In this document: piece by piece, positions 1 through 64,000 of the stretch
Position numbering within the stretch: the stretch's first letter is position 1
Layout: the number at the start of each line of letters is the position of its first letter
From: an uncultured cyanobacterium
GTDB lineage: Bacteria > Cyanobacteriota > Cyanobacteriia > PCC-6307 > Cyanobiaceae
Length of the DNA stretch: 64,000 nt
Direction of reading: 5' to 3'
Assembly (NCBI GenBank): GCA_963765575.1
Contig: CAVXWZ010000001.1
Coordinates: 320,001 to 384,000, forward strand
Translations under genes and position numbers: made by a program
Notes under the pieces: generated by a model
The model's input: the letters and a program-made list of their open reading frames with translations, nothing else
What the model was told of the DNA's origin: nothing
Databases searched by the model: none

Positions 1-438
1 CCATGGCAGCCGACGCTGCAGGGCCGACGCTACGGTCGCCCCCAGCTGCACCACCGGGCCCTCGCGGCCCAAGGGCAGCAGCGCCAGGCTGGCGAGCGTC
101 CAAAGGCCCAGCCGCGCGCCGGTTGCCCCCCGGCCCAGCAGGGTGCGGGCGGCGTCCGCGCTCTCGAGGCTGTCCATCGTCTGGGGAATGCCGGAGCCGG
201 CTCCGGCCTGCAGGGGGCCCCGCTGCAGCCAGAGCAATCCCGGCAGCACCGCTACCGGGGCCAGGGCGAGCAGCAGGCTGGGGCGGCCCCAGCCGGCGCC
301 GGTCAGGCCCGGCAGCAGGCCCACCAAGTGATCCTGGGCGTTGTCGATCAGATTGAGGGGCCAGCAGGCCAGACCCACCAGCACCCCGAGCAGCAGCAGC
401 CTGGCCAGATTGAGCAGATCGCCGCGTGGGAAGGCCAT
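1..438 (-). CDS. ClC-family chloride channel/H+ antiporter, 5' part (runs off the window start)
   Basis: Manual translation from ATG 438 gives a hydrophobic protein with the ClC signature motifs GSGIP (198-184) and GREGP (69-55) in frame. Not in the ORF track because it has no stop inside the window. Confidence 0.85.
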   Translation of the reverse strand, partial: MAFPRGDLLNLARLLLLGVLVGLACWPLNLIDNAQDHLVGLLPGLTGAGWGRPSLLLALAPVAVLPGLLWLQRGPLQAGAGSGIPQTMDSLESADAARTLLGRGATGARLGLWTLASLALLPLGREGPVVQLGATVASALQRRLPW

Positions 439-439
439 C

Positions 440-2347
440 TCAGGCCGCCAGCCCCAGGGCGGTGGCCGCATCCTGGAGCAGGGCCCGCAGGTAGGGATGC
501 TGCGGGTTACTGCCGCTGTGCAACTCCTCGCCGGCGGCATTGCGGATCACCATCGCTTCGCCCTGGCGGCGACACCAGTAGAGGCGATCGCCCCGTTGCA
601 CCACCACCTCGGCATCGCCGTGCTCGCCCAGGGCGCTGCTGCGCAGTCCCACCAGCTCCAGTTGCAGCCGTTCGCGTTCCTGCCAGCGATCCAGCCGCAG
701 CCGGTAGGCCACATCCAGCCAGCGGGGCAGGTTGGCTTCCCCCTGCCAGCGCCAGCCGATCGCCCGCTGGCGGGCGCCGTGCTGTTCCAGCTCCAGCGCC
801 AGGTGACCGCCGCGCAGCAGCTTCTGGCTGCGCAGCTCACAGCCGCTGCTCCAGTACACCGGCTGGGGATGGGCGATGCCGAACGGTTCCAGCCGCCGTT
901 GCTGGCGCAGAAAGTCCCGGTCGATCGCCGCCAGCGAGAGCAGGGCCTCGGGCTCCACCGGATGGCTGCCGCCCCACTGCTCCAGCCACAGGCGTGCGCC
1001 CTGTCCCAGCCGCCGCTGCAGCTCCTCGAGGCGTTCGGCGCGCACCGTGAAACCGCCGGCGGCCGGGTGGCCGCCATAGCGCTCCAGCAGGTCGGCGCAG
1101 TCGCCCAGGGCCGCATCCACGGCGAACCCCCGAGGGGCCCGCACCGAGGCCCGCAGGCGCCCATTGCCCTCCCCCGCCAGCAGGGCGCAGGGCCGGTTCA
1201 GCCGCTCCACCAGGCGGGCGGCCACGATGCCGATCACGCCGTGGTGCCAGTGGTTCTGTGCCAGCAGCACGAAGTCGGGTCGGGCGCTGCCTTCGGCGTC
1301 CAGCAGCGCCAGGGCCTCGGCCTCGATGGCCTCACACAGCTCGCGGCGCTGGCGGTTGAGGTCTTCGCAGGCGCGGGCCAGCTCCAGGGCCCGATCGGCA
1401 TCCTCGGTGGTGAGCAGCTCCACCACCAGCTGGGGATCCCCCAGCCGCCCCACGGCGTTGATGCGGGGGGCGATGCGGAAGCTCACCGCCTCGGCGTCGA
1501 GGGGCTGGCCGTCCACCCCAGCCAGGCGCTGCAGCGCCTGCAGACCGGTCAGGACGCTGCGGCCCAGCCGTGGCAGGCCATCGATCAGCCAGCGCCGGTT
1601 CACCCCCGCCAGCGGTGCCATGTCGGCGATGGTGCCGATGCAGAACAGATCCAGGGCCATGCGCAGGCCATCGGCGCGGCCCTGGCGTCGGCACAGGGCC
1701 GCCGCCAGCACATAGGCCAGGCCCACGCCGGCCAGGCCGCGGAAGGGCGATCCCGCCGGCGTGCGCTGGGGGTGGAGCAGGGCCAGATGGGGGGGCAGGG
1801 GCTCGGGAATGGTGTGGTGGTCGGTGAGAATCACCTCCAGGTCGAGCTCACGGGCGCGCTGCAGGGCGGCGTGGGCGGAGACGCCGTTGTCGACCGTGAC
1901 CAGCAGGCCCACCCCCTGCTCGGCCAGCCTCTCCACCATGGCGGTGTTGAGGCCGTAGCCGTCCTCCAGGCGGCTGGGGATGGCGGCCTGGGGTGCGGCG
2001 CCGAGGCGCCCCAGCACGCCCACCAGCAGGGCTGTGCTGGTCATGCCGTCGGCGTCGTAGTCGCCGCAGATGGCCACCGCCTCGCCCTGGCGGCAGGCCT
2101 GCTCCAGGCGCGCCGCCGCCGGCTCCAGATCGGCGAAATGGAGCAGGGGGTCGGGCGCCTCCGGCGGCTGCAGCAGCGCCGTCACCGCTGCGGTGGTGAG
2201 ATGTCCCCGCCGGACCAGCAGCGCCAGCAGGGCATCGGGCAGGGCTTCGCCGCCGGCTGGATTGAGCTGGCGCAGCAGCTCCGGTTCAGCCAGCTCCCCC
2301 AGCGCTGTGGGGAGCTGCCAGCGCTGCTCGTGGAGGGCGGGGAGCAA
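440..2347 (-). CDS. recJ: ssDNA-specific exonuclease RecJ
   Basis: DHH-family motifs GDYDADG, TVDNG, TDHH, GTIADM, PRINAVGR, GGHPAAGG. Confidence 0.95.
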   Translation of the reverse strand: MLPALHEQRWQLPTALGELAEPELLRQLNPAGGEALPDALLALLVRRGHLTTAAVTALLQPPEAPDPLLHFADLEPAAARLEQACRQGEAVAICGDYDADGMTSTALLVGVLGRLGAAPQAAIPSRLEDGYGLNTAMVERLAEQGVGLLVTVDNGVSAHAALQRARELDLEVILTDHHTIPEPLPPHLALLHPQRTPAGSPFRGLAGVGLAYVLAAALCRRQGRADGLRMALDLFCIGTIADMAPLAGVNRRWLIDGLPRLGRSVLTGLQALQRLAGVDGQPLDAEAVSFRIAPRINAVGRLGDPQLVVELLTTEDADRALELARACEDLNRQRRELCEAIEAEALALLDAEGSARPDFVLLAQNHWHHGVIGIVAARLVERLNRPCALLAGEGNGRLRASVRAPRGFAVDAALGDCADLLERYGGHPAAGGFTVRAERLEELQRRLGQGARLWLEQWGGSHPVEPEALLSLAAIDRDFLRQQRRLEPFGIAHPQPVYWSSGCELRSQKLLRGGHLALELEQHGARQRAIGWRWQGEANLPRWLDVAYRLRLDRWQERERLQLELVGLRSSALGEHGDAEVVVQRGDRLYWCRRQGEAMVIRNAAGEELHSGSNPQHPYLRALLQDAATALGLAA

Positions 2348-2449
2348 CGGCGCGGCAGCGGTTCAGTGGCCATTGTGCGGCGGCGCTGCCTGGCCGGCAG
2401 CGGGGCACTGCCTAGGGTCATGCAGAACCAGCGCCGCGCTGCCTTGCCG

Positions 2450-3184
2450 ATGGCCTTGCGGGCCCTGCTCTGGGATGTGGACGGCACCCTGGCGGAGACC
2501 GAACGGGATGGTCATCGCCGCGCCTTCAACCGGGCCTTCGCCGAACGGGGGCTGCCGCTGCACTGGGATGCCCGCAGTTACGGGCGCTGGCTGGCGATCG
2601 CCGGAGGCCGGGAGCGCATCCGGGCCGCCCTGCGGCAGCTGGAGCAGGCCGATCCCGACCCCCGCCGGGTGGACGACCTGCAGGCCTGCAAGCAGCGCCA
2701 CTACGGCGCCCTGATGGCCGCTGGTGCTCTGCAGCTGCGGCCGGGGGTGGCCGAGCTGATCGCCGCCGCCGCCGCCGCCGGCCTGCGCCAGGCAATCGTG
2801 ACCACCAGCGCGCGCGTGGCGGTGAGGGCCCTGGCGGAGCGGCTGCTGGGGGCCCAGGCGGCCGCCTTCGAGCTGTGGGTGTGCGGCGACGACGTGGCCC
2901 GCAAGAAACCCGACCCGGAGGCCTACGGGCTGGCCCTGCGGCGGCTGGGGATCGGGGCCGCTGCCGCCCTGGCGATCGAGGATTCCCCCGCCGGGCTGAC
3001 GGCGGCGACGGCGGCCGCTGTGCCGTGTCTGCTGACCCTCAGCCACTACGGACGCCAGGAGCCCCTCGAACGCTTCGCGGCGGCCCGGGCCGTGGTCACG
3101 GGCCTCGGCGACGGCGAGCGGGTGTTGCGCGGCCCCGCTTGCCCTGCGGGCCGGATCACGCTCTCCTATCTACAGAGCCTGTGA
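2450..3184 (+). CDS. HAD-IA hydrolase, CbbY-like
   Basis: WDVDGTLAETERDGHR (DxD motif I), KKPDP, IEDS. Only the 3' part of the 341..3184 ORF is real. Confidence 0.85.
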   Translation: MALRALLWDVDGTLAETERDGHRRAFNRAFAERGLPLHWDARSYGRWLAIAGGRERIRAALRQLEQADPDPRRVDDLQACKQRHYGALMAAGALQLRPGVAELIAAAAAAGLRQAIVTTSARVAVRALAERLLGAQAAAFELWVCGDDVARKKPDPEAYGLALRRLGIGAAAALAIEDSPAGLTAATAAAVPCLLTLSHYGRQEPLERFAAARAVVTGLGDGERVLRGPACPAGRITLSYLQSL

Positions 3185-3531
3185 TCAGACCCACGACCCT
3201 GCAGAGCACCCGTTTCCAGCGCCTCAGCTCGGCGGCGGCCGCGCTGCTCGCCGACCAGCTGCGTGGCAGCTGGCGCAATCGCAGTGCCGTGCTGCTGGCC
3301 CTGCTGGTGGGCTTCTACGCCGGCGGCAACCTCACCTCCTATCTGCTGCCCCTGTTCCCCGGCGGCCGGCCGCTGATGGTGCTGGCGCTGGTGCTGCTGC
3401 TGGAGGTCGTCGTGCGCCTGCGGGGCCGGCTGGCGCAGGCGCAGCCAGGCCTGGGCTGGCGGGTGGCCGACAACCTGCGGCTGGGGCTGGTGTACGCCGT
3501 GGTGCTGGAGGCCTACAAGCTCGGCACCTGA
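3181..3531 (+). CDS. DUF565/Ycf20-like membrane protein
   Basis: GTG overlaps the upstream stop; hydrophobic; C-terminal DNLRLGLVYAVVLEAYKLGT is typical of the family. Confidence 0.75.
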   Translation: MIRPTTLQSTRFQRLSSAAAALLADQLRGSWRNRSAVLLALLVGFYAGGNLTSYLLPLFPGGRPLMVLALVLLLEVVVRLRGRLAQAQPGLGWRVADNLRLGLVYAVVLEAYKLGT

Positions 3532-4460
3532 TGGAGACGGATGCCACCCGCCGCCCGAGCAGCGTCGATCCGGCCCTGCTGGAGCAATTTGCCCTGCCGC
3601 TGCTGGCCCGGCTGCAGGCCCTGGCGGGCCAGGGACGACGGCCGGCCATCGGCCTCAACGCGCCGGTGGGTGCCGGCAAGAGCAGCCTCGGCCGCCTGCT
3701 GGCTCAGCAGGCCCAGCACCGTGGCCTGCGCCTGGCGGTGGCCTCGATCGACGACTTCTACCTGCCCTGGACCGCCCGTTGCCGGGCCCTGGCGGGCAAT
3801 CCCTTCGCGGTCACCCGGGTGCCCCCCGGCAGCCACGACCCGCTGCTGCTGCAGCGCTGCCTGGACGACTGGCGCGCCTGCGGGGCGCTGCACCTGCCGC
3901 GGTTCGACAAGACCCTGCGGGGCGGCGAGGGGGACCGCTGCGCTGGAACGGTGCTGCAGGCCGAGGCCCTGCTGCTGGAGGGCTGGCTGCTGGGTTGCCG
4001 GCCCCTGGGGCCGGCCCTGCGGGCGATCGACCTGGACACGGTGATGGCCGCTGCTGGCGCCCGGGCCCTGCGGGCTGAGGAGCGGGCCTGGTTGCCCCAC
4101 TGGGATCAGGCCCTGGTGGCCTACCAGCCCGCCTGGTCCAGGCTCGACGAACTCTGGCTGCTGAGACCCCTGCGCTGGAACCTGCCGCGGCGCTGGCGCT
4201 TCCAGGCGGAGAGCCGGCAGCGGCGTGCGGGCGGATCGGCCCTGGCGGCCGAAGCCCTGGAGCGGCTGGTACGCGCCAGCCTCTGCAGCCTGCCCCCGGA
4301 GCTCTATCAGGACCCGCTGGTGCCGCACAGCGTGGCACCTCAAGGGCCGGGGGTGCCGGTGGCAGCCGTGGGTGTGCTCGATGGTCGCCGGCGTCTGCTG
4401 AGCCTGGCGACCGGCCCCGATCACTCCTCGGCGTCGTCCTCGTCGCTGTCAATCGGATAG
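3531..4460 (+). CDS. P-loop kinase, plant-type D-glycerate 3-kinase-like
   Basis: APVGAGKS Walker [24 protein letters not shown]. Confidence 0.7.
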
Positions 4461-4600
4461 ACGAAGCCCTGGGAGCGACCGCTCAGCACGGCCTTGCCCA
4501 GGGACATGGCCCGCTGGGCTGCTCCGGCAGCCTTCGCTTTCCAGTGGGCGTGGCGCTGGTTGCGCTTGCCCTTGGACGTTTTCTTCTTGGGTACAGCCAT
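4421..4600 (-). CDS. rpmF: 50S ribosomal protein L32 (59 aa, missing from ORF track)
   Basis: Manual translation [59 protein letters not shown]. Confidence 0.95.
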
Positions 4601-4689
4601 CCCCGTGTTCGCGTTCAGCCAAACAACAATCTTCGGCTGCAGACTTGCCTTGCGTCAAATCGCTAGGCTCGCCGCAGCGATCGATCGCC

Positions 4690-6666
4690 GTGAGCGCCAG
4701 CCCCATCCCGACCCCCTCGAGCTTCACCGCAGGCACCAGCCCGGACGTCACGTCAAGCCTCGCGGCCGCACCGGCACCAGATCCTGCCAGCAGTTCCGGC
4801 CCGGGTTCTGGCTTGGATGCAGCCAGCGGTTCAGGCTCCGACGCGTCGGCCCCAAAGGCCAGCACCTCCCTGCTGCGCGGCAATGCTGAGGCTCCCTCCT
4901 ACAGCCAGCTGCTGCGCGACATCCGCGAGGGCCGGGTGAAGGACCTGGAACTCTCACCGCGTCAACAGGAGGTGCTGGTCGACTTCAGCGACGGCCGCCA
5001 GGAGCGCGTTGCCGTGTTCGCCAACGACCAACAGCTGCTGCGCACCGCCGAGCAGGCCGGTGTGCCCCTCTCGGTGCGCGACGACCGGGGCGATGCGGCC
5101 TCCGCCGCGCTGCTCTCCAATGGCCTGCTGGTGCTGCTGCTGGTGGGCGGCCTGGCCCTGCTGCTGAAGCGCTCGGCCAAGGTGGCCAACAAGACCCTTG
5201 GATTCGGCTCCAGCAAGCCGCGGCTGCAGCCCGAGGGTGGCGTCAATGTTCGCTTCGAGGACGTGGCGGGCATCGTCGAGGCCAAGGAGGAACTCCAGGA
5301 GGTGGTGACCTTCCTGAAGTCGCCGGAGCGCTACACCGCCATCGGCGCCCGCATCCCCAAGGGGGTGCTGCTGGTGGGCCCACCGGGTACGGGCAAGACC
5401 CTGCTCGCCAAGGCCATTGCCGGTGAGGCCGGCGTGCCCTTCTTCTCGATCGCCGCCTCGGAGTTTGTGGAGATGTTCGTGGGTGTGGGGGCCAGCCGGG
5501 TGCGGGATCTCTTCCGCAAGGCCAAGGAGAAGGCGCCCTGCATCATCTTCATCGACGAAGTGGATGCGGTGGGCCGCCAGCGCGGGGCAGGTATCGGCGG
5601 CGGCAATGACGAGCGCGAGCAGACCCTCAACCAGCTGCTCACCGAGATGGATGGCTTCGCCGACAACTCCGGCGTGATCCTGCTGGCGGCCACCAACCGC
5701 CCCGATGTGCTGGATGTGGCCCTGATGCGCCCCGGTCGCTTCGATCGGCGCATCACCATCGATCTGCCCGACCGTCGTGGTCGCGAGGAGATCCTGGCGG
5801 TGCATGCCCGCACCCGCCCCCTGGCCGAGGGGGTGTCCCTGGCCGCCTGGGCCAGCCGCACGCCGGGCTTTTCCGGGGCCGATCTCTCCAACCTGCTCAA
5901 CGAGGCGGCGATCCTCACCGCCCGCCGCCATCAGGACGCGATTGACGAGGCCGCCCTCGGTGATGCCCTCGAGCGCATCACCATGGGCCTGGCTGCAGCT
6001 CCACTGCAGGACTCGGCCAAGAAGCGCCTGATTGCTTACCACGAAGTGGGCCACGCCCTGCTCACCAGCCTGGTGCCCCATGCCGACCGGCTGGACAAGG
6101 TGACCCTGCTTCCCCGCGCCGGCGGAGTGGGCGGCTTCGCCCGCACCATGCCCGATGAGGAGCTGCTCGATTCGGGCCTGATCAGCAAGGCCTACCTGCT
6201 GGCCCGCATGGTGGTGGCCATGGGCGGCAGGGCCGCCGAGCTGGTGGTGTTCGGGGCCGATGAAGTCACCCAGGGAGCGTCCAGCGACTTGGAGCTGGTG
6301 GCCCGCATCGCCCGGGAGATGGTCACCCGCTACGGCTTCTCATCCCTGGGCCCGGTGGCCCTGGAGGCCGATGGCCCCGAGGTGTTCCTGGGCCGCGACT
6401 GGCTGCGTTCCCAGCCCCACTACTCCGAGGACACCGGCAGCCGCATCGATGATCTGGTCCGCGGGCTCGCCCGCCATGCCCTCGATCAGGCCGTCGCCCT
6501 GCTCGAACCCCGCCGCGATCTGATGGACGAGCTGGTGGATCGGCTGATCGTCGACGAGACCATCGACGGCGACAGCTTCCGCAGCCTCGTGGCGGCCCAT
6601 GGCCAGGACTCAGCCAGCCAGCCCGCCGCTGAAGCGGATGTCCAGGCTGCGCAGGTAGGTGTGTAG
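4690..6666 (+). CDS. ftsH: ATP-dependent zinc metalloprotease FtsH
   Basis: [26 protein letters not shown] zinc motif, GASSD. Start uncertain. Confidence 0.95.
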
Positions 6667-7608
6667 CCCGGCGTCCTGAATCGGCAGCAGCCGTGCCATG
6701 CGACCGCTCTCATTGGTGTGGGCATGCCAGTGGCCGGGCGGGGTCACGAAGGCGGCGCCGGGCTCCCAGATCGAGCGGCTGGGGTTGCGGATCGTGCCGT
6801 CGTCGTTGAGCTCGGTGCCCACCAGGGTGTAGCAGCCCGGATCGCAGTCGATCACCAGATCCAGGGCCACCGACTGGTGCCGGTGGGGCCGCTGGGCCGT
6901 GGCCGCCGGCACCACGCCGAGCATGGCCCAGAGGGTGTGGGTGGCGGTGCGGCTGGTGGGGCAGTCGGCGTTGGCCAGCAGCAGGCTGAGGCGGTTGCTG
7001 CGGGCCGAGCTGGGATCGGCGAGCAGGGCCTGCAGATCCCGCTCCAGCATCGCGGCCGGGAAGTGGGTGGCCTCAAAGCGCGGCGTGGTGGGCTCAGCGC
7101 CGAGGAAGCGCAGCAGGGGAGCGTCGTGCACCCAGTAGAGAACGCTGTCGCAGCTGGCCTGCAGCAGGGGGGCATCGCCGCTGGGCAGGGTGATCACATC
7201 CCCCTGCTGCCAGGCCAGGCTGCGGCCGCCCCAGTGCAGCTCACCCTCGCCGTGCAGCACGTAGAAGAGGGCGCTGGTGGCAGCGGCGGCGGCCTTGAGG
7301 CCCTCCCCGGCCAGGATGCGCAGGAAGTTGGCCGAGAGGGCGGGGCTGGTGGCCGGGCCGCTGCAGCCCAGGGTGGCGCTGATGTCGAGGGGGATCACGC
7401 CGGTGGGGCCGGAGCGGTGCACCTCGGGGCCCCAGTGGTGAGCGGGGATGGGCTCGGTGAGGCCGCGGCGGATCGGGTTGGCGGCCTGGCGGTAGTCGAA
7501 GGTCTGGGCCTTCTCCTGCCAGCGGCGGGCGTCGCCGTCGCTGGCGACAGGACCGCTGGCGATTGGGCCCGCTGGCGGGCTCGGGGGCTGCAGGGGAACC
7601 TGGGTCAT
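6610..7608 (-). CDS. Cupin protein, gentisate 1,2-dioxygenase-like
   Basis: Cupin metal motifs QRPHRH and TPPGHWHAH, IQDAGL. Convergent overlap with the ftsH 3' end. Confidence 0.65.
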   Translation of the reverse strand: MTQVPLQPPSPPAGPIASGPVASDGDARRWQEKAQTFDYRQAANPIRRGLTEPIPAHHWGPEVHRSGPTGVIPLDISATLGCSGPATSPALSANFLRILAGEGLKAAAAATSALFYVLHGEGELHWGGRSLAWQQGDVITLPSGDAPLLQASCDSVLYWVHDAPLLRFLGAEPTTPRFEATHFPAAMLERDLQALLADPSSARSNRLSLLLANADCPTSRTATHTLWAMLGVVPAATAQRPHRHQSVALDLVIDCDPGCYTLVGTELNDDGTIRNPSRSIWEPGAAFVTPPGHWHAHTNESGRMARLLPIQDAGLHTYLRSLDIRFSGGLAG

Positions 7609-7748
7609 GGGGGCGGGCCGGGTAGGGCTTGCGGGCTTCCACAGGGAAGGCCGCAAACCTTGCGATGAGTGACGTTATTCAGCAGCAACCCCCAACTGCC
7701 TGACTGCCGCAACCGCTACGGCTGATTCACGCCGGCCTCAGGCCGGTT

Positions 7749-8024
7749 TCAGCCGCCCGCCACCGCCGGCACGATCGACACCTCGTCGCCGTCCTTGAGG
7801 GCGGTGGTCTCGTTCTCGAGGAAGCGAATGTCCTCGCTGTTCACGTAGATGTTCAGGAAGCGGCGCAGTTTGCCGCTGTCGTCGCACAGGCGGGCGCGGA
7901 TGCCCGGAAAGCGGCCCTCCAGGGCCTCCACCAGGCCGGCCACGCTGGTGGCCTCCAGGTCGACGCTGGCCTCGTTGTGCGTGAATTTCTGCAGCGGGGT
8001 GGGGATCAGAACCTGAACGGCCAT
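7749..8024 (-). CDS. MoaD/ThiS ubiquitin-like sulfur carrier
   Basis: 91 aa with C-terminal PAVAGG di-glycine. Confidence 0.9.
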
Positions 8025-8066
8025 GGGGCGCTGGGATGAAGGGCGAGGGTGGAGCGGCTCGGCGGC

Positions 8067-9357
8067 TCAGGCTGGGGTGGAGGCGTGATCGGCCTGGGCC
8101 TGCTGCCAGGCCGCCTTGAAGCTGTCGAGCTGGGCTTCGATGGTGTAGGGCTGGCCGATCACATCGGCCACGGCCTCGGTGGTCTTGAGGCCGTTGCCGG
8201 TGATGTAGGCCACGGTGGTTTCATCGGGGTTGATCTTGCCCTGCTCCGCCAGCTTCTTCGAGCACGGCGATGGTGGTGCCGCCGGCGGTTTCGGTGAACA
8301 CGCCCTCGGTTTCGGCCAGCAGCTTGATGCCGTCGATGATCTCGGCGTCGCTCACCGCGGCGATGGTGCCCTGGGTGCGGTTGGCGATGTCGATGGCGTA
8401 GGGGCCGTCGGCCGGATTGCCGATGGCGATCGACTTGGCGATGGTGTTCGGTTTCACCGGCGTGATGAAGTCGCGTCCGGCGGCGAAGGCCTGGGCGATG
8501 GGGCTGCAGCCCTCGGCCTGGGCGCCGCTGAAGCGCACCGCTTTTTCGTCCACCAGGCCCACCTTGATGAACTCATCAAAGCCCTTGCGGATCTTGGTGA
8601 ACAGGGAGCCCGAGGCCAGGGGCGCCACGATGTGATCGGGCAGCTGCCAGCCGAGCTGCTCGATCACCTCGTAGCCGAGGGTCTTGGAGCCCTCCGAGTA
8701 GTAGGGGCGCAGGTTGATGTTCACGAAGCCCCAGCCGAAGGTGTTGGCCACCTCGGAGCAGAGGCGGTTCACCTGGTCGTAGTTGCCGTGCACCGCCATC
8801 AGGGTGGGGTTGTAGATCAGGGTGCCGAGCACCTTGCCCAGCTCCAGATCGCTGGGGATGAACACACAGCACTCGAGGCCGGCGTGGGCGGCGATGGCGG
8901 CGGTGGAGTTGGCCAGGTTGCCGGTGGAGGCGCAGCTCACCGTCTTGAAGCCGAGTTCCTTGGCGCGGGTGAGGGCCACGGACACCACCCGGTCCTTGAA
9001 GGAGAGCGTCGGCATGTTGACGCCGTCGTTCTTGATGTAGAGGCTCTTGAGCCCGAGCCGTCTGGCCAGGTTGTTGGCCTTGAGCAGGGGCGTGAAGCCG
9101 GTGCCCACGTCGATCGGGTCGCCCTCGATCGGCAGGAAGTCGCGGTAGCGCCAGATCGAGGCGGGGCCGGCCTCGATCGTGGCCCGGCTCACCCGGTTGC
9201 GGATCGCCTCGTAGTCGTACACCACTTCCAGCGGCCCGAAGCAGACGTCTTCACAGACGTGGCGGGCACTGGGCGCATAGGGCTCACCGCACTCCTTGCA
9301 GCGCAGGCCGGTGAAGGTGGGGCCAGAGAGTGCGGAGCGGGAAAGGGTGGCCGTCAC
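8067..9357 (-). CDS. thrC: Threonine synthase-like PLP enzyme (+1 frameshift near 8259)
   Basis: PTLSFKDR PLP lysine, ASTGN, N-terminal CKEC...CEDVC. The C-terminus KKLAEQGKINPDETTVAYITGNGLKT continues in another frame to a stop at 8067. Confidence 0.85.
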
Positions 9358-9412
9358 GGTGGAACCCAGGCGTGAGACCGCAGGCTAACAGCGGCGATCG
9401 GGAGCGCTGGTG

Positions 9413-9437
9413 AATGCCGATGTCTGGGGTCGGATTT
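9413..9437. promoter_or_regulatory. Imperfect inverted repeat (AATGCCGA-N9-TCGGATTT) upstream of thrC-like/moaD, candidate operator
   Basis: CCGA-N9-TCGG dyad in an AT-richer divergent intergenic region. Confidence 0.35.
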
Positions 9438-9498
9438 ATGATCAGGGGTCGCCTGGGGCGGCAGCCCTGCTTATGGTCGGCCGGTGAGGTCTGCTCCG

Positions 9499-12351
9499 AT
9501 GCGGCGGCAATTGCGGCGCCTTCCCTGGCTGGTGCTCGCGGCCGCCGTGATCCTGGTGCTGGCCGTGGCGCTGATGGCCGCTGCCCGCGGCTGGGTGGAG
9601 TGGCAGTGGTTTGGTCAGTTCGGCTGGGGGGCGGTGCAGCTGCGCCGCTGGCTGCTGCAGGCGGTGGGGCTGGTTCTGGGGCTGGCCCTGGCCGCTGGCC
9701 TGCAGATGTGGCTGGCCTGGCTGTGGCGCCGACCCGCCGCCGGCCCCGCGGATCCCACCCGCTTTGCCCTTGCCCCCGTCCCCTACCTGCTGGTGCTGCT
9801 GACGCTGGCGGCCGCCCAGGTGCTGTCACTGCTGCTGCTGCTGCGGCTGGCCCAGCGGCTGCTGCTGGATCCCTTTGACCCCCGCCGGCTGCATGGCCTG
9901 GTGGCCCTGGCGGAGCTGCCCTGGCTGCCCGTGCTGGTGGTGGCCGTACCGCTGCTGCTGGCGTTGCTGCGCTGGCCGCTGGTTGCACCGCGGCTGCTGG
10001 CGGGGCTGGCCGGCGGCGCCACCGCCGTGGCCCTGGCCCGGGGCTGGGGCGTCTGGAGCCTGGCCCTGCTCGCCCCCGACAGCGGCCTGCTCGAGCCCAT
10101 GCTCGGCGCCGATGTGAGTTTTGCCCTGTTGCGCTTCCCGGCCCTGGCCCTGGCGCTCACCCTGGCTGCCGGCCTGGGCGTCAACGTTGGGACGGCAGCC
10201 CTGTGGGGGCTGCTGGCGCGACCCCCGCAGCTCAGCGACGGCCGCTTCGGCGGCTTCAGTGCGGCCCAGCTGCGGGCCCTGCGGCAGCCCTGGGGTCTGG
10301 CCGCCCTGGCGCTGGCCGCGGGCTTCTGGCTCGGCCGCCACCAGCTGCTGCTCAGCACCCTGGGCAGCGTGCCCGGGGCTGGCTGGGCGGATGTGCATGT
10401 GTCGCTGCCGTTGCGCACCATCGCCGCCCTGCTGGCCCTGATCACCGGCGTGCTGCTGCTCTTGCCCCTGCCCCGGCGCGGCTGGCGCAGCCGCACCTTT
10501 CTGCTGAGTGGGGCGCTGCTGCTGCTGGTGCTGCTGCTGGAGGCCGTGCTGCTGCCCACCCTCCAGCTGCTGGTGGTGAACCCGCGCGAGCTGGAGCGCG
10601 AAACCCCCTACCTGGCCCGCTCGATCGATGCCACCCGGGCGGCCTTTCAGCTCGATCGCATCAACACCCGCAACGTCAACCCCAACGAACGCCTCACCCG
10701 TGCCGACCTGGAGAAGAGCCAGGCCACGATCCGCAACATCCGCCTGTGGGACAGCCAGCCGCTGCTGGTGACCAACCGCCAGCTGCAGCAGCTGCGGGTG
10801 TTCTATCGCTTCTCCGAGCCCACGGTCGATCGCTACGCCATCGCCTCCGGCACCGGCCCACCCCAGCAGCAGCAGGTGATCATCGCGGCCAGGGAAGTGG
10901 ACAGCTCCGGGCTGCAGGCGGCGGCCCGCACCTGGCTGAACCGCCACCTGGTGTTCACCCACGGCCAGGGATTCACCGTCACCCCGGTGAACACCAGCAC
11001 CCCCGATGGGCTGCCGGAGTTCTTCATCAGCGACCTGGGTGCCAACAGCCGCATCAGCGGCAGCCCCGACCTCGACATCAGCCGCGAGCAGGTGAAGGCG
11101 GCGTTCCCGGTGGGTGAACCCAGTCTCTATTTCGGCACCCTGCCCGGGTCCTATGCCCTGGCCCCCACCGAGGTGCGCGAATTCAATTTCCCTGAGGGCG
11201 ACGAGAATTTCTACACCCACTACAGCGGCGCTGCCGGGGTGCCCCTGCGCAGCACCGCCGCCCGTCTGGCGGCGGCCGCCTATCTGAGCGAGCCACGCTT
11301 GCTGGTGAACGGGGCCCTCACCGCCGACACCCGGCTGCTGCTGCGCCGGGAGGTGCGGGAGCGGGTGCGGCGGCTGGTGCCCTTCGTGGACTTCGAGGCC
11401 GAGCCCTACCTGGCGTCGGTGCGCCTGGGGGGCGAGGCCGGTCCCTTTCGCGCCGGGCAGCACCAGTTCTGGATCGTGGACGGCTTCACCACCAGCCGCA
11501 CCTATCCCTACAGCGCGCCGGTGCCGGGTCGGCCGGATGTGCGCTATCTGCGCAACTCGGTGAAGGCCGTGGTGGATGCCTATGAAGGCCAGGTGGCCCT
11601 CTATGTGACCGAACCGAATGACCCCCTGATCGCCGGCTGGCAGCGCCTGTTCCCGGAGCTGTTCCAGCCCCTGGAGGCGATGCCCCAGGCCCTCCAGGCC
11701 CACATCCGCTACCCGATCCCGCAGTTCGAGCTGCAGACCACCCAGCTGCTTCGCTACCACGTGACCGACCCGGCCGTCTTTTACAGCGGTGACGACGTCT
11801 GGCAGATCCCCAAGGAGATCTATGGCTCCGAGCTGGTGCCGATGGAGCCTTACCACATCAGCGGCCAGCTGGCGACGGATCAGCGGCCTGAATTCCTGCT
11901 GCTGCAGCCCCTCACCCCCCTGGCCCGGCCCAATCTGGTGGCCTGGCTGGCGGCCCGCAGCGACGCGCCCAACTACGGCAAGCTCGAGGTGCTGCGCTTC
12001 CCCAGCCAGACGCCAATCCTGGGGCCCGAGCAGATCACGGCCCTGATCAACCAGAACCCCAAGATCAGCCAGCAGTTTGGCCTCTGGAACCGCTCCGGCG
12101 CTGAGGTGATTCAGGGCAACCTGTTGGTGATGCCCGTGGGCCAAGCGCTGCTTTACGTGGAGCCGGTGTACCTCAAGGCCCGCCAGGGCGGCCTGCCCAC
12201 CCTGACGCGGGTGGTGGTCAGCGACGGCACCCGGATTGCCATGGAATCGACCCTGGCCAGGGCGATCGATGCCCTGCTGGATCCCCAGCGCTCGATTCCC
12301 GCCACCGAAGCCCTGGTGCCAGCCGACACCGCCACTCCGGCGCAGCCCTGA
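9499..12351 (+). CDS. UPF0182 family membrane protein
   Basis: Multi-TM N-terminus; NIRLWD, HLVFTHG, YLRNSVKAVVDAY, GNLLV..YVEPVY. Confidence 0.9.
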   Translation: MRRQLRRLPWLVLAAAVILVLAVALMAAARGWVEWQWFGQFGWGAVQLRRWLLQAVGLVLGLALAAGLQMWLAWLWRRPAAGPADPTRFALAPVPYLLVLLTLAAAQVLSLLLLLRLAQRLLLDPFDPRRLHGLVALAELPWLPVLVVAVPLLLALLRWPLVAPRLLAGLAGGATAVALARGWGVWSLALLAPDSGLLEPMLGADVSFALLRFPALALALTLAAGLGVNVGTAALWGLLARPPQLSDGRFGGFSAAQLRALRQPWGLAALALAAGFWLGRHQLLLSTLGSVPGAGWADVHVSLPLRTIAALLALITGVLLLLPLPRRGWRSRTFLLSGALLLLVLLLEAVLLPTLQLLVVNPRELERETPYLARSIDATRAAFQLDRINTRNVNPNERLTRADLEKSQATIRNIRLWDSQPLLVTNRQLQQLRVFYRFSEPTVDRYAIASGTGPPQQQQVIIAAREVDSSGLQAAARTWLNRHLVFTHGQGFTVTPVNTSTPDGLPEFFISDLGANSRISGSPDLDISREQVKAAFPVGEPSLYFGTLPGSYALAPTEVREFNFPEGDENFYTHYSGAAGVPLRSTAARLAAAAYLSEPRLLVNGALTADTRLLLRREVRERVRRLVPFVDFEAEPYLASVRLGGEAGPFRAGQHQFWIVDGFTTSRTYPYSAPVPGRPDVRYLRNSVKAVVDAYEGQVALYVTEPNDPLIAGWQRLFPELFQPLEAMPQALQAHIRYPIPQFELQTTQLLRYHVTDPAVFYSGDDVWQIPKEIYGSELVPMEPYHISGQLATDQRPEFLLLQPLTPLARPNLVAWLAARSDAPNYGKLEVLRFPSQTPILGPEQITALINQNPKISQQFGLWNRSGAEVIQGNLLVMPVGQALLYVEPVYLKARQGGLPTLTRVVVSDGTRIAMESTLARAIDALLDPQRSIPATEALVPADTATPAQP

Positions 12352-12452
12352 TCGCTGGCTGGCAAGCTACCAGCACCGCAAACGGGCAGCATCCAGGCCA
12401 TCAAAAAAGGAGGCCTTGATGGCCTCCCTGAGTGCTGTGAAGCCGGTGCCGA

Positions 12453-13526
12453 TCAGGCGGCAACGGCGGCCTTGGGATCGAGCTGGCCCTTGGCGTAGAG
12501 CCCGGCATAGAAGTTGATCGTCTGCTGCTTGATCTTGCTGGCGTTGCCGGCGCACCAGAACTGCTGGTAGCGATCCAGGCACACCTTCTTCATGTAGGCC
12601 CGGGCGGGCTTGTTGAAGTGGCGGGGATCGAAGTTGGCGGGGTCCTTGGTTGCCGCTTCCCGCACGGCCGCGGTGAAGGCCAGGCGGTTGTCGGTGTCGA
12701 TGTTGACCTTGCGCACGCCGTTGCGGATGCCTTCCTGGATCTCCTCCACGGGCACGCCGTAGGTCTCGGGGATGGCGCCGCCGTTCTGGTTGATCATGTC
12801 CAGCCACTCCTGGGGAACCGAGGAGGAGCCGTGCATCACCAGGTGGGTGTTGGGCAGGGCCTTGTGGATCTCGGCGATGCGGCTGATGGCCAGCACTTCA
12901 CCGGTGGGTTTGCGGGTGAACTTGTAGGCGCCGTGGCTGGTGCCGATGGCGATGGCCAGGGCGTCAACCTTGGTTTTGGCGACGAAGTCGGCGGCCTCGG
13001 CGGGATCGGTGAGCAGCATGTCGCGGGAGAGCTCACCGTCGAAACCGTGGCCGTCCTCAGCTTCGCCTTTGCCGGTTTCCAGGGAGCCCAGGCAGCCCAG
13101 CTCACCCTCGACGCTCACACCCACGCTGTGGGCGACGTCGACCACTTCTTTGGTGACGGCGACGTTGTAGTCGTAGCTGGCGGGGGTCTTGGCGTCGGCC
13201 TCGAGGGAGCCGTCCATCATCACCGAGGTGAAGCCGTTGGTGATCGCCGAGTAGCAGGTGGCCGGGCTGTTGCCATGGTCCTGGTGCATCACCACGGGGA
13301 TGTGGGGATAGGTCTCGGTGGCGGCGATGATCAGGTGGCGCAGGAAGATCTCCCCGGCATAGCTGCGCGCACCGCGGGAGGCCTGCAGGATCACCGGAGA
13401 ATCGGTTTCGTTGGCCGCCTCCATGATCGACTGCACCTGCTCCAGGTTGTTGACGTTGAAGGCAGGGATGCCATAGCCGTTTTCGGCGGCGTGATCCAGC
13501 AGCAGCCGAAGTGGAACGAGCGCCAT
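12453..13526 (-). CDS. fbaA: Fructose-bisphosphate aldolase class II
   Basis: [32 protein letters not shown]. Confidence 0.95.
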
Positions 13527-13613
13527 GGGAAACCTCTCTAATCTCAAATGGGAGTCGGGCGGAGTCTAGGTGATGCCAATCGCCACGATCTGCCTGCCCC
13601 GTCACCGATCCGC

Positions 13614-14696
13614 TCAGGCCCGCGCCCGGTCGCAGCAGCGCTGACTGGCCACCCCTTCGCTGAGCCCAGGCAGCATCGGCCGTCCCTGGCGCACGGCCGC
13701 GCTCCACCAGCCGTGCAGGCGTTCCACCGGCGCGATGCGGCCGTCCTCCCAGGTGCGGGCAAAGGTCCAGCGGGGATCGGGCTCCACCCGCCGCAGTGGC
13801 TCCCCGCCCTGGGACAGCCAGAGGTTGAACCCATGCACGTAGTCGCTCTGGTTGTCGGAGCCCAGCACGGCGCTGCCGTCGCGGCCGTAGACCTCCAGCC
13901 AGCAGCCCCGGCCCCGGCGCGTCACCGAGGCGAGGTTGAGCTGGGCGGGCACGGGTCGCCCGCTGGCGGCCTCAAGGCGCAGCTGCACCAGGGCGATGTC
14001 CTCCGCGTCCACGGCGGCCATGCGGCCGCTGCCATCGGCCAGGGGCCGCTCGCCGATGGTGGTGCTGAGCTGGGCCTGCAGCTCCTGGGTGGGGCCCACC
14101 AGCCAGTGCAGCAGGTCGAAGGCGTGGGTGCCGAGGGCACCGAGCACGCCGCCGCCGGCGGCGGCCTGGGAATACCAGCTCCAGGGCCGGGAGGCGTCGG
14201 CGCGGCTACCCATCAGCCAGTCGAGCTTCACCAGCACCAGCTCCCCCAGTTCGCCGCTGGCCAGCAGCGCCTGCAGTTGCTGGAACAGGGGCACGGCCCG
14301 GTATTCGAAATCCACCGCCACGCTGAGCCCCCGGGCCATCGCCAGCCGCTGCAGTTCCTCGGCCTGGGCGGCGTTGAGGGCCACCGGTTTCTCCAGCATC
14401 AGGTGCTTGCCAGCCTCAAGGGCACGGCGGGCCAGCTCGTAGCGGGGCTCGGGTGGGGTGGCGATCACCACCGCCTCCACCGCCGGGTCGCCCAGCAGGG
14501 CATCGAAGTCGCTGTGGCCGGCCAGCTCGGCCTGGCGGCAGGCGGCCTCCAGGCGCTCGGGGCGTGGATGCCACAGGGCCACGGGGGTGGTGCCGGCGCA
14601 GGCCCGCAGGGCCGGCAGGTGCACCGTCTCCCCGAAACCCAGGCCGGCGATCGCCACCTGCAGGGGCCGGGCCGGGAGCGCGGTGGTGCTGGACAT
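13614..14696 (-). CDS. Gfo/Idh/MocA family oxidoreductase
   Basis: GLGFG Rossmann motif, LEKP, GGGVLGALGTH. Confidence 0.85.
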   Translation of the reverse strand: MSSTTALPARPLQVAIAGLGFGETVHLPALRACAGTTPVALWHPRPERLEAACRQAELAGHSDFDALLGDPAVEAVVIATPPEPRYELARRALEAGKHLMLEKPVALNAAQAEELQRLAMARGLSVAVDFEYRAVPLFQQLQALLASGELGELVLVKLDWLMGSRADASRPWSWYSQAAAGGGVLGALGTHAFDLLHWLVGPTQELQAQLSTTIGERPLADGSGRMAAVDAEDIALVQLRLEAASGRPVPAQLNLASVTRRGRGCWLEVYGRDGSAVLGSDNQSDYVHGFNLWLSQGGEPLRRVEPDPRWTFARTWEDGRIAPVERLHGWWSAAVRQGRPMLPGLSEGVASQRCCDRARA

Positions 14697-14713
14697 GGGC
14701 CGATCGGCGGGGT

Positions 14714-15223
14714 TCAGCCAGCCTGCAGCAGGGGCGCCGCCGCTTCACAGCTCTCCTGGATCAGGGCCATCAGCAGCTCGTCGCCGTCGGCGGGCTGCCA
14801 GTCGGCCCGGAAGCGGGGCAGGCCGTTCACCGACGTGTCGCGGTAGAGGTTCTGGCCACAGTCGATCTCCATCACGTAGAGGTCGCTCAGCGGCGGCCGC
14901 CCGCCCTCGTCGCTGGCGGCGGGCTGGAAGCGGCTGAGCACGGAGAGGTTGCCGCCGCGGCTGAGGCGCAGGCTGCCCGCATCCCACCACTGGCGGCCGG
15001 CGTCGCTGGCCGGGAGCTCGTGCCAGTCGACCGAGGCCGCCAGACCGGCCGGCACGCCAGGCGGGATGGTGCCGCTCAGGACGCCGGGGTGGATCGGGCC
15101 CAGCAGCACCGCCGCCGACAGCAGCACGCCCGCCAGCCAGGTGAGGGGACGGAGGCGCTGCGGTTGCCGCTGCGGTTGGCGGTGCGGGGCTGGGGGCATC
15201 GAAGCGGCTGGTGCTGGCGCCAT
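14714..15223 (-). CDS. Conserved hypothetical protein, probably exported or membrane-anchored
   Basis: Hydrophobic segment followed by GRQWWD...YVMEIDC...YRD. Co-oriented with accD. Confidence 0.55.
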   Translation of the reverse strand: MAPAPAASMPPAPHRQPQRQPQRLRPLTWLAGVLLSAAVLLGPIHPGVLSGTIPPGVPAGLAASVDWHELPASDAGRQWWDAGSLRLSRGGNLSVLSRFQPAASDEGGRPPLSDLYVMEIDCGQNLYRDTSVNGLPRFRADWQPADGDELLMALIQESCEAAAPLLQAG

Positions 15224-15236
15224 TGTGGCCGGGCGC

Positions 15237-16112
15237 TCAGGCCGCCACCTGCTCCCGGTAGCCATGGATGCGTAGCAGGCTGGCCAGGGTGGCGGTCAGC
15301 TTGGTGCGATTCACGATGGCGTCCACAAAACCGTGGTCGCGCAGGTACTCGGCGGTCTGGAAGCCCTCCGGCAGCTTTTCGCGCAGGGTCTGTTCGATCA
15401 CCCGGCGGCCGGCGAAGCCGATCAGGGCTTTCGGTTCCGCCAGGATCAGGTCGCCGAGCATGGCGAAGCTGGCCGTGACGCCGCCGGTGGTGGGGTGGGT
15501 GAGCAGGGGGATGTAGAGCAGCTCGGCCTGCCGGTGACGCTGCAGCGCGCCGGAGATCTTGGCCATCTGCATCAGGCTCAGCATCCCCTCCTGCATGCGG
15601 GCACCACCGGAGGCGCAGACGATCAGCAGCGGCAGGCGCCGGGTGGTGGCCGCCTCGATCAGGCGCGTGAGCTTCTCGCCCACCACCGAACCCATCGAGC
15701 CACCCATGAAGCGGAAATCCATCACCCCCAGGGCGAGGGGCACGCCGCGGCTGCGGCAGAGGCCGGTGACCACCGCATCGCGCAGCCCGGTGCTCTGCTG
15801 GCTGTCGCGGATGCGGTCGGCGTAGCTGCGCCGGTCCTTGAAGGCCAGGGGGTCGGTGGGGGCCAGGTCGCTGTCGAGGGCCTCGAAGCTGCCGGGGTCG
15901 GCGATCAGGCGGATGCGCTCGTCGCTGCTGATGCGGTGGTGGTAGCCGCAGCCTTTGCAGACACTGGCATTGGCCACCAGGTCCTTGCGGTACACCACCA
16001 GGCCGCAGTCGGGGCACTTGCTCCACAGCCCGCCACCCTCCTCCGGTTCCTGGGGATTGCGGACGGTGGGGGCGTTTTTGCGGCGGTCGGCGAACCAGTC
16101 GAACAGCGACAT
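15237..16112 (-). CDS. accD: Acetyl-CoA carboxylase carboxyltransferase beta subunit
   Basis: C4 zinc finger [25 protein letters not shown]. Confidence 0.97.
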
Positions 16113-16225
16113 GGGGAAGGCGCCGCAGGGCGCCGCTCACGGAATGGCTCCATTAAACGAGCCACCGGACACGCGGCAGCGGCCTCGGGTCACCGCTGGG
16201 GTCATCGCTGGGGGCGGGGCTGCGC

Positions 16226-17071
16226 TCAGACGGGCGGCAGCAGCCAGCCCAGCCGTTGCAGCCAGAAGCCGCTGCCCAGCAGCCACACGGCGGCGCCGCC
16301 GGCGGCCAGGAAGGGACCGAAGGGGAAGGCCTGGTGCCGGCCCAGCCGGCCGCTGATGCGCCCCAGCACGCCCAGCAGCGCTGCGCTGACCACCGCCAGG
16401 ATGACGCTGAGCCCCAGGCCGCTGAGGCCCAGCCAGGCCCCCAGCAGGGCGGCGAGTTTGGCGTCCCCGAGGCCGAGGGCCGGCTTGCCCAGCAGCCGTT
16501 CGCCGAGGGCGCTCACCGTTTCGAAGCCCACCAGGGCCACCCCGGCGGCCACCAGGTGGTGGAACAGCAGCTCCCGGCCCTGGCTGGCGCTCTGCAGCCA
16601 GCCCAGCAGCGCCGAGCAACCCAGGCCGAGCAGCAGGCCGATGCGGCAGAGGGGTTCCGGCAGCCAGAGGTGATCGAGGTCGATGAGGCTGAGCGGGATC
16701 AGCCAGCTGAGCAGCAGCCAGCCGGCCAGCAGCAGCAGCAGCGGTTGGGGCTGCGGTCCCATGGTCCCGGGTCGGGCGGCCAGGGCCGCCACCCACAGCC
16801 CCGCCGTGAGCAGCTCCACCAGGGGATAGCGCAGGCCGATGCCGGCGCCGCAGTGCCGGCATCGGCCCCGCAGCGCCAGCCAGCCCAGCAGCGGCAGGTT
16901 CTCGAACCAGGCCAGGGGGGTGCCGCAGCGGGGGCAGTGGCTGCCGGGCCAGAGCAGGGACTCCCCCCGGGGCAGCCGCCAGGCCACGACGTTGAGGAAG
17001 CTGCCGACGCAGGCGCCGAGCAGGGCCGCCAGCAGTGGCAGGGCGGGGATGGCGGTGGGGGTGCTGACCAC
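16226..17071 (-). CDS. pilD: Prepilin peptidase
   Basis: GSFLNVV, CPRC/CRHC, GLGDAKL, FPFGPFL. Confidence 0.92.
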   Translation of the reverse strand: MVSTPTAIPALPLLAALLGACVGSFLNVVAWRLPRGESLLWPGSHCPRCGTPLAWFENLPLLGWLALRGRCRHCGAGIGLRYPLVELLTAGLWVAALAARPGTMGPQPQPLLLLLAGWLLLSWLIPLSLIDLDHLWLPEPLCRIGLLLGLGCSALLGWLQSASQGRELLFHHLVAAGVALVGFETVSALGERLLGKPALGLGDAKLAALLGAWLGLSGLGLSVILAVVSAALLGVLGRISGRLGRHQAFPFGPFLAAGGAAVWLLGSGFWLQRLGWLLPPV

Positions 17072-17077
17072 AGGGCC

Positions 17078-17323
17078 TCAGCGGCTGCGCGGCATGCGCA
17101 GGCGATTGGCCGGCTTGGCCGCCGCTCGGCCCTGCAGCAGCTCGATGGGGATGAACTGTTCGTGGGGCAGCAACACCGGCTGCTCAAACACCACCCGGCC
17201 CCGGGCCCCGAGCAGCACCACGCCGCAGGGCTCGGGACCGGCGGGACAACCTTCCTGATAGCGGAACATCACCCGGCGGGCCTGCTGGAACACCTGGCGG
17301 CTGTCGATGCGGTCGAGACGCAA
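17078..17323 (-). CDS. Small conserved hypothetical protein
   Basis: Fills the gap between prk and pilD on the same strand; GRVVFEQPVLLPHEQF. Confidence 0.5.
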   Translation of the reverse strand: MRLDRIDSRQVFQQARRVMFRYQEGCPAGPEPCGVVLLGARGRVVFEQPVLLPHEQFIPIELLQGRAAAKPANRLRMPRSR

Positions 17324-17474
17324 TGCGCCAACGGTTGCCGATGTGGCCCCCGGGATTGCAAAGGAGGGTGGCGTGACGCCGTGGCTGGCAGGGCTCTGGG
17401 GAGGGGTGTTGGTGATGGCCTCACCGACTCCGGTTCGTTGCCCAGATTAGGCCCTCAGCCACGGATGGCCCCGC

Positions 17475-18377
17475 TCAGAGCAGTTTGTCGCGCTCTTCGA
17501 TCATGCGGTGAATGATCGGCGTGAGAATCAGCTCCATCGCAAAGCTCATCTTGCCCCCATTCACCACGATGGAGGTGGGGCTGGACATGAAGGAGTCGTG
17601 GATCATGTCGAGCAGGTAGGGAAAATCGATCCCCCACTTCTCGCGAGCCCCCTTGCGGAAGTGGATGATCACGAACGACTCGTCCGCGGTGGGGATGCTG
17701 CGGATCTGGAAGGGGTTGGAGGTGTCCACGGTGGGCACCCGCTGAAAGTTGATATCGGTGCGGCTGAACTGGGGGCAGATGTGGTTGATGTAGTCGGGCA
17801 TGCGGCGCAGGATCGTGTCCACGACCGCTGCGGCCGAGTAGCCGCGCTCGGCGTTGTCGCGGGAGATCTTCTGGATCCACTCCAGGTTGGTGATCGGCAC
17901 GACCCCCACCAGCAGGTCCACCACCGAGGCCACGTCATAGCCCTCACCCACCACGCCGCCGTGCAGACCCTCGTAGAAGAGCAGGTCGGTGCTGGAGGGG
18001 ATCGGCTCCCAGGGCGTGAACTGACCGGCGTCCAGGCTGGTGCCCAGGCGGCCGTTGTGCTCGTCGGCCTCCTCAGGGGAGTGCAGGTAGTAGCGCTTCT
18101 CGCCAGCGCCGCTCTCGCCGTAGCTGCGGAACAGCTCCTCGAGCTTGCTGAAGAGGTTGGCCTCGGGGCCGAAGTGGGAGAAGTTCTCCCCCCGGGCGAT
18201 GGCGGCCGCCATCGCCTCCTTCATCGGCGCACGCTCGTAGCGGTGATAGCTGTCACCCTCCACCACGGCCGGCGTGATGCCCTCGCGGGTGAAGATGTAT
18301 TCGAAAGCGCGCTTGACGGTGGTGGTTCCCGCGCCAGAGGAACCGGTGACTGCCACAACCGGGTGACGCTTCGACAT
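17475..18377 (-). CDS. prk: Phosphoribulokinase (proteobacterial/alpha-cyanobacterial type)
   Basis: GSSGAGTTT, YEGLHG, INFQRVPTVDTSNPF. Confidence 0.95.
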   Translation of the reverse strand: MSKRHPVVAVTGSSGAGTTTVKRAFEYIFTREGITPAVVEGDSYHRYERAPMKEAMAAAIARGENFSHFGPEANLFSKLEELFRSYGESGAGEKRYYLHSPEEADEHNGRLGTSLDAGQFTPWEPIPSSTDLLFYEGLHGGVVGEGYDVASVVDLLVGVVPITNLEWIQKISRDNAERGYSAAAVVDTILRRMPDYINHICPQFSRTDINFQRVPTVDTSNPFQIRSIPTADESFVIIHFRKGAREKWGIDFPYLLDMIHDSFMSSPTSIVVNGGKMSFAMELILTPIIHRMIEERDKLL

Positions 18378-18424
18378 GGCGCAGGAGAACGGAGACCGTG
18401 GCCGAGTTTGGCAGGTCGCCGGCC

Positions 18425-19510
18425 TCAGCCCTCCAGGGCGCGCAGCACCTGGTCGCCCATGGCCTGACAGCCCACCAGGGTGCAGCCCTCGGCCATCAGG
18501 TCGCCGGTGCGGTAGCCCGCCTGCAGCACCCGATCCACCGCGGCTTCGAGATCGGCGGCAGCCGCCTCCTGGGCCAGGCCGATGCGCAGCAGCATGGCGG
18601 CGCTGAGCACCATCGCCAGCGGGTTGGCCCGGTCCTGGCCGGCGATGTCCGGCGCCGAGCCGTGGATCGGCTCGAACAGCCCCGGGCCGGCGCTGCCCAG
18701 GGAGGCCGAGGGCAGCATGCCGATGGAGCCGGTGAGCATGGCGGCCTCATCGCTGAGGATGTCGCCGAAGAGGTTGCCGGTGAGCAGCACGTCGAACTGG
18801 CGCGGAGCCCGCACCAGCTGCATGGCGGCGTTGTCGACGTAGAGGTGGCTGAGCTCCACATCGCCGTACTCGGCGGCGTACAGGGCCTCCACCCGCTCGC
18901 GCCAGAGCTGGCTCACATCGAGCACGTTGGCCTTGTCGACACTGCACAGCCGGCCCTTGCGCTGGCGGGCCAGATCGAAGCCCACCCGGGCGATGCGGTC
19001 GATCTCCGAGGCGCTGTAGGCCATGGTGTTGAAGGCCCGCTCCTCGCCTGCCGCCTGCACCCGCCCCTTGGGGGTGCCGAAGTAGATGCCGCCGGTGAGC
19101 TCGCGCACCACCATCAGATCCACGCCCTCGATCACCTCCGGGCGCAGGCTGGAGGCCTCCAGGAGGGCGGGGATCGCCTTCACCGGCCGCAGGTTGGCGA
19201 ACAGGCCCAGGCCGCCGCGCAGCCCCAGCAGGCCGGTTTCGGGCCGCTGCGCGCGCGGCACGCTGTCGTAGCGGGGCGAGCCGATCGCCGCCAGCAGCAC
19301 GGCGTCGCTGGCGCGGCAGGCCTCCAGGGTGGCGGCGGGCAGGGGTTCGCCACAGGCCTCGATGCCGGCACCACCGATCGGCTGTTCGTCGTAGGCCAGC
19401 TCCAGCTGGTGGCGGCGGCTCACCGCATCGAGCAGCTGGCGGGCCACCGCCATGATCTCCGGACCGATGCCGTCGCCGGGGAGCAGGGTGATCCGGTGGC
19501 GGCTGGTCAT
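18425..19510 (-). CDS. leuB: 3-isopropylmalate dehydrogenase
   Basis: [35 protein letters not shown]. Confidence 0.97.
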
Positions 19511-19548
19511 GGTGGCGACGAGGAGAGCGGCGGGAGCAGGCGCGGAGG

Positions 19549-20637
19549 CTAGGGCGCGGAGCGATCGGGGCCGGGCTGCTGCTGGCTGCGTTTCTCCAGG
19601 TGGCGCAGCGCCCGGGCCAGCTCGGGGAGTTTGTTGAAGGCCGCCGAGCAGCGCAGCCAGAGGCGGTTGGGGATCGCCGGATAGCCGCTCACCACCTCGC
19701 CTGCCGCCACCTCCCCGTGCACCCCCGACTTGGAGCTGGCGATGGCCCGATCGCCCATCACCGCCTTGTTGGCCAGGCCCACCTGGCCCGCCAGGATGAC
19801 GCCATGGCCGAGGCGGGCGCCGCCGGCGATGCCCACCTGGGCGGCGAGGGCACAGCCCCGGCCGGTGCTGACCCCGTGGCCGATGTGGACCAGGTTGTCG
19901 ATCTTGGTGCCGGCGCCGATGCGCGTTTCGCCCACCGCCGGCCGGTCGATGGTGCTGCCGGAGCCCACCTCCACCGCCTCCTCCAGCACCACCCGGCCGG
20001 TCTGGGGCATCTTGCGCCAGCCCGTGGCGGTGGGCACGAAGCCGAAGCCCTCACCCCCGATCACGGCGTTGGCCTGGAGCACGCAGCCCCGCCCCAGCCG
20101 GCTGCCGGGGTGCACGACGCTGCCGGCGTGCAGCTCACAGCCCTCGCCCAGCTCCACATCCGCGTAGAGCACCACATGGGGGTGCAGGGTGCAGCCGGCG
20201 CCGATGCGCACGCCCTCGGCGATGCACACCTGGGCACCGATGTGGCTGCCCATCCCCACCACCGCCGTGGGATCGACCACGGCGCTGGGGTGGATGCCGG
20301 GCGGCAGCAGCGGTTTGGGGTGCAGGGCCTCGAGGGCCTCAGCGAATCCCAGGCGCGGATCGGCCAGTGCCACCCAGGCGATGCCGCGGGCGCTGAGCCG
20401 CTGGCCCAGGTCGGCCGTGCCATCACCGGCGGGCAGCAGCACGGCGCTGGCGCCGGTGGCGGCGATGGCCGCCGCCAGGCCGCTGCCGGCTTCCAGGAAG
20501 CTGAGCTGGCCGCTGCAGGCCTCGGCCAGGGCGCCGCCGCCGCGGAGCTCCGGATCGCCGGCCAGGTCGCGGATCGGGCCGCCGTCAGGCGGGGAGTGGA
20601 GCTCGCTGAGATGGCCGAGCAGTTGGCTGAAGCGCAT
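19549..20637 (-). CDS. lpxD: UDP-3-O-acylglucosamine N-acyltransferase
   Basis: Hexapeptide repeats, [14 protein letters not shown]. Confidence 0.93.
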
Positions 20638-20677
20638 GCCCCACGGGCTTCCGGCTGGGCGGATCGTAGGCAGGGCC

Positions 20678-21799
20678 TCAGAGCAGGGCCAGGCGATCGC
20701 GGTGCATCACCTCCACCCCCACCCGGCCCATCAGCTGCTGCAGGTCGGCGCTGCCCAGGCTGGCCAGGCCCCGGCCCAGTTCCCGGCCATCCGGGCCCAG
20801 CAGGCGCACCGCGTCGCGGGCGTTGAACTGCCCCTCCACCGCCGTCACCCCCACCGCCAGCAATGAGGCGCCCCGGTTGAGCAGGGCTCGCTCGGCGCCG
20901 GCATCGAGGCGCAGGGCCCCCTTGGGCACCAGGGCGTGGGCCAGCCAGTGTTTGCGGGTGGTGATCGGCTCGCCGGAGGGCTGGAACACCGTGCCCACGC
21001 GCTGGCCGGCCAGCAGGGCATCGAGCGCGGTCGGATCGCGGCCGTCGGCCAGGTGCACGCGGATGCCACTGGAGGTGGCGATGCGCGCCGCGGCCAGCTT
21101 GGTGGTCATGCCGCCGGTGCCCCAGCGGCCGCCGCCGCCGGCCACATGGGTAATCCGTTCCAGTTCGGCCAGATCGCTCACCTCCTCGATGGGCTCGGCC
21201 GAGCTGTCGCGGCGGGGATCGCCCGAGTAGAGGCGGTCCACGTCGGTGAGCAGGATCAGTTCATCGGCGCCCACCGCCACCGCCACCAGGGCCGAGAGGG
21301 TGTCGTTGTCGCCGAAGCGCAGCTCATCGGTGGCCAGGGTGTCGTTCTCGTTCACCACCGGCACCACGCCCCAGGCGAGCAGCTGCTCGAGGGTGCGGCT
21401 GGCGTTCTGGTAGCGCCGCCGCGAGGCCAGGTCGCCGCGGGTGAGCAGCACCTGGGCCGCCGTCAGTCCGCGCACGGCAAAGGCGTCCTGGTACTGGGCC
21501 ATCAGCTGGCCCTGACCCACGGCGGCGGCGGCCTGCAGCGCGGCCACCTCCGCCGGGCGCTGGGCCATCGCCAGCACCGCGCAGCCCAGGCCCACGGCAC
21601 CGCTGGTGACCAGGGCCACGGCATCGCCGCGGCGCTGGGCCGTGTTGATGCTGGCGGCCAGGTCGGCGATCACGGCGGTGGTGGGGCGCTCGGCGCTGCC
21701 CCGCAGCAGGCTGGTGCCCACCTTCACCACCCGGCGCCGGGGCCGCCCGTCGCTGGCGTTCATCCCCGCCTCCCTCGCCATTGCCGCTGCCCTGCTCAT
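20678..21799 (-). CDS. proB: Glutamate 5-kinase
   Basis: [31 protein letters not shown] domain. Confidence 0.95.
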
Positions 21800-22308
21800 C
21801 CCAGGCGGATGCCCAGCCAGTGGGCGAGCTGCAGCTCCAGCCGCTGCACGCGGTCGCGCTGGCAGGGCTGCCCCAGCGGGTCGATCGGCCTCACCAGCAC
21901 CGTGTAGAGGCCCAGGCGGTTGCCCACGATCACGTCGGTGAACAGCCGATCACCGATCAGGGCGACCTGGCGGTGGGGCAGCTGCAGTTGCTGCAGCACC
22001 CGGCGCAGGGCGGCACGGCGCGGTTTGCCGGCTGAGGTGGTGAAGGGCACCCCCAGCTCGGCCGCCACGGCGCCGATGCGCTGGCGGGAGGGGTTGTTGC
22101 TGAGCAGGTGGATCGGCAGCTGCCGGCGCGCCTCCTCCAGCCAGCGGCGGCAGCTCTGGGGCAGGGTGGACTGGCGCCGGGGCAGCAGCGTGCGGTCCAC
22201 ATCCAGCACCAGGGCTGCGATCCGACGCTCAAGCAGCTGCTGCAGGGGCAGCTCGGCCAGGGTGCGGTCGAGCAGCCAGTCGGGGCGCAGCAGTTGACGC
22301 AGGCTCAC
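21796..22308 (-). CDS. YqeG-family HAD-IIIA phosphatase
   Basis: LDVDRTL, LSNN, KP, GDRLFTD. GTG start overlaps the upstream stop. Confidence 0.88.
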   Translation of the reverse strand: MSLRQLLRPDWLLDRTLAELPLQQLLERRIAALVLDVDRTLLPRRQSTLPQSCRRWLEEARRQLPIHLLSNNPSRQRIGAVAAELGVPFTTSAGKPRRAALRRVLQQLQLPHRQVALIGDRLFTDVIVGNRLGLYTVLVRPIDPLGQPCQRDRVQRLELQLAHWLGIRLG

Positions 22309-22844
22309 GGCTGGCCCTCCCGCTCCTCCAGCTCGGCCTCGATGCGGGGCTGAACCCGATCGAATTCCTCCCCTTCCACCAGCAGCGCCTGGGCGCCGTC
22401 CATGCGGGCCACCACGAAGTAGGGGTCGAGGGGGATGTAGAGGCCGTACTCCTGCTCCTCCACCAGGAAGCTCACCAGCAGCTCGTAGGTCTCGCTGTCG
22501 TCGTCCTCGTCGCCGTCGTCGAGATCCTCGGGCTCGGGCTCCTCCAGTTCGCCGTTCACCGTGAGGGTCACCGCCGAGCGCACCAGGGTGAGGTCGTGCT
22601 CCTGCAGCACCACATCCGCCACCGAGAGGATCGGTTCGGTGGCCTCGATCGTGTCGATCAGCTCCGGTTCCTCCCCCTCCCCCAGGCGGAACAGGCACAC
22701 CGGGGTGTCCACGGGCGTGAGCAACACGTAGTCGCGACCATCGAGGGGGATGAGCTGCTCCAGAAAACAGAGCAACTGACGACCCCGTTGGTCGCTCACC
22801 AGCAGGGTGGGCACATCGCTGGGGAGGTCGCCCGGGCCAGTCAT
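22305..22844 (-). CDS. DUF3727 family protein
   Basis: Acidic; LLTPVDTPV, SAVTLTV, EYGLYIPLDP. Sits between ruvX and yqeG. Confidence 0.75.
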   Translation of the reverse strand: MTGPGDLPSDVPTLLVSDQRGRQLLCFLEQLIPLDGRDYVLLTPVDTPVCLFRLGEGEEPELIDTIEATEPILSVADVVLQEHDLTLVRSAVTLTVNGELEEPEPEDLDDGDEDDDSETYELLVSFLVEEQEYGLYIPLDPYFVVARMDGAQALLVEGEEFDRVQPRIEAELEEREGQP

Positions 22845-22884
22845 GAAGAACTCCGCAGTGCTCACAGAAGGTGGAGCTGTGCCC

Positions 22885-23370
22885 TCAGGATGGATCAGCG
22901 TCGGCTGCACTGCCCGGATCGCGGCTCAGCGCCGCCTGGGGGGCCTGCGGTTCCGGGCCCTCGCGCAGCCACTGCTCCAGCAGCAGGGCGGCGGCGGCAC
23001 TGTCGAGCCGGCCGCTGCGGTCGCCGTGCAGACCATGGCGTTCGGCTGCGGCCCAGCTGCTGGAATGTTCGTTGACCCAGGCCATGGCCAGCCCGGTGGC
23101 CTGGGCCAGCCGCTCGCCGTAGCGCCGGCAATGGTGGCTCTGGTCGCCGGCGTGGCCAGCGCTGTCGAGGGGCAGTCCCACCACCAGGGCCTGCACCCGG
23201 CGGCGCTGGATCAAGGCCCGCAGCTGCTCCAGGTCGGCCGGGAACCGACCCCGCAGCAGGGGTGGCAGGGGGGTGACGGTGAGCCCCAGGGGGTCGCAGC
23301 CCGCCAGGCCGATGCGCCGCCGCCCCACATCCAGGGCCAGGGTGGAGCGCGGCCGCGGCGGGCCGGTCAG
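22885..23370 (-). CDS. ruvX: YqgF/RuvX pre-16S rRNA nuclease (probable CTG start)
   Basis: LALDVGRRRIGLA, VVGLP, NEHSSS, DSAAA. The conserved LALD lies upstream of the ORF-track GTG start. Confidence 0.88.
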   Translation of the reverse strand: MTGPPRPRSTLALDVGRRRIGLAGCDPLGLTVTPLPPLLRGRFPADLEQLRALIQRRRVQALVVGLPLDSAGHAGDQSHHCRRYGERLAQATGLAMAWVNEHSSSWAAAERHGLHGDRSGRLDSAAAALLLEQWLREGPEPQAPQAALSRDPGSAADADPS

Positions 23371-24500
23371 CGGGGCCCCAAGGGTGTGGGCATGGGCCGG
23401 CGCCTGGGCTGCAGCTGCTCCAGCACGGCTTCCAGGCGCCGCGCGGGGCCCTGGGCGGGGGCGTGCAGCTCCTGCCGCCGCCAGACACTGCGGGCCATCA
23501 GCACCCGTTCGCCGCGGGGTTCAGCGCCCAGCTGCACCAGCCAGCGCTCCAGGGCCTGGTCGTTGATGTCGCTGCGCAGCCACAGGGGCTGGTGGCGGCC
23601 CAGGGCCCGGGCGGCCTGGGCCAGCAGGCTGGTGAGCGGCGCGCCGATCAGCTGCCCCCAGCCAGGGTGCACCGTGAGTTCGAGATCGTGGCCACCACCG
23701 GGGTGGTCGCCCAGCCAGCGCACCGCCGCCACGGCCTGATCGCGGCCGGGATCGATCAGCAGCCAGCCGCGGCTGCCGCTGCGGTCGAGCAGGTCTTCGA
23801 CATGGCGATCGAGCAGCTGGCGCAGCAGCCCGGGGCAGGCCGCCTGTTCGAGCTGCCAGAGGGCCCTGGCGCTGCGGCGGTTGAGGGGGCGCGGACTCCA
23901 CGGCTGGCTGCCGTCACCAGCGGCTGCAGCCAACGTGCCGCTGGCGGGCAGCCCGCCCGGCCAGCGCCAGAGCCGCTCGGTGCGCAGGGGCTGGAAGCCC
24001 TGTTCACGCAGGGCGGCGAGTCGATCGCTGTCGAGGGTGGAGGCGATGGCGATCCAGCTGCCGGCGCCGCGGGCCCGCAGGATCGCCTCGCGCAGCAGCG
24101 CTCCGGCCAGCTCTCGCCGGCCGCATTCGGCCATCAGGCGCAGGTGCTGAACGCGCCAGCAACTGCCACTGCGGTTTTCCTGTCGGGTGACGATCAGGCC
24201 CAGGGGCACGTGCCCCTGGCGCGCCACCAGCACCTCCGGGCTGAGGTTGGTGGGCGTGGGGATGGGCAGCCAGCGCAGGGCTCGGGCGACCGGCCGCAGC
24301 ACCGCCGTGCGTTGCAGCAGGGGCTGGAGGGGCACAAAGGCCGGATCGTTGAGCAGGGGCAGGTGCCAGCCGGCCAGCGGCTCGATCAGGGGTCTGTCGC
24401 CGAGGGCGCCGCCCTGGGCCCGGGGGCCTGGGCTTTCACCCTCCGGTGAGAGCAGCGCCGGGGACGGCAGCGAAGCGCTGGGCACGGCTGGACTGTGCAC
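23367..24500 (-). CDS. Conserved cyanobacterial protein with GNAT-like folds (true start may be ATG 24580 via a frameshift)
   Basis: Long ORF co-oriented with ruvX; LAALREQGFQPL, RVLMARSVWRR. Confidence 0.6.
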   Translation of the reverse strand: MHSPAVPSASLPSPALLSPEGESPGPRAQGGALGDRPLIEPLAGWHLPLLNDPAFVPLQPLLQRTAVLRPVARALRWLPIPTPTNLSPEVLVARQGHVPLGLIVTRQENRSGSCWRVQHLRLMAECGRRELAGALLREAILRARGAGSWIAIASTLDSDRLAALREQGFQPLRTERLWRWPGGLPASGTLAAAAGDGSQPWSPRPLNRRSARALWQLEQAACPGLLRQLLDRHVEDLLDRSGSRGWLLIDPGRDQAVAAVRWLGDHPGGGHDLELTVHPGWGQLIGAPLTSLLAQAARALGRHQPLWLRSDINDQALERWLVQLGAEPRGERVLMARSVWRRQELHAPAQGPARRLEAVLEQLQPRRRPMPTPLGPR

Positions 24501-24575
24501 AGGTTGGGGTGCACAGGATGGGAGTGCACAGGATGGGTGTGCGCTGCAGGGGATTGCACCAATCGGGATTGCGCC
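24481..24575. repeat. Degenerate 15-bp tandem repeat, about 6-7 units (TGCACAGGATGGGNG)
   Basis: Unit starts at 24481, 24496, 24510, 24525, 24540, 24555, 24570; one unit is only 14 bp. Confidence 0.75.
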
Positions 24576-24640
24576 GTCATCCCAGGGCAGTCCGGAGGGT
24601 GATCAGCCCAACTGTACCGACGATGGCTGGCCGCCGCCGC

Positions 24641-25828
24641 TCAGCCCGGGCGCACCAGCACCAGGGGTGTGCGCTCGTTGGCGTTGCCGGCTGGGTTGGG
24701 GCGCAGGGCGCGCTGCAGCAGGGCCTGATCGCAGCCCTGGCTGGCCGCCAGCACCTTCACCCGGCCGAGGTCGTTGACGTCGACCACGGCCACGGCCACG
24801 CCCAGGGCGCTGGCCATCTGCTCGCAGAAGGCTTCGGGTTGGTGCGGTCCGAGCACGATGGTCTGGTCGTAGGGCGGTGTGGTGCCCGTGACGTCATCGA
24901 TCAGGCGGGCCTGCTCGCCGGCCAGGCGGTAGAACCAGCCCTTCGATCCCACCAGCTTCAGGGCCGTGCCCACCAGCCAGGCGCAGAGCACCCGTGCCGG
25001 CCCCTCCAGGTCGATCAGGGTCTGCATGCCGCAGGCGGTGGCCAGGGAGCTGGTGGGGTGGAACACCCGGCAGAGCAGCCGCGCCAGGGCTGAGGGCCGC
25101 ACCTCCTGGGGATGCTGGTAACGGCCCTGGATCACCGCCAGGGGCGTCTCGCCGATCGTGAGCACATCGCCGCTCTGGAGCACCGCGCCGGCGTAGTGGC
25201 GCAGCACCTGCTCGGGGTCGTCGAGGGTGCCCAGCAGGTGGGTGCGCACTGGCAGCACCTGGCAGCCCTCACCGCTGCGCCAGCGGGCGGTGGCCGGCGA
25301 CTGCGGTTCCGGCCGGCGCAGGGGGATGAGGATGGCGTCGCGGCGCTGGAGGCGGCCGAAGGGGCCGTAGTTCACCCACAGCACCTCCAGCCAGAGGGTG
25401 TCGAGCACGGCCGCCAGATCCACGCCCGCATCGCCCCGCAGCTCCACCGTGAGCCGGGCGCGGGTGGCCTTGCGTCCCTTGACGATGTAGGCGGCCCAGT
25501 AGCCATCGGCCCGCTCCTCCTCGTCGGCATGCAGGGCGGTGACCTGGCTGCGCAGGCTCACTCCGGCCAGATCGCCGCGGCCCAGCAGGGTGGGGCGCAA
25601 CGCCAGCTCGGGCACGAACACCTCCATGCGTCGGTGGGGGTTGCTGATCGTGATCTCACCGCTCACCCGCAGACCGCCGCCAGCGAGGGGCTGGACGCCG
25701 AAGGGGGCGGCGCTGAGGCGCAGCGGTGAGGCCGGCCGCAGCCGGTGGCGCAGCTCCAGAACGAGCAGCAGCAGGCCGAACAGCAGGGCGGCGATCAGGG
25801 CCAGCTTGAGCAGAACCAGGAACAGCAA
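24641..25828 (-). CDS. Membrane-anchored protein with C-terminal CofE/F420-0:gamma-glutamyl ligase-like domain
   Basis: N-terminal TM; VLTIGETPLA, IDDVTGT, VVDVNDLG, NPAGNANERTP. Confidence 0.7.
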   Translation of the reverse strand: MLFLVLLKLALIAALLFGLLLLVLELRHRLRPASPLRLSAAPFGVQPLAGGGLRVSGEITISNPHRRMEVFVPELALRPTLLGRGDLAGVSLRSQVTALHADEEERADGYWAAYIVKGRKATRARLTVELRGDAGVDLAAVLDTLWLEVLWVNYGPFGRLQRRDAILIPLRRPEPQSPATARWRSGEGCQVLPVRTHLLGTLDDPEQVLRHYAGAVLQSGDVLTIGETPLAVIQGRYQHPQEVRPSALARLLCRVFHPTSSLATACGMQTLIDLEGPARVLCAWLVGTALKLVGSKGWFYRLAGEQARLIDDVTGTTPPYDQTIVLGPHQPEAFCEQMASALGVAVAVVDVNDLGRVKVLAASQGCDQALLQRALRPNPAGNANERTPLVLVRPG

Positions 25829-25908
25829 GTGCGACGGGAAACGGTTTGCCGGAGCGTACGTGCACCCCGCCGCCTTAACGTCGCGCGACCTCACCGGCCG
25901 GTGGCGCG

Positions 25909-27285
25909 ATGCGCAAGACCTTCGTGCTCGACACCAATGTGCTGTTGCACGATCCCGGCGCCCTCGGCCGCTTTGAGGACAACAACATCGTCATCCCGAT
26001 CGAGGTGGTGGCGGAAATCGACCGCTTCAAGCGCGACCCGGCCGAGAAGGGCCGCAACGCCCGCGAGGTGTCGCGGCTGCTGGACGACCTGAGGACCAGG
26101 GGCAACCTGGCCGACGGCGTTGCGCTCGACCCCCAGGGCGGCACCTTGAAGGTGGTGTTCTGCCGCAGCGAAACGCTCGCCACCCTGCCGCCCGAGCTCC
26201 AGGGCGACGGCGGTGACAACAACATTCTGGCGGTGGCGCTGGAGCAGCAGAGTCTGGAGGCGGTGATCGGCGACCAGCCGCCGGTGGTGCTGGTGACCAA
26301 GGACACCAACCTGCGCATCAAGGCCGATGCCGTGGGCCTGTCCGCCCAGGACTACACCAGCGACCGGGTGGACATCGCTGACCTCTACCCGGGCTTCTGT
26401 GAGCTCTGGGTGAGTGCCGAGCAGATGGATCGGGTGAAGCTGCCCCCAGGCCTGGAGACCGATGGACTGCCGCTGGATCACCCCCTGCAGCCCAACGAGG
26501 GGGTGACGCTGATCGACCAGAGCCAGCCCAACCACACCCTGCTGGCCCGCCACAACGCCGCCAGCGCCAGCCTGCAGCCGCTGCAGCGGCTGCAGAAGGC
26601 CCGGCTGGGGCGGATCCAGGCGCGCAACCGCGAGCAGAGCTTCGCCCTCGATCTGCTGCTCGATCCCTCCGTGCAGCTGGTGACGCTGGTGGGCAAGGCC
26701 GGCACCGGCAAGACCCTGCTGGCCCTGGCGGCAGGGTTGAACCAGGTGGCCGATGAGCGGCTCTACGAGCGCATGCTTGTGACCCGTCCGGTGATCTCCC
26801 TGGGCAAGGAGCTGGGCTTCCTGCCGGGTGATTTGGAGGAGAAGATGGGCCCCTGGATGAAACCGATCATCGACAATCTCGACTTCCTGCTCGGCTGCGA
26901 AGAAAGCAGCAAGGGTTCGGGACAACGTGGCGGCAACCGCCAGGCGCGCAGCAGCTGGAGCGACCTCAAGGCCATGGGGCTGCTGGAGGTGGAGGCGATC
27001 AGCTACATCCGCGGCCGTTCGATTCCAGGGCAGTTCATGGTGGTTGATGAGGCCCAGAACCTCACCCCCCACGAGGTGAAGACGATCGTGACGCGGGTGG
27101 GGGAGGGCACCAAGATCGTGCTCACCGGCGACCCCTACCAGATCGATAATCCCTATGTGGACGCTGAGAGCAACGGCCTCACCTGGCTGGTGGAGCGCTT
27201 CAAGGGCCAGATCCTCGCCGGCCACGTGACCCTGCAGCGCGGTGAACGCAGCGAGCTGGCTGAGCTGGCGGCGAATCTGCTCTGA
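25909..27285 (+). CDS. PIN-PhoH fusion protein (PhoH2/YlaK type)
   Basis: PIN motifs VLDTNV and VTKD.NLR; GKAGTGKT, LGFLPG, YIRGRS, DEAQN, GDPYQID. Confidence 0.9.
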   Translation: MRKTFVLDTNVLLHDPGALGRFEDNNIVIPIEVVAEIDRFKRDPAEKGRNAREVSRLLDDLRTRGNLADGVALDPQGGTLKVVFCRSETLATLPPELQGDGGDNNILAVALEQQSLEAVIGDQPPVVLVTKDTNLRIKADAVGLSAQDYTSDRVDIADLYPGFCELWVSAEQMDRVKLPPGLETDGLPLDHPLQPNEGVTLIDQSQPNHTLLARHNAASASLQPLQRLQKARLGRIQARNREQSFALDLLLDPSVQLVTLVGKAGTGKTLLALAAGLNQVADERLYERMLVTRPVISLGKELGFLPGDLEEKMGPWMKPIIDNLDFLLGCEESSKGSGQRGGNRQARSSWSDLKAMGLLEVEAISYIRGRSIPGQFMVVDEAQNLTPHEVKTIVTRVGEGTKIVLTGDPYQIDNPYVDAESNGLTWLVERFKGQILAGHVTLQRGERSELAELAANLL

Positions 27286-27589
27286 TCCCCATGCCCGAGA
27301 GCCTGGAGGCGGCCAGGGCGCTGTTGCAGGCGCTTTGTGGGGATCGATGCTTTCTCAGCGAGGGCTCGGTGAGGGCAATTTCAATCAAGGGCTTCCGCGT
27401 CCTCTGAGCAGAAGCCTGCGGCTCGGGGGCTTGCTGTACCGACGCGTTAAACATCTCCTCAAGCCCCCGGGTGTACTGATGAGAGGGGTGACATCTTTCC
27501 TGAACCAGGGGGTGTCCCTGTGACCTAACTTAGCCTTATAGACATACCAATCTCCTGGTTGGGGGTCTCCCGGTGGCTGACGACGTGCC

Positions 27590-27821
27590 AAGACCGGTCC
27601 TTGCCGCCTTTGCTATCGCGAACAGTGACGTTCTGCCGCTCGACATCGAGATCCTTGACGCGCCACCGCAGCGCTTCCATCAGCCGTAAGCCGCTGCCAT
27701 CCAGCAGCCCAACCACCGGAGCCGGATCACCCTCCAATCGTTCCCGCACCACGCCATCCAGTTCCAGATCACGATCCAGCAGTACGCGGTACAGGAACAA
27801 CAACGCCGAGATGGCCTGACG
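27590..27821 (-). pseudogene. Integron integrase (IntI-type tyrosine recombinase) fragment
   Basis: [51 protein letters not shown]. Both termini and an internal segment are missing. Confidence 0.75.
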
Positions 27822-27867
27822 CCCTGCGCCACGGCTACGGCCCAGGGTTGCCACCGGCACCGCCTGC

Positions 27868-29193
27868 TCAGCAATCCAGACAGGCGCGCCGCTCCGCGTC
27901 GCTGATGTCGCCCCGCTCGCGTTGCCACTGGCGGCGGCGCAAGCGGCCGTACGCCTGGCAGAACTCCTCCCCCAGGGCCTGGCGCAGGCGGCTGTCGGCA
28001 TCGAAGGCATCAAGGGCCTCGCCCAGGTCGGCGGGCAGCCGTGGACACACTTCGGGCGCCAGCGGTGCGGCGTAGTTGTCGTTGTCGTGGCGCGGGCCGG
28101 GCTGCAGCTGGCGCTCGATACCATCCAGCCCCGCCGCCAGGATGGCGGCCTGGAGCAGGTAGGGATGGGTGGAGCCGTCGGGTAGGCGCAGCTCCAGGCG
28201 TTGGTCGTCGGGAATGCGCAGCATGTGGGTGCGGTTGTTGCCGCAGTAACTGATCCCCGCCGGTGACCAGGTGGCACCCGACGTGGTGGGCGGTGCGGCC
28301 AGCCTTCGGTAGCTGTTCACCGTGGGGTTGGTGAGGGCGCAGAGGGCCGGGGCGTGCTCCAGCAGGCCCGCCAAAAACTGATAGGCCAGCGGTGAGAGGC
28401 CCAGTTCGCCGGCAGGATCGGGGAAGAGGTTGATGGCTGCTGTCTGGGTGGCGTCGCCACCGGCGGATCCCCAGAGTGAAAGATGGGTGTGGCAGCCGTT
28501 GCCGGTGCGCTCGGCGAAGGGCTTGGCCATGAAGCTGGCCTTCAGCCCCTGCTGTTCCGCCAGCGACTTCACCATCACCTTGAAGAAGGCGTGGCGATCG
28601 GCGGTGGTGAGGGCGTTGGCGAAGGTCCAGTTCACCTCAAACTGGCCGTTGGCGTCCTCGTGATCAGCCTGGTAGGGGCCCCAGCCCAGCTGCTCCATCG
28701 CCTCCAGCAGCGGGCCGATCAGGCCGTAGTGGCGCATCAAGGCCAGCTGGTCGTAGCAGGGTTTCTCCTGGTGGTCGGCCGGATCGGCGATGCCGCCGCC
28801 ATCGGCCGCCAGCAGAAAAAACTCGGCCTCCACGCCGCTGCGCAGCTCGTAGCCCAGGGCGGCGGCCCGCTGCAGCTGCTTCCGCAGCAGCCGGCGGGGG
28901 CACTGGGCCATCGGCGTTCCCCCCAGCACCAGTTCGGCCGCCACCCAGCCCACCTCCGGTTGCCAGGGCAGGGGGGTGAGGCTGGCGGCGTCGGGCAGGG
29001 CCATCACGTCGCCGTCGGCCGGGGAGAGATCCAGCCAGGCGGCGAAGCCGGCGAAACCGGCACCATCGCGGGCCATCGCGGCGATGGCGGCGGCGGGCAC
29101 GAGCTTGGCGCGCTGGATGCCGAACAGGTCGGTGAAGGAGATCAGCAGGAACTTGAGCTGCAGCTCCCGGGCCTGGCGGGCGAGATCGGTCAT
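27868..29193 (-). CDS. glnT: GlnT-type glutamine synthetase / gamma-glutamylmethylamide synthetase (GmaS)-like ligase
   Basis: [78 protein letters not shown]. Confidence 0.85.
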
Positions 29194-29238
29194 GGCGGCT
29201 GGTGGATGGAGGAAGGAGGGGCCCGGCGCCAGGGCCAG

Positions 29239-30237
29239 TCAGCTGGCCAGCAGCTGATCAACGACGTGGCGCAGCAGCTGCTGCTCGTTGGGGTTGCTGT
29301 GGGGGTTGCCGGCCCGGTGGCCGAGCGGGGAGTCGATGCGGTGCAGGCGGGCGCCGGGGATGCAGCGCGCTTCGGCGGCGAGGTCGTCGACGGGGAAATA
29401 GAGGTCGTGGCTGCCGGCCACGACGGCCGTTCTGGCCTCGATGCGGCCCAGGGCGGCGGCCAGGTCACCACCGCCGGCCACGTCGTGGTTCAGCCAGGTG
29501 TCGAGCATGGCGATGAGATCGCGGGGATCGTGGCGGCGGTAGTGGGGCAGCCACTGCTCGCGCACGTGCTGCTCCACCGGTTCGGCGATGCTGCGGAAGA
29601 AGGGCTGGCTGGCCGCCCAGCTGGCGTAGATCAGCGCGTAGGTGAGCAGCCCCTGTTCCGGTGCGGCGTCGAAGCCCGAGCCGTTCCAGTGCCGATCGGC
29701 GGTGAGCGCCTGGCGCAGGCTGAGGCAGAACAGGCGGTTGTGGGGGGTGGTGCGGGCGGTGCCGCAGACGCAGCAGATCCGCTGCACCGTTTCGGGATGG
29801 TCCACCGCCCAGCGGTAGGCCTGCTGGGCCCCCATCGACCAGCCATAGATCAGGGCCGGCCGCTCGACGCCGAACACCTCCCGCAGCAGCCGGCGCTGGG
29901 CGGCGACGTTGTCGCCATGCCCCACCACCCAGCCCTGCTCGGCCAGACCCATGACGCCGTGGCTGGGGCTGCTGGAGGCGCCGTTGCCGAACATCCCCGC
30001 GATCAGCACGCACCAGCGCTGCGGGTCGAACACCGGCCCGGCCAGCCAGGCCAGATCCTCCACCCGCGCCCCGTAGGAACTGGGCACCAGGATCAGGTTG
30101 GAGCGGTCGGGCGTGAGCTGGCCGATGCGCAGGTAGCTGATCCGCGCCTCGGGGATGGTGTGGCCGCACTGGAGAACAAACCGCCCCAGGTTGTGCAGAC
30201 CGTGGTGCCGGGGTGGTGCCGTGGGGGTGCTGGTCAT
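29239..30237 (-). CDS. Alpha/beta hydrolase, homoserine O-acetyltransferase (MetX)-fold
   Basis: GWSMGA nucleophile elbow, DLYFP, GHRAG (Ser-Asp-His triad), MFGNGASSSPS. Confidence 0.8.
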   Translation of the reverse strand: MTSTPTAPPRHHGLHNLGRFVLQCGHTIPEARISYLRIGQLTPDRSNLILVPSSYGARVEDLAWLAGPVFDPQRWCVLIAGMFGNGASSSPSHGVMGLAEQGWVVGHGDNVAAQRRLLREVFGVERPALIYGWSMGAQQAYRWAVDHPETVQRICCVCGTARTTPHNRLFCLSLRQALTADRHWNGSGFDAAPEQGLLTYALIYASWAASQPFFRSIAEPVEQHVREQWLPHYRRHDPRDLIAMLDTWLNHDVAGGGDLAAALGRIEARTAVVAGSHDLYFPVDDLAAEARCIPGARLHRIDSPLGHRAGNPHSNPNEQQLLRHVVDQLLAS

Positions 30238-30258
30238 GGCCCCGCGCTCAAGCCCCAC

Positions 30259-31191
30259 TCATGCGGCGCTGCCCTGGGCCGGCAGGGCCAGGGCGGACAG
30301 ATCGGCCAGCAGCTGGCGATGCACGTTCAGGTAGCCGTGGTCGAGGTGCTGCAGATGGGGAGCGATCAGCTGGTGGGCCGCCGGCAGGGCGTGGAAGGGC
30401 AGCGAGGGATAGAGGTGGTGCTCGGCGTGGAAGGGCATGTTCCACATCAGCCAGCGCACCGGCGCGGTGGTGAGGGTGGTGCGGGTGTTGCTGGTGCCAT
30501 CGGCGCTGAAGCTGCAGCCGCTGTGTTCCGCCAGCAACAGAAAGCGCAGGACGGGTTGGCCGATGGCCAGGGGCAGCAGCCAGAACCAGAGCAGGAAGCC
30601 GTTGGCGCCGATCAGCGAGAGCAGCGCCAGCACCCCGACCACCCCGGCCTGGAGCCAGGCCGAGCGGCGCACCTGGGGGATCACCTGGGGGTTGAGGTAG
30701 GGCACGGAGGCGAGATCACCCCAGAGCAGGCGGGCATGGCCGCGCAGCTTGCCGGTCCACCAGTTGCAGCCACTGAGTTCGCGGAGGTAGCCGGCCGCGG
30801 AGGTCGGTGCCGGGTCGTCGAGCTCGGGATCGAGCCCCGGCTGATGGGTGTAGCGGTGGTGCCACTGGTGGTAGCGGCGGTAGGCGGTGGCGTTGTAAAA
30901 GCTCAGCAGCCCCAGAAGCCAGGCCGCGGCGTCGTTCACCCGCCTGTTGCGGAAGGCGGTGCGATGGCTGCATTCATGCAGGCCCGCGAAGCTGGTGGCC
31001 AGCGCCACCCCCAGGGCGACCAGCCCGACGAGACGCAGCCCCAGGGGCAGGGCCGCCGACCCCCACAGCAGGCCGGCCCCAGCGATCAGCCCCAGGTGGC
31101 CCGCCAGCCGCCAGGCCGCCGGGCCGTTGCGCAGTCCGTTGAGTTCCGCCAGGCGGGAACGTGCGATCAGCTCGGGTACGGGCGCGGCCAT
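30259..31191 (-). CDS. Membrane di-iron fatty-acid-desaturase-family protein, MocD-like
   Basis: His boxes HECSH, HQWHH, EH, HAEHH; DPEL; YPSLPFHALP. Confidence 0.8.
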   Translation of the reverse strand: MAAPVPELIARSRLAELNGLRNGPAAWRLAGHLGLIAGAGLLWGSAALPLGLRLVGLVALGVALATSFAGLHECSHRTAFRNRRVNDAAAWLLGLLSFYNATAYRRYHQWHHRYTHQPGLDPELDDPAPTSAAGYLRELSGCNWWTGKLRGHARLLWGDLASVPYLNPQVIPQVRRSAWLQAGVVGVLALLSLIGANGFLLWFWLLPLAIGQPVLRFLLLAEHSGCSFSADGTSNTRTTLTTAPVRWLMWNMPFHAEHHLYPSLPFHALPAAHQLIAPHLQHLDHGYLNVHRQLLADLSALALPAQGSAA

Positions 31192-31231
31192 GGGGGGGAG
31201 CTGGGGGGAACGCAGTGCGGCGCGAGTTGTC

Positions 31232-31274
31232 ATCACAGCAGCGCCGCGGGCAGCGCTGCGGTAGGCGTTGCCAC
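31232..31274 (-). promoter_or_regulatory. Candidate NtcA-activated promoter of the desaturase-hydrolase-glnT operon
   Basis: GTG-N8-TAC (31274-31261, minus strand), then 23 nt, then TGTGAT (31237-31232) preceded by TGn. Confidence 0.45.
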
Positions 31275-31391
31275 GGAGGTGGAATCCGGCCTTTCAGGTG
31301 GGCCCCGGCCACTGGGGAGGAACCTAGTGTTGAGAAACCAATGCTGCCCCCACCGGCGCCCTGCGCTGTCCGGCCGTTTCTTGCCCTGTCC

Positions 31392-31592
31392 ATGGCGACC
31401 TCTCTGTTCATCAGCCCCTCCGAGGCCCTGCCCGGGGACAGCGCCGACCCCAGGCGGCCGGCGCTGATTGCCTCCCTGCGCAGCCGTTACGCCGCCGCGG
31501 AGCTCCGCCAGGATGCCGCCGCCAAGCAGGAGCTGTTCCGCGAGGCGGTGTATCTCGGCATCCGGCCCGAGGATTTCACCCCCCCGGGCTGA
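31392..31592 (+). CDS. Small hypothetical protein (66 aa)
   Basis: MATSLFISPSEALPG...KQELFREAVYLGIRPEDF; GC3-rich codons; divergent from the desaturase. Confidence 0.55.
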   Translation: MATSLFISPSEALPGDSADPRRPALIASLRSRYAAAELRQDAAAKQELFREAVYLGIRPEDFTPPG

Positions 31593-32352
31593 GCAGCGGG
31601 TCCAGGCCCCGCAGGCAGCTGGCCAGTTCCTCGCGCAGGTCGAGGAATTTCCGTGAAACCCGCAGGTGGCGCAGGTCGGAGCGGTCCAGCTCCACCGCCA
31701 CCGAGCGCACGATGCGGCCGGGGTTGGGCGCCAGGATGTGCACCTCGCCGGCCAGCAGCAGGGCCTCCTCCAGGTCGTGGGTGATCAGCAGGGCGGACAG
31801 GCCCGTGCGCTGCCAGAGGTTGTGCATGAACTCCTGCATCGATTCGCGGATCTGCAGATCCAGGGCACCGAAGGGCTCATCGAGCAGCAGCACCCGGGGT
31901 TGGGCGGCCAGGGCGCGGGCGATGGCCACCCGCTGCTGCATGCCGCCGGAGAGCTCCCGCGGCAGCCGCCGGGCCGCGTCGGCCAGCCCCACCACCTCCA
32001 GGAAATAGCTGGTGCGCTCGCGGATCTCGCGCCGGTCGAGACCCTGCAGCTCCATGCCGAAGGCCACGTTCTGGGCAGCCGTGAGCCAGGGGTAGAGGCT
32101 GTACTTCTGGAACACCATGCCCCGGTCCGAGCCCGGGCCGCGCACGGGGGCACCGTCGAGGGTGATCACGCCGGCACTGGGCTGATCCAGCCCGGCCACC
32201 AGCCGCATCATCGTGGACTTGCCGGAGCCGGAGCTGCCCACCAGGGCCACGAACTCGCCGGTGTTGACGCTGAAGTTGATGGTCTCGAGCACGAGCTTGC
32301 GGCGGCGGCCGGTGCCGAAGCTCTTGCTCACCTGATCAACGCAAAGCTGCAT
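31576..32352 (-). CDS. ABC transporter ATP-binding protein (TauB/NitT type), guanidine operon
   Basis: GSSGSGKS, LSGGMQQR, LLLDEPF, ITHD. Confidence 0.92.
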   Translation of the reverse strand: MQLCVDQVSKSFGTGRRRKLVLETINFSVNTGEFVALVGSSGSGKSTMMRLVAGLDQPSAGVITLDGAPVRGPGSDRGMVFQKYSLYPWLTAAQNVAFGMELQGLDRREIRERTSYFLEVVGLADAARRLPRELSGGMQQRVAIARALAAQPRVLLLDEPFGALDLQIRESMQEFMHNLWQRTGLSALLITHDLEEALLLAGEVHILAPNPGRIVRSVAVELDRSDLRHLRVSRKFLDLREELASCLRGLDPLLSPGG

Positions 32353-32380
32353 GAGGGGATCGACGGCGTTGGCGGCGGAC

Positions 32381-33148
32381 TCAGTTGGCCCAGGCACAGG
32401 CCCGGCGCATCACCAGCCGGAAGCCCAGATCGATCACCAGCCCGATCAGGCCGATCACGATCAGTCCCAGAAAGATCTCATCGGTGCGTAGAAAGCGCTG
32501 GGCCAGGCTGATGCGCTTGCCCAGCCCCTCGTTGGCCGCCACCAGTTCGGCGACGATCACCAGATTCCAGGCGGCGGCCATGTTGATCCGGTAGGCGTCG
32601 ATCACCTGGGGGGCGATGCAGGGGGTGATCACCCGCAACAGCACCTGGGAGCTGCGGCCGCCGAGGGTGAGGGCGGTCTCCACCAGTTCGCGGGGCACGA
32701 ACTTCACCGCATCCATGATCATCAGCGTGTTGAAGAACAGGGTGCCGATGAAGATCAGCAGGATCTTCGGCAACTCGCCCAGGCCGAAATAGATGATCAG
32801 CAGGGGAATGAACGCCGGTGCCGGCATGTAGCGGATCAGCCCCACCAGCGGCTCCAGCAGCCGGTTGATCACGGTGCTGGTGCCCATGGCGATGCCGAGG
32901 GGCAGGGCCACGATGGCCGAGAGGCCGAAGCCGCCCAGCACCCGCCCCACACTTGCCACCAGGTCGGCCCAGAGCAGCCCCTCGCTGGCCTGCTCCTGGC
33001 CGGCCGCCCACACCGCCGCCGGACTGGGCAGAAACAGGGGATCCACCAGCTGGAGGCCGGTGACCAGGGTCCAGATCAGCAGCACCACCAGCACCCCGGT
33101 GAGGCCGAGGATCCAGGGGTGCCGGACCAGCTCCTGCAGTCGCGCCAT
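32381..33148 (-). CDS. ABC transporter permease, guanidine operon
   Basis: FLPSP, ELVETALTLG (EAA loop), LVIVAELVAANEGLG. Confidence 0.92.
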   Translation of the reverse strand: MARLQELVRHPWILGLTGVLVVLLIWTLVTGLQLVDPLFLPSPAAVWAAGQEQASEGLLWADLVASVGRVLGGFGLSAIVALPLGIAMGTSTVINRLLEPLVGLIRYMPAPAFIPLLIIYFGLGELPKILLIFIGTLFFNTLMIMDAVKFVPRELVETALTLGGRSSQVLLRVITPCIAPQVIDAYRINMAAAWNLVIVAELVAANEGLGKRISLAQRFLRTDEIFLGLIVIGLIGLVIDLGFRLVMRRACAWAN

Positions 33149-33169
33149 GGCCGCCAGCGCCTCCCCGCC

Positions 33170-34207
33170 TCAGTTGGCCTGGGCCGCTTTGACGAAGCGG
33201 CCCTCGAACAGGCCGTCGAGCGGCGGCGGGCTGTCCGCCAGCCCCACCTGCTGCAGGAAGGTGCTGATCTGCTCGGCGGCGAAGGGCAGCGAGGCCATGG
33301 TGGTGCCGGGCTCGAGGGCCTGCAGGTTGTCGTCGAGGCTGAACAGGGTGGTGCCGGCCTCGTACTCCCGGTACTCGTCTTCGCTCACACCGCCGCGGGC
33401 ACTGAGGATGGTCAGTGAGCCCTCGGGATCAGCCTCCATCGCCGCCAGGGTGGCGAACCAGGCATTCACCACCGCCTGCACCTTCTCCGGGTTGTTGGCC
33501 ACGAACTCCGAGCGGCACACCAGGTGGTCGCTGATGGCGCCGGGGAAGTCGGCCGAGGAGAACAGGGTGGTGCTGCCGTCACGCCTGAGGGCCTGGGTGG
33601 TGAAGGGAGCGAACACGCCCACCGCATCCACCTGGCCGGCCACAAAGGCGGCGGCGGCGGCGCCTGTCTCCAGGGGCACGAAGGTGATGTCGTCGGCGGA
33701 GAGGCCCGCCTCCTCAAGGCCGAGCAACAGCAGATAGTGGTCCACGGTGCCTTCTTCGGCGGCCACCGACTTGCCCTGGAGATCGGCGATGGTGTTGATG
33801 CCCTCGGCCACGATGATCTGGTCGTTGCCGGTGGAGTTGTCGTTGGTGAGCACCACCTGCAGGTCGGCGCCGCCGGCGACCGAAGAGATCGTGTCGTTCA
33901 GGGTCTGGCTGTTGCAGTCGAGCTGGCCGGCGTTGAGGGCGTTGATCGAATCGAGGTAGCCGTCAAACCACTGCAGGGTCACCGGCACGCCGAACAGGCC
34001 CTTCTCCTCGGTGACCTGCCAGGGGATCCAGCCGGGCCAGGCGCTGAAACCGATCCGCACCGGCGTGTCGGAGCTGCCGCCGCCCTGGTCGCCGCCCCGG
34101 CCGCCACAGGCGGTGAGGGCGCCGGCGCCGAGGCCGAGCAACAGCAGGGTGGCCAGCAGGCGGGTGCGCGTGCGGCGCCGGGGACGGGGAGTGGTCATGG
34201 GGATCAA
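33170..34207 (-). CDS. ABC substrate-binding lipoprotein, probably guanidine-binding
   Basis: Lipobox LTAC; FSAWPGW, DNSTGND, EEGTVDH; operon context. Confidence 0.88.
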   Translation of the reverse strand: MIPMTTPRPRRRTRTRLLATLLLLGLGAGALTACGGRGGDQGGGSSDTPVRIGFSAWPGWIPWQVTEEKGLFGVPVTLQWFDGYLDSINALNAGQLDCNSQTLNDTISSVAGGADLQVVLTNDNSTGNDQIIVAEGINTIADLQGKSVAAEEGTVDHYLLLLGLEEAGLSADDITFVPLETGAAAAAFVAGQVDAVGVFAPFTTQALRRDGSTTLFSSADFPGAISDHLVCRSEFVANNPEKVQAVVNAWFATLAAMEADPEGSLTILSARGGVSEDEYREYEAGTTLFSLDDNLQALEPGTTMASLPFAAEQISTFLQQVGLADSPPPLDGLFEGRFVKAAQAN

Positions 34208-34263
34208 GGCGGAGTTGGGGTTGGAGCTGGAATCGATGGAGTCGGATCAGGAAGCGGCAGGCG

Positions 34264-34989
34264 TCATGGGCTCACCAGCTCCGGAATCGGCGCCTCGGAT
34301 GCGCCGCGCGCGGCCTGCAGCAGCGCCCGCTGCTGCTCCAGCCAGGCGTGCCAGGCCGCCAGGCCCTCGCCGTTGGTGGCCGACACGCGGATCACGGCGC
34401 AGCGCGGATTCACCTGGCGGATGTGGGCTTCGATCCGCTCCACGTCCACCGGCAGGTAGGGCAGCAGGTCGGTCTTGGTGATCAGCACGCAGTCGGCCTC
34501 GCGGAACATCACCGGGTACTTGAGGGGCTTGTCTTCCCCTTCGGTGACGCTGAGCAGGGCCACCTTGCGGTGCTCGCCGATGGCGAATTCGGCGGGGCAC
34601 ACCAGGTTGCCCACGTTCTCCACCCAGAGCAGATCGAGGCCGGCGGGATCGAGGCGCTGGCCCAGCAGCCGGAGGCCGCCACTCACCATCGCCGCATCCA
34701 GATGGCAGGCGCGGCCGGTGGTGATCGGCACCACCGGCACGCCCACGGCCTGCAGCCGCTCGGCGTCGAGCTGGGTGGTCATGTCGCCCTCCAGCACCGC
34801 CATGGCGTAGGTGCCGGCCAGCTGGGCCAGGGAGCGCTCCAGCAGGGAGGTCTTGCCGGCGCCGGGGCTGCTCATCACGTTCAGGCAGAGCAGCTGCCAG
34901 GCGTCGAAGTGCTCGCGGTTGTGCTCCGCCTGGTGCTCATTGGCCGCCAGCAGGTTGAGGCCGAGGGTGTCTTCCAGGGACATGTGCAT
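34264..34989 (-). CDS. hypB: Nickel-insertion GTPase HypB
   Basis: [33 protein letters not shown]. Confidence 0.93.
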
Positions 34990-34994
34990 GGCGA

Positions 34995-35405
34995 TCAGGC
35001 GCAGGGGGAGAGTGATGCAGAAGGGTGGCCGGAACAGGCCTCGCTGCGGTGATCGAGGCTGTAATCCACCGAGCGGATCTTCAGCTCGCGGCCGCTCACG
35101 ATCTCCTCCATCGGGTGCTGGCAGCAGGGGGAGCGGTAGCCCGCTTCGGCGCTGGGCTGGTAGGTGCCGTTGCAGAGCACGCAGCGGCCCACCAGGGGCA
35201 CCGATTCGATCGCCAGGCGGGCTCCGGCCAGCCAGCTCGACTGCACGGCCGCCTGCCAGGTGGACACCAGCTGAGCGGGTTCAACGCAGGTGAAGTCCCC
35301 CACCAGCAGGTGCACGGTGGCCACCTTGGGTGTGGCCGGGGCGTGGCCCTGCTTCCACTCGTTCATCGAGAGCAGCAGGCACTTGGTCATGTCGACTTCG
35401 TGCAT
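34995..35405 (-). CDS. hypA: Nickel metallochaperone HypA
   Basis: N-terminal MHE, CVLC and SPCC, SGREL. Confidence 0.9.
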
Positions 35406-35409
35406 GGTC

Positions 35410-36615
35410 CTATCTCCATTTCTGATCGACGGCCATGTTGCAGTGATCGTGCAGCCAGGCCGGTTTCTCTTTCCTGGGCAGCTGGCCGCTCACCACCAGG
35501 TGGGCCATCACATCGCAGATCACGCGGGTGGCCATCAGCGAGGTCATGTCGCTGATGTCGTAAGGGGGCGACACCTCCACCACCTCAAGGCCGCAGACCG
35601 GCACGTTGCGCACGATCAACTCCAGCAACTTCAGTGCTTCGCGGGGCAGCAGGCCGCCGGGTTCGGGCCAGCCGGTGCCGGGCACGAAGCCGGCGTCGAT
35701 GCAGTCGATGTCGAAGGAGATGTAGACGCAGTCGGTGCCATCGGTGGCGCGCTCGATCGCGTACTGGGCGGCCGCCTCCAGGCCCATGTCGCAGATGTCG
35801 GTGACGGTGAGCACGTTGGTGCCCCGCTCGCGGCACACCTTCACCCCTTCGCGCGGCACCTGCCAGCCGCCGATGCCCAGTTGCACCAGGTTTTCGGCCG
35901 GGGCGTTGGCCATGTTCGTGGCGTGGAACCACGGACAGGTGTGCATGCGCTCGTCGAGGTCGATCTCCTGGGTGTCGACATGGCGATCGAAGTGGATGAT
36001 GCCCACCTTCTTGTCGCCCAGGTGGCGGCAGACGCCCCGCACGGTGGGAAAGCCGATCGAGTGATCGCCGCCGAGGATGATCGGGAAGGCGCCACTGGCG
36101 AACACGTGGGCCACGCCCTTGGAGATCTGATCGAAGCTCTTCTCGTTGTTGGCGGGAATCGTGAAGATGTCGCCCACATCGCAGAGCCGGATCGACTCGC
36201 GCAGGTCGACGCCCATCTCGTAGTTGTAGGGCGTGTAGAGGGCCGAGATGCGGCGGATGCCCTGGGGCCCGAAGCGGGTGCCGGGCCGGTAGGTGGTGCC
36301 GGAATCGTGGGGCACCCCCAGGATCGCCACATCGAACTCGCCGACGCGGTTCACGTCTTCGATGTAGGGCGCCTTCATGAAGGTGTTGATGCCCGCGTAG
36401 TGGGGCAGCTCGCCGCGCGAGAAGGTGGAGATGCGCCGATCGACGATGCTCTCGGCCGCCTCCAGGCCATAGCGCAGGCCCTGATCCACCTCCTGCTGCC
36501 AGCCGGTGAGCGGCAGGCGGGCTTCCTTCTCCAGGGCCTCGGCGCCCTGGCGGCCCGTGGCTGGAGCCTGAGTGCGCCGGTCAAAGGCCCCTTCAGGGCC
36601 TGGAGATGCGGTCAT
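35410..36615 (-). CDS. gdmH: Ni-dependent guanidine hydrolase (arginase/agmatinase family)
   Basis: GGDHS, HFDRHVD, SFDIDCID, GTGWPEPGG; followed by hypA-hypB-ABC and preceded by a guanidine-I riboswitch, the same order as Synechocystis sll1077-sll1082. Confidence 0.88.
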   Translation of the reverse strand: MTASPGPEGAFDRRTQAPATGRQGAEALEKEARLPLTGWQQEVDQGLRYGLEAAESIVDRRISTFSRGELPHYAGINTFMKAPYIEDVNRVGEFDVAILGVPHDSGTTYRPGTRFGPQGIRRISALYTPYNYEMGVDLRESIRLCDVGDIFTIPANNEKSFDQISKGVAHVFASGAFPIILGGDHSIGFPTVRGVCRHLGDKKVGIIHFDRHVDTQEIDLDERMHTCPWFHATNMANAPAENLVQLGIGGWQVPREGVKVCRERGTNVLTVTDICDMGLEAAAQYAIERATDGTDCVYISFDIDCIDAGFVPGTGWPEPGGLLPREALKLLELIVRNVPVCGLEVVEVSPPYDISDMTSLMATRVICDVMAHLVVSGQLPRKEKPAWLHDHCNMAVDQKWR

Positions 36616-36643
36616 GGCACGACACGGAGGTGGGGGTGTGCGG

Positions 36644-36765
36644 TCTCCCGGGCTTTTATCCCTCCGTGCAACCGGGTGACCCCGGTGAGCTTCTCTCGGA
36701 CCAGACGTCTCAAGGGCATGGCATGGAGGGCCACACCTGATCGAGACCGGAACCCTAGAAGCTGC
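36644..36765 (-). ncRNA. Guanidine-I (ykkC-yxkD) riboswitch
   Basis: Minus strand reads AGCTTCTAGGGTTCCG...CTGGTCCGAGAGAAGCT...CACGGAGGGATAAAAGCCCGGGAGA, matching the conserved aptamer segments, about 30 nt upstream of gdmH. Confidence 0.92.
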
Positions 36766-36777
36766 TTCCGCCCCGGA

Positions 36778-36819
36778 ACCCTCTCCCAGGAGTTGGCTGA
36801 GCGTTGTGGTGGTTGTTAC
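36778..36819 (-). promoter_or_regulatory. Candidate NtcA-activated promoter of the gdmH operon
   Basis: GTA-N8-CAC (36819-36806), then 22 nt, then GAGGGT -10-like hexamer (36783-36778), placing the start just upstream of the riboswitch. Confidence 0.55.
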
Positions 36820-36921
36820 CGAGCCCCGAAGCTGACCTGCAGGGAGCCGGAAACCCACAACACCAAGCTCCGGCGCTGAGCCCTCAATGGCGAGAATCAA
36901 GGCATTGCCGTTGCGATCACC

Positions 36922-37200
36922 GTGAAGTACTCCACCTATCGCTACGCCAGGATGCTGCCCGTGATTCTGGGAATTCTGGCCTATGCCCTGTGGCGGGTGT
37001 TGAAGGCCTACGACGCGCTCTTTGGCCATCCCCTTGTGCTGATGCTTCTCTTCCTGCCTGCGTTGATCGTGGCTTACTTCACGATTGTCAGAAACGGATA
37101 CTGTCCGGAATGCAAGATGCCCTTTGGCCGGGAAATCAGTCGCACCTGTGTGCGCTGCGGCCATGTGTTCAGCCGCGATGACTCCGTTTCCAGGAGCTGA
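36922..37200 (+). CDS. Small two-TM protein with C-terminal zinc ribbon
   Basis: Two hydrophobic helices followed by CPEC...CVRC; lower GC than the flanks. Confidence 0.55.
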   Translation: MKYSTYRYARMLPVILGILAYALWRVLKAYDALFGHPLVLMLLFLPALIVAYFTIVRNGYCPECKMPFGREISRTCVRCGHVFSRDDSVSRS

Positions 37201-37251
37201 CTGGATCCATCAGCCAACACCAGGCGACGGCGTTGAGCACGGCGCCGCCGT

Positions 37252-38641
37252 TCAGAGCATCCGCTCGGGTTGTACCCAGCGATCGAAGTCGTCCCCGCTC
37301 AGCTCCCCCACCACCAGGGCCGCCTGCTTGAGGCTGAGCCCGTGCTGGTGGGCGTGTTTGGCGATGGCGCAGGCGCGGTCGTAGCCGATGGCGGGGGTGA
37401 GGGCTGTGACCAGCATCAGGCTCTGGTCGAGCAGGGCGGCGATGCGGGCCCGATCGGGCTCCAGGCCCTCGATGCAGTGCTGGCGGAAGGCAGTGCAGCT
37501 GCCCGCCAGCAGCTCGATGCTCTCCAGCACGTTGTGGGCGATCAGGGGCTTGAACACGTTCAGCTCGAAGTTGCCCTGGCTGGCGGCCATCTGCACGGCG
37601 GTGTTGTTGCCCATCACCTGCACCGCCACCATGGTGAGGCTCTCGCACTGGGTGGGATTCACCTTGCCGGGCATGATCGAGCTGCCCGGTTCGTTCTCCG
37701 GCAGCACCAGTTCGCCGAGGCCGCAACGGGGCCCACTGGCCAGCCAGCGGATGTCGTTGGCGATCTTCAGCAGCGATCCGGCCAGCACCGTGAGCGCCCC
37801 GTGCAGGGCAGCCAGGGGCTCATGGCCGGCCAGGGCCTGGAACTTGTTGGGGGCGCTGGTGAACGGCAGCTCGAGCCGGGCCGAGAGCCGGGCGGCCACG
37901 GCTTCCCCAAAGCCCGCCGGAGCGTTCAGACCCGTGCCCACGGCGGTGGCGCCGATCGCCAGTTGCCGCACCTGGGGCAGCACGGCAGCGAGGCCCTCCA
38001 GCCCCAGCTGCAACTGGGCCGCATAGCCGCTGAACTCCTGGCCGAGGCTGAGGGGCACCGCATCCTGCAGGTGGGTGCGGCCGATCTTGACGATGCCGCT
38101 GAAGGCTGCGGCCTTGTCGGCCAGCTGCTGCTGCAGGGCCTCCAGCGCCGGCATCAGCCGCTGCTCGAGCTGCAGCGCCACCGCCACGTGCAGGGCGGTG
38201 GGGAAGGTGTCGTTGCTCGACTGGCTGAGGTTCACGTGGTCGTTGGGGTGCACCGGGGCTCTTGCTGCCCAACACGCCACCGGCGGCCTCGATCGCCCGG
38301 TTGGCGATCACCTCGTTCACGTTCATGTTGGTCTGGGTGCCGGAGCCCGTCTGCCACACCTTGAGGGGAAATTCGGCATCGAGATCGCCGCTGGCCACCT
38401 CCTCGGCCGCCGCCACGATCAGTGCCGCCAACTCCGCGCTGAGCTTGCCTTCGGCGGCATTCACCTCGGCGCAGGCGGCCTTGAGCTGCCCGAAGGCCTG
38501 CACCACCGCCAGGGGCATGGCCTGGCCGAAGGGGAAGAAGTGGATCGAGCGCTGGGTCTGGGCGCCCCAGTAGTGCTCAGCCGGGACGGCGAGGCTGCCG
38601 AGGCTGTCGGTTTCGCGGCGCTGGCTGCCGGGATCGCTCAT
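37252..38641 (-). CDS. fumC: Fumarate hydratase class II (+1 frameshift near 38255-38258)
   Basis: WGAQTQRS and QTGSGT in one frame; HPNDHVN, GRTH and [11 protein letters not shown] in the next. Confidence 0.93.
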
Positions 38642-39282
38642 TGGCGCGGGGTCCCGGAGCCCACCACCTCGGCGTTGAGCTCGTTGATGCTCACGGTGCT
38701 GGTGCCACTGCGGAAGGACTCGGGCAGGGGGATGTCGGTGGCCTCGCTCACCGCCTCGTTGATCGACCCCAGGTTCACCTGGCCCTCGGCATCGAGCAGC
38801 ACGCGGCCGTCTTTGGCGAACACCACCACCTGGGGGGTGAAACCACGCCAGTAATGGGCCGGGTCGTCATTGCCGGTGTCGGCACGGTTCTGCAGCGGGT
38901 CGGTGACCAGGGGAATCAGATCGATGGTGTTGCCCCAGAGGCGCTGCAGCTCCGATACCACCGGCGCGAACTGCTTGCTGGCGGCATCGTCGTCGAGGTA
39001 ATAGACCACCACCGCCGCGCGGCCCTTCGCCAGGGACTGGGCCAGGGTGCCGCGGGGGGGCACCAGGGAGCCGTTGCCGGCGTAGAGGGCGTAGATGTTG
39101 CCGTCGTAGGTGTCGCTGGTGAGGGCGGCGCCGGCGGCGGCGGGAGCCAGCAGCGGCAACAGCAGCAGCAGCGAGAAGGTCAGCGAGAGGGCGAGGCGCA
39201 GCACCGCCGCAGGCCCCCTGGTGTGGCTGGAATGGTCCGCTGCCCCTTGCTGCCCCACGTTGCTCTCCCGGTGTGGCGCCAT
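38638..39282 (-). CDS. Thioredoxin-like thylakoid protein (PSI accumulation factor family)
   Basis: Signal peptide; [20 protein letters not shown]. Adjacent to the ycf55-like gene. Confidence 0.7.
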
Positions 39283-39298
39283 TGTGGCTGCCAGGGCG

Positions 39299-41026
39299 CT
39301 ACTGGCGGCCGAGGCTGCGGCCCATTCCCTGCAGGATGCCGCGCCCCACCAGGCCGATGGCCCGGCCCACCACCTGGGTGAGCAGCACCACCACCAGATC
39401 GCCGATTCCCTTGAGCAGGGAACGCAGCTGGGGGGCGATGGCGTCGCGGGTCTCCAGCGCCAGGGTCACGAGCTGCTGCAGCCCGGCCAGCCGGCGCAGC
39501 TCCCCATCCCGCGGCTCCAGAAGCTGCACGCTGGCGATGCCGGTGCCCTCGAGGGTGAGCAGCTGGCGGCGGCTTTCGTAGAGCGCGATCGGCCGCTCCA
39601 CCCAGCTCAGCCAGCGCTGCTGGGCATTGAGCTGGTTGCGCAGCCGCTCCAGGCTGCGGGTGGAGAGCAGTTCGGGGCGCAGCAGATAGCGGCGCAGCTC
39701 CGGCCAGGACCCGCAGCAGGCGAGCACATCGGCGGCCAGCAGCTCGGCGCTGCGCAGCAGCCAGTTGGCCACCAGCTGCTCGAGATGCAGCACCGCCCGC
39801 GGGTCATCCACCGGCAGCAGCTGACCATCCACCAGCAGCGGCCTGGCCAGCACCAGGGCGGCGAGCATCGGCTGGGCGTCGGGCAGTTCGGGATCGCCGG
39901 CCTGCAGGTCGCTGCCGCTCACCAGGGTGGCGGCCACCGGCTGCAGATCGCCCGCCAGGGGCAGCTGCACGTAGGGACTGGCCATCTGCCGCAGCGCCTG
40001 CTCCCGCAGTTCCGGTTGCAGGGCGCGCCAGCGCGCCATCAGGTCGAGGACGGCATGGCCTTCGCTGCCCCCCGGCCCGCTCGCCGGCCCGCCGGCCGCC
40101 ACTTCCGTGGCCAGCTGGCGGCGCAGGCGATCGAGTTGCTGCACCAGGGCGATCAACAGGTCGATGCGGCGGTCGTGGTTGAGACCGTCGATCGCCAGCA
40201 GCTGGCCACTGCGGTTGGCCAGGCCGGTTTCGATCGCCTGGGTGAGCCGCCGCTGCACCGTGTGCCAGATGCCGGCGGCATTGCGCTCGCGCAGGGTGAG
40301 GCTGCCGCCTGGGCCGGGCAGGTCGCCACCGCCGGCCAGCGACGACGGGGTTTCTGCCTGCAGCTCCGCCGGGCCGTTGGCCTGGGGTTCGCTCCAGGCC
40401 ATGCTCACCGGTCCCCACAGCCACAGCAGCAGCCGCCGGGCCCAGGCCAGTTCGCGCAGGCGGCCCTGCAGCATCAGCCGGGCCAGCGGATGGATGGCGG
40501 GGCGGGCCAGCAGCAGCTGGCAGCCGGCCATCGCCATGGCGATCTGATCCAGGCCGCTGAGCAGCAGGGCCTGGCCCAGGCCGACCTTGCCGGCCCCCAT
40601 CCCGCCCGCTGCCACCCCGCTCGCGGACGCTGCGCGCGCGGATTCAGCAGTGGCGGCGGGGCTGAGGTCGAGCACGCGGCCCCCGCCGCGCAGGGTGGCG
40701 ATGGCCTCCAGCAGCCGCTCGGGGCTGGGGTCCTCCAGCAGCCCCTGAGCGGGCAGTTGCAGCAGGGTCTCGCGGCTGAAGCCATGGCCGGCAGCGAGCA
40801 GCACCAGCAGGGGCGCTGGCTGCCAGCGCTCACGCAGCAGCGTGGCTTCCCGTCGCAGGCTGGCCGCAGCGGTGCCGCTGGCCGGGCGCCAGAGCAGCAG
40901 CGCCGGGGCCGACTGCAGATCGCCGACGCCCTCCACCACCGTGAGGTCGGGGAGGGCGTCGCGGAACAACCGTGTCAGGCCGGCGGCGAGCAGGGGTTCA
41001 GCGATCAGCAGGAGCTGGGTGCTCAC
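39299..41026 (-). CDS. DUF3685/Ycf55-like protein with degenerate N-terminal receiver-like domain
   Basis: STRSLERLRNQL, LALETRDAIAP, GRAIGLVGRGILQG. Confidence 0.8.
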   Translation of the reverse strand: MSTQLLLIAEPLLAAGLTRLFRDALPDLTVVEGVGDLQSAPALLLWRPASGTAAASLRREATLLRERWQPAPLLVLLAAGHGFSRETLLQLPAQGLLEDPSPERLLEAIATLRGGGRVLDLSPAATAESARAASASGVAAGGMGAGKVGLGQALLLSGLDQIAMAMAGCQLLLARPAIHPLARLMLQGRLRELAWARRLLLWLWGPVSMAWSEPQANGPAELQAETPSSLAGGGDLPGPGGSLTLRERNAAGIWHTVQRRLTQAIETGLANRSGQLLAIDGLNHDRRIDLLIALVQQLDRLRRQLATEVAAGGPASGPGGSEGHAVLDLMARWRALQPELREQALRQMASPYVQLPLAGDLQPVAATLVSGSDLQAGDPELPDAQPMLAALVLARPLLVDGQLLPVDDPRAVLHLEQLVANWLLRSAELLAADVLACCGSWPELRRYLLRPELLSTRSLERLRNQLNAQQRWLSWVERPIALYESRRQLLTLEGTGIASVQLLEPRDGELRRLAGLQQLVTLALETRDAIAPQLRSLLKGIGDLVVVLLTQVVGRAIGLVGRGILQGMGRSLGRQ

Positions 41027-41123
41027 GCGGCAGGGCCTGGCGTTGGCCCAGGCTACCGAGGGCGGCCAGGGGGGGCCAAGGCTGTCCGGTCAGTGCCGAA
41101 GGCGGTCAGCATGGCGCGGTCGA

Positions 41124-41600
41124 TCAGTGGCGCGGCCGGCCGGTGAGGTGGAGGGTGTAGGTCTCGATCCGGTAGCCGGTGTGCCGCTCGATCTGCTCCA
41201 GCAGCTCCGGCGGCAGCGCCACATCCAGATCGCGGATCGCCCCCGACTCCACGCAGGTGAGGTGGCTGTGGGGATCGCTGCGGTAGCCGTAGAGGCGGCC
41301 GCTGGCCCGGTCGAGGCATTCGATCACCCCGGCGGACTGCAGGGCTTCGAGGTTCTGGTAGACGGAGGTGTGGCCGATGTTGCGGCCGAGGTCGTTGAGC
41401 TTCTCGAAGATGTCGCGGGCGCTGAGGTGACTCTTCTCGCTCCAGAGCAGATCGAGCACCATGCGGCGCTGGCGGCTCAGGCGCATGCCCAGATCACGGC
41501 AGCGGCGGTAAACCTCGTCAACGCTCGCGCAGATCGGATCACTGGTGGAAGTGCCGGGCTGGATGCCGGTGGGCCCAGTTGTGGCGGGGGCGGCACTCAA
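41124..41600 (-). CDS. Fur-family transcriptional regulator
   Basis: GMRLSRQR, HLSA, TSVYQNL, HSHLTC. Confidence 0.88.
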   Translation of the reverse strand: MSAAPATTGPTGIQPGTSTSDPICASVDEVYRRCRDLGMRLSRQRRMVLDLLWSEKSHLSARDIFEKLNDLGRNIGHTSVYQNLEALQSAGVIECLDRASGRLYGYRSDPHSHLTCVESGAIRDLDVALPPELLEQIERHTGYRIETYTLHLTGRPRH

Positions 41601-41687
41601 GCGTGACAGCGGCTCTTGACACCGGCATCGGGACTGGTCCAGTTATAGGTCAACCCGCAATGACTCCGCCTAGGCGATGCCTCCCGC

Positions 41688-42461
41688 CTAGGCGATGCCG
41701 CCGCTGCCCGGCTGGTTGAAGACATCCTGCAGGCGCTCGCTGCCGATGGCCCGCAGGGCTTCGGCCAGATCCACGCGGCCGTCGTAGAGGGCCCGGCCCA
41801 CGATCACCCCCTCCACCCCCAGGGGTTCGAGGGCCAGCAGGGTGAGCAGGTGCTCCAGGCTGCCGATGCCGCCCGAGGCGATCACCGGCACGTCGCTGGC
41901 CTCGGCCATGGCGCGCAGGGCCTCCAGGTTGGGACCGGCCAGGGTGCCGTCGGTGGCGATGTCGGTGCTGATGATCGCGGCGATGGCGCTGCCGCTGAAG
42001 CGCCGGGCCAGGGCTGTGGCCTCGGTGCTGCTCTCCTCAATCCAGCCGCGGGTGGCGACGCGGCCGTTGCGGGCGTCGATGCCCACGACGATGCGGCCGG
42101 GGTGGCGGGCCGCCAGCTGGTCCACCAGCTCAGGCTGCTCCAGGGCCACCGTGCCCAGGATCACCCGATCGAGACCGCAGCCCAGCAGCTCCTCGGCGCG
42201 CTCGGCGCTGCGCACGCCGCCGCCGAGCTGCACCGGAATGTCCAGGGCGGCGGTGATCGCCTTGACCGCCGCATCGTTGCGCGGCAGGCCGCTGCGGGCG
42301 CCATCGAGATCCACCAGGTGCAGGCGCTCGGCGCCCTGCCGCTGCCAGTTCAGGGCCTGGGCCACCGGGTCGTCGCTGAAGCGCGTCACCTGGTCGTAGT
42401 CGCCCTGGTGCAGGCGCACGCAGTGACCGTCGAGCAGGTCGATGGCGGGGATGACGTGCAT
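41688..42461 (-). CDS. hisA: ProFAR isomerase
   Basis: IPAIDL, HLVDLDGA, QLGGGVR, TDIATDG, IASGG. Confidence 0.96.
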   Translation of the reverse strand: MHVIPAIDLLDGHCVRLHQGDYDQVTRFSDDPVAQALNWQRQGAERLHLVDLDGARSGLPRNDAAVKAITAALDIPVQLGGGVRSAERAEELLGCGLDRVILGTVALEQPELVDQLAARHPGRIVVGIDARNGRVATRGWIEESSTEATALARRFSGSAIAAIISTDIATDGTLAGPNLEALRAMAEASDVPVIASGGIGSLEHLLTLLALEPLGVEGVIVGRALYDGRVDLAEALRAIGSERLQDVFNQPGSGGIA

Positions 42462-42519
42462 CGCGGTCGTTGGGCGCTGAGCTTCTGACAGGCAGGCTGC
42501 CAGAGCCGGCGCCGCCGCC

Positions 42520-43521
42520 ATGGTGGTGGGCACGAGCGCGCCCCCCTTGGCCTTCCTGCTGGAGCTGGTGCCGGCCCTGGTCGTCGGTCTGTTGCTGGCG
42601 CGCCGGTACCAGGGGCTGGCCGCCCGGCTGGCGCCGCCGCTGATGCAGTGGGGGGTGCCGCTGAGCATCACCGCCCTGCTGCTGCGCAGCGGCCTGCACT
42701 GGCGCTATGGCGAGGTGCTGGTGCTCACCCTGGCGGCGGTGTTGGGCGCTCTGCTGCTGCTGGCGGGGGTGCCGCGGCTGCGGGCCCGGTTCAGCACGCC
42801 GCCCCAGCGCCTCGGGGCGGTGGTGGGCAACACCGCCTACTTCGGCATTCCCGCCGCCCTGGCGCTGCTGCCCGCCGGCGCCGTGGGCTACAGCATCAGC
42901 TACGACCTGGCCGCCACCCTGATCACCTGGTGCATCGGCCCCGCCCTGATCGGCCGGGAGGCCCTGCAGGCACCGCTGGTGCTGCGGGCGATGGTCGCCA
43001 GTCCGGCCACCCGGGGGTTGCTGGGGGCACTGGTGTTGCAGTGGACCCCCTGGCAGGCGTCGCTGGCCGCCGCCCTGTGGTGGCCGGCGCGGCTGGTGAT
43101 CTGGCTGTCGCTGGTGGTGGTGGGGCTGCGGCTGGGTCCGGCCCTGGGGCAGCGGCTGCCGCTGCGGCTGCTGCCGGCCCTGACGGTGAAGCTGCTGTTG
43201 TTTCCGCTGCTGCTGCTGGCGGGGGTGCAGCTGCTGGGCATTCCCGAGCCCGCCAGCTCGGCGGTGGTGCTGCAGGCGGCGGCGCCCACCGCTGTGTCGG
43301 TGTTGCTGCTTTCGGAAGCTGCCCAGGGCGATGGAACGGCTGCCGAGGGCGGGACGGCTGCCCAGGGCGGGACGGTTGCCCAGGGCGGGATGGTGAGCCC
43401 GCAAAGCGATGGGACGGTGTTCGAGGCCGCCGCCCTGGTGTTCTGGAGCACCCTGCTGGCCTTGGTCACGGTGCCGCTGTGGGCCTGGCTGCTGGGGGCC
43501 GGCCGAACCCCCGGGGCTTGA
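42520..43521 (+). CDS. AEC-family (auxin efflux carrier/MdcF-like) transporter
   Basis: GNTAYFGIP, KLLLFP, AAAPTA; about 10 TM segments. Confidence 0.8.
   Translation: MVVGTSAPPLAFLLELVPALVVGLLLARRYQGLAARLAPPLMQWGVPLSITALLLRSGLHWRYGEVLVLTLAAVLGALLLLAGVPRLRARFSTPPQRLGAVVGNTAYFGIPAALALLPAGAVGYSISYDLAATLITWCIGPALIGREALQAPLVLRAMVASPATRGLLGALVLQWTPWQASLAAALWWPARLVIWLSLVVVGLRLGPALGQRLPLRLLPALTVKLLLFPLLLLAGVQLLGIPEPASSAVVLQAAAPTAVSVLLLSEAAQGDGTAAEGGTAAQGGTVAQGGMVSPQSDGTVFEAAALVFWSTLLALVTVPLWAWLLGAGRTPGA
43342..43395 (+). repeat. In-frame 18-bp tandem repeat x3 in the AEC transporter
   Basis: GCCGAGGGCGGGACGGCT / GCCCAGGGCGGGACGGTT / GCCCAGGGCGGGATGGTG. Confidence 0.8.
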
Positions 43522-43560
43522 ATGGCGACCAGTTCGGACGGCCCGCCGGGCTGCTGCAGC

Positions 43561-44505
43561 ATGAAGATCCTGGTGATGGGGGGCACCCGCTTCGTGGGCC
43601 GGCCCCTGGTGCAGCTGCTGCAGGCGGCGGGCCATGAGCTCACCCTGTTCACCCGCGGCCGCAATCCACTGCCGGCGGGCGTGGAGTCGCTGGTGGGTGA
43701 CCGCAGCACGGCGGCGGGGCTGGCGGTGCTGCAGGGACGCCGCTTCGAGGTGATCGTGGACAGCTCCGGCCGCAGCCTCGACGACACCCGTGCCGTGATC
43801 GAGCGCACCGAAGCCCCCGCCCACCGCTTGGTCTATGTGAGCTCGGCCGGGGTCTACGCCGACAGCGAGCTCTGGCCGCTGGATGAAACCAGCCCCACCG
43901 ATCCCGCCAGCCGCCATGCCGGCAAGGCCGACACCGAGGCCTGGCTGCGCCAGCAGGGGATCGCCTTCACCAGCTTCCGGCCCACCTACATCGTGGGGCC
44001 CGGCAACTACAACCCTGTGGAGAGCTGGTTCTTCGATCGCATCGTGCACGGGCGGCCCGTGCCCCTGCCCGCTGATGGCAGCACCATCACCCAGCTGGGT
44101 CACGTGCGCGACCTGGCCACCGCCATGGCCCGCTGCATCGAGGTGGAGGCGGCGGCGAACCGCATCTACAACTGCAGCGGCCGCCAGGGGGTGACCTTCC
44201 GCGGCCTGGTGGCCGCCGCCGCCCGTGCCGCCGGCCGGGATCCGGCCAGCGTGGAGATCCGCAGCTTTGATCCGAGCCGCCTCGATGCCAAGGCGCGCAA
44301 GGCCTTTCCCCTGCGTCTGGCCCACTTCCTCACCGACATCACGCGGGTGCGGCGGGAACTGGCCTGGGAGCCCGCCTTCGACGTGGAGGCCACCCTGGCG
44401 GACAGCTACGCCAACGACTACGCCCTGCGCCAGCCCAGCGCCCCCGATTTCAGCGGCGACGACGCCCTGCTCAGCCCCGCCGCAGGTAGCCCCAGGCCGA
44501 GCTGA
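43561..44505 (+). CDS. NAD-dependent epimerase/dehydratase family, CSP41-like
   Basis: GGTRFVG, YVSSAGVY, RPTYIVGP, FFDRI, AFPLR. Confidence 0.85.
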   Translation: MKILVMGGTRFVGRPLVQLLQAAGHELTLFTRGRNPLPAGVESLVGDRSTAAGLAVLQGRRFEVIVDSSGRSLDDTRAVIERTEAPAHRLVYVSSAGVYADSELWPLDETSPTDPASRHAGKADTEAWLRQQGIAFTSFRPTYIVGPGNYNPVESWFFDRIVHGRPVPLPADGSTITQLGHVRDLATAMARCIEVEAAANRIYNCSGRQGVTFRGLVAAAARAAGRDPASVEIRSFDPSRLDAKARKAFPLRLAHFLTDITRVRRELAWEPAFDVEATLADSYANDYALRQPSAPDFSGDDALLSPAAGSPRPS

Positions 44506-45064
44506 GCGCCAGCAGCAGCGAGGGCCAGAACAGCCAGTAGCCCAGCTGATGCAGGGCCAGGGGCAGGTCTATGGGCAGGCCTGATGGCCCAGCGGCAGCG
44601 AGTCGCCAGCTGCAGGGCCAGAGCAGCAGCAGCAGGCTGCTGAACTGCAGCACGGTCTTGGCCTTGCCGCCCAGGGAGGCGGGGCCGCCGCCGCTGGCCC
44701 CGGAGCGCCAGCCGGAGATCAGCAGTTCGCGGCCCAGCAGCAGCCAGATCGCCCAGAGCGGCAGCTGCTGGGGCCAGGCCGGCTGGGCGCCGAGCCAGAG
44801 CAGGGGAGCGGCGATCAGGATCTTGTCGGTGAGGGGATCGAGGCGCGCCCCCCAGCTCGTGCCGCCGCCGGCGCGGCGTGCCAGCCAGCCATCAGCGCCG
44901 TCGCTGAGGCCGCCCAGCACCAGCAACCACCAGGCCCACGCGGCCCAGCCGGCGCCGAGGGCCAGGATCAGCGGCAGGCCCAGCAGCGCCCGGCCCACGG
45001 TGAGGCCATTGGCCAGCCGGCGCAGGTGGGCCCCGGCGTGCTGCGGTGGATCGACGCGGCCCAT
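44471..45064 (-). CDS. pgsA: CDP-alcohol phosphatidyltransferase
   Basis: DGADGWLARR...GARLDPLTDK. Confidence 0.82.
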   Translation of the reverse strand: MGRVDPPQHAGAHLRRLANGLTVGRALLGLPLILALGAGWAAWAWWLLVLGGLSDGADGWLARRAGGGTSWGARLDPLTDKILIAAPLLWLGAQPAWPQQLPLWAIWLLLGRELLISGWRSGASGGGPASLGGKAKTVLQFSSLLLLLWPCSWRLAAAGPSGLPIDLPLALHQLGYWLFWPSLLLALSSAWGYLRRG

Positions 45065-45153
45065 CGCGGCTGGCGGCTGCTGGGGCGCCCATTGTGAAGG
45101 CGGCGCCTTCCCAGGCCCAGAATGGTTCCACCGTTCTTCCGCCCCCTGCCGCC

Positions 45154-45618
45154 GTGGTGCAACAGCCCGTCTCCGCCGTGATGACCACCCCGGTGCTCAG
45201 TGTCACGGTCGACACGCCCCTGCAGAACGCCGTGAAGCTGCTCAGCGATCACCACATCAGCGGCCTGCCGGTGGTGGATGCCGACGGGGCCCTGGTGGGG
45301 GAACTGACCGAGCGCGACCTGATGGTGCGCGAGAGCGGCTTCCAGCCGGGCCCCTACGTGATGCTGCTCGATGCGGTGATCTACCTGCGCAACCCGCTCA
45401 ACTGGGATCGGGAGGTGCACCAGGTGCTGGGCAGCACCGTGGGCGAGGTGATGAACCGCAACCCCCACAGCTGTGCGGCCTCGCTGGGTCTGCCGGCGGC
45501 GGCAGGCCAGCTGCATGAGGGCGCCACCCAGCGGTTGTTCGTGCTCGACGACGCCCGCCGACCGCTGGGCGTGCTCACCCGCGGCGACGTGGTGCGGGCC
45601 CTGGCCGCCGGCGCCTGA
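45154..45618 (+). CDS. CBS-domain pair protein
   Basis: VMT.PV, ISGLPVVD, GVLTRGD. Confidence 0.85.
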   Translation: MVQQPVSAVMTTPVLSVTVDTPLQNAVKLLSDHHISGLPVVDADGALVGELTERDLMVRESGFQPGPYVMLLDAVIYLRNPLNWDREVHQVLGSTVGEVMNRNPHSCAASLGLPAAAGQLHEGATQRLFVLDDARRPLGVLTRGDVVRALAAGA

Positions 45619-46270
45619 ACGGCTCAGGGGCCGCTGGGCCCCAGGCCACCACGGCAGAGTCGGCCACCAGCCAGCACTGCTCCCGGGGGTTGATGGGGTG
45701 GCCGCCGGTGAGATCCCCGAAGGCCGGCAGCGCCAGCCGCTGCTGCTGGGGGTCGTAGCTGAAGCAGGGCAGCCGCAGCCGGTCGGCGCCGCGGCCGACC
45801 AGGGCCACCGGGTGCAGATGGCCGCAGATGTTGAGCTGGCCGGGCCGCGGCTCGGGTGCATGGCTGAGCCACCAGGGGCCGAGCTCCTGGCTGGGTTGCT
45901 GGGGCAGCCCGGCGATCCAGCTGCCGCGCTCATGGTTGCCCCCCACCAGCTCCAGCGGACAGTCCAGCAGCTCCGGCAGGGCCGCGAGCTTGGCGCGCAG
46001 CTCGGCGGTGAGGCCCAGGCGGCTGTGGATCAGGTCGCCCAGCACCAGCACCCGCTGGGGCCGCAACCGGTGCGCCAGCTCCAGCAGACGGTTGACGTTG
46101 CCGGCATCGCCATCGCTGGGCAGGGCCACGCCGTGGGCCTGGAGGGTTTCGGCCTTGCCCAGGTGCACATCGGCCAGCAGCAGCACGCGGCGCCGGGGGT
46201 CGAAGGCGGCCCGGTCGCTGAGCAGCTGCAGCTCCTCCCCCTGCCATTGGAAGCCAGTGCTGCTGTTCAC
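45575..46270 (-). CDS. pdeM: Ligase-associated DNA damage response metallophosphoesterase/endonuclease (PdeM/MPE)
   Basis: DVHLGK, GDLIH, GNHE, SH, GHLHP, LPAFG. Confidence 0.88.
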   Translation of the reverse strand: MNSSTGFQWQGEELQLLSDRAAFDPRRRVLLLADVHLGKAETLQAHGVALPSDGDAGNVNRLLELAHRLRPQRVLVLGDLIHSRLGLTAELRAKLAALPELLDCPLELVGGNHERGSWIAGLPQQPSQELGPWWLSHAPEPRPGQLNICGHLHPVALVGRGADRLRLPCFSYDPQQQRLALPAFGDLTGGHPINPREQCWLVADSAVVAWGPAAPEPFRRRRPGPAPRRRG

Positions 46271-46878
46271 CGCGGGCCGATGGCGCGCTGGTAGGCGGGG
46301 CGGGCCTGGGTGGCGGCGATGGTGGCCTGCACGTGGGGCCAGGGGCTGAGGTCGATCTCGGGGAAAAAGATGGGCAGGTAGGCCAGGTAGGCCTGCACGG
46401 CGCAGTCGGCGGCACCCCAGCACTCGCCCACCAGCGGCCCGCCGCCGGCCAGCTGGTCGTTGAGCACGCCCATCAGGCGCGGGAATTCGCGCTCGCGGTT
46501 GCTGGCCACGAACAGGGCCACCGCCAGGGTGGAGTTGGCGAACAGCAGCCACTGGGCCACCAGCGCCCGGCGGGCGGCCCCCTGCTCCGCGTCAGCCACC
46601 GCCGGGCCCGTGAACTCGCCGCCGTAGCGCTCGGCCAGGAACAGCAGGATGGCGCCGCTCTCGAACAGCTGCAGCGCTCCGCCGCCGGGTGCCTCCAGGC
46701 TGTCGTCGGCCAGGGCCGGCAGCTTGGCGAAGGGGTTGATGGCGGTGAAGGCCGGCTGGCGGTGTTCGCCCGCCTGCAGATCCAGCTCGATCAAGCGGTA
46801 GGGGATTCCCTTCTCCTCCAGATACCAGCGCGGCATGGAGGCGCGGGTGCGGGCGCCGCCGTAGAGGGTGAGGGTCAC
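46267..46878 (-). CDS. Glutathione S-transferase
   Basis: RWYLEEKG, INPFAKLP, LFESGAI. Confidence 0.9.
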   Translation of the reverse strand: MTLTLYGGARTRASMPRWYLEEKGIPYRLIELDLQAGEHRQPAFTAINPFAKLPALADDSLEAPGGGALQLFESGAILLFLAERYGGEFTGPAVADAEQGAARRALVAQWLLFANSTLAVALFVASNREREFPRLMGVLNDQLAGGGPLVGECWGAADCAVQAYLAYLPIFFPEIDLSPWPHVQATIAATQARPAYQRAIGPR

Positions 46879-47000
46879 GGACTGGCGGCAGGGCGGCGGC
46901 CAGCCTATGGGCGTAGGGCGCCAGGCAGAGGCGCCAGCAGAGGGCGGCGCCCGCCGGGTTGCGGCCACACAATCGGAATGGCGGCAGCGAGCGAGGGCCG

Positions 47001-49148
47001 ATGGCGAATCCCGAAACCAACCCTGACCCAGTCAGCGATCCAGCCAGCGGCCCCGATGCCCGCCAGCAGGCCTGTCTGCTGACGCTCGCGCCCCATCTGC
47101 TGGGGCGGGCGCGGCGCGGCGTGGTGGGCAGCAGCCGCTATGCCGAGCGCCTGCGCGAGGCCGTGCGCCAGGCGGCCGGCGACCCCCAGGCCCGGCCGGT
47201 GCTGATCAGCGGCGAGCCGGGGCTGGAGAAGGACAACCTCGCTGCCCTGATCCACTTCGGCAGTGCGCGGCGCCGCCGGCTGCTGGCCCGCATCGATGCC
47301 GTGAGCCTGGGCGAGGAAGGGGTCGCCCTGTTTGGCAGCGCCTCTTCGGGTGGCGACGGCTCCCTGCTGGATTGTCTCGGCGATGGCGCCCTGCTGATCG
47401 ACAACCTCGATCGCGCCGATGCCCGCCTGCGGCCCCGTCTGCTGGAGCTGCTGCGCAGCGGCCGCTGGCGGGCGCCCGGGGCCGGCAGCCGGGAGCGGCA
47501 CTTCAGGGGCCGGCTGTTCTGCACCACCGAATCGGCCCTGCCGGAGTTCGACTGCTGGGCCGCCGTGATCCGGGTGCCGCCGCTGCGGGTGCGGCGCCAG
47601 GACCTGGGCGAATGGCTGCGCTACGGCCTCTGCCAGCAGGCACGCCGGCTGGGCTGGAGCAGTCCGCCGCGGGTGAGCGAGGCGGCGGTGAAGCGGCTGC
47701 AGAACCACGACTTCCCCGGCAACGTGCGCGAGTTGGAGGGACTGATCGAGCGGGCCCTGCGCCAGTGCGCCGCCGAGCGGCCGGCGGAACTGCCGGAGGA
47801 GGCCTTCTGGACCGGGTCGCGCACGGCGCCGGCGCGGTTTGACCTCTGGCGCTGGAAACCCCGGCTGCGCTTCTGGATGCGCGCGCCGCGGCTGTGGAAC
47901 ACCCTGCTGTTCGGCCTGGTGAGCTGGCTGTTCGTGCTGGTCAACCTGTGGCTCTGGCTCGGCCCCCAGGACCGGGCCCACAACGGCGCCCTCAACCTCT
48001 TCTGGGCCTGGTGGTGGCCCCTGATCCTGCTCGGCTTCCCGCTGGTGGGGCGGCTGTGGTGCTCCTTCTGCCCCTTCATGGTGTGGGGTGAGATCAGCCA
48101 GCGCCTGGCCCGCCGCCTGGGCTGGCAGCCGCGCCCCTGGCCGCGGGGCGACAGCGACCGCTGGGCGGCACCGCTGCTGGCGGCCGGCTTCGCCCTGATC
48201 CTGCTCTGGGAGGAGGTGTGGGACATGGAGAACAGCGCCTGGCTGAGCAGTTGCCTGTTGCTGGCGATCACCGCCGGGGCGGTGTTGGGGTCGCTGCGCT
48301 TCGAGCGGCGCTTCTGGTGCCGGTTCCTCTGCCCGGTGGGGGGCATGAACGGGCTGTTCGCCAAGCTCTCGATCCTGGAACTGCGCGCCGAGGCCGGCAC
48401 CTGCAGCGGCAGCTGCAGCAGCTATGGCTGCTTCAAGGGCGGCCCGGCGGTGGGGGAGGGTCTGGCCACCGCCGGCTGCCCCCTGGGCACCCACCCCGCC
48501 CACCTGGCCGACAACCGCAACTGCGTGCTCTGTCTCACCTGCGCGGCCGCCTGTCCCCACCGCTCGGTGCAGCTGCGCCTGCGTCCCCCCGCCGCCGACC
48601 TGCAGCGGGAGATGCAGCCGCCGGCCGGCGAAGCCGGGCTGATCCTGGTGCTGGCCGGCGGCATCGTGCTGCACCACTGGCAGCGGCTGCTGGGCGGCTT
48701 GCCCCTGGCACCTGCCAGCCTGCAGCAGGGGCCGCTGCTGCCGCGGCTGGCCTTCGCCGCCCTGGCCCTGGCCCTGCCCGGCCTGGTGTTTCTGCTCAGC
48801 CGTCCCCTGCTGGCGGCCCGGCAGCGGCGCCTGCTGCTCTATGCCCTGCTGCCGCTGCTCTGGGCCCTGCTGCTGGCCCGCCACCTGCCCCTGGGCCTGG
48901 CCGAAGCGGGGCAGCTGCTGGCGGTGAGCCTGGGGCCGCTGGCGACCGGCCTCGCCCATTGGCCGTCCTGGAGCGCTGACCCCCACGTGATCGGCTTCTG
49001 CCAGAGCGCAGCAGTGTTGCTGGGTCTGGCCTGGGTGGTGCCGCTGCTGCGGCGGCTGTGGCCGGCGCCGCGCCTGCAACTGGCGGGGCTGGCCGTCGCT
49101 GTGGTGCTGGCGGCCGGCGGCCGCTGGCTGGTGGCCCTGCCGGGATAA
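47001..49148 (+). CDS. Fusion of a degenerate sigma54-activator-type AAA+ domain and a membrane polyferredoxin (NapH/MauN/FixG-like)
   Basis: VLISGEPGLEKD, VPPLRVR, FPGNVREL, no GAFTGA; GRLWCSFCP, WCRFLCP, CVLCLTCAAACP. Confidence 0.8.
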   Translation: MANPETNPDPVSDPASGPDARQQACLLTLAPHLLGRARRGVVGSSRYAERLREAVRQAAGDPQARPVLISGEPGLEKDNLAALIHFGSARRRRLLARIDAVSLGEEGVALFGSASSGGDGSLLDCLGDGALLIDNLDRADARLRPRLLELLRSGRWRAPGAGSRERHFRGRLFCTTESALPEFDCWAAVIRVPPLRVRRQDLGEWLRYGLCQQARRLGWSSPPRVSEAAVKRLQNHDFPGNVRELEGLIERALRQCAAERPAELPEEAFWTGSRTAPARFDLWRWKPRLRFWMRAPRLWNTLLFGLVSWLFVLVNLWLWLGPQDRAHNGALNLFWAWWWPLILLGFPLVGRLWCSFCPFMVWGEISQRLARRLGWQPRPWPRGDSDRWAAPLLAAGFALILLWEEVWDMENSAWLSSCLLLAITAGAVLGSLRFERRFWCRFLCPVGGMNGLFAKLSILELRAEAGTCSGSCSSYGCFKGGPAVGEGLATAGCPLGTHPAHLADNRNCVLCLTCAAACPHRSVQLRLRPPAADLQREMQPPAGEAGLILVLAGGIVLHHWQRLLGGLPLAPASLQQGPLLPRLAFAALALALPGLVFLLSRPLLAARQRRLLLYALLPLLWALLLARHLPLGLAEAGQLLAVSLGPLATGLAHWPSWSADPHVIGFCQSAAVLLGLAWVVPLLRRLWPAPRLQLAGLAVAVVLAAGGRWLVALPG

Positions 49149-49170
49149 TGACCTGAACGCCACCACCGCG

Positions 49171-49251
49171 ATGACCACCGCCCTGCTGATCGCCCTGGCC
49201 GTCTCCCTGGGGCTGATGACCTGGATCATCAAGCGGCTGGAGCAGGCCTGA
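49171..49251 (+). CDS. 26-aa single-TM small protein (not in ORF track)
   Basis: MTTALLIALAVSLGLMTWIIKRLEQA*; GC3-rich codons, one TM helix plus a basic tail. Confidence 0.55.
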   Translation: MTTALLIALAVSLGLMTWIIKRLEQA

Positions 49252-49273
49252 CGCCCCAGCCCGGCGCCGGCGC

Positions 49274-50401
49274 TCAGGGGGGCAGGGAGCCGGCCAGGCG
49301 GGCACAGCCGCCAGCCTGGGCCTTGGCCGCATACATCGCCCGGTCGGCGGCAGCCAACAGCTCCTGCACCCCGCGGGCGTTGTCGGGGTAGCGGGCGATG
49401 CCGATGCTGGCTGAGAGCGCCAGATCGAGCTGCAGCTCGGCCAGGGGCTGTTCGCTCACCTGGATCAACTTGGCGGCGATCTGGCCCAGTTCCGCGTCGC
49501 CGCCGGCCTGGGACACCAGCACCACGAACTCATCGCCCCCCTGGCGGCAGAGCAGGTCGGTTTCGCGCAGCACGCCCTGCAGGCGCCGCGCCATCAGCTG
49601 CAGCACCTGATCGCCCATGGCATGGCCGTAGCGGTCGTTGACCTGCTTGAAGCCATCGAGATCGAGGAACAGCAGCGCCACCGCCCCGTGATGGCGCCGG
49701 GCCAGGGCCAGGTCCCGTTCCAGTTGCTCCAGCAGCACGGTGCGGTTGGCCAGGCCCGTGAGCTGGTCGTGGCGGGCCTGGTGGAGCACCGCCTTCTCCG
49801 CCGCGTAGCGCTCGGTGACGTCCTCGAGCATGCCCACGAAGTAGCGGGGCTTCTGGTCGGCGTCGCGCACGGTGGAGATGGCCAGGTGGTGGCGCCGCTG
49901 CTCGCCGCTGCTCACCCTGTTCCAGAGGTCGCCCTGCCAGTGCCCCCGGCTGAGCAGGCTGCCCCACAGCTCGGCATAGAAGCTCGGCCCGTGGCGGCCG
50001 GAGCGCAGCAGGTTGGTGTGCCGCCCGAGCACCTCCACGGGCCGGTAGCCGCTGAGCCGGCTGAAGGCCTCGTTGACCATCAGGATGCGGCCCTGGGGGT
50101 CGCTGACGACGATGCCCAGCCGCGACGCCTCGAACACGGTGCTGGCCAGCGCCCGTTCCTGGGCCGCCGCTTCGCTCACGGCCAGGGCCGCACGCATGGT
50201 GAGGTGGCTGTTGACCAGCGCCTGGCTGCCCAGGGCCGCCAGGACGCTGGCCCCCAGCCCGCCGGCCAGCAGCAGCGTGAGGCGGTGCTGCCGGCCGCCC
50301 GGCGCCGCCAGCAGGCCGGTGAGCAGCAGTCCCCCCGCCAGCACCAGCAGCGGCAGTGCCCGCAGGGGATAGCGCCTTCGTGGCTCGGGCGGGGTTGCCA
50401 C
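49274..50401 (-). CDS. Membrane-anchored PAS-GGDEF diguanylate cyclase
   Basis: Two TM segments, PAS (VNEAFSRLSGY, WQG), HDQLTGLANR, DLDGFK, intact GGDEF. Confidence 0.88.
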   Translation of the reverse strand: MATPPEPRRRYPLRALPLLVLAGGLLLTGLLAAPGGRQHRLTLLLAGGLGASVLAALGSQALVNSHLTMRAALAVSEAAAQERALASTVFEASRLGIVVSDPQGRILMVNEAFSRLSGYRPVEVLGRHTNLLRSGRHGPSFYAELWGSLLSRGHWQGDLWNRVSSGEQRRHHLAISTVRDADQKPRYFVGMLEDVTERYAAEKAVLHQARHDQLTGLANRTVLLEQLERDLALARRHHGAVALLFLDLDGFKQVNDRYGHAMGDQVLQLMARRLQGVLRETDLLCRQGGDEFVVLVSQAGGDAELGQIAAKLIQVSEQPLAELQLDLALSASIGIARYPDNARGVQELLAAADRAMYAAKAQAGGCARLAGSLPP

Positions 50402-50524
50402 GCGTCCGGCTCCGGGGCCCGGGCCCCCCACACGACAGCACTGGCCTAGCAGGGCCAGGCCCGCCCTGCCTGAGGTGCCAGCCGATCCTCAGGTGTCAAC
50501 CAACCATCGGGGGCCAGAGACTGG

Positions 50525-50833
50525 GTGCAGGTTGCAACCCCGCATGCCTTGGCGCCTGTTCGTCGTCCGATCCTCCAGGGTGTTGTTCTGGCGGCCGTCG
50601 TCGTTCTGGGGGGCTGGCTGCCGGCTCAGGGTGCCACGGTTCTCGATGAGCTGATCCGCGGCCATTGCCTCAAGGCGATCAGAGCTGAGGAGGAGGTGTC
50701 CGGCCTTGCGGCACCGGACGGCATGGACGCCTACACCTGCGATTGTGTGGTGGAGGAGTTCAACAAGGGCACCTCGATTGATCAGGCCATCGCCAGCTGC
50801 AAGCAAGCCGCGATCGAGGCCTTCGGCCTCTGA
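50525..50833 (+). CDS. Small secreted Cys-containing hypothetical protein
   Basis: Signal peptide; C..YTCDC..C pattern. Confidence 0.6.
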   Translation: MQVATPHALAPVRRPILQGVVLAAVVVLGGWLPAQGATVLDELIRGHCLKAIRAEEEVSGLAAPDGMDAYTCDCVVEEFNKGTSIDQAIASCKQAAIEAFGL

Positions 50834-50839
50834 AGGGGC

Positions 50840-51490
50840 GTGCTCTGGCTGCGATGGGCCCATGACCCGCCTCGGCCCGTGACCCCCTTCGCTGTGCTGG
50901 TGCTCTTGGCCTCGTGGGGCTGGGGCCAACCGCACCAGGCCCGAGCAACCGCCACGGCCATCGATGCGACCATCGATGCGGCCATCGACGCGGGCAGCGG
51001 TGGAGCCCCGGAGATGATCGTGGCCTTCGCCGAAGATCCCCACCGCAGCCTGGCCGCGGCGCGCCTGCAGCGCCAGCGGCCCAACGCCAGGCTGCTGATT
51101 CAGGGCAGCCGCTCGCTGCTGGAGCTCTCAGAGCGGCGTCTGAAGGCGGCCCGCCTGTGGTCCGATCCCCCGCCCCGGCTGCTGGAGCTGCGCGGACACT
51201 GCGACACCGTGGGACAACTGACCCAACTGGTGCCTCTGCTGGAGCGCCAGTCCGTTCCGGGGCGGCTGACCGTGGTCACCAGCCGGCCCCATCTGCAGCG
51301 CTCCGTTGCCATTGCCCATGTCCTCACGTTCCAGCGGGGCTGGCGGGTGGCTGGTGTGGCGGTTGACGAGGGCTTCATCACCCCCCAGCACCCGCTCAGC
51401 ACCCCCCGGGACATGCTGCGCGCCCTGCTCTGGCGCCTCACCGGCTGGCATGGCCGCCTCAGCCGCTGCAGCCAACACCCGCCGCTCTGA
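50840..51490 (+). CDS. YdcF/DUF218-like protein
   Basis: CDTVGQ, VVTSRPHLQRS, RDMLRA. Confidence 0.6.
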   Translation: MLWLRWAHDPPRPVTPFAVLVLLASWGWGQPHQARATATAIDATIDAAIDAGSGGAPEMIVAFAEDPHRSLAAARLQRQRPNARLLIQGSRSLLELSERRLKAARLWSDPPPRLLELRGHCDTVGQLTQLVPLLERQSVPGRLTVVTSRPHLQRSVAIAHVLTFQRGWRVAGVAVDEGFITPQHPLSTPRDMLRALLWRLTGWHGRLSRCSQHPPL

Positions 51491-51499
51491 CGCCTGCCC

Positions 51500-54040
51500 T
51501 CACACCAGCCCCTCCAGGCGGGTGGCGTCGTGGATCAGGCGCTGCAGGCGCTCCTGCAGCGACTCGTTGCTCATGCGGTTGTTGAGGCGTTCGGCCAGCA
51601 GCGGGAAAGCCAGCGGCCCCGGCCGGGGGGTGCGCTCCAGCAGCAATCGGCAGCCCAGCAGCCGCTCCAGGGCCGCCCGGATGCGGGGCAGCTCCAGCTG
51701 CTCCTGCAGCACCTCGCGGCGGGCCTGGGCCAGCAGCCGGTTGCTGGGTTCGTGGCGGCTGAACACGTCGTGCAGCAGCGCCGCACTGATCTGGATCTGG
51801 CCGCCGCTGCGGCCCTGGCCGGGGTAGCCGTTGCGCACCAGGCCGGCGATCTGGGCGATGGAGCGGAAGCGGCGGCGGCCCAGTTCCGAGAGGTTCACGG
51901 CCTGCTCCAGGTCGGCCTGCAGCTCCTCCACCTCCAGCAGCCCGTCGCCGTGCAGCTCCAGCAGCTCGGCAAACGGGTAGCCCCGCGGCGCCAGCAGCTC
52001 GAAGCCGTAGTCGTTCACCGACACCGTGAGCGTGCTGGGCCGGTGGCGCGCCAGGCGCCAGGCCCACAGGAAGCCCAGGCCCTCGTGCACGAAGCGGCCC
52101 TCGAAGGGGTAGGCGTAGAGGTGGCTGCCCTCGCGGCTGCGGCACACCTCCACCAGAAACTCGCCCTCGCGCGGCAGCCGTGAGAGCTCGCTCTGGCGGC
52201 GCAGCAGCGGCTCCAGGGCCCGCAGCTCGGGGGTGTCGAGCAGCGCTTCTCCCTCAGCCGCAGCCTCGCCCCCAGCCGCGGCAGTGCTGAGGGCCCTGGC
52301 GCAACGGTCGACCTCCGCCCGCAGCCCGGCGCTGAGCAGGTCGGAGAGGGCCATCTGGCCGCCGGCCCAGGCCGGCACGGCGGAGCTCTTCTTCGTGGTG
52401 GCCTTCACCTGGGCGGTCATCTCCCGCAGGCGCACGAACTGCAGCTGGCGGCCGGCGAAGAAGAACACATCGCCCGGCTTCAGCCGCGAGATGAAGGTCT
52501 CCTCCACATGGCCCAGCACGGCCCCGCGCACGAAGCGCACCGTGACCGAGCGACCGGCGGTGATGGTGCCGATGTGCAGCCGGTGCAGGCGGGCGACCGC
52601 CCGCTCGCGCACCACGTAGGTGAAGGGCTCGCCACCGCGGCCGGGGGCTGTGCGTTCGAGCTTGCGGTAGCGGGGGTAGGCGCCCAGGCAGTCGCCGCCG
52701 TCCTCGAGGAAGCGCAGACACCAGAGCCAGTCGCCGCGGCTGAGGCCCCGGAAACTCCAGGCCGTGCGCACCGTGGCCCACTCCCGCTCCGGCTCGAAGC
52801 CCGGCCCGCAGGCCAGGGTGGTGAGGTGCTGGAGCAGCACGTCGATCGGCGCCTCGGGGGGCCGGCGGTGCTCCACCAGGCCCGCGGCCAGGCCCCGCCG
52901 CATGGCGCTCACCTCCAGCAGTTCGAGGGCGTTGGTGGGCATGAACAGCACCTGGGAGGTGCCGCCGGGGGTGTGGGCGCTGCGGCCGGCGCGTTGCAGC
53001 AGCCGGGCCAGGTTTTTGGCCGAACCCACCTGCACCACCCGCTCCACCGGCTGGAAGTCGACCCCCAGGTCGAGGGAGCTGGTGCACACCACCCAGCGGA
53101 TGCCGCCGGCCTTCACCGCCGCCTCGATCGCCTCCCGCTCCCCCCGGTCGATGGCGCTGTGGTGCAGGGCCAGGGCGCCCTCCATCTCCGGGCAGGCGTA
53201 GCGGAGGCACTGGTGCCAGCGCTCGGCCTGGTTGCGGGTGTTGGTGAACAGCAGGGTGGAGACGGCGGGATCGAGGGCCGCCACCAGCTCCTCGTACATG
53301 CGCAGGCCCAGGTGACCGGCCCAGGGAAAGCCGTCGATCGCCTCGGGGAGCAGGCTGCGGATGCTGGTGGGGCGCTCGATGGCGGCGCTGATGATCAGGG
53401 GCTCGGGCTGGGCGGTGCCCAGGGCCGCCTGAGCCGCCTCCCGCAGGTTGCCGATGGTGGCGCTGATCGCCCAGCTGCGCAGGCCCGGCCGCAGCCCCCG
53501 CAGCCAGCTCAGGCAGAGCTCGCACTGGCTGCCGCGTTTGCTGCCCATCAGCTCGTGCCACTCGTCGAGCACCACCGCCTGCAGGCCGCCGAACAGCTCA
53601 CGGGCCTTCGGGCCCGCCAGCAGCAGCGACAGCGATTCGGGGGTGGTGATCAGGATCTGGGGTGGCTGGCGCAGCTGCCGGGCGCGTTCGCTGCTGGCCG
53701 TGTCGCCATTGCGGATGCCCACCCGCAGCGGCCAGCCCATCGCCTCGATCGGGGTGCGGATGGCCAGGGCCAGGTCGCGGCTCAGGGCCCGCAGGGGGGT
53801 GAGGTAGAGCAGGCGCAGCCCGGGGGTTGCCTGGTCGCCTGCGGCCGCCGCCTCGGCGAGCAGCTCGGCGATCGGACCCATTACTGCCGCGTAGGTCTTG
53901 CCGGAGCCGGTGGGCACCTGGATCAGGCCGCTCTCACCGCCCAGGTAGGCGTGCCAGCACTGACGCTGGAAGGGCAACGGTGACCAGCCCTGCCGCTCGA
54001 ACCAGGCCTCGATCGGCGCCAGGGCCGCGGCTGGATCCAT
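51500..54040 (-). CDS. Ligase-associated DEXH helicase (Lhr-core)
   Basis: PTGSGKT, TPLRAL, DEWH, SAT, SSLDLGVD, QRAGRS. Confidence 0.92.
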   Translation of the reverse strand: MDPAAALAPIEAWFERQGWSPLPFQRQCWHAYLGGESGLIQVPTGSGKTYAAVMGPIAELLAEAAAAGDQATPGLRLLYLTPLRALSRDLALAIRTPIEAMGWPLRVGIRNGDTASSERARQLRQPPQILITTPESLSLLLAGPKARELFGGLQAVVLDEWHELMGSKRGSQCELCLSWLRGLRPGLRSWAISATIGNLREAAQAALGTAQPEPLIISAAIERPTSIRSLLPEAIDGFPWAGHLGLRMYEELVAALDPAVSTLLFTNTRNQAERWHQCLRYACPEMEGALALHHSAIDRGEREAIEAAVKAGGIRWVVCTSSLDLGVDFQPVERVVQVGSAKNLARLLQRAGRSAHTPGGTSQVLFMPTNALELLEVSAMRRGLAAGLVEHRRPPEAPIDVLLQHLTTLACGPGFEPEREWATVRTAWSFRGLSRGDWLWCLRFLEDGGDCLGAYPRYRKLERTAPGRGGEPFTYVVRERAVARLHRLHIGTITAGRSVTVRFVRGAVLGHVEETFISRLKPGDVFFFAGRQLQFVRLREMTAQVKATTKKSSAVPAWAGGQMALSDLLSAGLRAEVDRCARALSTAAAGGEAAAEGEALLDTPELRALEPLLRRQSELSRLPREGEFLVEVCRSREGSHLYAYPFEGRFVHEGLGFLWAWRLARHRPSTLTVSVNDYGFELLAPRGYPFAELLELHGDGLLEVEELQADLEQAVNLSELGRRRFRSIAQIAGLVRNGYPGQGRSGGQIQISAALLHDVFSRHEPSNRLLAQARREVLQEQLELPRIRAALERLLGCRLLLERTPRPGPLAFPLLAERLNNRMSNESLQERLQRLIHDATRLEGLV

Positions 54041-54049
54041 GCCCAGCGA

Positions 54050-54469
54050 CTACATCCGCGACATGGCGGTGATCTTGGCCAGCTTGACGGGGTCGAGACC
54101 CTTGAGCTCCTCAATCGAGAGCAGCTTGTCGCGCACCAGGTTGGCGAACACGAACAGCAGGCCCGGCAGGCGGAAATCGAAGCGGCCCTCGATGGCGTGG
54201 CGCTGGATGCTCAGGAAGTCGTGCAGTATCCACACGCTGTCCATGTTCTCGAGGCTCTCGGCATGGGCCTGCACGGTCTGCACCAGGGCGCTGATGGTGC
54301 GCTGCTGGGCGGTGTCGAAGGCGCGCCGGGCGACGAGCTGCTCTGCCTCGCTCCAGCCGTCATCGGCCGCTGGCCGCGGCTGGCCGGGCTCCGGAGCGGC
54401 CTGGCTCGAGGCCGTCTGGAGGGGCGCTGCCGCTGCCGTGGCTGGCGATTGATCGGATGCCTGTCCCAC
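54050..54469 (-). CDS. frp: Fluorescence recovery protein
   Basis: WSEAEQ..ARRAF, WILHDFLS..RH, FDFR; downstream of ocp-crtW. Start uncertain. Confidence 0.88.
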   Translation of the reverse strand: MGQASDQSPATAAAAPLQTASSQAAPEPGQPRPAADDGWSEAEQLVARRAFDTAQQRTISALVQTVQAHAESLENMDSVWILHDFLSIQRHAIEGRFDFRLPGLLFVFANLVRDKLLSIEELKGLDPVKLAKITAMSRM

Positions 54470-54518
54470 TAATGCCCTGTCATGAACTGCTGACTTTTTG
54501 AACCTACAGCGTTCGTTC

Positions 54519-55238
54519 TCAGGCCGCGAGCGCGCCATGGTGGCGCCGGTGGCAGGCGGGAAGCTCGTACCACGGCAGGGCCGGATGGCTGTGGTGCTCG
54601 CGGTGGTAGCCGAAGTGGAAGCAGGCCAGCAGCGAGAGCGGTTCGGGCCAGGCCAGGGTGATGGCCCCGTGGGGTGCCGCCGTGGCCCGGCCGCGGTGGG
54701 GCAGGTAGGTGCCGAACAGGAACAGCTGCAGGGAGCTGAGCGCCAGGGGCAGCACCCAGACGGTGAGCACGGCCTGGGCACCGTGGCCGTGCAGGGCGGA
54801 AGCCGCCAGGGCAGCACCGCCCCAGAGGGCCACCAGCAGCGTCAGGGAGGAGGGGCTGAGATAGCCGGCCAGGAAACGCAGATACCAGCGGATCGCCCCG
54901 GGCTGACGGGGGGCGTGGAAGTCGGGATCACGGTGGCTGCCGGGGGCGCGGTGGTGCAGCAGGTGGTTGCGGCGGCAGAGCCGGTAGGGCAGGCAGGCGT
55001 AGAGGCCCAGGGCGATGCGGCCGAGACCGTCGTTGAGGCCCTGATGCCCGGGCACCAGGGAGCGGTGCATGGCGTCATGGCCAACGATGAACAGGCCGGT
55101 CTGGAGCTGGGTGCGCACCAGCACCAACGCCAGCACGACCCCCGCCGGCAAGACCGGAGCGAGGGTCAGCAGCAGCACCAGGCTGAGGCACCAGCCGCCG
55201 ATCAGCCCCAGGGCCAGGGCGGTGCCTCGGGCGATCAC
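54519..55238 (-). CDS. crtW: Beta-carotene ketolase
   Basis: QTGLFIVGHDAMH, HLLHH..DPDF, FGTYLPH, CFHFGYHREHH. Confidence 0.9.
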   Translation of the reverse strand: MIARGTALALGLIGGWCLSLVLLLTLAPVLPAGVVLALVLVRTQLQTGLFIVGHDAMHRSLVPGHQGLNDGLGRIALGLYACLPYRLCRRNHLLHHRAPGSHRDPDFHAPRQPGAIRWYLRFLAGYLSPSSLTLLVALWGGAALAASALHGHGAQAVLTVWVLPLALSSLQLFLFGTYLPHRGRATAAPHGAITLAWPEPLSLLACFHFGYHREHHSHPALPWYELPACHRRHHGALAA

Positions 55239-56188
55239 TTGCCGAGCTTGAGCAGTTCGGCGGGGGAGGCGAGCAGGTCGATGGCCACGAAATAGATCTT
55301 GTTGTCGGGATCGAGCAGGAAGCGCCAGGCCACGTTCATGCCCACGCCGGCGCCGAACCAGGGGGTCTGGACCTTGCCGGTGACCTTGATCTGGTTGAAG
55401 CCACCATCGGCTGGCTCGCTGTAGCCCCGTTCGGGGATCAGGCGCAGGTTCTGGCACTCCTCGCGGAAGAAGCGCGCGATCGCATCGGCGCCCACGATCG
55501 GCCGCTGGAATGGCGGCTGCAGGGCGCCGTCGGCCAGGAACAGCTTGATCAGATTGTCGAAGTCATTGGCGTTGAGCTGCTCCATGTAGGCGATCACCGT
55601 GGGATTGAGCACCCCTTCGATGAACACCTTGGTGCGCTTGTTCTCGGCGGTGGGCACTTCCACCGGCTCCATCATCCGCTGGCCTTCGCCCTTGCCGGGA
55701 TCGAAGCCCATGTCCACCACGAAGTTGCGCAGCACGGTGATCTGCTGGCCGGACTCCAGGCCCCGCAGGCTGGCGAGCACGGAGGCGGCGTTGGCGGAAA
55801 GCGCGTAACCGTCGGGAATCGGGGCCACAGTGCCCTCATCCATCCACACGCCCAGCTGATACCAGAAGCCCAGCTTGATGTTCACCGACCAGTTGGCGTA
55901 GGTGCGGCCGATCTCGGTGTCGGCGCGGTTGGCCAGATCACACATCGCCTGGCTCTGATCGGTGAAGGACATCGCCTTCAAGGCCTTGAGCACGGGCTCG
56001 GCGAACTGCATGCGGGCAGCGCCGGGGGCAGCGATGGTGATCGTCTTGCCCATCTCGAGGTAGGCGTACCAGATCAGGGCCAGCTGATCTTCGGCGCTCA
56101 GCAGCCTGTAGCGGGCGGTGAGGGCGGGAACGGCCTCGGCTGAGAGCGTTTCAGGAAAAATCTTGGTGGCCTTGTCCAGCGTGAACAT
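55235..56188 (-). CDS. ocp: Orange carotenoid protein
   Basis: EDQLALIW, IAAPGAA, KLGFWY, QQITVLR, LQPPFQRPIVG, VQTPWFG. Confidence 0.96.
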   Translation of the reverse strand: MFTLDKATKIFPETLSAEAVPALTARYRLLSAEDQLALIWYAYLEMGKTITIAAPGAARMQFAEPVLKALKAMSFTDQSQAMCDLANRADTEIGRTYANWSVNIKLGFWYQLGVWMDEGTVAPIPDGYALSANAASVLASLRGLESGQQITVLRNFVVDMGFDPGKGEGQRMMEPVEVPTAENKRTKVFIEGVLNPTVIAYMEQLNANDFDNLIKLFLADGALQPPFQRPIVGADAIARFFREECQNLRLIPERGYSEPADGGFNQIKVTGKVQTPWFGAGVGMNVAWRFLLDPDNKIYFVAIDLLASPAELLKLGK

Positions 56189-56275
56189 GGGGAAGGGCTC
56201 CGGCGATCAAAGGTCCAGTCCAAAACCTAGGCGGTGTCTGCCCCCCTCGCCTGGTGTGGGGACCCGCCATGGCCT

Positions 56276-57937
56276 TCAGCCCGGCGGCAGCAACGCCAGG
56301 GCGCTGGCGAGGCTGTCGGCTTCGGCGGCGAGCTTGTCGCGGCGCCAGCGGGCGATGCGGGGGAAGCGCACGGCGATGCCGCTGCGGTGGCGGCGGGAGC
56401 GCTGCAGCCCCTCGAAGGCCAGTTCGAACACCTGCAGGGGCTGCACGGCCCGCACCGGCCCGAAGCGCTCAGTGGTGTGGCTGCGGATCCAGCGGTCGAG
56501 CTCGGCGATCTCGCCGTCATCGAGGCCGGAATAGGCCTTGGCGAAGCTCACCAGCCGGCCGTCGCCATCCCAGAGGCCGAAGGTGTAGTCGGTGAAGAGG
56601 TTGGCGCGGCGGCCGCTGCCGGCCTGGGCGTAGAGCAGCACGGCATCGAGCCGCAGGGGGTCGAGCTTGTGCTTCCACCAGGGGCCCCGCCGCCGGCCGG
56701 CCAGGTAGGGCGAGTCGGCGGCCTTGAGCATCAGCCCTTCGGCGCCCGCTGCCCGGGCCTGCTGGCGCCGGCCCTCCAGCTGCTCCCAGCCCTCCAGGGC
56801 CAGCCGGGGGGAGAGGCGCAGGGGGCCGTCGGGCGGCTCCGCCGCCGGCTGGTGGGCCGCGATCAGGGCGTCGAGGGCGGCCCGGCGCCGGCTCAGGGGC
56901 CAGCCACGCCGGTCTTCGCCGTGCTGCTCCAGCAGGTCGTAGGCCAGCAGCACCGCCGGACACTCGCCCAGCAGCCGGCGGCCGGGCGCCTTGCGGCCCA
57001 GCCGCCGCTGCAGCTGGGCGAAGGGGGCCGGCCTGGCGGCCCCCGCCGGCCACACGATCACCTCGCCATCGAGCACGGTGCCATCGGCCAGCTCGTCCGC
57101 CGCGGCGATCAGCTCCGGGAAGGCGTCGTTGATCAGCTCCTCGCCGCGGCTCCAGAGAAAACTGGTGCCGCTGCGGCGGATCAGCTGGCCGCGGATGCCG
57201 TCCCACTTCCACTCGCACAGCCAGGCCGTGGCGGGGCCGTCCAGGGGCGGAGCACCATCCTGGGCCGGCGGCAGCGGCGAGGCCAGGAAGAAGGGATAGG
57301 GGCGGCTGGGGGCGGCTTCCTGGGCTCCGGCCGGGGCGACCAGCTGCTCGTAGGCCTGGGCTGAGGGGCTGAACCCACCCATCAGCCGATGGGCCAGCAG
57401 GGGCTCCTCGAGGTTGCTGAGGCGGGCCAGGGCGCGGATCACCAGCCCGCGGGCCACCCCCACCCGCAGGCCGCCGGTGAGCAGCTTGTTCACCACCAGC
57501 AGCTCGCCCGCGTCCAGTGCGCTCCAGAGCTGGCGCACCGCCGGGCCCTGCTGGTCGCCATCGAGGCCGGCGGCGCCGGGCAGCAGCACCTCCATCCAGT
57601 GCTGCAGCGATTGCTGGCTTTCGCTGCGGGGCTCCACGGTCGGGGGAGCTGCCGGCTGCAGCTGGCGCCAGAGCAGGGCGATGGTCTCGGCCGAATCGCC
57701 CACCTGGGCGTAGCAGTCGTCGAACAACCACTCGGGCAGCGTCGAACCCTCCAGGCAGATGCGACGCAGCCGCAGGCCGGTGATCAGGCGCTGGCGCTGT
57801 TTGCCCAGCAGCACCTGCAGGGCCCAGGCGGCATCGGCGGGGTCGGCGCCGGCGAAGTAGCGCACCAGGGCCTCCACCTTGGCGTTGGTGCCGGTGACGC
57901 CATCGAGTTCGGCATAGAGCGCGGCAAACCTGCGCAT
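56276..57937 (-). CDS. ATP-dependent DNA ligase
   Basis: EWKWDGIR (KxDG), LDGE, EGLMLK, WWKHK, RFPR. Confidence 0.93.
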   Translation of the reverse strand: MRRFAALYAELDGVTGTNAKVEALVRYFAGADPADAAWALQVLLGKQRQRLITGLRLRRICLEGSTLPEWLFDDCYAQVGDSAETIALLWRQLQPAAPPTVEPRSESQQSLQHWMEVLLPGAAGLDGDQQGPAVRQLWSALDAGELLVVNKLLTGGLRVGVARGLVIRALARLSNLEEPLLAHRLMGGFSPSAQAYEQLVAPAGAQEAAPSRPYPFFLASPLPPAQDGAPPLDGPATAWLCEWKWDGIRGQLIRRSGTSFLWSRGEELINDAFPELIAAADELADGTVLDGEVIVWPAGAARPAPFAQLQRRLGRKAPGRRLLGECPAVLLAYDLLEQHGEDRRGWPLSRRRAALDALIAAHQPAAEPPDGPLRLSPRLALEGWEQLEGRRQQARAAGAEGLMLKAADSPYLAGRRRGPWWKHKLDPLRLDAVLLYAQAGSGRRANLFTDYTFGLWDGDGRLVSFAKAYSGLDDGEIAELDRWIRSHTTERFGPVRAVQPLQVFELAFEGLQRSRRHRSGIAVRFPRIARWRRDKLAAEADSLASALALLPPG

Positions 57938-58036
57938 GGCCCGCTCCGGCAGGGCCGCGACGCTAGGGCGTGGGCCGGCGCGCTTCGCGGTGGGTCGATA
58001 GGCTGGGCCAATTGCAGGCACGAAACTGATCCAGCC

Positions 58037-58089
58037 ACTGGGTTGAATCTGGTCAACCGACTGATTTTGATTCAGCTGATTAACCCAGT
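58037..58089. promoter_or_regulatory. AT-rich inverted repeat between the divergent ligase and beta-propeller genes
   Basis: ACTGGGTT(G)AATC ... GATTAACCCAGT: 8 perfect bp plus 4 bp after a one-base bulge, ending 6 nt before ATG 58096. Confidence 0.45.
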
Positions 58090-58095
58090 TAAAAG

Positions 58096-59212
58096 ATGAG
58101 TTCTGATCAGGAATTGGAGCTGGTCACCCGGTTGATTCCAGCCTCCAGGGCACCGATTGAGACGACCGCCGGGCCCAGGCCTGGGCTGCGGGCGGCGGCG
58201 TCTGCGGTGTTGCTGGCGGTCTGCGCCAGCAGCCCGGCCCTGGCGTCGCCGGCAGGGCCGCCACCATCGCCGCCGCTGGTCGACACGATCCGCTGTGAAC
58301 ACAACCCGCTGATCGCGCCCGATCTCAGCCCCACGATCGGCACCAACATCAATGGCCCGTCGGTGATTCGCACCCCCGACTGGTTGCCCAACCGCCTCGG
58401 CCGCTACTACCTCTACTTCGCCCATCACCGCGGCGATTTCATCCGCCTGGCCTACGCCGATGAGCTGTGCGCTGCCTGGACGATCCATGAACCCGGCAGC
58501 CTGCGGGTTGAGCAGGCCGAGGGGTTTGTGCGCCACATCGCCTCACCCGATGTGCACGTGGACCACGCCAACCGGCAGATCCGCATGTACTTCCACGGCC
58601 CCAGGGCCAGCGGTGGCGGCCAGCACAGCGGTGTGGCCGTCTCCAGCGATGGGATCCACTTCTCGGTGCTTGGCCCCGTGCTCGACGATCCCTACCTGCG
58701 GGTGGTGGCCTGGCGGGACGCCTGGCTGGCCATCGCCAAGCGGGGCACGTTGGGGGGCGTGATCCACCGGCGCAGCGAACCCGGGCGAGCCCTTTGTCGA
58801 AGGCGCCGTGGTGATTCCCCGCATGCGGCACGCCGCCGTGCTGCCCTGGCGGGACGATCTGCTGGTGTTCTTCAGCCGCATCGGCGACGCGCCGGAGCGC
58901 ATCCTGCTGACGCGGCTGAGTTTCAGCGAGGGCTGGCAGCGGCCGCAGCTGTCCGAGCTGCGGGAGGTGCTGACGCCCCTGGGTGCCAGCGAAGGCGCCG
59001 AGCTGCCGCTGGCCCGCTCCCGCTCCGGTGCCACAGGCCCGGCGCGGCAGCTGCGTGATCCGGCGATCTTCAGCGACGGGGGACTCACGTACCTCTTCTA
59101 TGCCATGGCCGGCGAAGCGGGAATCGGCATGGCTGAACTGCGGCTGCGGCCCCTGGAGCCGCAGGCCGCAGGCCTGGTCACGGGTGCTGCAGCAGGGCCG
59201 CCTCCACCGTGA
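58096..59212 (+). CDS. Secreted five-bladed beta-propeller (GH43/GH130-clan-like) protein, +1 frameshift near 58780
   Basis: INGPSVIR..YYLYFAHH, HIASPDV, MYFHG; the second frame carries RMRHAAV, GDAPERI, LRDPAIF, YAMAGE. Confidence 0.65.
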
Positions 59213-60269
59213 GGCCGGGGCCGAAGGCCAGGGCCAGCCAGGGTCCGCTGATGCCCCGGCGGCGTAGCCGCTCAAGGATGAACAGGATCGTTGCCGACGA
59301 CATGTTGCCGTGCTCGTGCAGCACGCCCTGCGACTCGGCGATCTGCTCCGGCGCCAGGCCGAGCGCATCGGCGCTGGCCTGAAGGATGCGCGGGCCGCCG
59401 GGGTGCAGGGCCCAGGCGGCGATGGCGCCCAGCTCCAGGTTGCGCTCCCGCAGCCAGTCCTCCAGCCAGGGGCGCAGCTGGGCGGCGACCGCCGCCGGCA
59501 CCTTGGGCGAGAGGCCCATGGCGAAGCCGTGGTCGCCGATCCGCCACGACATCAGCTCGGCGGTGCCCGGAATCACGGTGGAGCCGGAGGCCAGCACCCG
59601 CAGCGCCGGCCGCTGCTCCGGCCGCAGCAGCGGTGGCCACCAGGGCGGCGGCACCGTCGGCGAAGAGGGCATTGGCCACCACCTTCTCGGGGTCCCAGCC
59701 GTAGTGCAGGTGCAGGCTGCAGAGCTCCACCGAGCAGAGCAGCACACAGGCGCTGGGGTCGGCTTCCACGAAGGCCCGCGCCACCCGCAGCCCGTTGAGC
59801 GACGCCGTGGCAGCCCATGAAACCCACCTGGGTGCGCTCCACCCCGGGCGGCAGGGGCAGCTGCTGGACCAGGTGGAGGTCGAAGCCCGGTGCCTCGAAA
59901 CCGGTGCAGCTCACCGTCACCAGGTGGGTGATGCGCTCCGGCGGCAGCTCGGCATCGGCCAGGGCCCGGCGCGCCGCCGCCAGGGCCAGGGGTCCGGCAT
60001 GGCGGGCTGAAACGCTGCATGCGCTCGGCGGTGGAGGGATTGTGCTCGCCGTAAAAGGGCAGGCGGGCCGCGATCGGCTGCTCCGGCTCACCGCTCTCCA
60101 GCAGCACGCTGTGGCGGGTGTGCACCTTGGTGCGCCGCTGGATGCGCTCCAGCAGGGCGAAGCGCTCGGGGCTGTCGGCGATCAAGAGCCGGGCCAGGGC
60201 CACGGCGTCGTTTTGATTGGCCCTGTAGTCGGGCACGGCGGTGCCGATGCCACGGATGGTCAGCGGCAT
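59178..60269 (-). CDS. Type III polyketide synthase (three +1 frameshifts)
   Basis: GIGTAVP; VTVSCTG and FMGCHG (catalytic Cys) in frame 2; VELCSLH and LFADGAAA in frame 3; HPGG, GNMSSAT and AFGPG in frame 1. Confidence 0.88.
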   Translation of the reverse strand: MPLTIRGIGTAVPDYRANQNDAVALARLLIADSPERFALLERIQRRTKVHTRHSVLLESGEPEQPIAARLPFYGEHNPSTAERMQRFSPPCRTPGPGGGAPGPGRCRAAAGAHHPPGDGELHRFRGTGLRPPPGPAAAPAARGGAHPGGFHGLPRRRSTGCGWRGPSWKPTPAPVCCSARWSSAACTCTTAGTPRRWWPMPSSPTVPPPWWPPLLRPEQRPALRVLASGSTVIPGTAELMSWRIGDHGFAMGLSPKVPAAVAAQLRPWLEDWLRERNLELGAIAAWALHPGGPRILQASADALGLAPEQIAESQGVLHEHGNMSSATILFILERLRRRGISGPWLALAFGPGLTVEAALLQHP

Positions 60270-61450
60270 GGCAGGGCCTCGGCGCTGGCGGCGGGCGGCT
60301 GGTTGAGCTGGCGGATCAGCCGCCGGGGCAGGGGCGGCCAGCGGCTGGCCAGCTGGAACAGGGCGTTGGCGGCGGGGGGGCGGCGCAGCACGGCGGCGAC
60401 GCCGCGGCAGAGCCGCTGGCGGCGGCCGATGCGGCGCCGGTGGAGGCGCGTCCACTGGCGCTCCAGGGCTGGATCCCAGCGCTGCACGCCCTGCAGCACC
60501 AGCGGGGTGGCGGCGGCGGCGGCACTGAGGGCCCAGCCCATCCCCTCGCCGGTGAAGGGCTCCACGTAGCCGGCCGCATCGCCGAGCACCAGGAAGCGCT
60601 CCCCCGCCAGGGCCGTGGCCCTGCGGCTGAGGGCCGGCGTGCACTGCCAGGCGCCGGCGGCCAGGTTGTCGGGGCTGGCAAATCCGGCCTGCTCCAGCAC
60701 CACCGCGGCGGCGGCGGCAGGCCCGCCGGCGGCCGCCAGCAGGTCGCGATCGAAGGCGGCGGCCAGATCCAGGCGGCCGTCCTCCAGCCGCACCAGGCCC
60801 ACGTAGCCCTGGCGGCCCACGGCCATGTGGATGCAGCCCGCTGGGTAGCCGCAGCTGCTGGCGGGAAGCACGCAGCCCGCCCCCAGGCGTGAGCGCGGCT
60901 GGATGCGCACATCGGCGCCGGGCACAGCCTCAAGGCAGCGGTGGGCCAGCCCCGCCGCCACCAGCACCACGGCGGCGCCCACCGTCTGGGGCTGCTGTCC
61001 GTTGCTCTTGAGCTGCACGCTGCGCCCGTGGGCCTGCACCGGCCCCAGCCGGGCGGTGGTGCCGCTGCGCACGTGGGCACCGGCGGCGATCGCGGCCTCC
61101 AGCAGGGCCTGATCGAAGCGTTCCCGCGACAGGGCCCGACCCTCGCTGAGCGGGAAGCTGGCCTGGCGGCCGCCCAGCCCCACCTGGATGCGATCCAGCG
61201 GCACCCCGCCCTGGCCCTCAATCAGACCGTCCAGATCCATGGCGGCGAGCACCGCCCGGGCCTGGCCGTTGAGACAGCAGCCGCACACCTTCCAACGCGG
61301 CAGGCGGCGCTTCTCCACCAACAGCACCTGCAGGCCGCGGCGGGCCAGGTCGAAGGCCGCCAAGGCTCCGGCCGGACCGGCACCCACCACCACGACGTCC
61401 CAGTCCTGAGCTGGCCAGTGTTGATCAGGGTCGCCGCTGCTGGACCCCAT
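60260..61450 (-). CDS. NAD(P)/FAD-dependent oxidoreductase (geranylgeranyl reductase/monooxygenase-like)
   Basis: VVGAGPAG, KVCGCC, RERFD, GDAAGYVEPFTGEGM. Confidence 0.85.
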   Translation of the reverse strand: MGSSSGDPDQHWPAQDWDVVVVGAGPAGALAAFDLARRGLQVLLVEKRRLPRWKVCGCCLNGQARAVLAAMDLDGLIEGQGGVPLDRIQVGLGGRQASFPLSEGRALSRERFDQALLEAAIAAGAHVRSGTTARLGPVQAHGRSVQLKSNGQQPQTVGAAVVLVAAGLAHRCLEAVPGADVRIQPRSRLGAGCVLPASSCGYPAGCIHMAVGRQGYVGLVRLEDGRLDLAAAFDRDLLAAAGGPAAAAAVVLEQAGFASPDNLAAGAWQCTPALSRRATALAGERFLVLGDAAGYVEPFTGEGMGWALSAAAAATPLVLQGVQRWDPALERQWTRLHRRRIGRRQRLCRGVAAVLRRPPAANALFQLASRWPPLPRRLIRQLNQPPAASAEALPCR

Positions 61451-61451
61451 C

Positions 61452-62186
61452 TCAATCCCGGCTCCAGCGCAGAAGGTAACGCTCGGGCCAGCAGCGGCGC
61501 AGCTCGGCGCCCGCCAGCCCGGCCCGCTCGGCCATGGCGGCCACCTCGGCCAGCTGGAATGCCCCCCGCACCGACAGCGGTCCATCGATGTGGACCACCG
61601 GCGATCGGCTCAGCAGCCGCGTGCCGCTCCAGGCCAGGGCGAAGCCCAGGGGACTGCGGATGAGGTCGTTGACCAGCACCAGCCGGCGAGCGCGCTGGGC
61701 CATCAGCGCCAGCAGGCGCTCGGCGTCGGCGTTGTCGAGGTGGTGCAGAAACAGGGAGGTGAGCACCACGTCATAGCCCTCGGGGCTGGCGGCCCCGGGG
61801 CCCAGGGGCCAGGACTCGGCGAGGGCATCGGCGGCGAAGAAGCGCACCGGGGCGCCGCGGCGGCGGGCGTTGGCGGCGGCGATCGACACCGCCTCGGGGT
61901 TGAGGTCGCAGCCCTCGAGGATCAGGGGGATGGCGCTGCGCTGGGCCATCAGGGCCAGATCGATGGCGGTGTCGCCGCCGCCGCAGGCCAGGTCGAGCAC
62001 CCGCAATGGTTGGCCGGGCTGGCTGGCGGCCAGCTCCCGGATCGGCGCCATCAGGCTGGCCGAGCAGCGGCTGATGGCATTGATGCGCCGCAGGCCCGCC
62101 AGGGCCCGTTCGTGCTCAGCGGGATCCAGCCCCGGCTGATCCATCAGTTCCGGCAGGCGCTGCCGCGTCGCCAGCGGGATCGGCAT
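61452..62186 (-). CDS. SAM-dependent methyltransferase
   Basis: ELMD, VLDLACGGGD, SLFLHH, VNDLIR, DGPLSV. Confidence 0.85.
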   Translation of the reverse strand: MPIPLATRQRLPELMDQPGLDPAEHERALAGLRRINAISRCSASLMAPIRELAASQPGQPLRVLDLACGGGDTAIDLALMAQRSAIPLILEGCDLNPEAVSIAAANARRRGAPVRFFAADALAESWPLGPGAASPEGYDVVLTSLFLHHLDNADAERLLALMAQRARRLVLVNDLIRSPLGFALAWSGTRLLSRSPVVHIDGPLSVRGAFQLAEVAAMAERAGLAGAELRRCWPERYLLRWSRD

Positions 62187-63224
62187 GGCTGGGGTGGGGC
62201 GGCGTGGATGGGTCCATGGTGGCGCGCTCCGCGGCGAAGCCGCCCTCCAGGGGTGAGGCGCTGAGGCCCTCCACCTCCTGGAGGTAGCGGGCCAGGCCGT
62301 CGCTGTGGCCGTGGGTCACATACACCTGGCTGGCGCCGGTGTCGCGCACGCTGCGGATCAGGCCAGGCCAGTCGGCGTGGTCGCTCATCACGAAGCCGCG
62401 CTCGTAGCCGCGTCGGCGCCGGGCGCCGCGCACCGCCATCCAGCCGCTCACAAAGGCCGTCTGGGGCAGCTTGAAGCGCTTCATCCAGGCCGAGCGGTGG
62501 GCGGAGGGGGGCGCGATCACCAGCCGGCCCGCGAGCGATTCCCCCTTCGCCAGGGCGCTCAGCGGCCGGGTGGGCGGCATCGCCACACCGGCCTGGCGGT
62601 AGGCCGGCATCAGGGCCTCCACGGCGCCGTGCAGCAGCACCTCCTCCACCACGCCGATGGCGTGCAGTTCGGCCAGCAGCCGCTGGGCCTTGCCGAAGGC
62701 ATAGGCGAACAGCAGCGAGGGCCGCTCCGGTGCCGCCTGCCACCAATCGCGGATCTGGGCGGCCACTGCGGCGCCGCTCTGCCAGCGGTAGATCGGCAGC
62801 CCGAAGGTGGCTTCGGTGATGAACACATCCGCCTGCACCGGCTCGAAGGGGGCGCAGCTGGGGTCGGCGCAGCGCTTGTAGTCGCCGCTCACCAGCCAGC
62901 TCTCGCCGCCCGCCTCCAGGCGGATCTGGGCGGAGCCGAGCACGTGGCCGGCGCTGTGGAACGACACCCGCGCGTCGCCGATGCGCAGCCGCTCGCCGTA
63001 GGCCACCGGCAGCAGCTTGATCGTGGCCCCGAGGCGCTGGCGCAGGATCGGCTCGCTGGCGTCGATCGCCCAGTATTCGCCGCAGCCCGGCCGGGCGTGG
63101 TCGGCGTGGGCGTGGGTGATCAGGGCGCGGGGCACCGGCCGCCAGGGGTCAATCCAGGCCGCCGCCGCCGGGCAATAGAGCCCTTGGGGGGTGAGCTGCA
63201 GCAGGGCGCCGGGGGGCAGGGCAC
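62116..63224 (-). CDS. Ligase-associated DNA damage response exonuclease (MBL/beta-CASP fold); start uncertain
   Basis: GLYCP..WIDPWRPV in frame upstream of the ORF-track start; THAHADH, AGHVLGS, SGDYK, EATFG, GKAQR, SDHADW, VTHG. Confidence 0.88.
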
Positions 63225-63603
63225 TGGGGGGCTGGGCCGTGGATGCGGCGGTGGGTCGGTGCGCTGAGCTTTCCAGCTGGACGGGTGCCGGGATGCCGAT
63301 GTCGTTGTAGCGGCTGGCGGGAGAGAACCACTGGCTCCCCTTGCCTCAGGGGCCGCCGCCAGCAGCTGCTTCGCGGATGCAGAAGCTGAACGCTCTGTGG
63401 CTTGTGGGCCGGGAGGTCGCCCGCTAGTTCCTGCTGGTCTGGGGATACCAGCTCCATCTCAGCCAGGCATTGTTCGCCCTTGGAGCACTGCTTGGCCCTG
63501 GTCTGCTCGTCAGCGGAAGTGTCGCCCCATACAGCCCGATGTCGTGGGGTAGTCCAGCGGCTGAGGCTGGATCCCCTGCCAAGCACGCTGCCCGCCATGG
63601 TGG

Positions 63604-64000
63604 ATGGATGCTGCCCTGGGTGTGGTGACTGCAGACAACGAGCCCGGGTCCCCCAGCGTCGGCGGCGGTTGGCCGGTGATCGACGGCTGGGCCAGGGCCA
63701 CCCTCTCGCCGAAGGGCCCCCTGCTCTGGCAGACCCTGCTGCACAAGAGCGCCTGCCTCTCCTGCGCCTGGGGCACCGGCGGCCAGAACGGCGGCTTCCG
63801 CGACGAGCTGGGCGAGCCCCTGCAGCGCTGCCTCAAGAGCGTGGAGGCGATCAGCGCCGAACTGCAGCCGGCGGTGCCGGAATCGGTGTTCTCGGGCCGC
63901 AGCATCGGCGCGCTGCAACAGCTCAGCTCGCTGGAGGCCGACCGCCTCGGCCGCCTCAGCCACCCCTTGATCCTGCGCGAGGGCCGCAGCCACTACGAAC
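63604..64000 (+). CDS. FdhF/YdeP-family molybdopterin oxidoreductase, 5' part (runs off the window end)
   Basis: Manual translation: GGGWPVIDGW...HKSACLSCAWG..QRCLKSVEA..LGRLSHP. Confidence 0.78.
   Translation, partial: MDAALGVVTADNEPGSPSVGGGWPVIDGWARATLSPKGPLLWQTLLHKSACLSCAWGTGGQNGGFRDELGEPLQRCLKSVEAISAELQPAVPESVFSGRSIGALQQLSSLEADRLGRLSHPLILREGRSHYE

Follow-up and report, generated by a model that had tools for sequence, protein, structure and literature searches.

In an uncultured cyanobacterium of the family Cyanobiaceae, three adjacent genes encoding a gamma-glutamylmethylamide synthetase (GmaS/GlnT), a membrane di-iron enzyme and a MetX-fold hydrolase probably assimilate the nitrogen of methylamine without the N-methylglutamate enzymes, through GmaS, di-iron oxidation and the hydrolase. 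This reading is drawn from sequence comparison. The genes, hereafter the triad, lie on a stretch of 64,000 nucleotides, which is called the window and to which the coordinates refer. In the literature searched, no published description of this gene set was found, in agreement with an earlier note on this DNA, whose author knew of no described pathway with these genes in cyanobacteria.

The operon and its three enzymes

The triad consists of three co-oriented open reading frames on the minus strand with a GC3 of 0.88–0.92 in frame, which are separated by gaps of 21 nt (30238–30258) and 45 nt (29194–29238), as described earlier; the operon is real. An NtcA-like site of the form GTN-N8-TAC, to which binding is predicted from its sequence, is located at 31261–31274 (minus strand) and has GTG in place of GTA, a deviation from the consensus (PMC5714215) at position 3. 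A putative extended −10 box, TG-C-TGTGAT (31232–31240, minus strand), follows 23 nt after this site, and the orthologues show a TG.TGGGAT-like consensus at an equal distance. In the canonical arrangement, the NtcA site GTA-N8-TAC lies about 41 nt ahead of the start site, and the distance to the −10-like box agrees with this. The pattern of GTN-N8-TAC and a −10-like box was present upstream of the orthologues in 79 of the 111 distinct regions to which 153 had been collapsed, compared with a mean of 6 and a maximum of 14 in 100 dinucleotide shuffles, and a perfect GTA-N8-TAC precedes the triad at three loci (L132, L135 and L137). A sigma-70 promoter scan gave no canonical promoter, which is expected where the promoter depends on an activator, and no convincing terminator. 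The conserved pattern fits the separate NtcA-like promoter described in the earlier note, and the reading of the triad as a putative NtcA-type nitrogen-salvage unit is supported.

The ligase gene (27868–29193, minus strand; 441 amino acids) scores 587.7 with TIGR03105 against a cut-off of 469.6 and matches PDB 7cql with an E-value of 1e-162. Among the 23 listed functional residues of the Rhodovulum enzyme RhGmaS, 22 are identical in the ligase, including K30', Y147, Q175, D177, E179, E186, N188 and R312, and the sole change, Y191F, is conservative; the methylamine-pocket and catalytic residues that define GmaS are present. A48 and W309, the GmaS signature, recur in all triad orthologues aligned, and the ammonium-binding Asp50' and the Glu-flap glutamate of glutamine synthetase (GS) are missing (Ala48 and Trp300 in RhGmaS). 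In a quick IQ-TREE analysis of the GS family, which included no PuuA or RhGmaS sequence, the ligase groups with mgs-linked alphaproteobacterial GlnT (support 98) and apart from GlnA, and the GlnA and GGputSyn models remain below cut-off (238 vs 650 for GGputSyn). Model score, residues and tree placement agree with the GlnT(GmaS)-type reading given earlier, and the ligase is, judged from these comparisons, a GmaS and not an ammonium GS. Its public annotation is 'type III glutamate--ammonia ligase'.

The di-iron enzyme (30259–31191, minus strand; PF00487) is a MocD-type membrane His-box protein of 310 amino acids. The gene has an ATG start, and an identical 310-aa protein is present in the protein collection; a longer GTG-started frame begins at 31236. 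Its His boxes are HECSH (72–76), HQWHH (108–112) and HAEHH (255–259), and H72, E73, H76, H108, H111, H112, H223, H255, H258 and H259 are invariant in 80 homologues. The AlphaFold model (pLDDT 96) shows a membrane di-iron fold, the best matches of which, 8xks_K, 8xqw_M and AlkB, are alike at the superfamily level only. The three His boxes, the extra histidine and the helical membrane fold are those of the membrane di-iron desaturase/hydroxylase superfamily, in which the cyanobacterial proteins form a clade (support 100) with the typical polar residues S97, Y99, N100 and K148. A PDB sequence search gave no match. The DesA/B/C, CrtR and CrtW models reach at best 34 bits against cut-offs of 350–500, the GntB model (NF041365) reaches 55 against 380, and the genome holds no paralogue at E ≤ 1e-20, with a single match per genome. 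The low lipid-desaturase scores and the lack of a close paralogue support the earlier reading as MocD-type and not DesA/DesC. Homologues on rhizobial plasmids are 36–40% identical and carry no MocD label, the window operon contains no MocEF-like genes, and no relative was found in viral contigs. The matching ESM Atlas clusters bear only the name 'fatty acid desaturase', as does the public annotation. The enzyme is likely an N-demethylase (N-methyl hydroxylase) of gamma-glutamylmethylamide.

The hydrolase (29239–30237, minus strand; 332 amino acids) is a MetX-fold alpha/beta hydrolase of the PRK07581 subfamily with the catalytic residues S134-D278-H307. Its PRK07581 score lies at the cut-off (332.1 vs 332), and its MetX score falls far below the threshold (92 vs 500 bits). 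The closest structures, 5e4y (E 1e-50) and 5d6o (E 1e-45), correspond to MekB and CgHle, and the structure search labels both as homoserine O-acetyltransferase; the solved relatives are known as ester hydrolases and not as amide hydrolases or lyases. The subgroup of the hydrolase has the motifs PxSYGA, GWSMG and GHRAGN, compared with PTWYSG, GGSMG and GHL in flavoprotein-linked relatives; at the position of its GHR, MetX has GHD and 5e4y/5d6o have GHL. Relatives are located behind oxygenases. The release of glutamine from an oxidised intermediate by this enzyme is the least certain of the predictions.

Co-inheritance and probable replacement of the N-methylglutamate enzymes

The triad, whose conservation had been left as a point to check, is found complete in 117 of 301 family genomes, where the di-iron, hydrolase and ligase genes occur in 118, 118 and 118, respectively. 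The gene order is kept in 20/20 fetched family genomes and in 63/65 further loci, two sets that overlap in part. Among 314 genomes outside the family, this GmaS type occurs in 14, each of which also has the di-iron gene, and the 13 hydrolase-bearing genomes all have this GmaS, at a distant locus in six; the hydrolase search covered the 31 di-iron-positive genomes. The triad also turns up in further cyanobacterial families, and a Leptolyngbya plasmid carries it on its own; no full triad was seen outside the cyanobacteria.

Partial sets also occur. The hydrolase is not indispensable, because one genome (G535) has the di-iron gene and GmaS and does without it. On a Nostoc plasmid, of which 17 kb were fetched, the hydrolase and glnT are accompanied by an SDR, and this stretch contains no di-iron gene; a dedicated SDR was rejected as a fourth component, since the two SDRs by hydrolase genes are 33% alike, like unrelated SDRs. 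Proteobacterial pairs of di-iron and hydrolase genes have no adjacent GmaS and are accompanied by an Fe-alcohol dehydrogenase and rubredoxin. At 80 metagenome loci with distant di-iron genes, the hydrolase was adjacent in four and GmaS never in the fetched DNA.

Among 42 GmaS-bearing cyanobacteria, MgsC was found in all five without the di-iron gene and in none of the 37 with it. As the five MgsC genomes, which have other GmaS subclades, come from three families, this exclusion rests on few independent events. MgsB, as a stand-alone GXGXG protein, is absent from 5/5 genomes tested, including that of the window, and the best SoxB-model score in five genomes searched for SoxB/MgdA is 54 bits, compared with 470 for a real cyanobacterial MgdA. 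Beyond the window, for which the earlier note had recorded its absence, mgsABC was not found in the genome either. A second Glu_synthase-domain gene of this genome (C2:495957-497513) was rejected as MgsC, with 32% to MgsC and no MgsA/B nearby, and it is absent from two genomes (G374 and G560). In the absence of Mgs, no nitrogen could be gained from gamma-glutamylmethylamide, which would lead nowhere, and across genomes the di-iron gene takes the place of MgsC; for both reasons, the di-iron step most likely follows GmaS.

The gene contexts concern methylamine and one-carbon compounds. In one genome (G496), an island for trimethylamine breakdown, which comprises Amt, PhyH, a GS-like ligase, a TMAO-demethylase-like gene and a trimethylamine monooxygenase (tmm; NF058570, 770 vs 675), terminates in the triad. 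A second genome (G317) has a similar island with the three genes located elsewhere, and G562, one of the three tmm genomes, has no GmaS. In G571, the triad lies between the formaldehyde-detoxification genes frmA (626 vs 544) and fghA (473 vs 282); the genome of the window encodes FrmA/FghA away from the triad, and one triad genome (G560) has no frmA. The tmm context thus comprises two genomes and the frmA/fghA context one. One GntR/UTRA type, 46–55% identical, stands beside di-iron loci as well as beside an mgs cluster.

Predicted route and alternative explanations

In the first step, which is well supported by sequence, GmaS would convert glutamate, methylamine and ATP to gamma-glutamylmethylamide (N5-methylglutamine). 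An O2-dependent and probably ferredoxin-dependent hydroxylation would then give N5-(hydroxymethyl)glutamine, which is perhaps oxidised again to N5-formylglutamine. In the third and least certain step, the hydrolase would split the carbinolamide or formyl-imide into glutamine and formaldehyde or formate. The methylamine nitrogen would directly become the amide of glutamine, which would pass to GOGAT, and formaldehyde would pass to FrmA/FghA. The earlier note had placed oxidation and hydrolysis before glutamylation; given the lack of Mgs and the replacement of MgsC, this order is reversed here, with GmaS first. Precedents exist for glutamylation before oxidation (PMC11335346) and for a stable N-hydroxymethyl intermediate with its own lyase (PMC12508155).

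Ethylamine or another short alkylamine is unlikely to be the main substrate; in such a route, GmaS would form theanine, the di-iron enzyme would hydroxylate or desaturate its N-ethyl group, and the hydrolase, which is acetyl-esterase-like, would liberate glutamine and acetate or acetaldehyde. RhGmaS, with a Km of 27 μM for methylamine and 8.7 mM for ammonium, accepts ethylamine almost equally (58 μM; PMC7948447), MekB, an esterase of broad specificity (PMC2975365), belongs to the hydrolase family, and the dehydrogenase and rubredoxin of the proteobacterial pairs would suit this chemistry. However, the informative contexts, namely tmm-tdm, frmA/fghA, the GntR type shared with mgs and the MgsC exclusion, are all of the C1/methylamine kind. 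Methylamine and ethylamine are possibly both substrates.

The guanidine operon (31576–36769, minus strand), a neighbour outside the core unit, was confirmed to consist of a Guanidine-I riboswitch (36643–36769), gdmH, hypA, hypB and ABC transporter genes. The gdmH product matches 7esr/7oi1 (E 1e-232), the structures of Synechocystis GdmH. The triad lies downstream of this operon, as stated earlier, but not directly: between the two stands a conserved hypothetical gene of 66 amino acids (31392–31592, plus strand), which is transcribed divergently from the triad and towards the ATPase gene of the guanidine ABC transporter. It is present in 35 of 72 related loci having at least 3.5 kb upstream and belongs to a cyanobacterial ESM Atlas cluster without a family. 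Guanidine ABC genes precede the triad in 8/20 family genomes and 27/61 further loci, and no gdmH was found in the stretches fetched around orthologues from other families. The guanidine operon often adjoins the triad but is not a required partner. In relatives, it contains its own GS-like ligase and a Rieske oxygenase, both of which are lost in the window genome. A cyanide or nitrile substrate from Nit1C was rejected; nitH is directly upstream in 4/20 and 1/61 loci, which was read as nitrogen-gene clustering.

It is improbable that an imported N-methyl compound, for example methylguanidine, is the source from which the di-iron enzyme and the hydrolase free methylamine, with GmaS capturing the amine last. 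The gene order oxygenase-hydrolase-ligase, the guanidine operon upstream here and at the related loci counted above, the di-iron orthologues that exist without GmaS, and a Rhodobacterales plasmid on which distant homologues of all three are grouped with guanidino-compound genes would fit such a release. However, the glutamylated amine would be unusable without Mgs, which is missing in 37/37 such genomes, the guanidine link is missing at most loci and in all other families fetched, and the guanidine operon of relatives brings its own ligase and oxygenase. Moreover, GdmH is described as guanidine-specific and yields urea and ammonium (PMC12186494). Further points against the methylguanidine link of the earlier note are the triad's own promoter, the opposite-strand gene between the operons and the solitary triad of the Leptolyngbya plasmid. 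The Rhodobacterales arginase-family pair was rejected as a metformin/methylguanidine hydrolase, the tested member being closest to guanidinopropionase.

Of 21 di-iron orthologues found outside the family, seven stand alone in genomes that have neither this GmaS nor the hydrolase; these seven are nested within the same cyanobacterial clade. Five of them were re-tested with TIGR03105, with none above the cut-off, and one of the seven (G550) is a broken copy. Ordinary GS converts methylamine to methylglutamine (PMC10794816), and methylglutamine made in this way could explain the solitary genes. Both observations would also suit metabolite repair, in which methylamine that leaks in via Amt would be caught in the form of methylglutamine, and the main purpose of the di-iron enzyme would be to recover the glutamyl skeleton, with a minor nitrogen gain. 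This explanation, which shares its chemistry with the preferred one, has a low probability, since an adduct purpose-made by a dedicated high-affinity GmaS would be senseless for repair alone, and the NtcA-type activation and the position at the end of the trimethylamine island indicate scavenging. An unrelated nitrogen-regulated cluster, in which a desaturase for lipids or carotenoids would stand beside a general esterase and a glutamine synthetase III that assimilates ammonium, as the public annotations and the fold shared with membrane desaturases might suggest, is highly improbable in view of the DesA/B, CrtR and CrtW scores far under cut-off, the missing ammonium-binding Asp and Glu-flap residue, the tight co-inheritance even when unlinked and the exclusion with MgsC.

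Assimilation of methylamine by the triad may be part of a broader picture, for which we see about an even chance: a third aerobic methylamine route in freshwater/brackish picocyanobacteria and scattered cyanobacteria, with a membrane di-iron demethylase for N5-methylglutamine and a MetX-fold carbinolamide lyase or deformylase that would give glutamine directly, and without Mgs, Mgd or folate, beside sister sets with swapped folds for dimethylamine and methylated guanidines. These would be a GS-like ligase with PhyH and peptidase C26, and a second GmaS with a Rieske enzyme.

Significance and relation to known systems

Methylated amines form a climate-relevant part of dissolved organic nitrogen, their use is generally attributed to heterotrophs, and gmaS serves as a marker of the N-methylglutamate (NMG) pathway (PMC7948447). 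If the predicted route is true, about 40% of the sampled family genomes (117/301) compete for methylamine and are missed by mgs/mgd screens. Two large orphan groups, the cyanobacterial 'mocD' desaturases and the PRK07581 hydrolases, would then gain a function, and the repertoire of membrane di-iron enzymes would widen to the N-demethylation of an amino-acid amide.

The entry enzyme is like that of the NMG pathway, GmaS-MgsABC-MgdABCD, of Rhodovulum, Ruegeria and Methylocella (PMC7948447, PMC13390433). The apparent substrate is the same, and both systems can follow tmm/tdm; however, the triad has the membrane di-iron enzyme and the MetX-fold hydrolase instead of MgsABC/MgdABCD, and its predicted products are glutamine and free formaldehyde or formate, whereas those of the NMG pathway are glutamate and methylene-THF.

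The predicted design of a ligase tag, a glutamyl-amide oxygenase and a hydrolase is that of the Ipu (isopropylamine), Puu (putrescine) and Atd/Npa (aniline, naphthylamine) systems. Their ligases are of the PuuA/GoaS type, their oxygenases are Rieske, P450 or flavin enzymes and their hydrolase is a class-I glutamine amidotransferase, whereas the triad has a ligase of the GmaS clade, a His-box membrane di-iron enzyme and an alpha/beta fold. Unlike in these systems, of which Atd/Npa is described in PMC11335346, the nitrogen is predicted to remain on glutamine in the triad.

The hydrolase has the fold and the Ser-Asp-His triad in common with MekB/CgHle-type acyl esterases and MetX and forms a distinct subgroup. 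Like the di-iron enzyme, MocD, which bears the label of a rhizopine oxygenase that turns 3-O-MSI into SI (PMC2593844), and the arginine hydroxylase GntB are desaturase-fold di-iron enzymes, said to act on small polar molecules, and demethylation at a heteroatom is proposed for MocD, as is predicted here. MocD has the ferredoxin/reductase partners MocE/MocF, whereas the triad has no such genes and a cyanobacterial ferredoxin is presumed. The predicted step design also resembles that of MgdH/MgdL (PMC12508155), a two-step N-demethylation of methylguanidine through a long-lived N-hydroxymethyl intermediate, from which the second enzyme produces formaldehyde, although these enzymes have unrelated folds (a 2-OG/Fe dioxygenase and a small lyase), act on another substrate and involve no glutamylation.

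Gene layout, conservation and promoter

The triad lies on the minus strand of the window and consists of a gene for a di-iron His-box membrane protein (30259–31191; PF00487), a MetX-fold hydrolase gene of the PRK07581 subfamily (29239–30237) and a gene for a ligase of the gamma-glutamylmethylamide synthetase (GmaS) type (27868–29193), which passes the TIGR03105 profile. The shared orientation and the gaps of 21 nt and then 45 nt described in the earlier note are borne out by the ORF coordinates. The predicted structure of the di-iron protein (pLDDT 96) shows the desaturase/AlkB fold in a fold search, and the protein falls, as had been supposed, outside the lipid desaturases, scoring far below all lipid-desaturase and carotenoid-oxygenase models.

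Each triad gene is present in 118/301 genomes of the family (Cyanobiaceae), and all three in 117/301; as assembled, one genome (G049) has no ligase and a hydrolase fragment, and another (G112) a ligase fragment alone. All 20 family genomes fetched at 20 kb keep the gene order, as do 63 of a further 65 loci whose downstream DNA was long enough (80 in all, 15 too short to score; the set partly overlaps the 20 genomes). At two loci, L099 and L101, the hydrolase is shortened or split. Among 314 genomes sampled from the phylum outside the family, a close di-iron orthologue (46–54%) occurs in 21 and triad-type GmaS in 14, all within those 21. The hydrolase was found in 13/31 di-iron-positive genomes searched, of which 13/13 also carry triad-type GmaS and 6/13 have the hydrolase gene at a distant locus. 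On a Leptolyngbya plasmid, the triad stands by itself, flanked by replication and partition genes. Against a strict unit are the di-iron gene alone in seven genomes (one copy broken), a genome without the hydrolase (G535), and a Nostoc plasmid with the hydrolase gene and glnT and no di-iron gene within the fetched stretch. The triad is a real, conserved operon-like unit, kept across relatives as the earlier note expected.

As for the promoter, GTN-N8-TAC occurs at 31274–31261 (minus strand), followed 23 nt on by a TGn-TGTGAT box. This motif with a −10-like box is found in 79/111 distinct orthologue upstream regions (shuffles: mean 6, maximum 14), which, the regions being kin, shows conservation and not independent trials; the same pattern is found in 2% of genome tiles. 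Three distant orthologues have a perfect GTA-N8-TAC. According to PMC5714215, GTA is strictly kept in those promoters of the nitrogen regulator NtcA that are induced most, whereas the window site reads GTG. The pattern fits NtcA activation as described there, and the site is putatively NtcA-like, in line with the NtcA-like promoter proposed in the earlier note.

Other elements occur nearby. An integron integrase remnant (27594–27836, minus) comes right after gmaS, where relatives (loci L031, L032, L033) have a full-length IntI (L032, TIGR02249 443 versus 265) with cassette-like toxin-antitoxin and small genes close by. An integrase occupies this place in 3/20 and 6/80 loci, and a further near-full copy lies in the window's own genome at G000 C2:324875–325846. 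A 92-aa ORF (36922–37200, plus) between fumC and the riboswitch encodes a protein with two hydrophobic segments and, towards its C-terminus, a CxxC...CxxC motif; it has no match in Pfam or NCBIfam.

The guanidine operon and other upstream neighbours

Upstream of the triad lie a Guanidine-I riboswitch and a gdmH orthologue that matches the GdmH structures 7esr/7oi1. The triad had been described as directly downstream of this operon; the operon is indeed upstream, but a 66-aa gene on the opposite strand (31392–31592, plus) intervenes, so the two do not directly adjoin. This gene belongs to no family, is conserved in cyanobacteria (35/72 loci), diverges from the triad promoter and shares 17 nt with the end of the gene for the guanidine ABC ATPase. 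The suggested functional link to gdmH is not sustained: guanidine ABC genes are upstream of the triad in only 8/20 and 27/61 loci, and the DNA fetched around the orthologues of other families contains no gdmH. PMC12186494 describes GdmH as guanidine-selective. Elsewhere in the family the triad follows nitH, and a distant genome has it next to urease genes. The most plausible reading of the adjacency is a clustering of nitrogen-scavenging genes.

In one group of genera (L039, L040, L045, L046), the triad and nitH of a Nit1C nitrile/cyanide cluster form a fused unit, the triad following nitH with hardly any gap, and at L140 4111–9446 (G374) and L252 3–1127, urease-like ureABC(GD) genes adjoin gmaS or the di-iron gene.

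The guanidine-riboswitch operon of many relatives further includes a second GmaS-like gene and a gene for a Rieske oxygenase (20/61 loci, e.g. L034 12011–18059; L035, L032, L048), both lost in the window's genome. This second ligase has a T48/S175/D188 pocket and forms its own clade; the oxygenase is CntA/GbcA-like, and a TIM-barrel gene faces the operon. The set is a candidate module for methylated guanidines. Separately, an Alisedimentitalea plasmid (NZ_CP123586.1, L178) carries a guanidino-compound cluster with an arginine-deiminase-family gene, two arginase-family genes, a GS-family ligase, a hydrolase homologue, a Rieske ferredoxin and a distant di-iron homologue.

The ligase and the proposed order of steps

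The ligase matches PDB 7cql with an E value of 1e-162. Mapped via the 7cql alignment, 22 of the 23 functional residues catalogued for Rhodovulum GmaS (RhGmaS) in PMC7948447 are identical, the remaining one being Y191F, and the positions that discriminate GmaS from glutamine synthetase (Ala48 and Trp300 in RhGmaS) are GmaS-like. The GlnT/GmaS assignment of the earlier note agrees with a fast tree covering 48 GS-family proteins, no PuuA among them, in which triad ligases cluster (98) with alphaproteobacterial GlnT encoded directly behind mgsABC and stand apart from GlnA and two other cyanobacterial GS-like groups. For RhGmaS, PMC7948447 gives a Km of 27 µM with methylamine, 58 µM with ethylamine and 8.7 mM with ammonium. 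The GmaS step, predicted from sequence, is well supported.

MgsB, MgsC and MgdA were not found in the window's own genome, which extends the absence of mgsABC noted for the window to the whole genome as regards MgsB and MgsC. The search for MgsC covered every one of the 19 GmaS-bearing genomes from outside the family, plus 23/117 family genomes. It is present in 5/5 GmaS genomes without the di-iron gene and in 0/37 with it, a pattern without exception among 42 genomes, although the five represent three families and so few independent events. In PMC7948447 and PMC13390433, gamma-glutamylmethylamide gives up its nitrogen only through a downstream enzyme of the NMG pathway (GmaS-MgsABC-MgdABCD). 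Because of this need, the amide is the most likely substrate of the di-iron protein, which would then act after GmaS. This reading reverses the order of oxidation, hydrolysis and glutamylation proposed earlier. The predicted oxygenase step has moderate support.

Canonical mgdABCD-(gmaS)-mgsABC clusters exist in cyanobacteria (G541, G589, G380; L160, L161, L183), and two genomes (G311, G456; L184, L185) have divergent mgsABC, 38–68% identical. A stand-alone protein with an FMN glutamate-synthase domain (G000 C2:495957–497513, plus) is not MgsC; its gene lies in a lower-GC-looking accessory stretch, and its Cys/His-rich N-terminal part is presumably CDGSH-type.

Candidate substrate and product, and the proposed hydrolase step

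In G496, the triad ends an island of genes for GntR, peptidase C26, an Amt-family transporter, PhyH, a binding protein, a 500-aa GS-like ligase, a trimethylamine monooxygenase (tmm, above the model cut-off) and a TMAO-demethylase-like protein (tdm-like, shorter and below cut-off). Tmm was found in 3/331 genomes. Two of these combine the triad genes with an island of this kind, whereas the third carries a solitary FMO gene and lacks GmaS. One GntR/UTRA regulator type (46–60% identity) is encoded next to several di-iron loci, within the TMA island and next to an mgs cluster, and is absent from the window's own genome. Cyanobacterial homologues labelled mocD are tied, by label only, to rhizopine O-demethylation in PMC2593844.

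The GS-like ligase (500 aa), PhyH dioxygenase, binding protein and peptidase C26 recur beside tmm/tdm in cyanobacteria (L186 7053–11878 with L170 177–7324, G496; L181 4676–12268, G317; L157 2301–8328, G311). This module is a candidate for the glutamylation of dimethylamine in genomes with no recognisable DMA monooxygenase. L174 3599–10150 (G492) and L201 98–4991 hold another ligase-oxygenase-hydrolase-like set, in which ABC genes accompany a different desaturase-fold protein and a metallo-beta-lactamase; L174 also encodes the second GmaS type mentioned above.

The hydrolase has the triad S134-D278-H307, and the structures nearest to it are those of the esterases MekB and CgHle (5e4y and 5d6o). 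Triad hydrolases stand apart from the flavoprotein-linked MekB-like group. Their PxSYGA, GWSMG and GHRAGN motifs recur in proteobacterial homologues whose genes likewise adjoin a di-iron gene; these loci also encode an Fe-alcohol dehydrogenase and, at one of them, rubredoxin. A carboxylate might be bound by the Arg that follows the catalytic His. The G571 triad has frmA on one side and fghA on the other, a neighbourhood that favours free formaldehyde as the product; frmA occurs in 4/5 other triad genomes tested, and in the window's own genome frmA-fghA is on another contig than the triad. By analogy with MgdL (PMC12508155), the hydrolase may be a lyase of N5-(hydroxymethyl)glutamine. It may instead be a deformylase of N5-formylglutamine or a glutamyl amidase. 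The neighbours of one homologue are amidase and formamidase genes. The proposed hydrolase step is weakly supported.

Searches of an open-access library turned up no account of the triad gene set. The triad is best read as a form of amine catabolism based on glutamylation that probably takes the place of the NMG pathway. Glutamylation before oxidation is a known design, and the amine pathways of this kind described in PMC11335346 follow the same order as that proposed here for the triad.
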